DNA of 47,623 nucleotides. It comes from an uncultured Gammaproteobacteria bacterium. GTDB lineage: Bacteria > Patescibacteriota > Microgenomatia > UBA8517. Below are positions 1 through 47,623 of this stretch, piece by piece. The notes below the pieces were generated by a model. The model was not told where the DNA came from, made no database searches, and saw nothing but the letters and a program-made list of their open reading frames with translations. A program made the position numbers and the translations under genes. The stretch lies in contig CAYISM010000003.1 in the NCBI GenBank assembly GCA_964366085.1, forward strand, positions 1-47,623. Direction: 5' to 3'. Every line of letters begins with the position of its first letter. Positions within the stretch are counted from its first letter, which is position 1.

Positions 1-53
1 ACTTATCATTTACCTGGCAACACTAACCTAATTGAGATATAATTCCAGGTATT

Positions 54-127
54 GGACTCGTAGCTCAGCTGGTTAGAGCGTTGCATTGACATTGCAAAGG
101 TCCCCCGTTCGAGCCGGGGCGAGTCCA
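54..127 (+). tRNA. tRNA-Val(GAC)
   Basis: Cloverleaf: acceptor GGACTCG/CGAGTCC, D-arm TAGCTCAGCTGGTTAGAGC, anticodon stem TTGCA/TGCAA with GAC at 88-90, T-loop TTCGAG. Putative promoter TGGCAA-17-TATAAT at 15-43. Confidence 0.95.
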
Positions 128-134
128 CAATATG

Positions 135-189
135 TGGTAGAGCGGTCGCCTGAGGCGACAGGTCGTTGGTTCAATCCCAACGTCGTCCA
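135..189 (+). pseudogene. tRNA 3' remnant (no 5' acceptor strand, abnormal anticodon loop)
   Basis: TGGTAGAGCG, stem GTCGC/GCGAC with a 5-nt loop, AGGTC, T-arm GTTGG-TTCAATC-CCAAC, then GTCGTCCA. The matching 5' strand is absent. Confidence 0.65.
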
Positions 190-218
190 CTTAGTTTCCT
201 TAATTGTCTGCCTATTTT

Positions 219-246
219 AGGCCGCAGCATTAAAGCGGCTTTTTTT
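219..246 (+). terminator. Rho-independent terminator after the tRNA region
   Basis: AGGCCGC...GCGGCTT hairpin followed by a T run that ends at the typA ATG. Confidence 0.55.
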
Positions 247-2058
247 ATGAATATCAAAAACGTAGCTATTATTGCCCACGTTGACCATGGAAAAACCACC
301 CTGGTTGATGCTTTATTGCGCCAATCACACACTGTTTTAAATAAAGAAGTTGCCGAAGAAAATCAAATGATGGATTCTAACGAGCTTGAACGCGAGCGGG
401 GAATTACTATATTTTCCAAAAACGCTTCGGTTGAATATGAAAGAGTAAAAATTAATATCATAGATACCCCCGGGCATGTCGATTTCGGAGGAGAAGTTGA
501 GAGAGTTCTTTCTATGGCAGACGGAGCACTTCTTTTAGTTGATGCCAAAGAAGGTCCAATGCCACAAACTCGTTTTGTATTAAGAGAAGCTTTAAAGATG
601 GGATTAAAAATTATAGTTGTCGTCAACAAAATTGACAAAAAAGATGCAAGGGTTGATTTTGCAGTAAACAAAACCTTTGATTTGTTTATTGACCTAGGTG
701 CTGATGAGGAATCTGCTTACTTTCCTACTATTTACGCTTCAGGAAAAGACGGAAAAGCTGGACTCACCTCTGACCTTTCCAAAATGACCAATATTACGCC
801 TATTTTTGAGGCAATTCTCAAATACATTCCGGATCCTTCCGGAGATTCTTCTAAGCCGCTTCAAATTAGAGTTTCCTCAATTGGAAAGGATAATTTTAAA
901 GGCCGAATTGCAATAGGAAAAATCGCAAATGGGACAGTTAGAAACGGACAAGAAGTAACCCATATCGATAGAGAAGGTCATATTTCCAGCTTTAGAATTA
1001 CTTCAGTTTCAGTTTTTAAAGGTCTGGAAAAGGAGTGTGTTGAAGAAGCCTCCGCCGGGGACATTGTAGCAATTTCCGGTATTCCTAGCATTACAATCGG
1101 AGAAACAATTGCAGAGTGCGAAAATCCACAAGCTTTGCCACTTTTATCCATTGAAGAACCTACGGTAAAAATGATTTTTATGGTAAATAATTCACCCTTC
1201 GGTGGACGCGAGGGTGAATTTAAAACCTCAAGTCAAATAAGAGAAAGATTACATAAAGAACTCGAAACGGACGTTGCTTTAAAGGTTGAAGAAAATTCAG
1301 ACGGAACTTGGACGGTTTCGGGACGAGGTGAGCTACATTTGGCGATACTAATTGAAAGAATGCGAAGAGAAGGCTACGAACTACAAGTATCACGCCCTCA
1401 CGTAATAACTAAAAAAATTGACGGCAGACTCTTTACGCCCTACGAAAAGGTTTATATAGAAGTACCGGAGGAGTATTCAGGAATTGTAATCCAAAAAATG
1501 GGCCAGAGACACGCCAAACTGGACAACATGAATACTTCAGAAAATATTATTTCTATGGAATTTACAGTTGCCACAAAAGAACTTATCGGATTTCGATCCG
1601 AATTTATTACTGATACAAAAGGACTAGGCATTATAAATTCCTCTTTCTTTGAATTTAAGGAGGATGATGGCTTTGAAAGAGAAAGAGACAGAGGATCCTT
1701 GGTTGCTCATGAAACCGGAAAAACAAGACTTTATGGGCTTGTTAATGTCCAGGGTCGGGGAGGGCTATTTTTTGGCCCGGGAGCTGATGTTTATAAAGGC
1801 CAAGTTGTCGGCCAAAATTCAAGAAGCGAGGATATTCGTGTCAATGTTTGTAAAGAAAAACAGCTTTCCAATATGAGGTCAAAAGGTGAAGGAACTTCCG
1901 AACATTTTAACACTCCCAAGGTCATGAGCTTGGAAAATGCACTTGAGTACATCAACGACACAGAACTTGTTGAAGTTACACCGAAAAATATAAGAATAAG
2001 AAAAGTTATACTCGACGAGTTGGAAGAAAGAAGAAATAGACAACTTTCCAAAAAATAA
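247..2058 (+). CDS. typA: Translational GTPase TypA/BipA
   Basis: NVAIIAHVDHGKTT, ERERGITI, DTPGH, NKID and GRGELHL motifs. Start moved to the ATG at 247. Confidence 0.95.
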   Translation: MNIKNVAIIAHVDHGKTTLVDALLRQSHTVLNKEVAEENQMMDSNELERERGITIFSKNASVEYERVKINIIDTPGHVDFGGEVERVLSMADGALLLVDAKEGPMPQTRFVLREALKMGLKIIVVVNKIDKKDARVDFAVNKTFDLFIDLGADEESAYFPTIYASGKDGKAGLTSDLSKMTNITPIFEAILKYIPDPSGDSSKPLQIRVSSIGKDNFKGRIAIGKIANGTVRNGQEVTHIDREGHISSFRITSVSVFKGLEKECVEEASAGDIVAISGIPSITIGETIAECENPQALPLLSIEEPTVKMIFMVNNSPFGGREGEFKTSSQIRERLHKELETDVALKVEENSDGTWTVSGRGELHLAILIERMRREGYELQVSRPHVITKKIDGRLFTPYEKVYIEVPEEYSGIVIQKMGQRHAKLDNMNTSENIISMEFTVATKELIGFRSEFITDTKGLGIINSSFFEFKEDDGFERERDRGSLVAHETGKTRLYGLVNVQGRGGLFFGPGADVYKGQVVGQNSRSEDIRVNVCKEKQLSNMRSKGEGTSEHFNTPKVMSLENALEYINDTELVEVTPKNIRIRKVILDELEERRNRQLSKK

Positions 2059-2095
2059 ATTATAATACGTTGAGTGCAGGCCGGTAACACGAATT

Positions 2096-2168
2096 GGGCC
2101 ATTAGCTCAGTTGGCAGAGCGTTCGCATGGCATGCGAAAGGTGAGCGGTTCGAGACCGCTATGGTCCA
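2096..2168 (+). tRNA. tRNA-Ala(GGC)
   Basis: Acceptor GGGCCAT/ATGGTCC with G3:U70, anticodon stem TTCGC/GCGAA with GGC at 2129-2131, T-loop TTCGAG. Confidence 0.95.
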
Positions 2169-2175
2169 CAAGTAA

Positions 2176-2223
2176 AGGGTTCGACTTGTCCTGAGCGGAG
2201 TCGAAGGATTCCCTCCGGGTCCA
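2176..2223 (+). pseudogene. tRNA T-arm/acceptor remnant interrupted by a 24-nt REP-like insert
   Basis: AGGG-TTCGA[CTTGTCCTGAGCGGAGTCGAAGGA]TT-CCCT-CCGGGTCCA. Removing the bracketed part restores a T-arm plus a 3' acceptor strand. Confidence 0.5.
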
Positions 2224-2234
2224 CCCCTCGTTGG

Positions 2235-2741
2235 TTATCTCTCTATTATTTTGAGTAAAGCTTTTAGTTCTTCACTTTTTACGAGCCCGACTTTATAGTT
2301 CCACTTTGTTCCACTTCTTTTAAAACTCGAGTTTGTTTGAATACAAATAAAAACTAAATCTCCCTCCGGTTGGGGTTTCATTTCCCATATCATCCATTCT
2401 CTATAATTGTCATCTCCTGATCTATAAACCTTACTCCAGATACTTTCAGGTTCTATCATTGACCACCTTGCATAACTTTGTTTGTTGTTGTCTCTTTTGA
2501 AGGAAAACATCTCAAAAATTTTTAGTTGCGGTTTGGTTAGAGCGAAGAGTCGTTCTCTAAAAATAGGTAGGTTTCCATCCTCATTTTGTTTAATAATCTT
2601 GCCAAGAGTTCGCCGCAAATTGTCCAGCCAAAATATTGATGAATCTATAATCCTAGGTGGATTGTTTTTACAATCTGGTAGGCGAGCAAGGCCTTCTCTA
2701 AAACTTATTGGTGCACCAAAATGTATTCTTTTTTCCTCCAT
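2235..2741 (-). CDS. Hypothetical protein
   Basis: 168-aa ATG ORF filling the intergenic space; no recognisable motif. Confidence 0.6.
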   Translation of the reverse strand: MEEKRIHFGAPISFREGLARLPDCKNNPPRIIDSSIFWLDNLRRTLGKIIKQNEDGNLPIFRERLFALTKPQLKIFEMFSFKRDNNKQSYARWSMIEPESIWSKVYRSGDDNYREWMIWEMKPQPEGDLVFICIQTNSSFKRSGTKWNYKVGLVKSEELKALLKIIER

Positions 2742-2767
2742 ATGACTTGGGATTTTAACACACCTTG

Positions 2768-2796
2768 TTGACTTTCGCCTTAACCTGAAATAAAAT
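2768..2796 (+). promoter_or_regulatory. Sigma70 promoter of the thrS leader
   Basis: TTGACT-17 nt-TAAAAT. Confidence 0.7.
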
Positions 2797-2802
2797 GAAT
2801 TG

Positions 2803-2936
2803 AATTGCGACGATTGTATGAGAACTCACCAAACTCAAAGTCGCAAACGAATAGTTCACGAAACGAACCAAGAGAACAAAAAGAAGTGGAACCACGGCAA
2901 CAACCGTCTTTTTTAAAGGAAAGACGGATTTTTTGT
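2803..2936 (+). promoter_or_regulatory. T-box riboswitch (Thr) with short stem I and terminator
   Basis: T-box-like AAGAAGTGGAACCACGG (2881-2897). Terminator CCGTCTTT...AAAGACGG plus T run. Stem I TTGCGAC/GTCGCAA encloses Thr codons ACC/ACT. Lies directly upstream of thrS. Confidence 0.75.
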
Positions 2937-2956
2937 TTTTAGAGTATTATTAAATT

Positions 2957-4720
2957 ATGAAGGACAAAAAGAATAATTTAGATAATTTAAGGCATTCCAC
3001 AGCGCACCTTTTGGCGGCGGCGGTTATGAAACTCTGGCCAAACGCCAAAAGAACGATTGGGCCGGCAATTGAGGACGGTTTTTACTATGATTTTGATTTC
3101 GGAAATATAAAGATAACCGAGGAGGACCTTCCCAAAATCGAAAAAACCATGCACGCTTTGGTTAAGGACTGGGAAGGGTTTGAAAAAACCGATGTAAACG
3201 CCGATGAAGCCAAAAAGGAATACAAAGACAATCCCTACAAGCTCGAACTAATTTCCGAATTAGCCATTAACCTTCAACCATTAACCATTTACCAATCCGG
3301 CAACTACCGCGACCTTTGCCGCGGCGGCCACATCGACAACCCCAAAAACCAACTTAAACACTTTAAGATCCTTTCCGTAGCCGGCGCCTACTGGCACGGG
3401 GATGAAAAAAACAAAATGCTTACCCGCATATACGGAACTTGTTTTCCTTCACAAAAAGAACTTGATGAATATTTAGAGAGAAGGGAATTAGCCGAAGAAT
3501 CTGATCACAGAAAAATTGGCAAAGACTTAAACTTATTTGTTTTTTCAGATCTTGTAGGTAAGGGTTTGCCTCTTCTGACCCCAAAAGGATCGGTTATCAG
3601 GCGCGAGCTTGAAAGGTTCGTTGTTGACACGGAACTTGCGCATGGATATCAGCATGTTTATACGCCTGCTCTTGCCAAAACTGAACTTTATAAAACTTCG
3701 GGGCACTATCCTTATTACAAAGATACAATGTATCCCGTAATGAAAGTTGATGAGGACGAACTTATACTTCGGCCGATGACTTGTCCGCACCATTTTATGC
3801 TATATAAAAGCCAGCCTAGAAGCTACAAAGAATTGCCATTAAAAATAGCCGAAATTGCGCCGCAATTTAGATATGAAAAGAGCGGAGAGCTTTCGGGACT
3901 TATGCGAGTCCGCACTTTTATTCTTTCCGACTCTCACATTTTTACGCCGAAAGAAAAGGCCAAGGAAGTAATCAAGGATGTCATGGAACTTATTAACTAC
4001 CTAAACAGTAAACTTGGATTTGAAGTTGGAAAAGATTATCGTTTCCGTTTGTCTTCGGGTGATAGAGGCGACGAAAAGAAATATTACAAGGACGATAAAG
4101 CATGGGATTATGCGGAGGAGGTCTTAAGAAGTGTTCTTCGGGAAATTGATGCGCCGTATTTTGAAGCGGAAGGGCAGGCAGCGTTTTATGGACCAAAAAT
4201 TGACGTTCAAATGAAAAAAGTTAATGGTCAGGAAGAAACAGCGTTTACGGTTCAATATGATTTTGTTATGCCAAAAAGATTTGAGCTTAAATATATCAAC
4301 GAAAAAGGTGAAGAAGTCGAGCCAATTGTCATTCACAGGGCCTCAATTGGAGCCATAGAACGCACAATGGCTTTCTTAATTGAAAAATACATAGGAAATT
4401 TTCCAACCTGGCTTGCGCCGGTTCAGGTTAAGGTATTGCCAATAACCGAAAGGAATATGGATTATTCTCAAAAGGTTGTCGATGTCCTCAAAGAAAATGG
4501 TATTAGGGTTGAGCTTGATGACAGAAACGAAACCCTAGGAGGCAAAATAAGAGACGCACAAGTAGAAAAAGTCCCTTATATGGTAATTATTGGAGATAAG
4601 GAAGAAAATGCGCAAAAGATAGCAGTTCGTGAAAGATCTGGTAAAGATGCGGGGCAAATAGCAATTGATGAATTTGTAAGTAAAATCAAGAAAGAAATTG
4701 AGGAGAAAACACTTGATTAA
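2957..4720 (+). CDS. thrS: Threonine--tRNA ligase
   Basis: RHSTAHL, DLCRGGH, RPMTCPHH, FYGPKID and anticodon-binding domain. Confidence 0.97.
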   Translation: MKDKKNNLDNLRHSTAHLLAAAVMKLWPNAKRTIGPAIEDGFYYDFDFGNIKITEEDLPKIEKTMHALVKDWEGFEKTDVNADEAKKEYKDNPYKLELISELAINLQPLTIYQSGNYRDLCRGGHIDNPKNQLKHFKILSVAGAYWHGDEKNKMLTRIYGTCFPSQKELDEYLERRELAEESDHRKIGKDLNLFVFSDLVGKGLPLLTPKGSVIRRELERFVVDTELAHGYQHVYTPALAKTELYKTSGHYPYYKDTMYPVMKVDEDELILRPMTCPHHFMLYKSQPRSYKELPLKIAEIAPQFRYEKSGELSGLMRVRTFILSDSHIFTPKEKAKEVIKDVMELINYLNSKLGFEVGKDYRFRLSSGDRGDEKKYYKDDKAWDYAEEVLRSVLREIDAPYFEAEGQAAFYGPKIDVQMKKVNGQEETAFTVQYDFVMPKRFELKYINEKGEEVEPIVIHRASIGAIERTMAFLIEKYIGNFPTWLAPVQVKVLPITERNMDYSQKVVDVLKENGIRVELDDRNETLGGKIRDAQVEKVPYMVIIGDKEENAQKIAVRERSGKDAGQIAIDEFVSKIKKEIEEKTLD

Positions 4721-4727
4721 ATCATTC

Positions 4728-4756
4728 TTGATACTCGTGCGTGATTTTAGTACAAT
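4728..4756 (+). promoter_or_regulatory. Putative infC promoter
   Basis: TTGATA-17 nt-TACAAT. Confidence 0.55.
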
Positions 4757-4768
4757 TGTATTTGAAAG

Positions 4769-5329
4769 TTGAGAAATAGTAAACTTTTTTGGCGTATAAA
4801 TGAGTCTATCCGTGCTCCCAAGCTTAGGGTTGTTGGTGCAGACGGTAAACAAGTAGGCGTTCTTTCTCTAAGCGATGCCCTCGCAAAAAGCAAAAAAGAG
4901 GGTTTGGATTTAATAGAAATAGCCCCGAATGCTAATCCGCCTGTTGCGAAAATAGCAAATTTCGGTAAGTTTCGTTACCAAGAAGAGAAGAAGATAAAGC
5001 GTGAATTAAAAAAAGCCAAAGCTACTGAGCTTAAGGAAATTCGTTTTTCGCCTTTTATAGCAGAGAATGACTTTTCGGTAAGATTTGAGAGGGTTAAGGA
5101 ATTTTTAAAAGAAAAAAATAAGGTAAAGATAGTCGTAGTTTTTAAAGGTAAGCAGATGGGTAGTAAACCCTTTGGATACGAGATATTAAAAAAGATTTTA
5201 AAAGACCTGGGTGAAACAATAGCCGTAGATATGGAACCTAAATTTATCGGCCGACATTTAATAATGATAATTTCGCCTACTGTAAAGGTAAAAAGAATTG
5301 AAAAAGAAGATGCCAAAACTAAAAATTAG
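4769..5329 (+). CDS. infC: Translation initiation factor IF-3
   Basis: INESIR...GLDLIEIAPNANPPVAKI. Non-ATG start (TTG or downstream ATA), as is typical for infC. Operon context. Confidence 0.93.
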   Translation: MRNSKLFWRINESIRAPKLRVVGADGKQVGVLSLSDALAKSKKEGLDLIEIAPNANPPVAKIANFGKFRYQEEKKIKRELKKAKATELKEIRFSPFIAENDFSVRFERVKEFLKEKNKVKIVVVFKGKQMGSKPFGYEILKKILKDLGETIAVDMEPKFIGRHLIMIISPTVKVKRIEKEDAKTKN

Positions 5330-5504
5330 AAAATCACTATTAAAAAGATTTAGAATTACAAAAAATGGAAAAGTTCTTAGACGAGGAGCTTTTACTGGAC
5401 ATTTGAAAGCGACAAAATCAAAAAAGAGACTAAGAAATCTAAAAAAAACTAAACAAATGACAGGATTTTTTGCTAAAAAATTAAGAAAGGCAATGGGAAG
5501 GTAA
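5310..5504 (+). CDS. rpmI: 50S ribosomal protein L35
   Basis: [21 protein letters not shown]; lies between infC and rplT. Confidence 0.93.
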
Positions 5505-5505
5505 T

Positions 5506-5844
5506 ATGGCAAGAATAAAATCAACATCATCAAGACGTCACAGAAAAATTCTCAAGCAGGCTCGTGGATTTAAGCAAGCAAGAAGGCGTAGAATTCAAAC
5601 AGCTAAGGAGGCTGTACTTCACGCTGGAGCATATGCTTTTCATGGAAGAAAGTTAAGAAAAAGGGACCTGAGATCTCTTTGGATTATAAGGCTAAATGCA
5701 GCAGCCCGCGAAAATGGACTTACGTATAGTAGAATGGTTTCGGGTCTTAAGAAAGCAAAAATAGAACTTGATAGAAAAATTTTGGCAGATATAGCAGTAA
5801 GTGATCCAAAAACTTTTTCTGAAATCGTTTCGCAAAGCAAATAA
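5506..5844 (+). CDS. rplT: 50S ribosomal protein L20
   Basis: MARIK...[13 protein letters not shown]...[10 protein letters not shown]. Confidence 0.96.
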
Positions 5845-5846
5845 TT

Positions 5847-5891
5847 ATGAGACTCTTTTTCTTCACCTCGTTTTACTTTAGAATAAGCTAA
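5847..5891 (+). CDS. Phe-rich leader peptide MRLFFFTSFYFRIS (pheM-like)
   Basis: 14-aa ORF with 5 Phe codons between rplT and pheS, overlapping the attenuator stems. Confidence 0.75.
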   Translation: MRLFFFTSFYFRIS

Positions 5892-5942
5892 ACCGGTGGA
5901 GATATTGTTTAGAAAGTAGACTCTCCACAAGGAGAGTTTTTT
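5861..5942 (+). promoter_or_regulatory. pheST transcription attenuator
   Basis: Mutually exclusive stems: CTTCACC/GGTGGAG (1:2), GTGGAGA/TCTCCAC (2:3), GACTCTCC-ACAA-GGAGAGTT plus T run (3:4). Confidence 0.75.
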
Positions 5943-5955
5943 AGTAAGAATAAAT

Positions 5956-6981
5956 ATGAAAGAAGATATCATTAATACTAAAAACGAAGCACTGGCGCAA
6001 ATAATGACTGTTAAAAGTCTTGGTGAGCTAGAAGAACTTCGTATTGCTTACGTGGGAAGAAGCGGGAAGTTAAGCAGACTTATAAAAAAAATAGTTGATT
6101 TGCCCTTAGAGAAAAGAAAAGAAACGGGTTTTTTAATAAATGAAGTCAAAAATACAATCTCCAAAATATTAGCCGAACAGAAAAATTCACTCCAAAACTC
6201 GATCCGCGAATGGTTTGATCCAACTATTCCGGGGCTTAAACCAATAAGAGGTCATCTTCACTTGGTAACCTACGCTATTCAAGAAATCTCTTCAGTATTT
6301 GAAAAAATCGGGTTTGTCAGAGTTAGATATCCGGAAGTCGAATGGGATTGGTTCGCATTTGAATCTCTAAATATGTCTCAAGGTCATCCCGCACGAGACG
6401 AATGGGAAACTTTTTTTGTGGATACGCCAACCCATCCGAAATATGGACAAATGGTTCTTACTCCCCACACGTCCTCCGGCCAGGTTAGAGAAATGATGCG
6501 CGTTAAAATCCCACCTATAAGGATGATAAATATTGCTAAATCTTACAGGCGACAATCAGACGTATCACACATTCCAATGTTTCATCAGTTTGAAGGACTA
6601 GTTGTTGATAAAAACATTTCAATTGTTCACCTTAAAGGAACCCTCGATTATTTTGCCAGAAACTTTTTTGGACCAAAGAGAAAAACTAGGCTTCGACCTT
6701 CCCATTTTCAATTTACTGAACCTTCATTTGAAGTTGATATTTCTTGTGGCGTGTGTGGAGGAGTCGGCTGCAAACTTTGTAAAGCCGGATGGGTGGAACT
6801 CGGAGGTGCTGGAATGGTCCACCCAGTTGTTCTTAAAAATGGAGGAATGGACCCTAAAAAATATACGGGTTTTGCATTTGGTTGGGGGGTGGAAAGGACT
6901 TTTATGATGAAGTCCGGACTTGATATACCGGATATAAGGCTTTTGTACAGTTCAGATTTAAGATTCCTTACTCAATCATGA
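5956..6981 (+). CDS. pheS: Phenylalanine--tRNA ligase alpha subunit
   Basis: HPARD, HTSSGQ, FHQFEG, FTEPS and GFAFGWGVER motifs. Confidence 0.97.
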   Translation: MKEDIINTKNEALAQIMTVKSLGELEELRIAYVGRSGKLSRLIKKIVDLPLEKRKETGFLINEVKNTISKILAEQKNSLQNSIREWFDPTIPGLKPIRGHLHLVTYAIQEISSVFEKIGFVRVRYPEVEWDWFAFESLNMSQGHPARDEWETFFVDTPTHPKYGQMVLTPHTSSGQVREMMRVKIPPIRMINIAKSYRRQSDVSHIPMFHQFEGLVVDKNISIVHLKGTLDYFARNFFGPKRKTRLRPSHFQFTEPSFEVDISCGVCGGVGCKLCKAGWVELGGAGMVHPVVLKNGGMDPKKYTGFAFGWGVERTFMMKSGLDIPDIRLLYSSDLRFLTQS

Positions 6982-6993
6982 TTTGAACCAATT

Positions 6994-8946
6994 ATGGACT
7001 TACTTATACCAAATGGGTGGCTAAAAGAATTTTTAGAGACTTCAGCATCAGTTAAACAAATAGCCGAATGTCTTTCGTTATGTGGACCCTCTGTCGAAAG
7101 AGTAACTCAGACAGAAGGTGACTCTGTTTATTCGATTGAAGTAACTACAAATAGAGTAGATTCTGCATCTGTCTATGGGATCGCCAGGGAAGCTTCGTCT
7201 ATTCTTCCTCGATTTGGCATCAAGGCAACACTTTTACCGATTGAAGTTTCCTTTGACCAAAAATCAGTTGGCTCTGTTGGCTATTTTAACACAAAGGTTG
7301 ATCCCTTGTTATGTACGAGATTTTCGGCAATTTTGTTAAGAGACGTAAAAATAAAATCTTCTCCATCCTGGATGATTGAGAGGTTAAAACAGGTAGGTGA
7401 AAGAGTAATAAATAATATTGTTGATATTTCAAACTATGTCATGTACGAACTTGGTCAACCCGTTCATACATTTGATTACGACAAAATATTGGGAGCCAAA
7501 ATAATTCTTAGAGAAAGTAAAAAGGGGGAGAAGATAATTACTTTGGATGGGAAAAAACACACATTACCCGGGGGAGATATCGTTATCGAAGACGGGTCAG
7601 GCAAACTCATCGATCTTTGCGGCATTATGGGAGGGTTAAACTCAGCTGTTGACGGGAACACCAAAAACGTTCTCCTGTTTGTCCAAACTTACAATCCAAT
7701 AAATATTAGGAAAACTTCCATGTTCCTAGCTCATAGAACCGAGGCTGCGGTTTTGTTCGAAAAGACATTGGATCCGGAACTGGTTACACTGGGAATCAAG
7801 AGGGGAATAGATCTTTTTGTTAAACTCACAGAAGGCAAACCGGAAAAAGAAATCTTAGATATCTACCCATTGCCTTACAAGCCCAAAAAACTCTCCATGA
7901 AACTAGAATTTATCCGGAAAGTTTTAGGTATAGAAATCCCTAAACAGGATATAAACAAAATGTTGACTCCTTTGGGATTCGAAACATCCTGGAAGAGAAA
8001 TACTTTAGAAGTTACCGTTCCCTCTTGGCGGGCAAATGATATAGAAATTTCGGAGGATATCATTGAAGAAGTAGTCAGAATTTATGGATATCACAATCTT
8101 CCAAGCACTCTTATGGAGGGCAAAATTCCCGATATAATAATTAACTCTTCTTTTGGCTTTGAAAGTAAATTGAAAAATATTCTTAAGGGATACGGCGGGA
8201 CCGAAGTTTATACTCCTTCCCTTGTACCGAAAAATTGGATTAGACAAAATGCCCTAAAACTCAAAAATCCTTTAGGATCGGATTCTGAATATTTAAGAAC
8301 TTCTTTGATGCCATCTTTAGTGTTTGCCGCCAAAGAAAATTCAAGTGAAAAAGACTCCTTTCACCTTTTCGAAATCTCTAATGTCTACTTACCAAAAAAA
8401 GGAAATTTACCTGATGAGAAAATAACACTGGCAGGAATATTCGCAAACACGGATTTTCGAAAGACTAAGGGTATTGTCGAATCATTATTAGAAGAACTCA
8501 ATGTTATTTATTCGGTAGACCAAGAAGACTCTATGTTTTACTCAGCCTCAAAAAGAATCGTCTTTAAATCCAGTAGTAAAAAAATTGGAGAACTCGGAAT
8601 TTTAGAAGAAAATAATTTTATTTATTATGAATTTGACTTAGAACTTCTGCAAAAGCAGGCGAAAGATATTAAATATATTCCTATTCCCAAATATCCTGCT
8701 CAAATTGAGGATCTGACTTTATCACTGCCTGAAAAGACAAAAGTCGGTGATCTTGTCAAATCTATTCTAGGGTCCGAAAAACTTATTTCTAAAATAGAAT
8801 TAGTCGACACTTATAAAAACTCTTATACATTCAGAATTTGGTATCAGAATTTAGAAAAAACATTAACCGACAAAGAAGTAGAAAAAATCCGGGAAAGGGT
8901 ACTTTCTTTAATTAAAGTAAAATTCGGGGCTAGTGTGAAGAATTAG
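6994..8946 (+). CDS. pheT: Phenylalanine--tRNA ligase beta subunit (short form, lacks the B2 domain)
   Basis: TTNRVD, INNIVDISNYVM, VPSWR, EEVVRIYGY, LRTSL and C-terminal FDX-ACB (TLTDKEV). Confidence 0.93.
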   Translation: MDLLIPNGWLKEFLETSASVKQIAECLSLCGPSVERVTQTEGDSVYSIEVTTNRVDSASVYGIAREASSILPRFGIKATLLPIEVSFDQKSVGSVGYFNTKVDPLLCTRFSAILLRDVKIKSSPSWMIERLKQVGERVINNIVDISNYVMYELGQPVHTFDYDKILGAKIILRESKKGEKIITLDGKKHTLPGGDIVIEDGSGKLIDLCGIMGGLNSAVDGNTKNVLLFVQTYNPINIRKTSMFLAHRTEAAVLFEKTLDPELVTLGIKRGIDLFVKLTEGKPEKEILDIYPLPYKPKKLSMKLEFIRKVLGIEIPKQDINKMLTPLGFETSWKRNTLEVTVPSWRANDIEISEDIIEEVVRIYGYHNLPSTLMEGKIPDIIINSSFGFESKLKNILKGYGGTEVYTPSLVPKNWIRQNALKLKNPLGSDSEYLRTSLMPSLVFAAKENSSEKDSFHLFEISNVYLPKKGNLPDEKITLAGIFANTDFRKTKGIVESLLEELNVIYSVDQEDSMFYSASKRIVFKSSSKKIGELGILEENNFIYYEFDLELLQKQAKDIKYIPIPKYPAQIEDLTLSLPEKTKVGDLVKSILGSEKLISKIELVDTYKNSYTFRIWYQNLEKTLTDKEVEKIRERVLSLIKVKFGASVKN

Positions 8947-9253
8947 ATCTGTTTATCTTAAATTCCGGTTTTACCTCCCAGCGTGTCGATCCTTTTACCG
9001 CCGTATCTATCGCGGCTAATATTGATTGATTCTTGTCTTCAAACGCTACGTAACCGGGTCTTTTTATTAAGGTCTCGAAAAGTCTCCTCGCCTTTTTTGT
9101 TTTTCCTTCGGCGATTCTCAATTGAACTCTAAAGTAATGCCTTAAAAAACCAACCTCTTGAGGATTAATGTTTTTCGGAAATCTTACTGCAATCTGACTC
9201 CAACAATTCACATAATGCTCACGTGCTTGATCAATAGTTTTTTCGTATTCCAT
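8930..9253 (-). CDS. Hypothetical protein
   Basis: 107-aa ATG ORF between pheT and the PBP gene. Confidence 0.55.
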   Translation of the reverse strand: MEYEKTIDQAREHYVNCWSQIAVRFPKNINPQEVGFLRHYFRVQLRIAEGKTKKARRLFETLIKRPGYVAFEDKNQSILAAIDTAVKGSTRWEVKPEFKINRSNSSH

Positions 9254-9302
9254 CTTCTTCGGATGGGCAAGTTGAAGTTATTATATCACGCTAGTATATA
9301 AA

Positions 9303-11837
9303 TCAAAGGCTGCTTGGCGAAGGGGAAGGGTTCCAAGGGCCGTTTATGCCTATTGTAATTGTTCTATCAGACTGATTCCCGTTTGAGTCCTTTGCAATGG
9401 CCCGTAAGGTATGGACGCCGTTCTCAAAATTTCTTGGTTCTTCGTACGGTGGTCCGTCGAAGTTTCTAACATTTTTCCCGTCAATTTCTAAAGAAACCTG
9501 TGTTATATCACTTGTTGAATCAGCTGAGATTTTAACAGTAAAACTATTTGGTAAATCAGAGGTTCTATCGGTTGGATTCATAAAGTCTACATTTATAGGG
9601 TTCTGTGTGCCACAATAATCGTTTGGCGGGTGATATCTTGAGTCCGACTGTGTTTCTAGCCAAAATAAGATTCCTTCCTGCCATTTATTAGATTGTCCGA
9701 TAGGTGCGGTCGGATCTTCTTCCTTAAATACAACAAATTCTTTTTCTTCATAGTTGCCTGAGGATATATCTGAAGGAGTTGCAAGTTTTCCATCGGTCTT
9801 GCAAACTTTTAATTTGACGTGTACGGGATCCTCTGACGGTTCTGTTCCTCTTATAAAAATTTCGCCTCTCGAGGCAAATCCATCATGGGCTCGAAAACCG
9901 CTAACAGCATCTACCTCAGCTGATACAATTCCTGAAGGTTGTTCAAAACTTATATTAGGTTTATCTTTTAATGCCTCAAGTAGTACCTTCCTCCAAATAG
10001 GGGAGGCTCCAGTAACACCTGATGCGACCTCGCGCATTGGAGAATTATCATTATTTCCAACCCAAACCCCTACGATTCTTTGCGGATTGCCTCCAATTGT
10101 CCAGTTATCACGTCTGTCATTTGTTGTACCTGTTTTAACAGCTATCTGGCGCCCGGCAATATTAAGTAGAGAGTTTAGCCCAAAGATATCAGCTCTGGCT
10201 TTGTTGTCGGAAAGTATGTTTGAGACAAGATAGGCTTGCTCAGGAGTCAAAACTCTTCTCACTGCTTTGGGTTTTGTCTCTTCTAATACTTTTCCATGCG
10301 AATCTTCAACTTTTAATATCGATATGGGATCAATCCTCATTCCGCCATTCATAAATGCAGAATAAGCATCCGTAAGCTCTAAAAGTCTTACTTCTCCTCC
10401 TCCAAGGGTTAATGAAAGACCAACTCTGTTGAGAGTTTCCTGTGTGGGCTCAAGAGTTGAAATTCCCATATCATAGGCCGTTTCTAGAGTATCTTTTATT
10501 CCTATTTTCGCAAGCATCTTAACTGCCGGGACATTTACCGAGTTTCCCAAAGCAAATCTTACTTGGATTGGTCCTCTAAATTTTCCGTCATAATTTACAG
10601 GTTTATAGTCAGGATTATTTACGCCCCCAGGAAAGGTTGTAGGAGTATCCATAAGTAAGGACGAGGCCGTGTATCCTTTTTTAAACGCCGTTACATAAGT
10701 AAACGGTTTTATCGCAGAGCCCGGTTGTCTTAGTGAAACCGTTACATTAACTTGACCGTCATAATTTGGATCGTTAAAATTTTTAGATCCGATCATTGCA
10801 AGAATTTCACCTGTATTAGGATCCAAAACTACCGATGCACCGTTCGTGATATGTTGTTTTTCGACTTTTGAAATTTCTTCAAAAACTATTTCCTGTGCTT
10901 TTTCTTGAAGTTTAAGATCCAGGCTAGTCGTTACTTTCAAACCCCCCTGCTCAACTACGTTTTCGCCAAATCTATCAGCTAAAATTTTTTGGACATATTG
11001 CACAAAATGCGGAGCTTTAAAACTGGCTCCTTTTGCCTGAAAAATAATACTATTTAGTTGTCCTCTTGCATCTTTTTCCTGATCCTTTGTTAAATAACTA
11101 TCCTCGCGCATTCTACGCAGGACCTCTTGTGTTCTTCCTATGAATGCTTTTGGCGTTGAAGAATATGGGGAATAGGCAGATGGTCTTTGCGGGAATCCCG
11201 CCAGTATTGCAGATTCAACCAAGTTCAAATCTTTAACCTTTTTTCCGAAGTAAATTTCTGATGCCGCCTCAACTCCGTATGCGTTTCCTCCATAAGGAGC
11301 TTCATTCAAATACATCTGTAAAATTTCGTCTTTTGAGTATTTCCTCTCGATTTCTATCGCCAAAACAAATTCCTTTATTTTTCTTAAAAGAGATCTTTCC
11401 GGAGATAAAAGAACATTTTTTACTAACTGTTGAGTAAGGGTTGAGCCTCCTTGTGCTCTTCCTAATGTAAATACCCTCAGAAGTCCCCTAACCATTCCCG
11501 AGAGATCAAAGCCCTGATGTTTATAAAAGTTTTTGTCTTCAATTGCAATTGTGGCTTTCTTAAGAAATTCCGGGACTTCTTCGAGTTTTACCAGTGTTCT
11601 TCTCTGGTTCGAAAAAATATCATAAAGAACTTCACCGTTTCTGTCTAAAATTTTTGTAGAAAATCCCTCGCGTCTTACAATCTTATCGGGGGAGGGAAGT
11701 CCAAAGGAAAGTAGAGGAATTATCAAAAATGAACCTATAAAAAGCAAGAAAACCGAAACAAATGCTAGTTTTGCAATATTAACAAAAAACCTGCTTCTTT
11801 TAACAGAACGACCTGTGCTATACCTTTCTCTCCACAT
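9303..11837 (-). CDS. Class A penicillin-binding protein (1A family) with C-terminal Ig-like domain
   Basis: N-terminal TM; transglycosylase motifs EDKNFYKH, GGSTLTQQL, RKIKE; transpeptidase motifs SAIK, SVN, KTGT. Confidence 0.93.
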   Translation of the reverse strand: MWRERYSTGRSVKRSRFFVNIAKLAFVSVFLLFIGSFLIIPLLSFGLPSPDKIVRREGFSTKILDRNGEVLYDIFSNQRRTLVKLEEVPEFLKKATIAIEDKNFYKHQGFDLSGMVRGLLRVFTLGRAQGGSTLTQQLVKNVLLSPERSLLRKIKEFVLAIEIERKYSKDEILQMYLNEAPYGGNAYGVEAASEIYFGKKVKDLNLVESAILAGFPQRPSAYSPYSSTPKAFIGRTQEVLRRMREDSYLTKDQEKDARGQLNSIIFQAKGASFKAPHFVQYVQKILADRFGENVVEQGGLKVTTSLDLKLQEKAQEIVFEEISKVEKQHITNGASVVLDPNTGEILAMIGSKNFNDPNYDGQVNVTVSLRQPGSAIKPFTYVTAFKKGYTASSLLMDTPTTFPGGVNNPDYKPVNYDGKFRGPIQVRFALGNSVNVPAVKMLAKIGIKDTLETAYDMGISTLEPTQETLNRVGLSLTLGGGEVRLLELTDAYSAFMNGGMRIDPISILKVEDSHGKVLEETKPKAVRRVLTPEQAYLVSNILSDNKARADIFGLNSLLNIAGRQIAVKTGTTNDRRDNWTIGGNPQRIVGVWVGNNDNSPMREVASGVTGASPIWRKVLLEALKDKPNISFEQPSGIVSAEVDAVSGFRAHDGFASRGEIFIRGTEPSEDPVHVKLKVCKTDGKLATPSDISSGNYEEKEFVVFKEEDPTAPIGQSNKWQEGILFWLETQSDSRYHPPNDYCGTQNPINVDFMNPTDRTSDLPNSFTVKISADSTSDITQVSLEIDGKNVRNFDGPPYEEPRNFENGVHTLRAIAKDSNGNQSDRTITIGINGPWNPSPSPSSL

Positions 11838-11882
11838 ACTACTCTTGCCATTGTATCAAATTACGCATAGAATAGTTATCAA

Positions 11883-13037
11883 ATGGACAAAATTGAGGAA
11901 GTATTAACAAGGGGAGTTGAAAAGATCTATCCTTCAAAAGAAGCGCTTGAAGAGGTTCTTCGTTCTGGTAAGAAAATCAAACTTTACCAGGGATTTGATC
12001 CTTCAATGCCATCTCTTCACTTGGGAAATTTTGTCGGCTTAATGAAGCTTAGACAATTTCAAAAGCTCGGTCATGAAGTAATATTTTTAATTGGAGACTT
12101 TACGGGAATGATAGGGGATCCAACCGATAAACTCTCTACCCGTAAGAAATTAACGAGAGAACAGGTTCTAGAAAACGCCAAATCTTGGAAAAAGCAGGCT
12201 GGTAAAGTTCTTGACTTTGACGAACCTAACCCTGCAAAAATGCTCTTCAATTCGGAATGGCTTGATAAACTAAACTTCAAAGATCTTATCGAAATTACCT
12301 CTAACTTCACTGTTCAACAGATGATTGAACGTGATATGTTTCAAGAACGCCTAAAGAAAAACGAACCAATACACTTGCATGAGTTTCTTTACCCGGTAGC
12401 GGTAGCGCAGGATTCTGTTGAAATGGATGTTGATTTGGAGATCGGGGGAAGCGATCAGCTTTTTAATATGATGGCAGGCAGAACTTTAATGAAAGCAGTC
12501 AAGGGTAAGGAAAAATATGTATTGACTACCAAACTTCTGGTTGATAAAGAAGGCACCAAGGTAGGAAAAACTACAGGAAATGCCTTATTTCTTGATTCCG
12601 AACCAAATGAATTTTTTGCCAGTGTAATGTCTTTTCCTGACAAGGTAGTTGGATTGGGATTTGAACTCTTAACGGAACTTTCTCTAGACGGCCTCGCCCA
12701 GAAGATTGAAAAAGATCCAATGAGACAAAAGAAAAACCTCGCATTCGAAATAGTAAAACTTCTTTGGGGAGAAAAAAGCGCAAAGCAGTCCCAAGAGAAT
12801 TTTGAAAAAACTTTTCAAGAGAAGAGTCCTACTGACTTTATTGAGGTAAAATCCGGAAAAAAAATTGTGGAGACTCTTGCCCCCTATACCGCTCTTTCAA
12901 GTATTTCGGATGCAAAAAGATGGATTACACAAGGTGCTGTTGACGTAAATGGTAAAACCCTAACCGACCCGGATTATCAGCTTAAAAAGGGTGACTTAGT
13001 TAAAGCCGGCAAAAAGGTTTTCTTGAAAGTCAAATGA
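11883..13037 (+). CDS. tyrS: Tyrosine--tRNA ligase
   Basis: GFDPS..LHLGN, GGSDQ, KVGKT (KMSKS variant), C-terminal S4 domain. Confidence 0.96.
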   Translation: MDKIEEVLTRGVEKIYPSKEALEEVLRSGKKIKLYQGFDPSMPSLHLGNFVGLMKLRQFQKLGHEVIFLIGDFTGMIGDPTDKLSTRKKLTREQVLENAKSWKKQAGKVLDFDEPNPAKMLFNSEWLDKLNFKDLIEITSNFTVQQMIERDMFQERLKKNEPIHLHEFLYPVAVAQDSVEMDVDLEIGGSDQLFNMMAGRTLMKAVKGKEKYVLTTKLLVDKEGTKVGKTTGNALFLDSEPNEFFASVMSFPDKVVGLGFELLTELSLDGLAQKIEKDPMRQKKNLAFEIVKLLWGEKSAKQSQENFEKTFQEKSPTDFIEVKSGKKIVETLAPYTALSSISDAKRWITQGAVDVNGKTLTDPDYQLKKGDLVKAGKKVFLKVK

Positions 13038-13141
13038 ACTTAACCAAAAAACAAAGAAAAATTTACTTAATTATCATTATTATTGCCGGTCTTGCGATAG
13101 TTGCTTCATCTCTCCTTCCATTCCTTTTGTCTCTTAGGTGA
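13034..13141 (+). CDS. Small single-TM protein (35 aa)
   Basis: MNLTKKQRKIYLIIIIIAGLAIVASSLLPFLLSLR; ATGA overlap with the tyrS stop. Confidence 0.6.
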   Translation: MNLTKKQRKIYLIIIIIAGLAIVASSLLPFLLSLR

Positions 13142-13154
13142 TATTATTGATATC

Positions 13155-15179
13155 ATGGACCTAAGTTCTGCGGTTTCTGAACTTCCCTTTGTTGGACCTG
13201 TTTATTTAACTCGCCTTGAAAAGTTAGGGATAAAAAAAATTGAGGATCTACTTAACCATATTCCCAATCGCTATCTGGATTTTTCCCTAACTTCACCCAT
13301 TGAAAGAGCCCAACTCGGAGAAACTCTCACGATTAGAGGGAGGGTAGACTCCTTTAAAAATATCTACACAAAATCAGGCAAAAAAATGCAGATTGCAGAG
13401 GTTTCAGATAAAACTGGAAAGATTTTGGCTATATGGTTTAATCAACCATTCCTTTTGAGAATCCTTTACGAAGGAGTTGAAGTTTCTCTCGCCGGAAAAA
13501 TTGACTGGTTTGATAGAAAAAGGGCTCTTATATCTCCCGAATACGAGATAGTCTCTGGCGGTAAAGAAACAATACACACAGGCAAAATCATACCCGTTTA
13601 CTCGGAAACCGCTGGAATTTCTTCTAAATGGCTAAGAGGTAGAGTCAAACAAGCTTTCGACAAAGTCAAAGATAACTCTTTGGAATTTTTACCAAGTTCA
13701 ATCTTAAATAAGGAAAAATTTCCGGAGGTAAAAACTGCATTTGAATACGTACATTTTCCGTTGAATCTTAAAAATGTCGATCTGGGGAAAAATAGACTTG
13801 CCTTTAACGAACTTTTGTTTTTGCAACTCGAAAGCATAAGAAAAAGAATTGATTGGCAAAAAAATAAGGCCTCCAGTAAATTAGTTATAGATGATACTTC
13901 GATGAATCGATTCATCGAATCACTAACTTTTTCTCTGACGCTCTCTCAAAAAACTGCTGTGAAAGAAATACTCGACGACCTTAAAAGAGATTACCCGATG
14001 AATAGACTTTTAGAGGGAGATGTTGGAAGCGGAAAAACTGTTGTGGCCGCGGCCGCGGCCTTTGTTTCCTTCACCAATGGTTATCATTCTATATTCATGG
14101 CACCAACTCAAATATTGGCCCAGCAACACTTCAATACATTAAATTCTATGCTTCAACCGTTCAAAGTGCGCATATCCCTTGTCACATCTGAAGTTAAAAA
14201 AATAGAAATTGGACAAATGGATATTTTTGTAGGCACACACGCCCTCATTCACAGGAAAGTAAATTTTGACAAAGTAGCTTTGGTTGTAATTGATGAACAA
14301 CACAGATTCGGCGTTGAACAAAGGGCGCATCTTATTAAAAAGGCGGGAAAGAAATCACAGGCTCCCCATGTTCTGACAATGACAGCAACTCCTATTCCAC
14401 GAACTGTTGCTTTAACTTTTTATGGGGATTTGGACCTTTCTACCCTAAATGAATTACCCTTGGGAAGAAAAAGAATAACAACCTGGATTGTCCCGCCACA
14501 GAAAAGAGACAATGCCTACATATGGATAGAAAAGCAAATTAAAAATGAGGGGATACAAGCATTTGTTGTCTGTCCACTTATAGAAGAATCGGAAAAAGAA
14601 ACCATGGCGCAGGTTAAGGCCGCATCCAAAGAATTTGAAATTCTTGAAAAATCATTTCAGACTCTTAAATTCGGTCTTCTACATGGAAGGATGAAGATAA
14701 AAGAAAAAAACAAAGTCCTGAGCGACTTTAGGAGTCGAAGGATTGATATTTTAGTAACCACGCCCGTTGTTGAAGTTGGGATAGATGTGCCCAATGCCAC
14801 AATTATGGTGATTGAGGGTGCAGAAAGATTTGGACTTGCCCAACTTCACCAGCTGAGGGGGAGAGTAGGAAGAAGCGACAAAAAGTCTTACTGCCTTATC
14901 TTTACCCAAGGTCGTTCCCAAAAAAGTCTTACTGTCTTATCCGCCTTAACGAAGGATCTTTCGGGCTTTGAACTTGCCGAACTTGATCTAAAACTTCGCG
15001 GTCCCGGAGAAATTTTCGGAACAGCTCAATCAGGATTCCCGGAATTAAAAATCGCTTCCTGGAGTGATCTTGAACTTATCAGAAAAGCTAAAGAAACTGC
15101 CGAGGATGCCTTCAAAAATCCTTCAGAATACTCAATGCTTTTTGCCAAACTTCAGGAAATGCAACAAATACCGAACTAG
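13155..15179 (+). CDS. recG: ATP-dependent DNA helicase RecG
   Basis: GDVGSGKT, DEQHRFG, MTATPIPRT, QLRGRVGR and LRGPGE motifs. Confidence 0.96.
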   Translation: MDLSSAVSELPFVGPVYLTRLEKLGIKKIEDLLNHIPNRYLDFSLTSPIERAQLGETLTIRGRVDSFKNIYTKSGKKMQIAEVSDKTGKILAIWFNQPFLLRILYEGVEVSLAGKIDWFDRKRALISPEYEIVSGGKETIHTGKIIPVYSETAGISSKWLRGRVKQAFDKVKDNSLEFLPSSILNKEKFPEVKTAFEYVHFPLNLKNVDLGKNRLAFNELLFLQLESIRKRIDWQKNKASSKLVIDDTSMNRFIESLTFSLTLSQKTAVKEILDDLKRDYPMNRLLEGDVGSGKTVVAAAAAFVSFTNGYHSIFMAPTQILAQQHFNTLNSMLQPFKVRISLVTSEVKKIEIGQMDIFVGTHALIHRKVNFDKVALVVIDEQHRFGVEQRAHLIKKAGKKSQAPHVLTMTATPIPRTVALTFYGDLDLSTLNELPLGRKRITTWIVPPQKRDNAYIWIEKQIKNEGIQAFVVCPLIEESEKETMAQVKAASKEFEILEKSFQTLKFGLLHGRMKIKEKNKVLSDFRSRRIDILVTTPVVEVGIDVPNATIMVIEGAERFGLAQLHQLRGRVGRSDKKSYCLIFTQGRSQKSLTVLSALTKDLSGFELAELDLKLRGPGEIFGTAQSGFPELKIASWSDLELIRKAKETAEDAFKNPSEYSMLFAKLQEMQQIPN

Positions 15180-15184
15180 TAAGC

Positions 15185-15214
15185 AGGGTCCGACCCTTGA
15201 CAGGGTCGGACCCT
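15185..15214. repeat. REP-like palindrome pair upstream of RAYT
   Basis: AGGGTCCGACCCT-TGAC-AGGGTCGGACCCT. Confidence 0.8.
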
Positions 15215-15230
15215 AATTCTAAACTGAAAT

Positions 15231-15881
15231 ATGCCTGCTAGAAATGTCATCAAATATTACATTGAGAATGGCTTTTATCATATTTACAACAGGGGCTTTG
15301 AAAAAAGAAGAATCTTTCTAGACAATGAAGACTACGATGTTTTTACGTTTTTTCTGCAACGATCTCTTGACCAAGGCTTAAAAGTTTCATTAGATGGCCT
15401 GATCAACACACATAATATCTCTGAAGAATTAGATCTTTTATGTTATTGTTTAATGCCAAACCATTTCCACTTACTAATAAAACAGTATACTAAAGATGCT
15501 GTAACAAAACTTTTAAGAAGGGTGCTAGCTAGTTACGTTATGTATTTCAACAAAAAATACGATCGTGATGGGGGTCTTTTCCAAGGCAAACCAAGAGCGG
15601 TTCTCGTAAAAGATGAAGGCTATCTTTTACACCTCACGAGGTATATTCACCTCAACCCACTTGAACTTGATAAAGTAGAAAAGGCAGAAGATTACAAGTA
15701 CTCAAGCTACAAAGACTATTTAGGTTTGCAAAATAGGGGATGGACAAAGCCAAAAGAAATACTTAGTTTCTTCAAAACGAAACGCACGTCATTTTTAAAA
15801 GACTTTCTTTCATATCAAGAATTCGTAGAAAATTATAAGAAAAATTCAAAAGAATTATTGGGAACGCTGGTTCTTGAGTAA
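15231..15881 (+). mobile_element. REP-associated tyrosine transposase (RAYT; IS200-like HUH Y1)
   Basis: FYHIYNRG, YCLMPNHFHLL (HUH), YIHLNP and YSSY motifs; flanked by palindrome clusters. Confidence 0.88.
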
Positions 15882-15907
15882 GGACAACACTTTAGCGACG
15901 CCATTCA

Positions 15908-15952
15908 GGGTCGGACCCGGTCTAGGGTCCGACCCCCTTTCGGGTCCGACCC
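15908..15952. repeat. REP-like cluster, 3 x GGGTC(C/G)GACCC with 17-bp period
   Basis: Units start at 15908, 15925 and 15942. Confidence 0.85.
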
Positions 15953-15977
15953 TTTAAAACAAGATTCATCCCATAAC

Positions 15978-16025
15978 CTTGACTTTTATATGTGGTGGTG
16001 GTACCATTACCTTCATTAGAATTGA
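15978..16025 (+). promoter_or_regulatory. Cassette promoter block, copy 1
   Basis: TTGACT-17 nt-TACCAT. The first 25 nt and last 9 nt are identical to 33716-33763. Confidence 0.75.
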
Positions 16026-16215
16026 GAAATTTGAGGTAACTAAGCACCTTATAGTTCTTTTTTCTAATCCAGTCTCAGTTTTGCACATTCAAATTTTGCG
16101 GAAAAGTATTCTCCTTCCGAGTGGGTAGCCCCTTGGGTATGAGCCTTGGCTGGTGCCTAAAGTGCTAACCCATTCGGGAAAGCAGGCATTACGCCTATTC
16201 AATTCAAAAGGAGAT
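16017..16215 (+). ncRNA. Structured 5' leader of cassette 1
   Basis: Stem AGAATTGAGA/TCTCAGTTTT, conserved TGCAC..TTGCGGAAA motif, long hairpin 16115-16180, small hairpin AGGC/GCCT, SD AAAGGAG. Confidence 0.5.
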
Positions 16216-16220
16216 AAGAC

Positions 16221-16919
16221 ATGTCAAACCTTTCGAAGGATCAACTCAGAAAGCTGGCTCACATCAATCCCCGTATTGGCAGCGATATCAACGACGTCAT
16301 CAGGGAGATGGTGAACCGGGCCAACATCTACGGCATTCGGGTGACCTGCGTCTTCAACGAAGCGCAATTCACTGTTGAGCCGGGGATAACTGCCGAAACT
16401 GCTTACCAGTTGTGGCGAGCAGAGATGGACCGCCAAGGCCAAAATTGGAGAAAGTCCATGAAGGCCGAAGTGTCGCGTCGCGAGTCGAAAGCTCGGGAAG
16501 AACGCGCTGTTGTCCGCGGTCAGAATGTACACGCCATGCTGGAGCACGAAAAGATCCAGGTGCCGTGGTACAAGCGTTCAGCTTTCAACAAGGCTGTTCG
16601 CGCCAATTCTGCTGATGGCTACAGCGCCGCCACGATCAACTATGCTATTGCGTGGGCAGTTGCTATGCAACAGGCTATGCGCAAGGGCAAGAAGATCGCC
16701 GACGTTGCCGAAGAGCTCTCGCACGAAGTTGACTATGAAGGGATCACTGGTTTTATGTACGGCTGGGCGGTCGCCTTTCTGGCCAAATTCTGGAAACATG
16801 GCGAAAAGCTTCGTCGTTGGCACAACCTTGACACCCAGCTGGGTGATGAAGGCGAACAGGCCAACAAAAAGAAGGGCGCGACTCTCAACCCCGCACTTCT
16901 TTCCATCGGCAAGAAGTAA
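16221..16919 (+). CDS. Hypothetical protein (GC-rich, probably acquired)
   Basis: 232-aa ORF with a strong SD; visibly more GC-rich than neighbouring genes. Confidence 0.8.
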   Translation: MSNLSKDQLRKLAHINPRIGSDINDVIREMVNRANIYGIRVTCVFNEAQFTVEPGITAETAYQLWRAEMDRQGQNWRKSMKAEVSRRESKAREERAVVRGQNVHAMLEHEKIQVPWYKRSAFNKAVRANSADGYSAATINYAIAWAVAMQQAMRKGKKIADVAEELSHEVDYEGITGFMYGWAVAFLAKFWKHGEKLRRWHNLDTQLGDEGEQANKKKGATLNPALLSIGKK

Positions 16920-16941
16920 CACAATTCCGCAATTGAAGTGC

Positions 16942-16991
16942 AAAAACCTGGAGCAGATCCCTAAAAGATCATAAGCCTTCAGGTTTTTTTT
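16942..16991 (+). terminator. Terminator of cassette 1
   Basis: AAAAACCTGGAG...CTTCAGGTTTTTTTT with inner GATC/GATC hairpin. Confidence 0.7.
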
Positions 16992-17050
16992 ATTCTCAAA
17001 AAATCTTCTTCTTGCTAAATCTCCTTAGCTTCGGGTACAATTACGCTTGC

Positions 17051-17227
17051 ATGACACCGCTACCCAAGAAAAAGCACACAAGAAGCCGCAGCAATAAAAG
17101 ACGCAATGCCTCTTACAGACTGGTTTTACCTAATCTTGTGCGTTGTTCAGCTTGCAAAAAATTAAAGCCTTCGCACCAGGTTTGTCCTCATTGTGGATCT
17201 TACGGCAAGGCTAACTATACCAAATAA
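17051..17227 (+). CDS. rpmF: 50S ribosomal protein L32
   Basis: PLPKKKHTRSR and the CxxC...HxVCxxCG zinc ribbon. Confidence 0.93.
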   Translation: MTPLPKKKHTRSRSNKRRNASYRLVLPNLVRCSACKKLKPSHQVCPHCGSYGKANYTK

Positions 17228-17230
17228 TTT

Positions 17231-17815
17231 ATGAAAACTGCTTCTGACCCAAGACATATCAGGCGAAGGGAAATTGTTAAAGAACTCTTTACTTACTCCT
17301 ACTCAAACCAACCAACGCCCAGTCAGGACACAAAAGAAATTCTTTCTAAAAAGGAGTCTATTGATGCAGAAATAGTTAAAGCCGCACCCGCCTGGCCGAT
17401 CGATAAACTCAATAGAATTGACCTTGCGATTTTAAGACTTGCGGTCTACGAGATGCAAAAGGCTGAGACACCTCCCAAAGTTGTAATTGACGAGGCGGTT
17501 GAGCTTGCAAAAGAATTCGGAAGTGAAAATTCCTCTTCCTTTATTAATGGGGTATTGGGTACAATTTACAAAATGAGTAAATTGACACCGGATATTAAAC
17601 CAGTAAAAGAACTCCTGGCTGACCAGCTCGGAATTGAGCAAGATGATATTGAAGAGAACTATTCGTTTATCGAGGATCTACACATGACCCCCTCGGATGT
17701 TTCTGACTTCATGGAAACCCTTGAAAAAAACGGATATGACACGTCAGCAATTAATTTATCAACGCTTGAAACATTCTCGGATTTAGAAGAAACTCTTTCC
17801 CATCGGGATCTGTAA
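17231..17815 (+). CDS. nusB: NusB fused to an acyl-carrier-protein-like domain
   Basis: DLAILRLAVYE, VVIDEAVELAKEFG and FINGVLG, followed by an acidic ~80-aa ACP-like tail. Confidence 0.85.
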   Translation: MKTASDPRHIRRREIVKELFTYSYSNQPTPSQDTKEILSKKESIDAEIVKAAPAWPIDKLNRIDLAILRLAVYEMQKAETPPKVVIDEAVELAKEFGSENSSSFINGVLGTIYKMSKLTPDIKPVKELLADQLGIEQDDIEENYSFIEDLHMTPSDVSDFMETLEKNGYDTSAINLSTLETFSDLEETLSHRDL

Positions 17816-17816
17816 A

Positions 17817-18485
17817 ATGAAGAACATACTTAAATTAAACTCCCTTTTTAATAATAAAGACCTTTTAGATCTTGCTCTCACCCATAAATCCTGGGTTAAT
17901 GAAAATCCGGGGAAGCGCGGATCAAACGAAAGGTTGGAGTTTTTGGGAGATGCGATACTTGAGTTCGTTGTTTCAAGACAGTTATACGAAAAGTTTCCGG
18001 ACAAAGAAGAAGGATATTTAACGGCACTGAGGGCTAACATAGTCAATACTGTAAATCTTGCCAAAACTGCTAAAAATATTGAACTTGGCAAGGCACTGTA
18101 CCTGTCTAAGGGGGAGGAGGATGGGGGAGGCAGGGAAAACTCATCACTTTTAGCTGATACGGTTGAAGCTGTAATTGGAGCACTTTTTTTAGACCAGGGA
18201 CTTCCCGCCAGTGAAAGTTTTATTAGTGAGAATCTGCTTTTCGATATTGAAGTCAAAACCAAAGAGCCTTTAAAAGATCCAAAAAGCAGGCTCCAGGAAT
18301 ATGTCCAGGCCAAAGGTCTCCCTACACCCAAATACAGGGTTTTTAAGGAGTCCGGTCCCGACCATGAAAAAAACTTTCAAGTAGAAGTTGTTATTGATAA
18401 TAAACCTTGGGGTTTGGGTGAAGGAAAAAGTAAGTCATTAGCCGAACAAAAGGCTGCGGAGAATGCGCTCTCAAAAGTGTTGTAA
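17817..18485 (+). CDS. rnc: Ribonuclease III
   Basis: NERLEFLGDA signature; dsRBD DPKSRLQE...GPDH. Confidence 0.97.
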   Translation: MKNILKLNSLFNNKDLLDLALTHKSWVNENPGKRGSNERLEFLGDAILEFVVSRQLYEKFPDKEEGYLTALRANIVNTVNLAKTAKNIELGKALYLSKGEEDGGGRENSSLLADTVEAVIGALFLDQGLPASESFISENLLFDIEVKTKEPLKDPKSRLQEYVQAKGLPTPKYRVFKESGPDHEKNFQVEVVIDNKPWGLGEGKSKSLAEQKAAENALSKVL

Positions 18486-18516
18486 AACGACCCGAAAGAA
18501 GGTAAAATAGCCCACA

Positions 18517-18735
18517 ATGATAAAAATCAGACTAGATCGAGGAGGCGTTAGAAACAAGCCTTCCTATAGAATAGTTGCTGTTGACTCCAAGGCCAAAAAG
18601 GGGGGACGCGCACTGGATATATTGGGCCACTGGCATCCGAAACAAGATGACAAGGCAATTGATAAAGAGAAGCTAAATAAATGGGTCCAAAATGGAGCAC
18701 AAATATCTGCTGCGATTAAAAAACTAATACAATGA
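18517..18735 (+). CDS. rpsP: 30S ribosomal protein S16
   Basis: MIKIRL.R.G...PSYRIVAVD. Confidence 0.95.
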   Translation: MIKIRLDRGGVRNKPSYRIVAVDSKAKKGGRALDILGHWHPKQDDKAIDKEKLNKWVQNGAQISAAIKKLIQ

Positions 18736-18971
18736 AGGCACTACTTGAGTATATTTTAAAAGGAATAACAAACTCAGAAGAAATTTCTGTCGATGAGATA
18801 AAAGAGGCGGATAAAGTAAGTTTACTGATTCACGCCCCTAACGAGTTTGCGGGCTACATAATTGGGAAAGGCGGAAAAACAATAAGAGCTATCAGAAATA
18901 TCTTAAAGATAAAAGCGACTCTTGAAAAAACTGTCGTGAATGTAACTCTCGCCGACGAAGCTTCGAAGTAA
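18732..18971 (+). CDS. khpA: KH-domain RNA-binding protein (KhpA/YlqC family)
   Basis: IIGKGGKTIRAIR; lies directly after rpsP. Confidence 0.85.
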   Translation: MKALLEYILKGITNSEEISVDEIKEADKVSLLIHAPNEFAGYIIGKGGKTIRAIRNILKIKATLEKTVVNVTLADEASK

Positions 18972-18975
18972 CTTT

Positions 18976-19665
18976 CTATTTAAAAGGATCCCTCGCTACG
19001 CCTAGCGAAGGAACTGCTGTAACAAAAGAAGGTAGGGAGAAAGTGGAAAGTTTACCGAGTAACTCCCTTTCATTTTGGGTCAGATCATAAGACGGCTCGT
19101 TTATGGAAGGAATCTTTTGGGGAAGGGCAAACCAATACGCACTCACTGAAACTTCCGCTTTTGTGGATACTATACTTTGTGCAATCCTGACTTTATCAAG
19201 CGAAGTCAGGGGAGCAATTGTTCTTAACGAATTTAGAAAGACAAGAACCTGAGGAAATGTACCCGTAACTTCAAAGGTTAATTGTACGCTTGAAGAATCG
19301 CCCTTTGAGTTTTCTGCACCTGTTTTAAAATTGGTGATAGCTACTCCCTGAAGTGCGGCTAGACTCTTGTATTGAGAAACTGAAATGAGTACCGGATTTT
19401 TGTCCGGAACAATTAATGTAAATGAAGAAACCGCAGAGGCGGATAGTTGGTCAGAGATTTCTTGCAATATCGTTTGCTTCTGTTTTAAAATATTTTCGTT
19501 TTTGATATTTTCAGAAAGACTTCCTCTCTGCCCAATTACGGATCCAACCAAAAACTTAATAACTGAAATGGAAAGAAATAGAAGAACTAAAAACGTTGTC
19601 AGTGGCACAAGCATCGGTCTGAATTTGGACGGGACCATCTTTTTGAGGGATTCTAAATTCTTCAT
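18976..19665 (-). CDS. PilO-like type IV pilus assembly protein
   Basis: N-terminal TM, coiled coil, VTGTFPQVLVFLNSL; third gene of pilMNO. Confidence 0.65.
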   Translation of the reverse strand: MKNLESLKKMVPSKFRPMLVPLTTFLVLLFLSISVIKFLVGSVIGQRGSLSENIKNENILKQKQTILQEISDQLSASAVSSFTLIVPDKNPVLISVSQYKSLAALQGVAITNFKTGAENSKGDSSSVQLTFEVTGTFPQVLVFLNSLRTIAPLTSLDKVRIAQSIVSTKAEVSVSAYWFALPQKIPSINEPSYDLTQNERELLGKLSTFSLPSFVTAVPSLGVARDPFK

Positions 19666-19669
19666 GATT

Positions 19670-20209
19670 TCAAATATCTTTACTTGACAAATGTAAACCC
19701 GAAATAAAACCTAAACTCGGATTGTAATTGAAAGATATAAGTTCAACTCTCTTATATATACTCAAAGAAACTACCGTTGCAAGTAAACGACTTAACGAAA
19801 GTGAATTTGTTGTTAGAATTGAGATGTCAGTACCCTTTTCGGAAACTTCTACTTCTCCTACAACTACATCCTCGGGAAGTTGTGAATAAAAACCCTGCAA
19901 ATTTTGAACCTCATTTGAAACGAAATTTTTCTTTAGTATAGTTCCCGCCTTATCAATTCTGTCTTTTGCCAATACCAACCTTTGTTCCGTCTTTTCCAGG
20001 GATTTTATATTTGTAGTTAGTTTATTGTTACTTAAGCTTACTTGTCTAATCTGAATAGAGGTTACGAGAAGTATCGCTCCAATTATAGCCCCACCGGTAA
20101 AAAAAACGATTATGAGTAGAACATTTACTTTCCTTAAAGTATTCGCTATTTTTGCGATTGATCCCGTTGGTGCCAAATCAACAGGTAGAAGATTTATCGA
20201 GTTTCCCAT
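19670..20209 (-). CDS. PilN-like type IV pilus assembly protein
   Basis: INLLP motif, TM and coiled coil; follows pilM. Confidence 0.75.
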   Translation of the reverse strand: MGNSINLLPVDLAPTGSIAKIANTLRKVNVLLIIVFFTGGAIIGAILLVTSIQIRQVSLSNNKLTTNIKSLEKTEQRLVLAKDRIDKAGTILKKNFVSNEVQNLQGFYSQLPEDVVVGEVEVSEKGTDISILTTNSLSLSRLLATVVSLSIYKRVELISFNYNPSLGFISGLHLSSKDI

Positions 20210-20210
20210 C

Positions 20211-21227
20211 TTACTCTCCTTTCAAAGCTAAACCTACAGATATGGAATAAATAGGCGCATAAGGAGCTAGGGATTTTGATACCGATTCGTCTATCGACAC
20301 TCTGGAAAAGGGGTTAGCGACAATGACCTCAAGGCCTAACATTTTGGTTAAACCTGAAATTACCTCAGGCATTCTTGAAGTCCCGCCCGAAATAATTACT
20401 GTTTTCGGACTTTCTCCTTTCTCTTCCGACTGGTAAAAATGAATTGACTTCTTTATTTCATCAACCACTATTCTAAAAATTGGCTCTAATGCACCTCTGA
20501 CTTTTCCTTCCAGCGCACTTCCCGAAAGGCCATATGCCGTTTTATATTGCTCAGCCTGCTGATATTCAATTCCCAGATTTTGAGCAACGGCCCTTGTAAA
20601 AGCCTCTCCTGCGGTTGGAATAGATCGGGAAAAAACAAGCTGAGCATTTTTAGCAATAGCTATGTCCGTTGAACGGGCGCCAAAATCCGCAATTAAGACA
20701 GTTTGATTACCCGGCGCAAGAGCCCTTACCAAAGCCATTAGCTCCGTTTCAACTCCCATTACATTTAAGTTTGCCATCTGGGCAACCTTAACATATTTTT
20801 CAACCAACGCCCTGGGGGCAGCGACCAGAAGAACTATTACTTCCGGGGGAGTCGCATTTTCTCTTCTTTCAACTAACTGGTGTTGAACAATTGCCTCAGA
20901 AAGTGGAATCGGTATGTATTGTTCTGCTTCCCATTTAACCGCGGAGTCAATTTCATTGTCTGAGAGCGGGGGAAACTTTATGGTTCTTGTAAACACAAGT
21001 TGTTCCGGAAGAGCGATTGATACCTCTTTAGACGAAACTTTTACTTCTTTAAAAAATTTTCTTAAAGTGTCGGATAAACCTACATATTCCTTCTCGTCCT
21101 GAATTTTGTCAATAGAATTTCCCGCGTATCCCACTATACCGGATGCTCTCAATTTCCAAGTGTTCCCTTCCTTTGAAAGCTCTACAACTTTTATTGTTTT
21201 ACTGCCTATGTCAAGTCCAACGCTCAT
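20211..21227 (-). CDS. pilM: Type IV pilus assembly protein PilM
   Basis: VGLDIGSKTIKVVEL, EAEQYIP, DFGARST, SGGTS; actin-like fold motifs. Confidence 0.92.
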   Translation of the reverse strand: MSVGLDIGSKTIKVVELSKEGNTWKLRASGIVGYAGNSIDKIQDEKEYVGLSDTLRKFFKEVKVSSKEVSIALPEQLVFTRTIKFPPLSDNEIDSAVKWEAEQYIPIPLSEAIVQHQLVERRENATPPEVIVLLVAAPRALVEKYVKVAQMANLNVMGVETELMALVRALAPGNQTVLIADFGARSTDIAIAKNAQLVFSRSIPTAGEAFTRAVAQNLGIEYQQAEQYKTAYGLSGSALEGKVRGALEPIFRIVVDEIKKSIHFYQSEEKGESPKTVIISGGTSRMPEVISGLTKMLGLEVIVANPFSRVSIDESVSKSLAPYAPIYSISVGLALKGE

Positions 21228-22117
21228 TTGGTTAATCCTCCCGGACTAAAAACCGCTGCATCAAAAATTGGCGGCAAATCAGGAAAAAGGCGGTAAACTT
21301 CAACCTTACGGCTGGACTCTCCGGAAGTTCCGGTCGACTCAATTTTTTTGCCTTGAGTGGGTAAAATACCTACTCCGGAATCTACTCCTACCGGTTGAGG
21401 AGATAAACTATTATAAATCATGCGGATTCTTGTCATCTGTAAACCGTTTTGAGTATTATAGACAGATGCGCCAATTCCCAAAGACGAAAAGTTGATTGTT
21501 TTTTGAAACTGAAAAGTTTTACCGTTAATTGTACAAGTACCGGCGTCAGGAGCCGAAAAATTATTTGCAGGGCTTCTTGATGTGTAAGGGTCAATTGCGG
21601 TTCTTGCTATCTTCATAGTTGAGTAATCACCGGGACTTGTTGTGTAAAGAACTGTTACTTCCACGGCCGGCGTAGTGGCCTGATTGCTGGGAGTTCCTGC
21701 TTCTCGCGAGCAAACTTTCATCTCACTTCGCGAAAAAATAGGGTATTTGGCACTAGATAACAATGAACCGGTATCATCGTGATTTACGAACCAGATGGTA
21801 GCGGTATCCCCGGAAATAATGTCTTGAGGAAACACAAAATTTGTGGCACCTGAGGCAAAATTAGAGACTGTCGCGTTAATAATTGCTCCCTCTGCCCCGA
21901 TTGACTCACTTATTATTGAGGCTCCTTGTGATAAGGCCTTTTCAATTCCGGCCTCAGCCGCCGAAAAAGCCCGTAAGGCATTTTCTTCCCTGGAAGATAA
22001 GGATATATCCGAAACCGATCTTGCCACAACAGACAGAACAATTGTTAAAACCACGGCCATCGAAAGAAGAACCAAAAGAAGGGTCTGACCTCGACTATTT
22101 TTAGGCAGAAACTTCAT
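21224..22117 (-). CDS. PilX-like minor pilin
   Basis: RG|QTLLLVLL (no Glu5) and AFSAAEAGIE. Confidence 0.8.
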   Translation of the reverse strand: MKFLPKNSRGQTLLLVLLSMAVVLTIVLSVVARSVSDISLSSREENALRAFSAAEAGIEKALSQGASIISESIGAEGAIINATVSNFASGATNFVFPQDIISGDTATIWFVNHDDTGSLLSSAKYPIFSRSEMKVCSREAGTPSNQATTPAVEVTVLYTTSPGDYSTMKIARTAIDPYTSRSPANNFSAPDAGTCTINGKTFQFQKTINFSSLGIGASVYNTQNGLQMTRIRMIYNSLSPQPVGVDSGVGILPTQGKKIESTGTSGESSRKVEVYRLFPDLPPIFDAAVFSPGGLTK

Positions 22118-22130
22118 AACAAATTCAGTT

Positions 22131-22189
22131 TATACCCAAAATACTTTGATTTGCAATCATGAGTAGCATTTTGGGGGATCAAAATCACT
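22131..22189 (-). repeat. Half copy of the ERIC-like palindromic element (inverted relative to 27299-27392)
   Basis: 22129-22189 is the reverse complement of 27334-27394 with 1 mismatch in 61 nt. Confidence 0.85.
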
Positions 22190-22190
22190 C

Positions 22191-22310
22191 CGTGAACTCG
22201 AGGCCCCGTCGTCAGGATTCGTATGGGTGCATAACTGGGTGCTCTTTATCCTGTACACCATGTGGGTCTGGCCTCTGGCGCACCTGTTCTTCGACTTCGA
22301 TGCATGGTGA
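22191..22310 (+). pseudogene. 3' fragment of a GC-rich membrane-protein gene (cassette remnant)
   Basis: Frame reads ...ELEAPSSGFVWVHNWVLFILYTMWVWPLAHLFFDFDAW*. No start at its 5' boundary; followed by a cassette-type trailer and terminator. Confidence 0.5.
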
Positions 22311-22341
22311 AAGACGAACAATAGAAGTGCAAGTAACCAAA

Positions 22342-22387
22342 CGCCTGATATGGGTAAACAACATACCCCTCTATCAGGCGCTTTTTT
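22342..22387 (+). terminator. Terminator with inner hairpin (cassette type)
   Basis: CGCCTGATA...TATCAGGCG plus T6; inner GGGTA/TACCC. Confidence 0.7.
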
Positions 22388-22437
22388 GGGAAAATTAATG
22401 ACATCCTCCGAGCTTAGCTCGGTGTTCTTGAAATCTG

Positions 22438-22866
22438 TTATGAACTTCGCAGGTACTGCAAGAATCTCGCGGGGGTGAGGAGGAGCAGATCGAAGTCCGA
22501 CTTGATCCTGTCGATCTTGAAGTGCTTCAGATTGTACGAAATGAGAAATTTCGTTTTTGCTCTCATTGCCCCCGCAATGATATGAGCGTCATTTTGATCC
22601 GTGACGTATCTTCCGTATTGCTCTTTTACTCGCTTGAGTGTGGTGTTGAGCCTGATAACATTGAATTTTCTTTGCACAAGATCATCGAGCGCGTGTTGAT
22701 TTATTCCCAATCGTTCGACCACCATCGTCAACTCCTTGTACGATACGTCAGAGATAACCGGCTTGAGCGCAGGGTTGTTGATGCAGAAGAATGCCGCGCC
22801 AGAACTGGAGAGTAAAGAAGAAACAACCACATCGGAGTCCACAAAAACCGGAAGCGATTGCTTCAT
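22438..22866 (-). CDS. PIN-domain protein (putative VapC-like toxin)
   Basis: VFVDSDVVVS, DQNDAHI and LISYNLKHF motifs. Confidence 0.85.
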   Translation of the reverse strand: MKQSLPVFVDSDVVVSSLLSSSGAAFFCINNPALKPVISDVSYKELTMVVERLGINQHALDDLVQRKFNVIRLNTTLKRVKEQYGRYVTDQNDAHIIAGAMRAKTKFLISYNLKHFKIDRIKSDFDLLLLTPARFLQYLRSS

Positions 22867-23117
22867 AGAGCGGTTCTTACACGAGACAACTCTTCTTGGA
22901 TGCGAGGAAGCTGTTCTCTGTCTTTTTGCTCTGCCTGATATACATCCTCGTCAAGCCCGGTAAAAGCAAAAAAGATAGACGAAGCCGGAATTCTGTACAC
23001 ATTCCCAATTTTTTTTGCCACGATTTCCCCACGGCTAATGAGTCCGTAGATAGTATTCTTAGAGAGTTGCAGGATTTGTGCTACTTGTTCCGGCGTGTAT
23101 ACTTTTGGGCTAATCAT
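22863..23117 (-). CDS. Excisionase-like HTH DNA-binding protein (putative antitoxin)
   Basis: YTPEQVAQILQLSKNTIYGLI.RGEI.A.KIG..YRI; ATGA-coupled to the PIN gene. Confidence 0.8.
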   Translation of the reverse strand: MISPKVYTPEQVAQILQLSKNTIYGLISRGEIVAKKIGNVYRIPASSIFFAFTGLDEDVYQAEQKDREQLPRIQEELSRVRTAL

Positions 23118-23123
23118 ATCTTC

Positions 23124-23152
23124 TTTATACCAAACAGTACTATATTTGTCAA
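23124..23152 (-). promoter_or_regulatory. Promoter of the HTH-PIN pair (likely leaderless)
   Basis: TTGACA-17 nt-TATAAA, 6 nt before the ATG. Confidence 0.7.
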
Positions 23153-23214
23153 TACTCATCAGAACATGATCTACCGTGTTGAAGATCTCTTAGCGTGAAT
23201 CGTTTGTATTTGTG

Positions 23215-23242
23215 CACTTTAACACACTAGTGTGTTAAAGTG
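23215..23242. repeat. Perfect 28-bp palindrome
   Basis: CACTTTAACACACT|AGTGTGTTAAAGTG. Confidence 0.85.
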
Positions 23243-23263
23243 TGAAGAGCAAAAAACTTTTCC

Positions 23264-23740
23264 TTAATAAGTCCTTAAGAAAATCTGGGTTTTGGAGGTC
23301 ACTTGAGAAGATGACGGCCCAGAAACATTCTGGGGCTTCGCCGTAATATCAAGTGTTACATAGGGCGTAATCTTGGGATCGGTTTGTATACACGCAATCG
23401 TACATGAGCTTATTGTTACATCGGTTGAAGTTAGCCTTGCAGAGCCGGAAGCGATGTAGCCTGCGCTGCCTACGTCTGAGCAAGAAAAGTAAGTAGAAAT
23501 CCCATTCTGGTCTTTATAATCTACTCTGGTTGTACTCGGACAAGAAACGCTTGTTGCATTTCTGATTTGCCTCTCCACTACTGCAATGGCGTAATCAAGG
23601 TTTTCTTTCACTTTTCCCAAAGATTCTGACTTTTTACTACCCTGCAAAGTAATTATTATCGTTTGTGAGGAAATAACAGCTAGGACAGAAAATACGGCCA
23701 AAACAACCAACATCTCAAGAAGTGTAAATCCGTTCTTCAT
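23264..23740 (-). CDS. Minor pilin (PilW-like)
   Basis: MKNG|FTLLEMLVVL prepilin motif. Confidence 0.85.
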   Translation of the reverse strand: MKNGFTLLEMLVVLAVFSVLAVISSQTIIITLQGSKKSESLGKVKENLDYAIAVVERQIRNATSVSCPSTTRVDYKDQNGISTYFSCSDVGSAGYIASGSARLTSTDVTISSCTIACIQTDPKITPYVTLDITAKPQNVSGPSSSQVTSKTQIFLRTY

Positions 23741-24207
23741 TGTGTTTTCCAATTCGTAAAAAAAGTATCAGATTTTATGTCATGTATTCCTTGTGCATCG
23801 CTCCATGTAACTTTTATATTTGCCGATACCATATCATTTAAGGAATCATAACTTATACTTACCTCTCTTAGAAAAATTCCGGTTTGTGAAATATAATCAG
23901 CGCTCGAGCACGAACTGGCAACGGCCGGCCAGGAAGGCGGGGAGGAGCTTACACACCAAGTACCTATTTTTGTAATGAAAGTTGTCCAATCAGAGTCCCT
24001 TTGTCCCCTTAACCACTCCGTAGCCTCCTGTGAGTAACGTGTGGCTAGAGTGCTATTTCTGGCAAACGAAGTATTCCTAATCGATACGGCACCCAAGCTA
24101 ACGAGGGCGACAAGGATCAAAGTAACTATTCCCAATGCCAATATTATTTCAAAAAGAGACTGTCCGTCCTCTCTGACTTTTGACTTTTGACTTTTGACTT
24201 TTATTAT
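23737..24207 (-). CDS. Minor pilin (PilV-like), apparent ATA start
   Basis: The frame extends upstream of the tracked ORF to IIKVKSQKSKVREDG|QSLFEIILALG. Confidence 0.7.
   Translation of the reverse strand: MIKVKSQKSKVREDGQSLFEIILALGIVTLILVALVSLGAVSIRNTSFARNSTLATRYSQEATEWLRGQRDSDWTTFITKIGTWCVSSSPPSWPAVASSCSSADYISQTGIFLREVSISYDSLNDMVSANIKVTWSDAQGIHDIKSDTFFTNWKTQ
24174..24201. repeat. (TGACTTT)x4 heptamer repeat in prepilin leader
   Basis: Four perfect copies. Confidence 0.9.
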
Positions 24208-24683
24208 TGTATTTCTCCTCCGCCCGTAACCGAAACTGTAATTGCGTAGTTTGCCTGAGTCAAAGTTACGACAATAGAAGCGGTTTGTCCGGCAGGAATA
24301 TTGGTTCCCTGGGCAACCGCTTTAAACAAAATAGGGTTAGGCGAAGGAGAACTAATACTTATACCCACATTCGCTAAATCAACCGTTTTTGTTGTTGTAT
24401 TTCCGTTACCGCATACTCCTTCAAGCTCGTAAGCAGTTATCGAAGCTACTCTGAAGTTATAACCTATTAAAATATCACAGCCGGACGGTTTGTCACCGGA
24501 AAGCGCGCGTGATTGGGCAATTCTCAAATCCGATCTAATTTTCCTTGCAACACTTTCAACAGACTGGCGCCTTGAAAATTCTCTAAAATTCACATAGCCG
24601 ATGGCAAACAAAATCCCGACTATCGTAATGCTTACAAGAAGCTCCACAAATGTAAAAGCTTCATTTAAATTATCATTCCGCAT
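24204..24683 (-). CDS. Minor pilin (FimT/GspH-like)
   Basis: EA|FTFVELLVSI, SDLRIAQSRALSG. Confidence 0.85.
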   Translation of the reverse strand: MRNDNLNEAFTFVELLVSITIVGILFAIGYVNFREFSRRQSVESVARKIRSDLRIAQSRALSGDKPSGCDILIGYNFRVASITAYELEGVCGNGNTTTKTVDLANVGISISSPSPNPILFKAVAQGTNIPAGQTASIVVTLTQANYAITVSVTGGGEIQ

Positions 24684-24687
24684 TAAT

Positions 24688-25167
24688 TTAGGGATTTATA
24701 ACTTTGTAATTACAGGCAACTGAGCTTCCGCAGTTACTGGTTCCCCCACAAGTTACCGTACCTGACCCTTGTTCAAGGGCCGCACAAAGTTCGTAAGTAG
24801 TAGTCGTTAATCTAACGTAAAGATAAGTTCTTGAGGGGTTTAACGGATCGCCAGGAGTAGAGGAGATATAAACATTGGTTGTTGCACAAGTTGTAGGAGT
24901 TCCGCTTCCAATAAGTTGGGACCCGACTGCCGGCAGTGATGCCGGATACACATTACAATCGGATTTGTAGATTTCAAAGCCTGATTTTATAAATTCCAGA
25001 TCAGCCTTTCTTTTGGCATCACGAGAAGATTCTCTGGCTCCTTGAATCCCAAAAATCGAAAGTCCTATCAAAATTCCCAAGATGGAAATAACCACTAAAA
25101 GTTCAATCAGGGTAAAGCCAAAATTAATGGTTAATGGTTGATGGTTAATGGTTGATTTTTTATTCAT
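24688..25167 (-). CDS. Type IV pilin (GspG-like)
   Basis: G|FTLIELLVVI, SRDAKRKADL. Confidence 0.88.
   Translation of the reverse strand: MNKKSTINHQPLTINFGFTLIELLVVISILGILIGLSIFGIQGARESSRDAKRKADLEFIKSGFEIYKSDCNVYPASLPAVGSQLIGSGTPTTCATTNVYISSTPGDPLNPSRTYLYVRLTTTTYELCAALEQGSGTVTCGGTSNCGSSVACNYKVINP
25124..25156. repeat. TT(A/G)ATGG heptamer repeat in prepilin leader
   Basis: About 4.7 copies. Confidence 0.85.
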
Positions 25168-25644
25168 TTAGATCGGGCAGGTACTACTGTAAGGTGCAGA
25201 AACTGAAACTGCCGATTTACCGTTTGAACAAACGACCCAAAATCCTGTTGTATTTTCTAGGCTCGCCCACAGTACATATTTTGTTCCCGAGGCAGAACCG
25301 GCCACACCGGATCCGTCGCTGATATAGTAATAGAAGTATGTAGGATCTTTTGGATCTTTGGGGCAAGTTGTAAGAGCCAGATCGTTACAAAGCGTAGTTG
25401 AAGCTACAGTTGCGGATGTCCTTTGAGGATAAAAGCCGTTACTCTTATTGGCATAAGCCTCTAAAGAATTTTGATATTGTTTCAGATCAGATTTTCTTTG
25501 AGTGTCTCTTGCCTGTTTTTGGCTTCCGCCAAATGATACAAGAACAATTGACGCCAAAATCCCCAAAACAGAAATAACAACCAAAAGCTCAACCAAGGTA
25601 AAACCATGGTTGATGGTTAAGCTATCTTTTTTCATTTTAATCAT
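25168..25644 (-). CDS. Type IV pilin (GspG-like)
   Basis: G|FTLVELLVVI, ARDTQRKSDL. Confidence 0.88.
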   Translation of the reverse strand: MIKMKKDSLTINHGFTLVELLVVISVLGILASIVLVSFGGSQKQARDTQRKSDLKQYQNSLEAYANKSNGFYPQRTSATVASTTLCNDLALTTCPKDPKDPTYFYYYISDGSGVAGSASGTKYVLWASLENTTGFWVVCSNGKSAVSVSAPYSSTCPI

Positions 25645-25651
25645 TAGTCAT

Positions 25652-26161
25652 TTATTGTTGGACAATATACAAACACCCTCCAAGCGTTGTATTACACCAC
25701 GATTCGGTCGTACTGTTGCATTTATCATCACTCGCATTTTCCAAACAAGCTTTTAGGGTAAAAGAGTCACCGTCTGTCTGTGCGTAGCGATAATCTCGGC
25801 TTGGCGATAGAGGATCTTTTGATAATACCGACATATATGTTTGGCTACCTGATACAAATGAGCCTCCCCAGGAACACAAAGTTACAGATGAACACGTAGA
25901 TTGTATTCCACAGCCGAGTATCTGAAAAGTAGAGTTGCTACAGGGATAGTTACCTTTATCGTTATAGTATATCCTCAAAGCGGTTTCTATATTTTTCAAG
26001 TCCGACTTCCTTTGTGCATCGCGTCCCCTCTCTCTCGCAACATTCAGATTTGCCAAAAAAAGAGTGGCAAGAATTCCAATGAGGGAAATCACCACCAAAA
26101 GCTCAACAAGGGTAAAACCCTTGTAACTGTTAACTGTTAACTGTTTACTGTTTACTGTCAT
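25652..26161 (-). CDS. Type IV pilin (GspG-like)
   Basis: G|FTLVELLVVI, GRDAQRKSDL. Confidence 0.88.
   Translation of the reverse strand: MTVNSKQLTVNSYKGFTLVELLVVISLIGILATLFLANLNVARERGRDAQRKSDLKNIETALRIYYNDKGNYPCSNSTFQILGCGIQSTCSSVTLCSWGGSFVSGSQTYMSVLSKDPLSPSRDYRYAQTDGDSFTLKACLENASDDKCNSTTESWCNTTLGGCLYIVQQ
26124..26158. repeat. T(A/T)ACTGT x5 heptamer repeat in prepilin leader
   Basis: Five copies directly after the ATG. Confidence 0.9.
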
Positions 26162-26721
26162 TCTGTTGCTTTTACGTTTGCGCTCGTTATTGAAAAATTA
26201 CAATTATAATTTCCACACGAATAAGAAACCGGATTTACGCAATTATTGTTTATACAATCCTGATCTTGTGAATTTTCAAGTCTCGCAAATAGCTGAAACT
26301 TTTGATTGGAAGATAAAACTCTGTAATAATATGTTTGGTTTTTTCCAGGATCAGCCGGAACTTCTTTAAAGTAAACTGTTTTCCCGTCTGTAAATTCAGC
26401 CGAACCCCAACTGCAAGCTGTCCCGTTTCCGACCGCTGGATCATAAGGACATCCTGCTATCGAATTGCTAAGTGAGCCGGGGTACTTACTATAGTCCGAA
26501 TAAAAAAGTTCCAGCGCTGAGGTCAATTGTTTTAAATCCGATTTTCTCTGCGCATCTCTTCCTCTCATCTGTGCGCTTTGAAATCCTCCGGTAATAAGAG
26601 TTGCCAAAATTCCTATTATGGACATAACAACCAAAAGCTCAACAAGGGTAAAGCCTCCGGCTTCACCCGAATCGTGAAGCACGAATAATGAATTATGTTT
26701 TATTCCTAATTCCTGATTCAT
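26158..26721 (-). CDS. Type IV pilin (GspG-like)
   Basis: G|FTLVELLVVM, GRDAQRKSDL. Confidence 0.88.
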   Translation of the reverse strand: MNQELGIKHNSLFVLHDSGEAGGFTLVELLVVMSIIGILATLITGGFQSAQMRGRDAQRKSDLKQLTSALELFYSDYSKYPGSLSNSIAGCPYDPAVGNGTACSWGSAEFTDGKTVYFKEVPADPGKNQTYYYRVLSSNQKFQLFARLENSQDQDCINNNCVNPVSYSCGNYNCNFSITSANVKATE

Positions 26722-27299
26722 AATTCCTGATTTTTCTTCTCCATTTCATTCTCATATTCTTCTATCGATTTATCAAGTGGGAGAGCTCCGGATGCAAGTC
26801 CAAAATTGCATATTTTTATTCCACAGGATAGTTTCCTTGCCTCTATTTTCAAATCATATTCAGCCTCATCACGCCCTTCGAGAGCCGCATATATCTGATA
26901 TTTTTTCCCGTTTGATAAGTAATAATAACTTGCACCTTTATCTTTGTCAGGATCATAAGGAATTTTAGAAAGATAGGGTAGGTAAGAAGGATCTGAAATA
27001 TCAATTAGTGAATCAATTGCCCATTCACACGCTTTAAACTCATAGGTTCCTGTAGTACTGTTAATTTCACCTCTACATGCAACAATTTTTCCGCCTTCTG
27101 ATAGGGGAAAGAAACCAAAGTCGTTTTGATATTTATTAAGAGAATCACTGATGGATCTTACATCGCTTTTTCTTTGTGCGTCCCTTGCCCTTCTTATAGA
27201 AACTCTAAGGTTAACCGAAAAGACCAAAAATACGGCAATAAGAATTATTAAAATTCCTATTATTTCCTCGTTAGTCATATTTAAAAACTTTTTTAACAT
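26718..27299 (-). CDS. Pilin-like protein with degenerate cleavage motif
   Basis: TM followed by ARDAQRKSDV, like neighbouring pilins, but no G|FxxxE. Confidence 0.75.
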   Translation of the reverse strand: MLKKFLNMTNEEIIGILIILIAVFLVFSVNLRVSIRRARDAQRKSDVRSISDSLNKYQNDFGFFPLSEGGKIVACRGEINSTTGTYEFKACEWAIDSLIDISDPSYLPYLSKIPYDPDKDKGASYYYLSNGKKYQIYAALEGRDEAEYDLKIEARKLSCGIKICNFGLASGALPLDKSIEEYENEMEKKNQEL

Positions 27300-27392
27300 A
27301 AACTCCACTTACTCGAATTTGCAATTCTCGTTAAGTGATTTTGATCCCCCAAAATGCTACTTATGATTGCAAATCAAAGTATTTTGGGTATA
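27299..27392 (+). mobile_element. ERIC-like ~94-bp double-hairpin element (putative MITE)
   Basis: TA-bounded; two hairpins around a central GATC; related copies at 35012-35104 and 22131-22189. Confidence 0.65.
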
Positions 27393-27405
27393 AAGAGTAA
27401 CTTTA

Positions 27406-28158
27406 TTACTGCCAAGGGACACACTCATTCTGTGATTGCCCACACTGTCCGTAACAGTTACTATTTTGATAGTTGGGGTCGCACTCAGGACCCGGACGGC
27501 TTGGATCCCAATTTATAGGAGTACAAATTCCACTTTTGCATCCATAAAAACCAGAACCAGGACCAGCTGTCGGAGTCGGAGTAGGTGAGGTAGACGGGTT
27601 TGGGGTTGGCGTACCTCCTCCCGGTCCGGACGTCTGGGTACCTCCACCTCCACCAGGGGTGGGGCTTGGACAAGTTAAGGACTGAGGTAAAGGAGCATTG
27701 GGACTAGCCGCAAAATAATTGTAAGCATAATTGGGGCCACATCCGCATTTGCATCCCTTCTTTACACTATCGGAGTCTTCTGTATAGTCAAGTTTGGTAA
27801 ATATTCTATACCAACGCGGGCAAGAACTGTCTTGATAGTCATAAAAGTAGGTGGACTTTGTCACCGGATCACAAGGAATTTTATTTAAATATGACTGAAG
27901 TCCGGTCCCGGGACTGCATACAACCAATTGAGGTAGGGGATAACAATCATGATCTTTCTCATATTCTTCAACTGCAATTTGAATTCTTGCTATATCGGTT
28001 TTTCTCTTAGCATCATTTGCCTTAAAAATTTGGCTTCTCAGAAAAACAATAGATATAACAATTAAAATCGAAATAATAACAACTACAATTAAGACCTCCG
28101 TAAGGGTCATGCCTTTGTTTTTTCTACTAACTAGTTTACTCAAAAAGAAATTAACCAT
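27406..28158 (-). CDS. Type IV pilin with Pro/Thr/Gly linker and Cys-rich C-terminal domain
   Basis: G|MTLTEVLIVV, ANDAKRKTDI, PTPGGGGG...PTPTP linker, Cys-rich tail. Confidence 0.85.
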   Translation of the reverse strand: MVNFFLSKLVSRKNKGMTLTEVLIVVVIISILIVISIVFLRSQIFKANDAKRKTDIARIQIAVEEYEKDHDCYPLPQLVVCSPGTGLQSYLNKIPCDPVTKSTYFYDYQDSSCPRWYRIFTKLDYTEDSDSVKKGCKCGCGPNYAYNYFAASPNAPLPQSLTCPSPTPGGGGGTQTSGPGGGTPTPNPSTSPTPTPTAGPGSGFYGCKSGICTPINWDPSRPGPECDPNYQNSNCYGQCGQSQNECVPWQ

Positions 28159-28892
28159 TTTTTCAAAGTTTCACCGAAAAAATAAACCAAGAAGAACGAA
28201 ACAACCAAATAAGGTCCGAACGCAATTTTTCGACCGAATTTAACTTTCTTCATCCATATAAGTATTATCCCCACAAACGCTCCGGTCAAGAAAGACGTGT
28301 ACGTCCAAATTAAGCTCTTGGGCCAGCCCCAAAAAGTTCCCGCAAAAATGGCGAATTTAACGTCGCCCAAACCCATTCCTTTGCCCTTGGTTAAAAGATG
28401 AATCCCCAAAAAAAATAAGGACGTTGCAAATCCGACAAAAAGATTCAAAAAGACGGATGCTGATGCTTGAATAAAAAGAAAAAAATAAGTTGACAAAAGT
28501 AAAATATAAATAAGCTCGTCCGGAATAATTTGGTTTTCTAAATCAATTACAAACACACAAATCAGCACCGAGGAAATAAGAAGCATAAAAAGTGTTAAGA
28601 AAAGTGGCGCTTTAAAAAGACCTATCGTTAAAAATATAACTCCCGTTAAGCCTTCGATAAAGGGGTATCTAACAGATATTTTCTGGGAGCAACTCCTACA
28701 TTTCCCACCCAGAATCAAATAAGAAACAAGAGGTACGTTGTCAAACCACGAAATTTGCTTTTTGCAGCTGTCGCACACCGAACGGCCCTTTACGATACTC
28801 ACTGCCCTTGGGTATCTATAGGTGTAGGCTGCTAAAAAAGACCCCACCACTAAACCTAATATTGCTAACGATAAAAAAATTAAAACCTGCAT
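28140..28892 (-). CDS. pilD: Prepilin peptidase
   Basis: GSFL, RS.C..C, GKC..C, IDLE..IIPD, GMGLGDVK and IAFGPYL motifs. Confidence 0.95.
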   Translation of the reverse strand: MQVLIFLSLAILGLVVGSFLAAYTYRYPRAVSIVKGRSVCDSCKKQISWFDNVPLVSYLILGGKCRSCSQKISVRYPFIEGLTGVIFLTIGLFKAPLFLTLFMLLISSVLICVFVIDLENQIIPDELIYILLLSTYFFLFIQASASVFLNLFVGFATSLFFLGIHLLTKGKGMGLGDVKFAIFAGTFWGWPKSLIWTYTSFLTGAFVGIILIWMKKVKFGRKIAFGPYLVVSFFLVYFFGETLKKWLISF

Positions 28893-29485
28893 TACTCAGG
28901 AATACAAACGTAGCATTTATTAGTGGTCCAGTCCGCACCAGCAGCGTCACAAGCCGATGTTGCAGTCCTCGAACCATCTGAAAGGCTTATAGTATAAACC
29001 TTATCATCCGCTATAGCTTTATCCCTTGTAGATTTGGCTGCAGGAATAAAACAAGTATATACTGACTCTGACGCGCCTAGTTTCTTACCAGCCATAAGCT
29101 TTTTTTCATCAACAGTGGCTTTTATAAAATCTCTATTTCGAAACTCGGTCTTTAATTCAAGTCCTGTCAGTAAAAGACCATCCGTACTGCAGTCAGCTCC
29201 GCAAATGCCAACCGCCTGACTTCCTGCACTCGCAAACCCAAAAGCTGCTTCATTGGTTGTCGGAGTACCAAACGTCACCCAAGGAAACTCGCTGTGAGAT
29301 GCGAAATACCTATCTATTGCTGAAATAATCTGACTGCCATCTGCCTTATAATGAGTATCTCGTGCCCGGTTTGACTGTTCGATTGGATTAATTGCAGAAA
29401 TAACTATCAAGGCAATTGTACCCAAAAGCGCAATAACAATCAAAAGCTCGACCAGTGTGAAACCTTTTTTAATTTTTATTGTCAT
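28892..29485 (-). CDS. Type IV pilin (candidate major pilin)
   Basis: KKG|FTLVELLIVI...AINP; strong SD GGAGGAGGTG upstream. Confidence 0.85.
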   Translation of the reverse strand: MTIKIKKGFTLVELLIVIALLGTIALIVISAINPIEQSNRARDTHYKADGSQIISAIDRYFASHSEFPWVTFGTPTTNEAAFGFASAGSQAVGICGADCSTDGLLLTGLELKTEFRNRDFIKATVDEKKLMAGKKLGASESVYTCFIPAAKSTRDKAIADDKVYTISLSDGSRTATSACDAAGADWTTNKCYVCIPE

Positions 29486-29563
29486 TATCCTCACCTCCTC
29501 CCGCTAAAATTATGTCCTATTTCAGTATTAGAGACTTTAATGTCAATGTCAAGAACACATACT

Positions 29564-30769
29564 TCAAAATTGACTGGTCAGGTTATATATCGGCAAAATT
29601 ATGGCGATTACTAAAAATCCCACTCCAAGACCCAAAAGAACCATTATTAAAGGCTCAACTGCAGCGGTAAGAGTCTTTACCTTTTGATCGCTTTCAATTT
29701 CAAAGATATGACTTACTTTCGCCAAAACTTCCTCCATTTTCCCAGTTTCCTCTCCAACCGAAATCATCTGAGACAAAATAAACGGAAAAGCTTCGGGGTG
29801 CTTGGCAAAAGAGTAGGCGACCGGAAAACCCTTCTCGACTTGGATAGAAGCATCTTTCAAAGCATCCGAAATTACCACATTATCAACAACTGACGCCGTA
29901 ATGTTTAACCCGTCAAGAATTGAAACACCGGCTCCAACCATCAGAGATAGTGTTCTTGTTATTTCCGTTAGTAAAATCTGCTTTTGCAACTCTCCCATAA
30001 CTGGAATTTTAAATGCAATTTCATCGGTCTTTCTTCTTCCTATCTTTGTCCTTCTATAAAATACAAAGCCGTATCCAGCCCCTATCACCAAAATCAAAAG
30101 AAGTGGCCAGAATTTTATCAGAAAATTTGAAATTCCAATAAGGATAAGAGTAGGAAGTGGAAGTTTCGCATTAAATTCCGAATATAGAGTAGTTAAGCGG
30201 GGAATAACAAAAATCATCATTACAAGACCAACCACTATCATTCCTATAAGAATTATTACTGGATAAATTAAAGCCCCTTTGACCTTACCTGCAAATTCCT
30301 GCTGTTTTTCCAGATTGTCGGCAAGCCTTAAAAGAACTTTGTCCAAAACTCCGCTTACCTCTCCGGATTTAACTAATGCGATATAGGTGGCGCCAAAAAC
30401 GCCGGGATGCTTTTGCAGTGCGCTTGATAAAGACTCTCCACCTTCAATATCGGCGAGAATCTGAGAAACTACTTTTTCAATAGAGCCTTTGGATTGGGTT
30501 CTTAAAATTAAAAGTGCTTCTGTGATGGGAAGTCCTGCTCCAACCATCGTCGAAAGTTGCCTGGTAAAGGTTGATACTTCCGAAGGCTTCACTTTATCTT
30601 TGAAAGATTTTATCATTAAAAGAGGATTTGCAAAACTTGATTTAACGGAAATCACAACAAATCCCTTTGATCTAATCAGTTTTGCCGCAGCTTGGGGCGT
30701 TGAAGCTTCAACTTCACCGGTAATTAGCTTTCCTGTTTGGTCCTTTGCTTTGAAATTGAATCTTTTCAT
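29564..30769 (-). CDS. pilC: Type IV pilus platform protein PilC (GspF family)
   Basis: FTRQLSTMVGAGLP, GEVSGVL, ALIYP, GEETGKM and EPLIM motifs. Confidence 0.95.
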   Translation of the reverse strand: MKRFNFKAKDQTGKLITGEVEASTPQAAAKLIRSKGFVVISVKSSFANPLLMIKSFKDKVKPSEVSTFTRQLSTMVGAGLPITEALLILRTQSKGSIEKVVSQILADIEGGESLSSALQKHPGVFGATYIALVKSGEVSGVLDKVLLRLADNLEKQQEFAGKVKGALIYPVIILIGMIVVGLVMMIFVIPRLTTLYSEFNAKLPLPTLILIGISNFLIKFWPLLLILVIGAGYGFVFYRRTKIGRRKTDEIAFKIPVMGELQKQILLTEITRTLSLMVGAGVSILDGLNITASVVDNVVISDALKDASIQVEKGFPVAYSFAKHPEAFPFILSQMISVGEETGKMEEVLAKVSHIFEIESDQKVKTLTAAVEPLIMVLLGLGVGFLVIAIILPIYNLTSQF

Positions 30770-31827
30770 TAAACAGTTCTGATCATTCTTGTAAGCTCTT
30801 CCGGTCTTAAGGAATAACTTTGTGCGACCTCTATGCTAATTTTCCCATCTTTAACCAAAGATACCAGCGATCTTTCCAATGTAGTCATTCCTAATTCCAG
30901 TGAAGTCTGAATAATCGTATCGATCTGATGAGTTTTACCATCTCGAATTGTAGTTTTTATTGCGGGAGTTCCCAACATGAGTTCATAAGCGATAGTCCTA
31001 CCGCCCCCCAAAACCGGAAGAAGTCTTTGAGAAAAAACTGCCTCAATAACATTTGAAAGCTGAAGCCGAATTTGGCCTTGCTGCTCCTCGGGAAAAACAT
31101 CAACAATTCTATCTACGGTTTGAGATGCAGAATTAGTATGAAGGGTTGCAAAAACTAAATGTCCGGTTTCGGCAACGGTTAGAGCGGCTGAAATTGTTTC
31201 ATAGTCCCTCATTTCTCCGACCAAAACAACATCCGGGTCCTCTCTCAAGCTACTTCTTAATGCTTTTTGCCAGGAGAGTGTGTCAGAATAAACTTCCCTT
31301 TGAGAGATTATCGATTTTTCATTTCTGAATACAAACTCAATTGGATCTTCTATCGTAATGATATGTGCTGCTCGGGTCTTATTTATTTCATTAAGTATTG
31401 CGGCAAGTGTTGTTGATTTTCCCTGCCCGGTAGGACCCGTAATTAATATGAGTCCCTGATGGAGAGTTGTAAACGAATGCAAAATCTTAGGTAGTCCCAA
31501 AGAATCGAGTGCCGGTATTTCAAGCGGAATTCTTCTAAAGGCTGCTGCAAGACTGTGCTTTTGTGTATAAACATTTACTCTAAAACGTGCTTTCTCTGAA
31601 AATGGCAAAGAGAAATCTATTTCCTTGTTTAAATTAATCAGTTGCATCTGCTCTGCGGTTAATACTTCTTTAATTAAAGATGCTGCCATTTCATTTGTTA
31701 AAACAGCCTCATTTGGGATTGCAGCCAAATTTCCATCAATTCTGAGTGTTGGAGGAATTCCTGCAATAATATGAAGGTCAGAAGCATTTTTATCTACCGT
31801 AAGTTGTAATAATTGTTTCATATCCAT
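30769..31827 (-). CDS. pilT: Pilus retraction ATPase PilT
   Basis: ASDLH, GPTGQGKSTT, LREDPDV, AETGHLV and TLHT motifs. Confidence 0.95.
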   Translation of the reverse strand: MDMKQLLQLTVDKNASDLHIIAGIPPTLRIDGNLAAIPNEAVLTNEMAASLIKEVLTAEQMQLINLNKEIDFSLPFSEKARFRVNVYTQKHSLAAAFRRIPLEIPALDSLGLPKILHSFTTLHQGLILITGPTGQGKSTTLAAILNEINKTRAAHIITIEDPIEFVFRNEKSIISQREVYSDTLSWQKALRSSLREDPDVVLVGEMRDYETISAALTVAETGHLVFATLHTNSASQTVDRIVDVFPEEQQGQIRLQLSNVIEAVFSQRLLPVLGGGRTIAYELMLGTPAIKTTIRDGKTHQIDTIIQTSLELGMTTLERSLVSLVKDGKISIEVAQSYSLRPEELTRMIRTV

Positions 31828-31829
31828 GT

Positions 31830-33584
31830 TTATTCCTGGGCAACTCTGAGTACTTCTTCAATACTTGTTACTCCTTCAACCACTTTTAAGTAACCGTCCT
31901 GTTTTAAAGAAATCATCCCTTCTTCTTTCGCCAATTTTTCTATTTCACTGGCGGGGGACCTTTGAAGTATCAATTTTGCAATCTTCTCACTCACCGGCAA
32001 GGACTCAAAAATTCCAACCCTGCCAAAATAACCTGAATTATTACATTCGGGGTCTCCTTGTCCTTTAAAAAACTTCATCGGCTTTCCCTCGGGCCATAAA
32101 GGACCTAAAATGTTTTTTGTTTCTTCTACAATTTTAGGATCGGGTCGATATTCGATCTTACATTTATCGTGAATTTTCCTTACAACTCTTTGGGCCACAA
32201 TTGCGGTTATTGAAGAAGCCAAAAGATAAGGCTCGGCTCCCATATCTAGTAAGCGCGGTAGTGCACCTGATGCGTCATTTGTGTGAAGAGTAGAAAAAAC
32301 CAAATGTCCGGTTAGGGAAGCTTGTATGGCCAAATCGGCGGTTTCCTGGTCTCTAATTTCTCCTACTAAGATAATATTCGGATCTTGTCTTAAAAAGGCT
32401 CTCAAACCTGATGCAAAAGTAAGCCCGACTCCCGGATTAATCTGTACCTGATTTACGCCTGGTATTTTATACTCGATTGGATCTTCAAGTGTAACTATAT
32501 TTACCCGGGGAAGGTTGATACGGGAAATTATTGAATAGAGCGTAGTTGTTTTTCCCGAACCCGTGGGACCGCAAATAAGAATTATTCCGTGAGGGCGCAA
32601 TATCGCGTCTTCGAGATTTTTAAGTCCTCTTCCTCTTAATCCAAGTTCGATAAGTTCCGGAACACCTCCGGTCTTTTTCAAAAGCCGCATCACAATTTTC
32701 TCTCCCCAGGTAGTAGGAAGGGAGGAGATACGCAAATCTACCTCCTCATTTGCATTCTTAAAATTAAACCTGCCATCTTGGGGGATTCTTTTCTCATCTA
32801 TTTTCATTCCGGATTGTATCTTGATTCTTGAAATAAGTGCTTCGTGAAGTCCTTTGGGGATGGTAAGCTTTTCCTGAAGAATTCCGTCGATTCTATAACG
32901 AACACGGGTTGTCTTCTCCTGAGGCTCGATATGAACATCGCTGGCTCTTGCCCGGACAGCAAACTCCAAAATGTGATTAACAATCTCCGCAATTCTTTCT
33001 TCTCTGATAAAACCGGTCTTTGCGATATCAAGCGTTGTTTTAATATCTTCCGGAACAACCTCTTTCATGGCCTCCGTAACTTCTTTAGAAAGTGAAGTTG
33101 AATACCGCGTTGAAATAAACTCTTCCACTTGAGATGGTACTCCCGCTTGCGGTTTTAATCTGTAACCTGTCTTTTGTTCTATGAACTCAAGTGCCGTAAG
33201 ATCCAGTGGGTCCGCCATAGCTAGAGCTAATTGTTTTAGAGTCGTATCGATAGAAACAGGAAAGACCTTAAATCTTTCTGCAACGTCTTGGGGCAAAAGG
33301 GCAACAGCTTCAGGAGATACTGGAGTGCTGGTAAGATCTACAAAGGGAACGTTATACAAAGTTGCTTTTGCCTTTGTTAAAGCAACTTCGGAAACCAACT
33401 CTTTCTCCTTTAGAATTTCTTCCTGGGTTTTGCCCGTTTGAATTTCAAACATCTTCACTTCCTGTGCCTTATCGGCAGTCAAAACCCCCTGAGACAGCAG
33501 GACATCTGCTAGGTTGTTAAGTTCACCATTTGTAACCTGCGAGTTGACAGGCTGAGGCACTTTGACTGTAGGTTGAGCAGGCAT
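31830..33584 (-). CDS. pilB: Pilus assembly ATPase PilB (GspE family)
   Basis: ASDVHIEP, PQDGR, GPTGSGKTTTLY, LRQDP and TGHLVFSTLHTND motifs. Confidence 0.95.
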   Translation of the reverse strand: MPAQPTVKVPQPVNSQVTNGELNNLADVLLSQGVLTADKAQEVKMFEIQTGKTQEEILKEKELVSEVALTKAKATLYNVPFVDLTSTPVSPEAVALLPQDVAERFKVFPVSIDTTLKQLALAMADPLDLTALEFIEQKTGYRLKPQAGVPSQVEEFISTRYSTSLSKEVTEAMKEVVPEDIKTTLDIAKTGFIREERIAEIVNHILEFAVRARASDVHIEPQEKTTRVRYRIDGILQEKLTIPKGLHEALISRIKIQSGMKIDEKRIPQDGRFNFKNANEEVDLRISSLPTTWGEKIVMRLLKKTGGVPELIELGLRGRGLKNLEDAILRPHGIILICGPTGSGKTTTLYSIISRINLPRVNIVTLEDPIEYKIPGVNQVQINPGVGLTFASGLRAFLRQDPNIILVGEIRDQETADLAIQASLTGHLVFSTLHTNDASGALPRLLDMGAEPYLLASSITAIVAQRVVRKIHDKCKIEYRPDPKIVEETKNILGPLWPEGKPMKFFKGQGDPECNNSGYFGRVGIFESLPVSEKIAKLILQRSPASEIEKLAKEEGMISLKQDGYLKVVEGVTSIEEVLRVAQE

Positions 33585-33715
33585 ATTTAAAAATTTACAA
33601 TTACCAATTACCAATTTTCAATGAAAATTAGATTTTGAGATTAGAAAATTATTATTTCCATTATGCGATAGAAAATGTCTTCAATCAAGTAATACTCATT
33701 ATCAAATCCTATAGA

Positions 33716-33763
33716 CTTGACTTTTATATGTGGTGGTGGTGGTAGCATCATGGCTAGAATTGA
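33716..33763 (+). promoter_or_regulatory. Cassette promoter block, copy 2
   Basis: CTTGACTTTTATATGTGGTGGTGGT-N14-TAGAATTGA, as at 15978. Confidence 0.7.
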
Positions 33764-33871
33764 AGCAGGATCAATTTTTAAATCGCGGCCTATAGCTTCT
33801 GTTTCAATGCACGTTCGCATTCTTGCGGAAACAACCAATCTTAGTTGCCTTCGGGCAGAAAGGAAAATCTC

Positions 33872-34141
33872 ATGGCATTCTTAGGTTGGATCTCTGCGGC
33901 GATATTGAGTACGTTACTCAACGGCTTTGCTCTCAAAGTACTCTGGAGCCGGTTCATGGTGGAGACCTTTAGTCTCCGCCCCCTGACCATCCCTCAGGCA
34001 CTAGGCCTAGCCATGGTGGTAAGCTATCTAACCAACCACTATCACAAAGATGACAGATCCCCCGGTGTAATCATCGCTACAGCCTTCGTCCAACCCTTGT
34101 TCGCATTGCTAGTGGGCTGGATCATACAGCTATTCATGTAA
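33872..34141 (+). CDS. Small membrane protein (89 aa, about 3 TM)
   Basis: SD GAAAGGA after a TGCC-TTCG-GGCA hairpin; hydrophobic segments; more GC-rich than host genes. Confidence 0.75.
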   Translation: MAFLGWISAAILSTLLNGFALKVLWSRFMVETFSLRPLTIPQALGLAMVVSYLTNHYHKDDRSPGVIIATAFVQPLFALLVGWIIQLFM

Positions 34142-34184
34142 CAGTGGGCTTGTAGCATTCCTAAAGTAATTCGCAAGAAGTTTG

Positions 34185-34232
34185 AAAAGCACCGAAAGGG
34201 TGAAAATCACAATAACCCTCCGGTGCTTTTTT
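34185..34232 (+). terminator. Terminator of cassette 2
   Basis: AAAAGCACCG...CGGTGCTTTTTT with inner AGGG/CCCT and GTGA/TCAC stems. Confidence 0.75.
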
Positions 34233-34244
34233 ATGCTTAAGCCA

Positions 34245-34290
34245 AAGGTCGGACCTTGTGTGGGGTCGGACCCGACTGCGGGTCCGACCC
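34245..34290. repeat. REP-like cluster, 3 units with 17-bp period
   Basis: AGGTCGGACCT (34246), GGGTCGGACCC (34263), GGGTCCGACCC (34280). Confidence 0.85.
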
Positions 34291-34345
34291 TGATTAATTT
34301 GCTTTCCAGACGCTTAATATCTTAATATCTTTATATCCTAACTCT

Positions 34346-35002
34346 ATGCATGCATATTTAATCGTTGGCCAAAACGAAGAGGTAAATAAAAATAAAGCCC
34401 AAGAACTCGCTGAAAAACTTGAGGCAAAGATACTTGAGTTTCCGCTTTCAAAAATTGAGGACGTTAGAAATCTATCTGCTTTTACAAAACTTAAACTCAG
34501 TCAGCCGACTGCCTTACTACTATATAGTATCGAAGATGCAACCGAGGAGGCACTAAATGCCTTCTTAAAAAATCTCGAGGAGCCACAAAAAAATCTTTAC
34601 TATATTCTTACCGCACAATCTTCAAAAAGTGTACTTTCCACAATTGTTTCCAGATGCGAAGTAATAAAAACAGTCAGCAGTCTGCCTACGCAGTCAGGTA
34701 AACAGTCAGCAGTCTGCCTACGCAGTCAGGTAAACAGTCAGGAATCTGAAAACTTTTTGAAGATGCAGATTGGAGAAAAATTCGCACACGTCCAAAGTAT
34801 AAAAGAAAGAGATATAGCCCTAGGTTTTGTTGAAAATTTAATTTACTTTCTCCACGAAAAATTACACAGCGAAACTAACTTCAGTCACACCTTCAAACTT
34901 TTAACCGAAGCGGTTTCAACAAGAAACGCTCTTAAGAAAAACGGAAACGTATCCTTACAGTTAATCAATTTTATTGTAAAAACCGCTTCCGTGACAGCCT
35001 AA
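34346..35002 (+). CDS. holB: DNA polymerase III delta'-like protein (short)
   Basis: HAYLIVG, EALNAFLKNLEEP and TIVSRC motifs. Confidence 0.8.
   Translation: MHAYLIVGQNEEVNKNKAQELAEKLEAKILEFPLSKIEDVRNLSAFTKLKLSQPTALLLYSIEDATEEALNAFLKNLEEPQKNLYYILTAQSSKSVLSTIVSRCEVIKTVSSLPTQSGKQSAVCLRSQVNSQESENFLKMQIGEKFAHVQSIKERDIALGFVENLIYFLHEKLHSETNFSHTFKLLTEAVSTRNALKKNGNVSLQLINFIVKTASVTA
34668..34741 (+). repeat. 32-nt tandem repeat (x2.3) inside holB
   Basis: AAACAGTCAGCAGTCTGCCTACGCAGTCAGGT twice, plus a partial copy. Confidence 0.9.
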
Positions 35003-35011
35003 AATCAAGTA

Positions 35012-35104
35012 TATACTCATCTTACTCGAATTTACAATTCTCGTTTGATGAGTATGATCCTCAAACATGGTATCTAAGGTACAAACTAACGTATGTTTGA
35101 TATA
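35012..35104 (+). mobile_element. Diverged full-length copy of the ERIC-like element
   Basis: Collinear with 27299-27392; 24/25 identity over CTTACTCGAATTT(A/G)CAATTCTCGTT; compensatory stem changes. Confidence 0.6.
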
Positions 35105-35112
35105 ATAGTTAG

Positions 35113-37113
<2,001 letters not shown>

Positions 37114-37149
37114 TATAGAAAATAGTAAAATTAAATATGAACTATTTAC

Positions 37150-37677
37150 ATGATATTTGATATTCCCGCCGGAGATCCGCAAAAACACGTTAATGTGGTG
37201 GTGGAAATTCCCATCGGCAGTCGCATTAAGTACGAATATGACAAAGATTTACAAATAATTTCCGCCAACAGATTTTTGTACACCGCTTTTACCTATCCAT
37301 TCAACTACGGCTTCATTCCCAGCACTTGGAGCCAAGACGAAGATCTGCTGGATATTGTAGTTTTATCTTCGGAATCATTGGCCACTGGAACGCTGGTTGA
37401 ATGCCGAATAATCGGAATGCTGGACACCGAAGATGAAGAGGGGGCGGATGCCAAATTGATAGCCGTGCCCAAGGCCAAGATAGACCCCGCCTTTGCCTAC
37501 ATCAACGATATCTCCGAACTTCCGGACTATTTAAAAAATAAAATTAAACATTTTTACCAAAATTACAAATCTATTGAACCCGGCAAATGGGTCAAAGTTA
37601 CTAATTGGTTGTCACGAGAAGACGCGATAAAGACCGTCGAAGAGTGCGTGGAGCGCTACCAAAAACACCTTAAATGA
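37150..37677 (+). CDS. ppa: Inorganic pyrophosphatase (family I)
   Basis: EIP..S..KYEYDK, YPFNYGFIP, DEDLLD and DAKLIAVP motifs. Confidence 0.92.
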   Translation: MIFDIPAGDPQKHVNVVVEIPIGSRIKYEYDKDLQIISANRFLYTAFTYPFNYGFIPSTWSQDEDLLDIVVLSSESLATGTLVECRIIGMLDTEDEEGADAKLIAVPKAKIDPAFAYINDISELPDYLKNKIKHFYQNYKSIEPGKWVKVTNWLSREDAIKTVEECVERYQKHLK

Positions 37678-37928
37678 CACGAGAACTCCAACCTTCTTTA
37701 CCAGTTGAGGATTGCCCTGGCAGTGTGGTAGTTACACCTGATCCAAATTCATACGCAATGAGATATTTAAAAAAGTGGAGAGGTTATTCGGTCACCACTC
37801 ATGAAGACATAAACTGTCTAGTCTTGGATAGAAAAGTCGGATTACTTGTCAGTTCAAATACAGAAGGAGGGCTCAGATTGTTATGCCAAGAACTAATAAG
37901 TGGAAGATGCAATTTTGTAGCACCTTAA
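37674..37928 (+). CDS. Hypothetical protein
   Basis: 84-aa ORF overlapping the ppa stop. Confidence 0.45.
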   Translation: MTRELQPSLPVEDCPGSVVVTPDPNSYAMRYLKKWRGYSVTTHEDINCLVLDRKVGLLVSSNTEGGLRLLCQELISGRCNFVAP

Positions 37929-37990
37929 ACACGCAAAGAATTTGACAGGAGATTGACTAACTCCCATGCTCCAGTGTATGGTAGTTAGAG

Positions 37991-38554
37991 ATGGCCAAGT
38001 ATTCCAAGTTTTCAAAACTATCTTCAGGTAAGCGTCAAGAATTAGTTTTGGCATTTTGCCAAGCTATCATCTCTCTAAAAAACGAAGAGGAGGCGGCTAA
38101 GTTTCTTACCGACGTTCTTTATCCCCAAGAAATAGAAATGTTGTCCAAAAGATTGCAAATTGCTGAATATCTTTTACAGGGCAAAGAGTATGACTACATA
38201 CGGGAAGTTTTGAGAGTAGGGAATAGTACCATTGCCCGAGTCGCCACCTGGCTAGGCATGTCCGGCGAAGGATTTAAAATCGTCATTTCCCGCAAGAAAA
38301 AACCAACTAAACAAGTCTCGATCGAAGAAAAATACGATCCCTACAGCAGTTATAATTTCAAACGCCGATATTCCCAATACTACTGGCCCCAATTATTATT
38401 AGAAAAAATTCTTCAACAAAGCGACGCCGCTCACCAGAAAAAGATAACTACCATACTCCAGAGCATGGGAGTTAAGAAGGACACATTTACACCGGAATTT
38501 AACAAGCAGCTTTACGCTCAATCGAGTATTGCTTCCGATAGACGAACGCGGTAA
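37991..38554 (+). CDS. TrpR-like (YerC/YecD) protein with C-terminal extension
   Basis: FLTDVL.PQEIEMLSKRLQIA.YL..G..Y..I...L.VG.STIARV. Confidence 0.8.
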   Translation: MAKYSKFSKLSSGKRQELVLAFCQAIISLKNEEEAAKFLTDVLYPQEIEMLSKRLQIAEYLLQGKEYDYIREVLRVGNSTIARVATWLGMSGEGFKIVISRKKKPTKQVSIEEKYDPYSSYNFKRRYSQYYWPQLLLEKILQQSDAAHQKKITTILQSMGVKKDTFTPEFNKQLYAQSSIASDRRTR

Positions 38555-38641
38555 CTTTGGATCAGTTGATGGTGATTCTCACGGGGCAACTTTTGGCTGA
38601 TTCGTTTTTCTTTTTGTTTAACCATCTGTTAGAATTTCTTC

Positions 38642-39106
38642 ATGGCAAGAGCAAAATTGGCCGAACTTCTTAAGATACTTAACCTCGAAATTAAAAGGGT
38701 TGGAATTTATGTTGAAAAAACTAATCAGGCTGCTAATGAAATTGCAAGGGCCTCAGCGAACTCGCCTTCTCAATCCGGAGACCGAGAACACTCGAGAAAC
38801 CAAGCAATAATTACGAAAGAGAAGTTTGAAAAACTGGAGAAGTTAAAAAACGAAGTTAAAGAAGCTCTCTCAAAAGAGGTCTCAACGAAAGTTGTGATCC
38901 CGTGTTTTGTCGAAGTAAAATATTCCTCTGGAGTAACCGATTCATTTTATCTAGTCAAAAATCCCACTTTCTTAGCCAATGCAAAAATCGTCTCATCAGA
39001 ATCTCCTTTAGGAAAGGCTCTACTGGGGAAGAGTGCAAACGAGCCGTTTGCTTTTAAAACAAATGAGAAAACCCAAATATCAGGTTCAGTTGTATCAATG
39101 ATTTAA
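38642..39106 (+). CDS. GreA/GreB-family-like protein
   Basis: N-terminal coiled coil and C-terminal VSSESPLGKALLGK. Confidence 0.7.
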   Translation: MARAKLAELLKILNLEIKRVGIYVEKTNQAANEIARASANSPSQSGDREHSRNQAIITKEKFEKLEKLKNEVKEALSKEVSTKVVIPCFVEVKYSSGVTDSFYLVKNPTFLANAKIVSSESPLGKALLGKSANEPFAFKTNEKTQISGSVVSMI

Positions 39107-39118
39107 ATCATTGATACA
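39091..39118. repeat. Perfect 28-bp palindrome between convergent genes
   Basis: TGTATCAATGATTT|AAATCATTGATACA. Confidence 0.85.
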
Positions 39119-39125
39119 GAATACT

Positions 39126-39437
39126 TCACCATTTTTTTCTAAGGTGTTTTTGTCTTCCGTGCCAACCCACAATATTTGATCCCTCCCTCTTGCCGCTTAC
39201 GTGGGCTTTACCCTTCCCTCTATACTGGGTAAGACGGAAAAAAATCTCATCCCGAGTAGCGCTAGGGTGCTCAATAAGATCTGCTGCCACTGCTTCTCTT
39301 GCTACTGTCCGATTCCCGTAATGTTTCACCAAATCTTCCGCCAAATGATCAATATCTATGTCTGTTTCAAACGAAAAAAGGACATCAATCCCCATTTTTC
39401 CATCAAGTTCCGACCGAACTACAATTTCTGAAGACAT
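39126..39437 (-). CDS. Hypothetical protein
   Basis: 103-aa ATG ORF with an upstream TATAAT. Confidence 0.55.
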   Translation of the reverse strand: MSSEIVVRSELDGKMGIDVLFSFETDIDIDHLAEDLVKHYGNRTVAREAVAADLIEHPSATRDEIFFRLTQYRGKGKAHVSGKREGSNIVGWHGRQKHLRKKW

Positions 39438-39521
39438 TCTAATTCAAAATTATATATAAATTTCCTCGAAATTGAAGAGGGATTTTAGAGGCTGCCGCGG
39501 GAGACGTAGGTTTTTGCTTCA

Positions 39522-39620
39522 TTAATTCATCGTAACTAATATCAATAGTATAAAAAGAGTTATCAGAAGAAGCAGCATCAAATTCTTTTCGCTTTTTTGG
39601 GAAGATTTAACTTTAGGCAT
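39522..39620 (-). CDS. Possible small single-TM protein (32 aa)
   Basis: MPKVKSSQKSEKNLMLLLLITLFILLILVTMN, read manually. Confidence 0.35.
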   Translation of the reverse strand: MPKVKSSQKSEKNLMLLLLITLFILLILVTMN

Positions 39621-39682
39621 TGATTAATTTCTACATATTAAGCCTTCTTTGTCAAGTAAGAATTTAAAGATATAATTTAAAT

Positions 39683-40555
39683 ATGGCTGATTTATTAGGA
39701 GAAACGCTTAGTCCTTCTGTTCTGGTTCCTTATGGCATATCAGAAAGAAAAGATCTCAGAACGATCTTCTCGGAATTTAGAAAAGAAATAAAACTCCTTA
39801 CAGGATTAAACTCGCAGGAGTTTCTTAATAGAATTCTTGAAATTGAAGGTCTTTTTATGGAAAAGCTCAGCGGCTCTGAATTAAAATTGTTAGCACTGGC
39901 CTCCGAGACAATAGGGGTCGCGATAAAAAATAAAAACGCAAATTTGGGTCCACAAAATGAAAGAACAAAATCCCACGAAGCGGCTCTTGAGAGCATTGAA
40001 CTGCAGCGTGAAGTGGTCAAAATAGCTCTTGCGAACACGGATTCAGGATCTGGAAAATATAATAAAAATGTTGCTTATTACTTTGCAATTTTGTCAGAAA
40101 TTTACCGTGATCATTTTCAAAGTCAAAGGTCTCAAGATGGAGAACTGGGGATCCATCTGGAAGCAGGGTTTTTAAGAGGAATAAGGGGTATGGTAACAAC
40201 TGCTTTTTTATTTAATGCCCTTGGATGGGAAGTTGCTCTTCCGGACCCGGATTGGGATTATTTATATGACATTGATTTAATAGTAAGGACACCTCACGGA
40301 AAAGTCTTCGGAGTTGATGTAACTGCAAAAAGGTATACAGCAACAGGTGAATTAATGACACCGTTTTTTGTTTCCAGAAAGTCTCCCGAAAACGGCACAC
40401 CAGATTTTTTAAGGGAAAGTATGGATTTTTTAAGAGTAAACGTACCACCGCTTGCAAGTTACGCATCGGAAGGTTTTTACAAAAACCGCCCGCTGGGTCT
40501 TCCTAACGAGATCAAAATCAGAGAATTTGGTACAATGCTGGCACAAATAAAATGA
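39683..40555 (+). CDS. Hypothetical protein, possible C-terminal PD-(D/E)XK-like domain
   Basis: 290-aa ORF containing DWD...DIDLIV...VDVT. Confidence 0.6.
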   Translation: MADLLGETLSPSVLVPYGISERKDLRTIFSEFRKEIKLLTGLNSQEFLNRILEIEGLFMEKLSGSELKLLALASETIGVAIKNKNANLGPQNERTKSHEAALESIELQREVVKIALANTDSGSGKYNKNVAYYFAILSEIYRDHFQSQRSQDGELGIHLEAGFLRGIRGMVTTAFLFNALGWEVALPDPDWDYLYDIDLIVRTPHGKVFGVDVTAKRYTATGELMTPFFVSRKSPENGTPDFLRESMDFLRVNVPPLASYASEGFYKNRPLGLPNEIKIREFGTMLAQIK

Positions 40556-40794
40556 CACCAAAAAAAGGGCCAGAGTTTAATTTCGATACTCTTGAGAGAC
40601 TATTTCGGGCTGAACCGGAAAACATGCCGAGTGAGACAGAAATGTTGAATATTGTCGAAAACCCAAAATTACTTTCTCAAAAAGGAAATTTGGGTAGGCA
40701 AATACTTTTCTTAGCAAAAATGATCGCCTATGTACAAAACCACCCCAAGTTTAAAGAAAGAATTCAAAAAGTCCTCGATTCCCATTGCTTCTAA
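40552..40794 (+). CDS. Hypothetical protein
   Basis: 80-aa ORF overlapping the previous stop. Confidence 0.5.
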   Translation: MTPKKGPEFNFDTLERLFRAEPENMPSETEMLNIVENPKLLSQKGNLGRQILFLAKMIAYVQNHPKFKERIQKVLDSHCF

Positions 40795-40852
40795 CTTCCC
40801 AAAAATGTAATATATAGACAGGCTTTGAGCCTAATTTTTTTGCAATTAAGAT

Positions 40853-43486
40853 ATGGAAATTGGTAAAGTACAACAAGTAGAAATAACTTCAGAACTTTCA
40901 AAAAGCTATCTTGACTACGCAATGAGCGTAATTGTCGCACGGGCCCTTCCTGATGTACGCGACGGACTAAAACCGGTTCACAGAAGAATTCTTTACGCCA
41001 TGTATTTGATGGGGCTGGGATCAACATCGGCCTTTACAAAAAGCGCAAAAGTGGTCGGAGAAGTCCTTGGAAAATACCATCCTCATGGAGACATGCCTGT
41101 TTATGACGCATTAGTCAGGCTCGCCCAAGATTTCTCAATGAGATACCAACTTGTAAGGGGTCAGGGAAACTTTGGATCGGTCGACGGCGATCCTCCTGCT
41201 GCAATGCGTTACACCGAAGTTAAGCTTGCCGGAATTTCTGAAGCAATACTTAAGGATATCGAAAAAGATACAGTCAACTTCTTAGACAACTTTGACGCGA
41301 CTTTAAAAGAACCAATTTATTTGCCCGCACTTTTACCTAATCTACTTCTCATGGGCTCCGAAGGAATTGCAGTAGGAATGGCAACAAAAATTCCTCCACA
41401 CAACCTTACTGAAGTTATCGACGGCATAATCACTATTATCAAAAAGGGTAAAGTTATCGGGGAAAAGAGCCAGCAAGACGAGCATACAGATTTTGTAATT
41501 AAGAAAATTAATCTCGTTGCCTCCGGAGAACAAAAAGCGCTCACCGATAGCGAAATAAAACCAACCGACGTCAGCTTTGAAAGCGATATCACAATAGAAG
41601 AGCTTGTTCGAATTATTCCCGGCCCGGACTTTCCTACGGGTGCAGCCATCTATGACGCAAATTCTTTAAGGGAGGTCTATGCAACGGGGAGGGGAAAAAT
41701 TACCATTCGTGGAATTGCAGAAATTACCGAAGGGGACAAGGGAAAACAACAAATAATAATTACCGAAATTCCTTATCAAGTTAACAAGGCCGAGCTTGTA
41801 ATAAAAATTGCACAGCTTGTAAAAGACAAAAAAGTTGTAGGAATCAGCGATCTTCGAGATGAATCCGACAAGGATGGTATGAGGGTTGCAATCGACCTTA
41901 AGAAAGACGCAAGGCCCAAAGCGGTACTAAATAATATTTATAAACACACCAGACTTCAAACAACTTTTCCCGCAAACTTTGTTGCATTAGTCGATGGAAC
42001 ACCTCATACCCTAAATCTCAAACAAATATTAACTGAGTACATAAAGCACAGGCAAAAAGTTGTAATAAGAAGAACGATTTTTGAATTAACAGAGGCAAAA
42101 AAAAGAGCACACATTTTAGAAGGACTTAAGATTGCTCTTGATAATCTGGATGCGGTTATAAAAACTATTCGGGAAAGTAAAACCCAGGAAGATGCAAAAA
42201 ATAATTTAATAAAACGATTTGGTCTAACCGAAATCCAATCCGTCGCAATTTTGGATATGCAGTTAAGACGCCTTGCGGCCCTTGAGAGAGAAAAAATTGA
42301 AAAAGAATACGAAGAGATGAAGAAACTAATCGATATTCTTGTCGCAATTTTGAAAGACCCAAATAAAGTTTTAGAAATTATAACAAAAGAATTGATCGAA
42401 CTTAAGGCTAAATTTGGCGATAGTCGAAAAACAAAAATTTATAAAAGTGCAATTGGAGAATTTTCCGAAGAGGATTTGGTTCCCAAGGAAGAAACTTTAA
42501 TCACGGTAACAAAAACCGGGTATATAAAACGTTTACCCCTTAATACTTACCGCGCCCAAAGAAGAGGAGGTAAAGGAGTAATTGGAATGGCCACCAAAGA
42601 GGAAGATGAAATTGAGCATCTAACGAGCGCAACTACTCACGATACAATTCTTTTCTTTACCGACCGCGGGCGGGTATTTGGAACAAAGGCCTGGGAAATA
42701 CCCGAGTCTTCGCGCCAAGCAAAAGGTCAAGCGCTCGTTAATCTTTTAAATCTTGAACAGGGGGAGCTTATCCGCTCAATTTTGCCTCTCTCAAAAGGCG
42801 GAGAAGCCAAATACTTAATTATGGCCACCAAAGACGGGGATGTTAAAAAGACAGTTTTAACACAATTTGAAAACCTAAGGGCTTCGGGGCTTATTGCAAT
42901 AAAACTTCACAAAGAGGATTCGTTGGTTTCCGTTCACGCAACAGCTGGACATGATCATATTCTTCTTTTAACAAAAGGCGGAAAATCGATTCGTTTTCCG
43001 GAAGAAAACGTAAGATCTATGGGAAGGGCAACGTCCGGTGTTGGGGGAATCAAACTTGAAAAGGAAGATTTGGTTATTGGTATGGAGGTTTTTCCGGCAA
43101 AAGAGATAATCCCCATTGACAAGAGACGTAAAGTTTTCAGAGATATTTTAACAATCAGCGAACACGGTCTCGGCAAGAGAACACCGATTCATCTTTTTCC
43201 GGTTCAAAAAAGAGCCGGGAAAGGAGTTAAGGCGTCTGTTGTAAATCCTAAAACAGGACAGCTCTCTACGGCCATAATGGTTACAGAAAATATCGATCAA
43301 CTAATAATTACTTCAAGGATGGGACAAGTGATTAAGCTCCCGCTTAAAAATATTCCCCGACTCGGTCGTGCGACCCAAGGGGTAATACTCATGCGCTTTG
43401 CAAATAAAGGCGACTCAGTCGCCGCAGCGGCGGTAATTGAAAAAGATTCTGATGAAGATAGTTTGCAAAATCCAAAAGTAGTATAA
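40853..43486 (+). CDS. gyrA: DNA gyrase subunit A
   Basis: [29 protein letters not shown], GyrA box QRRGGKG. Confidence 0.97.
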
Positions 43487-43501
43487 TCGAAATAACTATT
43501 T

Positions 43502-43975
43502 ATGGCAGAAATATCAGATACCGGCCTAAAACAAATGCGAAAAATGTCAGAAAGTGCTATAAAGGCTTTCAAAAATGAGCTGAAGAACGACCCGGATGTT
43601 GCTGAATGTCTAGGTACTGTTATCGAAACGGCGTATGCTGTTACCGACTGTAAGTTATGGGACGAACCTTTTTTTCTTTATTCAGAGGTTTCTCCTGATG
43701 AAAAAACTGTACCTTATGGAACTCATATAACATTTATTCCGAATCCTGGAAATGAAAAGCTGCCGCCCGATCGATTCGAGGGTTTGTTTACCCTTACCAG
43801 AGGGGCAAAAGACGCCAGAATTTCTGCATTGCTCAAAGTGGAAGGCAGAATCGATCCAAACAGTTCTTCTCACGTTGTTGAGAGAGCGAGCTTCCGGTCG
43901 TCCGAACTAACATACGCGCAAGCTATTGGCTCAGTTGTGCAGTTTGGAATGGGAATGGCAAGTAAGTTGCCCTAA
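43502..43975 (+). CDS. Hypothetical protein
   Basis: 157-aa ATG ORF after gyrA. Confidence 0.6.
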   Translation: MAEISDTGLKQMRKMSESAIKAFKNELKNDPDVAECLGTVIETAYAVTDCKLWDEPFFLYSEVSPDEKTVPYGTHITFIPNPGNEKLPPDRFEGLFTLTRGAKDARISALLKVEGRIDPNSSSHVVERASFRSSELTYAQAIGSVVQFGMGMASKLP

Positions 43976-44081
43976 AAGGCAGAGTCACTAAAGAAAGAAA
44001 TTGCCCCAGCTTCTCAAATTCAGCCCAGTGAAAACCGAAATTCCGGTTTCTGTTTCTCTTTCCTTCGAACTCCGCTAGTTC

Positions 44082-44109
44082 CACTTAAATGATATATATC
44101 ATTTAAGTA
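44082..44109. other. dif-like 28-bp palindrome A
   Basis: CACTTAAATGA-TATATA-TCATTTAAGTA, abutting the stop codon of 44110-44556. Confidence 0.6.
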
Positions 44110-44556
44110 TTACAAACCTTTTCTCAATCCCGCAATTTTCTTTCTCCTCTCAAGACTACGTTTTTTAACTAAGGCCAAAGATTTTCCTTTGCCTGGAATA
44201 TCAAATAAACCTGATAATTCTTCTAAAAGAATCCTTGCTGCATCTTTTCTTAATGCGCGCTCAATGACAGGCGACATACCTTCACTTTCATATTTGATTC
44301 TGAAACTCATTCGGGCTATTGTTGGAGGACTAATCCTTAAGGTTTTCCTGATTGTGTTGTAATCAGTTCCTTTTGCTAACATAACTGCTGCCGCAAATCT
44401 TTTTGCGAACATTATTTTTTCTGTAGGTGTAAAAAAGTTTCCTATAAATCCTTCCAACTCATTTTTGTTCTTTATACCCAAAATGGCTTCAACAAAAAGA
44501 TTAAATATTTTTTCCCACAGCTCCGGCTTAACAATAAACTTTGATACCTGCGACAT
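44110..44556 (-). CDS. TrpR-like protein
   Basis: FFTPTEKIMFAKRFAAAVML.KG.DY.TI...L.IS..TIARM. Confidence 0.8.
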   Translation of the reverse strand: MSQVSKFIVKPELWEKIFNLFVEAILGIKNKNELEGFIGNFFTPTEKIMFAKRFAAAVMLAKGTDYNTIRKTLRISPPTIARMSFRIKYESEGMSPVIERALRKDAARILLEELSGLFDIPGKGKSLALVKKRSLERRKKIAGLRKGL

Positions 44557-44557
44557 C

Positions 44558-44585
44558 TACTTACATGATATATATTATGTAAGTG
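44558..44585. other. dif-like 28-bp palindrome B
   Basis: TACTTACATGA-TATATA-TTATGTAAGTG, 1 nt from the start codon of 44110-44556. Confidence 0.6.
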
Positions 44586-44590
44586 ACACG

Positions 44591-45100
44591 TCAAGAGTTT
44601 GAAAGGAATTCTTGAAAGTTGGAGGAGTATGGATAATTGTGGTCACTTCGAGGTTTTTCGATCACCCTAATTTTCGGATTAACTTTTGACATAAATTCCT
44701 TAATTTCGCCAAAACTCGCCAATGGATCTTTGAAGTTTTGAAAACAAACTACCTTTTCCGGTGGGAAGTTTTTAAAAGCATCTTTGAAAATTTCCAATCT
44801 TTTTTCAGAAACAGACGGAATTCCACAAAGAATTATCTTTTCAATTCTGTCTGGAATTTGTTGTAATGTAAGTGCAGTAACCAAGGTTCCAACTGACTTT
44901 GCAATAATATTGCACTTGTCTTTCAAAAGAACATCGACTACATCCTGTGCTTTACTTTCCGGCCTAAAACTCTTTTCAGAATCAGTCCAATGATCCCATA
45001 AGACCGGCCTTACTTCGTGACCAAGTTTAAGTTTTTGGGCAGTTTCCAAAACCCAATCTCTATTGTGTGAAGAATATCCGGGAAGAATAAAAGTAATCAT
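44591..45100 (-). CDS. Small alpha/beta hydrolase
   Basis: ILPGYS, nucleophile elbow IIAKSVG, then D (KDP) and H (DHNY). Confidence 0.75.
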   Translation of the reverse strand: MITFILPGYSSHNRDWVLETAQKLKLGHEVRPVLWDHWTDSEKSFRPESKAQDVVDVLLKDKCNIIAKSVGTLVTALTLQQIPDRIEKIILCGIPSVSEKRLEIFKDAFKNFPPEKVVCFQNFKDPLASFGEIKEFMSKVNPKIRVIEKPRSDHNYPYSSNFQEFLSNS

Positions 45101-46063
45101 CTAGTTTCCTCCTTTTCCATGGAAAGCCGAGTGAATATCACGAAGCTGTTTATTGGTAACATGGGTATAAATTTGGGTAGTTGAAATGTTCTTGTGACCA
45201 AGCATTTCTTGGACGGATCGTAAGTCGGCTCCTGCCATGAGTAAGTCGGTTGCAAAAGAATGTCTCAGAACGTGTGGAGTCGCATCTACCGGTAATTTAA
45301 TTTTCCTGACATATTTTTTAATCATCCGCTGAACCGAGCGGGGAGTGAGACGCATTTTTTCACCTGCCTGCGCAGGCAGGTCGGCATTGAACGGATCCAT
45401 CTTGCCTTTATGACGAATAAAGACCGGTTTATAATTATCTGTTCTCTCCGCCAAATATTTCTGCAGCCAATCTCCAGCCCTTGTGGAAAGAAAAACTACT
45501 CTTGCCCGTCCTCCTTTTCCAATTATTCCAAACTCCCGTCTGTCTAAATCAATTTTATCCCGGTCCAACTTTATAAGCTCGCTAACACGAAGCCCTGTTG
45601 AAAATAGAACCTCCAAAATTGCTTTGTCGCGTTTGCCGCCAATTGTCGAAAGAGTAGGGGCATTAAGAAGTCTATCAACCATATCTCCGGATAGAAACTT
45701 AACTTGTCTATCGCTAACTTTCGGGAGGTCAATTTTGTCAGGAGCCATAACTTGATAGTCGTTTTTGATGAGCCACTTAAGAAACGAGCGAAGAGCTATT
45801 ACATGATACCCCTGAGTCCGACGGGACAAGGTTCCTCCCTTTCTGTCCGGCAAGTTAGAAAGGTAAATTCTATATGAGCGCACAATTTCCTGATTTATAG
45901 CTTTAAGAGTTTGCCTGATTCCTTCTTTAGCTAACCACCTTACCAACCTAGACAAATAGTGCCTGTAATTTCTGACCGTTAGGGGAGAGGCTCCCTTTTC
46001 GACTTGAAGATAACCGAGAAACTCATCAATTTTCCTGGCAAGTTCAGATTGGGCAGTAGGCAT
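45101..46063 (-). CDS. XerC/XerD-family tyrosine recombinase
   Basis: SAM-like N-domain, TGLRVSEL, GKG, HVLRHSFAT and LGH...TTQIYTH motifs. Confidence 0.93.
   Translation of the reverse strand: MPTAQSELARKIDEFLGYLQVEKGASPLTVRNYRHYLSRLVRWLAKEGIRQTLKAINQEIVRSYRIYLSNLPDRKGGTLSRRTQGYHVIALRSFLKWLIKNDYQVMAPDKIDLPKVSDRQVKFLSGDMVDRLLNAPTLSTIGGKRDKAILEVLFSTGLRVSELIKLDRDKIDLDRREFGIIGKGGRARVVFLSTRAGDWLQKYLAERTDNYKPVFIRHKGKMDPFNADLPAQAGEKMRLTPRSVQRMIKKYVRKIKLPVDATPHVLRHSFATDLLMAGADLRSVQEMLGHKNISTTQIYTHVTNKQLRDIHSAFHGKGGN
45362..45381. repeat. Perfect palindrome inserted in-frame in xer
   Basis: ACCTGCCTGC|GCAGGCAGGT; encodes LPAQAG. Confidence 0.85.
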
Positions 46064-46240
46064 ACTTAAAGATATTCGATACTAAGATATTAGGATATTA
46101 AGAGCAGGGTGTCAAGATTGTGCGACAAAGAGGAAGAATAATAAATTAACAAAAGCCTATAATTTTTGATTCTTTAGACCCCTAGTGTTATAATTTTGTA
46201 AGTGCGAAACATAGATATCCTTTTATCACAGGAGGGCAAA

Positions 46241-46474
46241 ATGAACGTAGGAATGCTCTGGACGGGCAGTGGTGGCGATATTAAAACAGAGATGCGTCTC
46301 GCCATCAATCACTACAGAACAAAGTTCCGGGCCCAGCCAACAATTTGTTGGGTCAACCCCACGGATTATTTTGAGGGACTTGAAGGCTTGGGTATCTCAA
46401 TAAACCAAGACCCAATCATTAATACCGGAGATCTCTGGCTGGGAGTTTCAAGACAAACGATCATCTTGAGATAA
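46241..46474 (+). CDS. Hypothetical protein
   Basis: SD CAGGAGGG before the ATG at 46241; 77 aa. Confidence 0.65.
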   Translation: MNVGMLWTGSGGDIKTEMRLAINHYRTKFRAQPTICWVNPTDYFEGLEGLGISINQDPIINTGDLWLGVSRQTIILR

Positions 46475-46516
46475 AGAAATAGAAATAACGTTTGACGATT
46501 TTTTTGTACCGACACC

Positions 46517-47209
46517 TCAATATTGTGCGACACTGAAAGTTTTTGATAACAAAAGCTTTTGAACAGCACTTACATTCGCAAACTTGGCATTAAAACCCTT
46601 GATAGCAAAAACCCTCGGATTATATTGAAGCTCGCCGGGGTTATTTGAAAGCAGAAATATATTAGTATTCGCTTGAGTATAATCCAGCACGAATTGAGCG
46701 TGTCTGGGAGAATCGTCAACATGGAAGTTAGCCTCTCGGGCAGCTACTGTTTGCGCCTTAAAAACTTCTCCGGACATATTTTCGTCCCTTCTTATGAAGA
46801 TTTGTTCATGGTTAATCCAAGGCATCCATCTTCTAAACCATTCAAAAGTAATATCCCCAGCGTTTGGTTTCCTGGAAGTTATAATTGAAAAACCGGCGCC
46901 GGACTCATGAAGTAATCTAGTTAACGCGCGAGCGCCCGGCATTGGAGGCGCGGCAAGAAGCAGTTCCGGATCATACCAAAGGAATGTTTCTAGTTCAAAT
47001 GCTATTTGTGGATCCTCTCCCAAACCTTCTGCTAACTTTGTTATTCCGTCCCAACCTTTTATATCCCAAGCAAAATATTTTGTGTTATACATTCTGTTAA
47101 ATTTATTTATTACAGAAACAGCAGACCACGCTAAAACCCCATCCATATCTAAAGTTATCGTCAAGCCTCTAAGAAATTCTTTTGTTTCCGGCGAATGTTC
47201 AACTGGCAT
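46517..47209 (-). CDS. HAD-family 5'(3')-nucleotidase-like protein
   Basis: LDMDGVL, PMPGA, ITSR, K and VDDSP motifs. Confidence 0.8.
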   Translation of the reverse strand: MPVEHSPETKEFLRGLTITLDMDGVLAWSAVSVINKFNRMYNTKYFAWDIKGWDGITKLAEGLGEDPQIAFELETFLWYDPELLLAAPPMPGARALTRLLHESGAGFSIITSRKPNAGDITFEWFRRWMPWINHEQIFIRRDENMSGEVFKAQTVAAREANFHVDDSPRHAQFVLDYTQANTNIFLLSNNPGELQYNPRVFAIKGFNAKFANVSAVQKLLLSKTFSVAQY

Positions 47210-47574
47210 AGAATTCTTGAAATTTTAGCAAAAGTCTGACTAAAAACAAGAATCAATTAAAACTAGACTGCGTGTAATCGATTTTAAGGCCTTTGTTTTT
47301 AGAAAGACGACTATCTTCGGTCCGAAAATGCGGGGATATATAGTTACAGAGTTACAAAGTTTCTTCGCTTTCATCCGCGGGCTTACGCCCGGGGTATTTT
47401 GCGAAGGGGGATAACATTTCGGCTTTTGTTCGGAAGAGTAAAAATCCTTATACTAAAGTCAGAGGAATAATAAATAGAAAATGTTAGTAAAAGTTGATAA
47501 GAAAAAATGGTGAAGGAGGGGAAATAAAAGAAAAAGACCACTCCACCCTGAACCAATTTGACTACGTCGTAAAA

Positions 47575-47623
47575 AGATCGGAAGAGCACCCGTCTGAACT
47601 CCAGTCACGTGAAACGATCTCGT
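47575..47623 (+). other. Illumina TruSeq adapter read-through (artefact)
   Basis: AGATCGGAAGAGCAC(C)CGTCTGAACTCCAGTCAC, then index GTGAAA(CG), then ATCTCGT at the contig end. Confidence 0.97.

Follow-up and report, generated by a model that had tools for sequence, protein, structure and literature searches.

The closest described counterpart of the locus considered here is the bacterial rRNA (rrn) operon. The available passages of one account of these operons describe a leader-trailer helix of 25–40 bp with an RNase III site within it, together with a model in which boxA keeps the leader tethered to the polymerase up to the point at which the trailer appears (PMC10250234). Excerpts of a second study give the boxA consensus as GYTCTTTAANA and describe boxA-mediated regulation of protein genes (PMC5725501). 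The cassettes analyzed here place rRNA-type signals of this kind around each cassette gene, an arrangement suggestive of a portable frame that stands ready for the expression of acquired genes. Our literature search found no publication describing such frames.

The stretch of DNA that was analyzed (the window, 47,623 nucleotides) comes from a Woesebacteria-type (CPR) genome of a small groundwater bacterium and contains two cassettes of the same family (Table 1). About 28–29 unique copies were collected from this patchily distributed family, which is present in 9 of the 139 genomes of the order and in 6 of 91 genera. The shared order runs from a near-invariant promoter through a 5′ hairpin, the leader box and, often, an anti-SD with a structured hairpin to the Shine-Dalgarno sequence, the cargo ORF, the trailer box and the terminator. 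A Shine-Dalgarno sequence is conserved ahead of every cargo ORF. The trailer box lies 3′ of the stop codon in related cassettes as well, overlaps it in L011 (as read from the sequence), and in L041, which carries two genes, comes after the second ORF instead of the first. Both arms always belong to the transcribed part, their orientation with respect to the promoter does not vary, and the trailer arm directly adjoins the terminator. The upstream block is a presumed promoter, identified from its consensus elements; the TACCAT of cassette 1 resembles an extended −10 element because TGG precedes it. A 58-nt direct repeat (family D7) is common to the upstream blocks of both cassettes, and a 23-mer of the promoter block occurs exactly twice in its own genome and, with 0–3 mismatches, in 8 of 125 family genomes. 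The promoter and hairpin module were found again in other contigs of four metagenome runs. Cassette 1 is flanked by recG, rpmF, nusB, and rnc (Pfam was consulted for L32, NusB, and RNase III, and the other names come from translations), and cassette 2, by a reading of translations, by genes for a pilB-like ATPase, a holB-like gene, and gyrB.

Table 1. Features of the two cassettes; positions are counted from the first nucleotide of the window.
Feature	Position	Strand	Sequence, evidence, or remark
Cassette 1, upstream conserved block and promoter-like site	15968..16007	+	starts ATCCCATAACC
Cassette 1, −35-like TTGACT	15979-15984	+	17-nt spacer ends in (GGT)3
Cassette 1, −10-like TACCAT	16002-16007	+	TGG directly 5′
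Cassette 1, 5′ leader hairpin	16015..16068	+	three-tier stem, then U-rich run; inverted repeat I1; MFE and centroid folds
Cassette 1, leader box (5′ strand of long-range stem)	16079..16103	+	TTTTGCACATTCAAATTTTGCGGAA
Cassette 1, boxA-like motif inside leader box	16083-16093	+	GCACATTCAAA; pattern from family 16S leaders
Cassette 1, anti-SD	16109..16116	+	TTCTCCTT; predicted pairing with SD 16207-16214, MFE fold
Cassette 1, conserved structured leader hairpin	16118..16178	+	GUGGGUAGCCCCUUGGGUAU...GCCUAAAGUGCUAACCCAU; RNAalifold
Cassette 1, Shine-Dalgarno	16207..16214	+	AAAGGAGA; direct sequence reading
Cassette 1, cargo ORF 1 (232 aa)	16221..16919	+	ORF list; C-terminal domain of Tad4 family
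Cassette 1, trailer box (3′ strand of stem)	16925..16945	+	TTCCGCAATTGAAGTGCAAAA; directly 5′ of terminator
Cassette 1, intrinsic-terminator-like hairpin and T-run	16942..16996	+	inverted repeat I13; MFE fold
Cassette 2, upstream block and promoter-like site	33706..33748	+	(GGT)4, 20-nt spacer to TAGCAT
Cassette 2, 5′ leader hairpin	33759..33808	+	MFE and centroid folds
Cassette 2, leader box	33808..33830	+	TGCACGTTCGCATTCTTGCGGAA; boxA part degenerate; helix strand 33820-33829
Cassette 2, cargo ORF 2 (89-aa membrane protein)	33872..34141	+	phrog_2169
Cassette 2, trailer strand	34170..34179	+	TTCGCAAGAA; pairs with leader 33820-33829; not significant alone
Cassette 2, terminator-like hairpin and T-run	34186..34232	+	predicted fold

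An earlier, sequence-only reading of this DNA had proposed that the leader and trailer of cassette 1 pair across the whole ORF in a 21-bp stem with two bulges on the leader side. The complementary strings stand where that reading placed them, forming segments of 8, 5, and 8 bp (~21 bp) separated in the leader by the bulges A and ATT. When the whole leader was set against the trailer, none of 1000 dinucleotide shuffles reached the observed local complementarity score, and in restricted windows around the box none of 2000 did so; the leader/trailer complementarity of cassette 1 is real. Co-folding, which had been recommended as a check, returned the stem in both the MFE and the centroid fold of each cassette, and for the 983-nt transcript of cassette 1 the fold had a z of −6.5, with 0 of 20 shuffles folding equally well. 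Strict scoring was adopted in place of unconstrained RNAduplex on whole leader versus trailer and lenient local alignment, both of which produced long spurious duplexes with z near 0. An extended terminal inverted repeat of cassette 1 (~90 nt of leader against the terminator) appeared under lenient scoring only and was lost under strict scoring.

The 10-bp pairing claimed for cassette 2, in which TTCTTGCGGA pairs with TTCGCAAGAA through eight Watson-Crick pairs, one G.U, and one A-U, is likewise present in the MFE and centroid folds, but taken alone it does not rise above chance, as 480 of 1000 shuffles reach its score. The accompanying claim that differences between the two cassettes preserve pairing holds for the inner helix and fails for the outer one (TGCAC/GTGCA), which is absent from cassette 2. 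Among relatives, the prediction that complementarity exceeds shuffled controls was upheld in part. In restricted windows, 9 of 15 testable cassettes were matched by at most 20 of 2000 shuffles and 11 by at most 100, while four exceeded 100 of 2000, one of these being L032, whose pairing lies outside the test window; by strict scoring, convincing pairing was absent in five cassettes (L007, L008, L012, L014, and L031). A short leader/trailer pairing is visible by hand in L012. The best complement combines the leader box with a site 0–35 nt past the stop codon in L001, L003, L004, L005, L006, L009, L015, L034, L035, and L036. Across 23 cassettes, cognate leader/trailer pairs scored higher than non-cognate ones, the observed mean being reached in 5 of 20,000 permutations.

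The arm sequences vary among subfamilies and their complementarity is retained. In L032 the boxA is GTTCTTTAACA, with ATCTTGTTCTTT pairing to AAAGAACAAGAT and ATGTGGAAAGTT to AACTTTCCACAT; in L024 AGATAGAGT pairs with ACTCTATCT, in L028 TTCTCTTGC with GCAAGAGAA, and in L036 TTTCTTGC-ACTTT with its own trailer complement. The inner helix is longer in L003 (GGATT/AATCC) and L006 (GGGTTT/AAACCC). Covariation of the boxes, which the sequence-only reading had suggested following across more copies, is carried by about five or six variant classes. Within the canonical subfamily both boxes are near-invariant, and the core pairs are therefore uninformative on structure. A G.U bias is also absent: mismatches of the G.U and A.C types number 15:16 in the cassettes, where the alignments overrun the true helices, versus 81:27 in the family rRNA helices, so that cassette mismatches carry neither a plus-strand RNA signature nor a strand bias.

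Other parts of the leader are predicted to be structured. For the hairpin module at 16118..16178, RNAalifold on 12 cassettes predicts 23 pairs, 13 of them with compensatory double changes, and 8 of the 12 leaders carrying this module contain TTCTCCTT or TCTCCTT, as read from the sequences. In single-sequence folds, 17 of 18 cassettes form a similar hairpin in the segment equivalent to the 5′ hairpin (z −0.4 to −4.4), and RNAalifold on a MAFFT alignment gave no consensus structure for it. Rfam returned no match for the cassette, whether at the gathering threshold or with E relaxed to 10; over the whole window it returned two tRNAs, with no rRNA or other match.

The comparison with rRNA was made on operons of relatives, because the source assembly lacks a 16S gene; neither 16S nor Rho was found in this assembly, which is 91.78% complete, and Rho is present in 58 of 60 other family genomes searched. 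NusB, RNase III, NusA, and NusG are all encoded in the source genome. A boxA pattern, G[CT][AT]C[ACT]TT[AG]A[ACT]A allowing one substitution at most, is present in the 16S leaders of 26 of the 27 family operons, six of which have the GCAC type used by the cassettes, and in 14 of the 27 operons boxA overlaps or starts the 5′ strand of the helix that joins 16S leader and trailer. The same pattern, whose background rate is 0.52 per kb per strand, occurs in 19 of 29 cassette leaders. The box of L032 has switched to the GTTC type, still a boxA type. Ten of the 29 leaders have no match, among them L028 and L045, which nevertheless pair with their trailers, and the leader box of cassette 2 likewise fails the pattern at up to one substitution. 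By its sequence, the cassette leader box is a boxA variant of the family's own 16S operons. The frequency of boxA in the 16S leaders and its position within their helices make the resemblance more than the loose one first proposed, and the likeness to rRNA processing stalks is strengthened in the same way; by analogy, the stem copies a native RNA design. The 16S leader of one cassette-bearing relative (G059) contains only a weak boxA-like match. A boxA-like match in another contig (C7) falls within coding sequence and was discounted as a chance occurrence. The sequence-only reading had also pointed to nusB and rnc downstream of cassette 1; NusB and RNase III are indeed encoded nearby, at 17231-18485, but this position is coincidental, as nusB, rnc, rpmF, and recG are absent from the examined flanks of all other cassette loci.

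The cargo genes are varied. Cargo ORF 1 has a GC content of 0.54 versus 0.40 in its flanks; its residues 122–223 match Pfam PF25186 (Tad4; E 1.2e-23), it also matches phrog_9822, and residues 127–232 share 44–47% identity with hypothetical proteins of Bacillus phages. Cargo ORF 2 matches phrog_2169, 'membrane protein, moron' (E 2.7e-16), and its match to Pfam DUF389 falls short of the cut-off. Across the family the cargo ORFs are SD-led, varied, and GC-richer, encode 44–384 aa, and are mostly ORFans; several specify small membrane proteins of 44–52 aa, and most specify soluble proteins that are not toxins. Three motifs (promoter, trailer box, and −10-plus-leader start) each gave 0 matches in Viral_contigs, and the cassette leader had no match among 50,697 phage records.

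On balance, these cassettes probably act at the RNA level as an rrn-style frame, in which Nus factors load at boxA and a closing helix is either cut by RNase III or protects the ends. Each cassette would then be a self-contained transcription unit built on the rRNA-operon plan of its lineage and carrying a protein gene. A strong, nearly invariant promoter would fire, and the nascent RNA would fold the 5′ hairpin and then expose the boxA-type leader box, which may recruit NusB/S10, together with NusA and NusG, to RNA polymerase; with these factors loaded, a foreign, GC-richer gene would be transcribed rapidly and with resistance to Rho. The trailer box, emerging just before the terminator, would pair with the leader box, including boxA, to give a bipartite stem of ~21 bp that closes the whole message beside the terminator hairpin. 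This closing helix could be a processing site of the RNase III type, a clamp protecting both ends, or both. The cassette helices are short (6–10 bp each, with internal loops) compared with the 25–40 bp of rRNA, and cleavage by RNase III is therefore uncertain. Pairing of leader and trailer would occlude boxA, and the GCAC variant is a putative binding site for NusB/S10. We infer from sequence the start and end points of transcription, Nus loading, and the cleavage or stabilization of cassette RNA.

The same stem could instead form an RNA closed loop in which Nus factors play no part, a fold-back that stabilizes the mRNA or gates its translation, with the likeness to boxA incidental. The 3′ fbi element of hok mRNA and the pairing of the icaR 3′UTR with its 5′UTR are models for such an arrangement. 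Its presence in MFE and centroid folds is as expected of a closed loop, the anti-SD/SD pairing that closes the covarying leader hairpin points to translational control, some of the leaders without a boxA-like match still pair, and the small membrane proteins among the cargos would suit it. This explanation is nonetheless unlikely, given that the leader box fits the family rRNA boxA in 19 of 29 leaders against a background of 0.52 per kb, that the boxA-in-helix layout is native to 14 of the 27 16S operons, that the altered box of L032 remains of boxA type, and that cargos reach 384 aa and are mostly soluble ORFans rather than toxins. We give least credence to the proposal that the complementarity has no function at all, the conserved blocks being homology arms for cargo swaps and the trailer a one-time inverted copy of the leader box. 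It would account for the invariance of the core boxes in the canonical subfamily and the absence of a G.U bias, and leaders, cargos, and terminators have visibly been reshuffled as modules with junctions at the boxes. Against it, independent variants (L032, L024, L028/L045, L036, and L003/L006) stay complementary, cognate pairs outscore non-cognate ones, and the trailer box is always the last element before the terminator, even after the last ORF of the bicistronic L041, as the logic of a transcript would have it.

A role at the DNA level appears distinctly improbable. The boxes would here be inverted repeats forming the ends of a mobile cassette, a single-stranded substrate for an HUH/Y1 enzyme, or the arms of a switch by which SD and ORF are inverted against a fixed promoter. 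Such a role would agree with the patchy distribution and the lack of strand bias among mismatches, and signs of movement are present: the same cassette occupies different chromosomal sites in L001 and L015 (81% identity over 1017 nt), L003 and L015 carry different cargos at one site, homology between copies breaks at the promoter and the trailer box, and a Y1/RAYT-type transposase gene lies 1.5–2 kb from 3 of about 28 unique cassettes, cassette 1 included. The RAYT gene near cassette 1, however, has flanking repeats of its own (GGGTCSGACCC), and these bear no relation to the boxes. Homology between sites begins about 100 nt outside the left arm, at a point 15 nt 5′ of the −35, and conserved blocks continue ~50 nt past the right arm with the terminator and then TTGGAAAA. 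The arms are therefore not termini, in contrast to the repeats at the very ends of a TIR-bounded transposon, MITE, or mobile insertion cassette. Arms that differ between subfamilies and remain complementary would not be tolerated by a sequence-specific recombinase, and their constant placement and orientation within the transcribed part also speak against this role. No starts, ends, strand-changing joints, or circular joints were seen in four metagenome runs, for which contigs only, with rare variants dropped, were searched. Of the functions floated by the sequence-only reading, a folded-ssDNA recombination substrate thus fits poorly, with conserved blocks beyond both arms and variant arms that stay complementary, and nothing points to a circularizing signal.

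Nus loading at boxA together with a closing helix, the account we prefer, can be extended to a portable 'expression shell' for acquired CPR genes, an integrase-free, integron-like means of capture and expression that borrows the design of the rRNA operon; as a whole this extension is a speculative and rather unlikely proposal. BoxA would render the polymerase Rho-proof across foreign cargo, and the trailer would act as an anti-boxA, stripping boxA from NusB/S10 by pairing on its emergence. The polymerase would thereby be reset just before the terminator and neighboring genes insulated, while the conserved promoter and trailer blocks would serve as homology arms for the exchange of cargo between sites or strains. 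If the preferred account itself is true, machinery regarded as specific to rRNA (boxA/Nus, the leader-trailer helix, and RNase III) would be reused as a standard wrapper of accessory genes in ultra-small bacteria, and the biology of Nus and boxA would reach well past the few resident genes known. That account would also provide a testable model for foreign-gene expression and insulation in CPR genomes and a compact natural design for expression cassettes, and the signature of promoter, boxA, and trailer box could be used in these uncultivated lineages to find cargo that was acquired recently and may be related to phages or act in counter-defence.

Several known systems share parts of this arrangement. 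Loci of the hok/sok type combine a small toxin ORF, an overlapping reading frame, and a cis-antisense RNA, and have only the 5′-3′ pairing in common with the present cassettes, whose cargos are varied and reach 384 aa. Integron cassettes are more alike, as varied, mostly ORFan single-gene cargos stand in a constant frame with imperfect inverted repeats and the cargo at one site can vary between strains. An attC, however, holds both arms in one 57–141-bp site 3′ of the ORF, folded as single-stranded DNA for IntI, whereas here the arms stand on either side of the ORF, about 820 bp from each other, and each present cassette brings its own promoter and terminator. Phage morons are promoter-ORF-terminator units of deviant composition in prophages. 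They resemble the cassettes as autonomous single genes with their own promoter, terminator, and deviant GC, and some cassette cargos match phage families (the phrog_2169 'moron', Tad4, and phrog_9822); the cassettes differ in lying between host housekeeping genes instead of in a prophage and in sharing one conserved frame with paired UTRs and boxA.

The boxA-regulated protein genes, among them suhB and rpsJ, also carry boxA in a 5′ UTR (Baniulyte et al., 2017, PMC5725501), and the cassette boxes GCACTTTAACT and GTTCTTTAACA are close to the consensus given in excerpts of that study. In those excerpts, boxA lies within 50 nt of the start codon and represses translation, the genes are resident, translation-related, and not portable, and the passages describe no trailer complement or closing helix. 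The likeness to the rrn operon (boxB-boxA-boxC) is the most extensive, since promoter, hairpin, boxA, and a 5′ strand pairing with a 3′ strand past the product follow in the same order, the boxA is the same variant as in family 16S leaders, and in 14 of 27 of these it begins the helix. The cassettes differ from rrn operons in enclosing one or two SD-led protein genes and not rRNA; in a helix that is short and bipartite (about 6–10 bp twice), compared with the 25–40 bp given in the available passages (PMC10250234), and that abuts an intrinsic terminator; and in a leader to which a hairpin closed by anti-SD/SD pairing has been added. They are moreover single-gene, GC-richer than their surroundings, patchy, and swappable, and are without the G.U signature. 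By analogy, then, the cassette works like an rrn frame and is not itself an rrn operon.

The complementarity between leader and trailer that a sequence-only reading had described around two protein genes of this contig stands and extends to a cassette family. In cassette 1, both strings were confirmed at the positions claimed, forming helices of 8, 5 and 8 bp with two bulges on the leader side. When strict local complementarity was scored between the whole leader and the trailer, none of 1,000 dinucleotide shuffles of the trailer equaled the observed score, nor did any of 2,000 in windows restricted to 44 nt and 75 nt, so the complementarity of this cassette is better than that of shuffled controls. 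Folding with ViennaRNA predicted the stem in both cassettes, in the MFE and centroid structures of the presumed 983-nt transcript of cassette 1 and of the 482-nt transcript of cassette 2. The helix proposed for cassette 2 is present, with eight Watson-Crick pairs, one G·U and one A-U, but its score was matched by 480 of 1,000 shuffles and the outer helix is missing.

Coordinates of the cassettes and of other features in the window, forward-strand numbering
Feature	Position	Detail
GGGTCSGACCC palindromic repeats	15185-15214; 15907-15953	flank the RAYT-type gene
Y1 (IS200-like, RAYT-type) transposase gene	15231-15881	adjoins cassette 1
GGT repeats	15993-16001; 33731-33742	sites of variation
Cassette 1 leader box	16079-16103	pairs with trailer box
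Cassette 1 anti-SD/SD hairpin	16109-16214	
Cargo ORF 1	16221-16919	
Cassette 1 trailer box	16925-16945	
NusB ORF	17231-17815	194 aa
RNase III gene	17817-18485	
13-bp perfect palindrome	23215-23243	CACTTTAACACAC-TAG-GTGTGTTAAAGTG
63-nt repeat	23669-29464	minus strand, six copies (repeat table)
pilB-like ATPase gene	31830-33614	
Cassette 2 helix strands	33820-33829; 34170-34179	
Cargo ORF 2	33872-34141	89 aa
GGGTCSGACCC repeat cluster	34245-34291	directly after cassette 2
holB-like ORF	34346-35002	
32-nt tandem repeats	34657-34752	three, within the holB-like ORF

Relatives were sought by a 23-nt promoter motif, which occurs exactly twice in the window's own genome (556,640 bases, 28 contigs), in 8/125 genomes of the family, and in 9/139 genomes and 6/91 genera across the order. 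It was found in 9 stretches of genome_contigs and 26 of metagenome_contigs, with no occurrence in viral_contigs, and public records bearing it are labeled Candidatus Woesebacteria or Patescibacteria. The 51 matches gave 30 distinct leaders, or 29 after removal of L048, a near-duplicate of L045. The layout begins with CCTATArnC, followed by a promoter-like block (TTGACT, a spacer ending in three to five GGT repeats, and TACCAT), a 5' hairpin of three tiers plus U-run, then the leader box (TTGCACnTTnAn...TTGCGGA), in many cassettes, not all, an anti-SD (TTCTCCTT) with a hairpin of ~60 nt, the SD (AAAGGAGA), the cargo ORF, the trailer box (TCCGCAAtTGAAGTGCAAAAA), and a terminator hairpin with a T-run, frequently followed by TTGGAAAA. 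Single-sequence folding gave a like 5' hairpin in 17/18 cassettes; RNAalifold returned no consensus structure for it. The GGT repeats yield spacers of 17, 20 or 23 nt between TTGACT and the -10, varying in both window cassettes and in L009, L011, L014, L015, L024, L026, L034 and L041. Their number could tune or phase-vary promoter strength; alternatively, the -35 may be unnecessary given an extended -10 (TGG-TACCAT). Pairing of the anti-SD with the SD closes the conserved ~60-nt hairpin, in which 13/23 pairs have compensatory changes (12 cassettes). This hairpin matches no Rfam family, recurs on other metagenome contigs, and looks like a so far undescribed candidate translational control element.

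Cargos range from 44 to 384 aa, with GC content above that of their flanks in 24/26 cassettes. The 24 proteins scanned are mostly ORFans: Pfam gave only Tad4 (ORF 1 and L015) and DUF2807 (L012) above cut-off, and PHROGs matched five. Hypothetical proteins from Bacillus phages share 44–47% identity with the C-terminal half of ORF 1.

Retention of the pairing among family members was borne out in part. In ten cassettes (L001, L003, L004, L005, L006, L009, L015, L034, L035 and L036), strict scoring identified as best complement the leader box and a site 0–35 nt 3' of the stop codon; in L011 the trailer box and stop codon overlap, as read from its sequence. In restricted windows, nine of 15 testable cassettes fell at or below 20/2,000 shuffles and 11 at or below 100/2,000; L013 and L011 were weak and L007 was not significant. 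The pairing of L032 falls outside the restricted window (14/1,000 shuffles in the whole-leader test). Strict scoring and shuffling revealed no convincing stem in L007, L008, L012, L014 and L031; in L012, a 7-bp stem with one wobble was found by hand inspection only. Variant boxes remain complementary in L032 (ATCTTGTTCTTT with AAAGAACAAGAT, and AACATGTGGAAAGTT with its complement), L024 (AGATAGAGT with ACTCTATCT), L028 (TTCTCTTGC with GCAAGAGAA) and L036 (TTTCTTGC-ACTTT with its complement), and L003 and L006 each extend the inner helix by a different sequence. Across 23 cassettes (L048, polycistronic L026 and L041, and incomplete units omitted), cognate pairs had a mean score of 19.63 vs 17.21 with other trailers, equaled by 5 of 20,000 label permutations. 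In bicistronic L041, the trailer box is placed after the second ORF. Because both boxes are nearly invariant in the canonical subfamily, its core pairs are uninformative on structure.

The suggested resemblance of the leader to boxA, with consensus GYTCTTTAANA in an excerpt of PMC5725501, was upheld by comparison with rRNA operons. The window's assembly yielded no 16S, which is present in 80/125 family genomes. From 30 retrieved 16S loci, 28 were used (L076 and L083, with <300 nt upstream, were omitted), and the 27 with a recognizable 3' end were analyzed. A boxA-like pattern, G[CT][AT]C[ACT]TT[AG]A[ACT]A with at most one substitution, occurs in 26/27 16S leaders and 19/29 cassette leaders, against a background of 0.52 per kb per strand in the window's genome. 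Six of the 26 16S motifs are of the GCAC type found in cassettes (e.g., GCACTTTAACA, GCACATTAAAA). In 14/27 operons, the best complement between 16S leader and trailer has a 5' strand that overlaps the motif; in one more, motif and strand lie within 15 nt of each other. The L032 leader carries a different rRNA-type variant, GTTCTTTAACA, and its trailer changes to match. The shared pattern and this covariant variant argue that the leader box is the boxA of this lineage, whose native rRNA design includes a boxA-complementary trailer.

Several other repeats were observed in the window. The 13-bp palindrome, whose 5' arm is boxA-like (GCACTTTAACA), has three genome copies, including contig C17 near 4705 and 5933, and two have identical upstream flanks. 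Reverse complements of the 63-nt repeat seem to encode a hydrophobic type IV pilin-like N-terminus, so paralogous pilin-like genes may be clustered beside the pilB-like gene.

L001 and L015 are the same cassette (81% identity over 1,017 nt, starting 15 nt before the -35 and ending with the trailer box) at different sites with different terminators; L003 and L015 share one chromosomal site (flanks 96–97% identical) with unlike leaders and cargos; L015 and L041, at different sites, have leader and trailer in common and different cargos. These comparisons indicate that frames are portable and that cargos are swapped at junctions within conserved blocks. At the L003/L015 site, the leader-plus-cargo units of two strains are unrelated, and their homology breaks off once in the promoter and again at the trailer box. 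Such exchange is what ordinary recombination would produce and, taken alone, does not account for the leader-trailer complementarity. RAYT-like genes adjoin 3 of about 28 cassettes (cassette 1, L012 and L013), a proximity that is suggestive but no more; the genome holds four such genes and 19 GGGTCSGACCC palindromes. Readings in which the two boxes act at the DNA level fit the cassette anatomy poorly and are less probable. What weakens the RNA reading most is the missing wobble bias: wobble-compatible mismatches dominate in rRNA helices (81 vs 27) and not in cassettes (15 vs 16), where alignments run past the true helices. An RNA-level, rrn-style frame is nonetheless the best-supported reading.

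NusB, RNase III and L32 were confirmed in the window, and NusA and NusG are encoded in the same genome. Rho was not found in this assembly (91.78% complete) and is present in 58/60 other family genomes searched. The Pfam NusB match is confined to residues 34–114, and the C-terminus of about 80 acidic residues matches no family at E ≤ 0.001. The position of nusB and rnc beside cassette 1, to which attention had been drawn, is a chance adjacency, since nusB, rnc, rpmF and recG are absent from the flanks of all other cassette loci.

A search of titles and abstracts found no description of frames of this kind, whether surrounding protein genes or in CPR bacteria. Protein genes can be boxA-regulated, according to an excerpt (PMC5725501), and in a model outlined in another, boxA tethers the leader to the polymerase until the trailer has emerged (PMC10250234). 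In rrn operons, the same excerpt describes a leader-trailer helix of 25–40 bp with the RNase III site inside it (PMC10250234).
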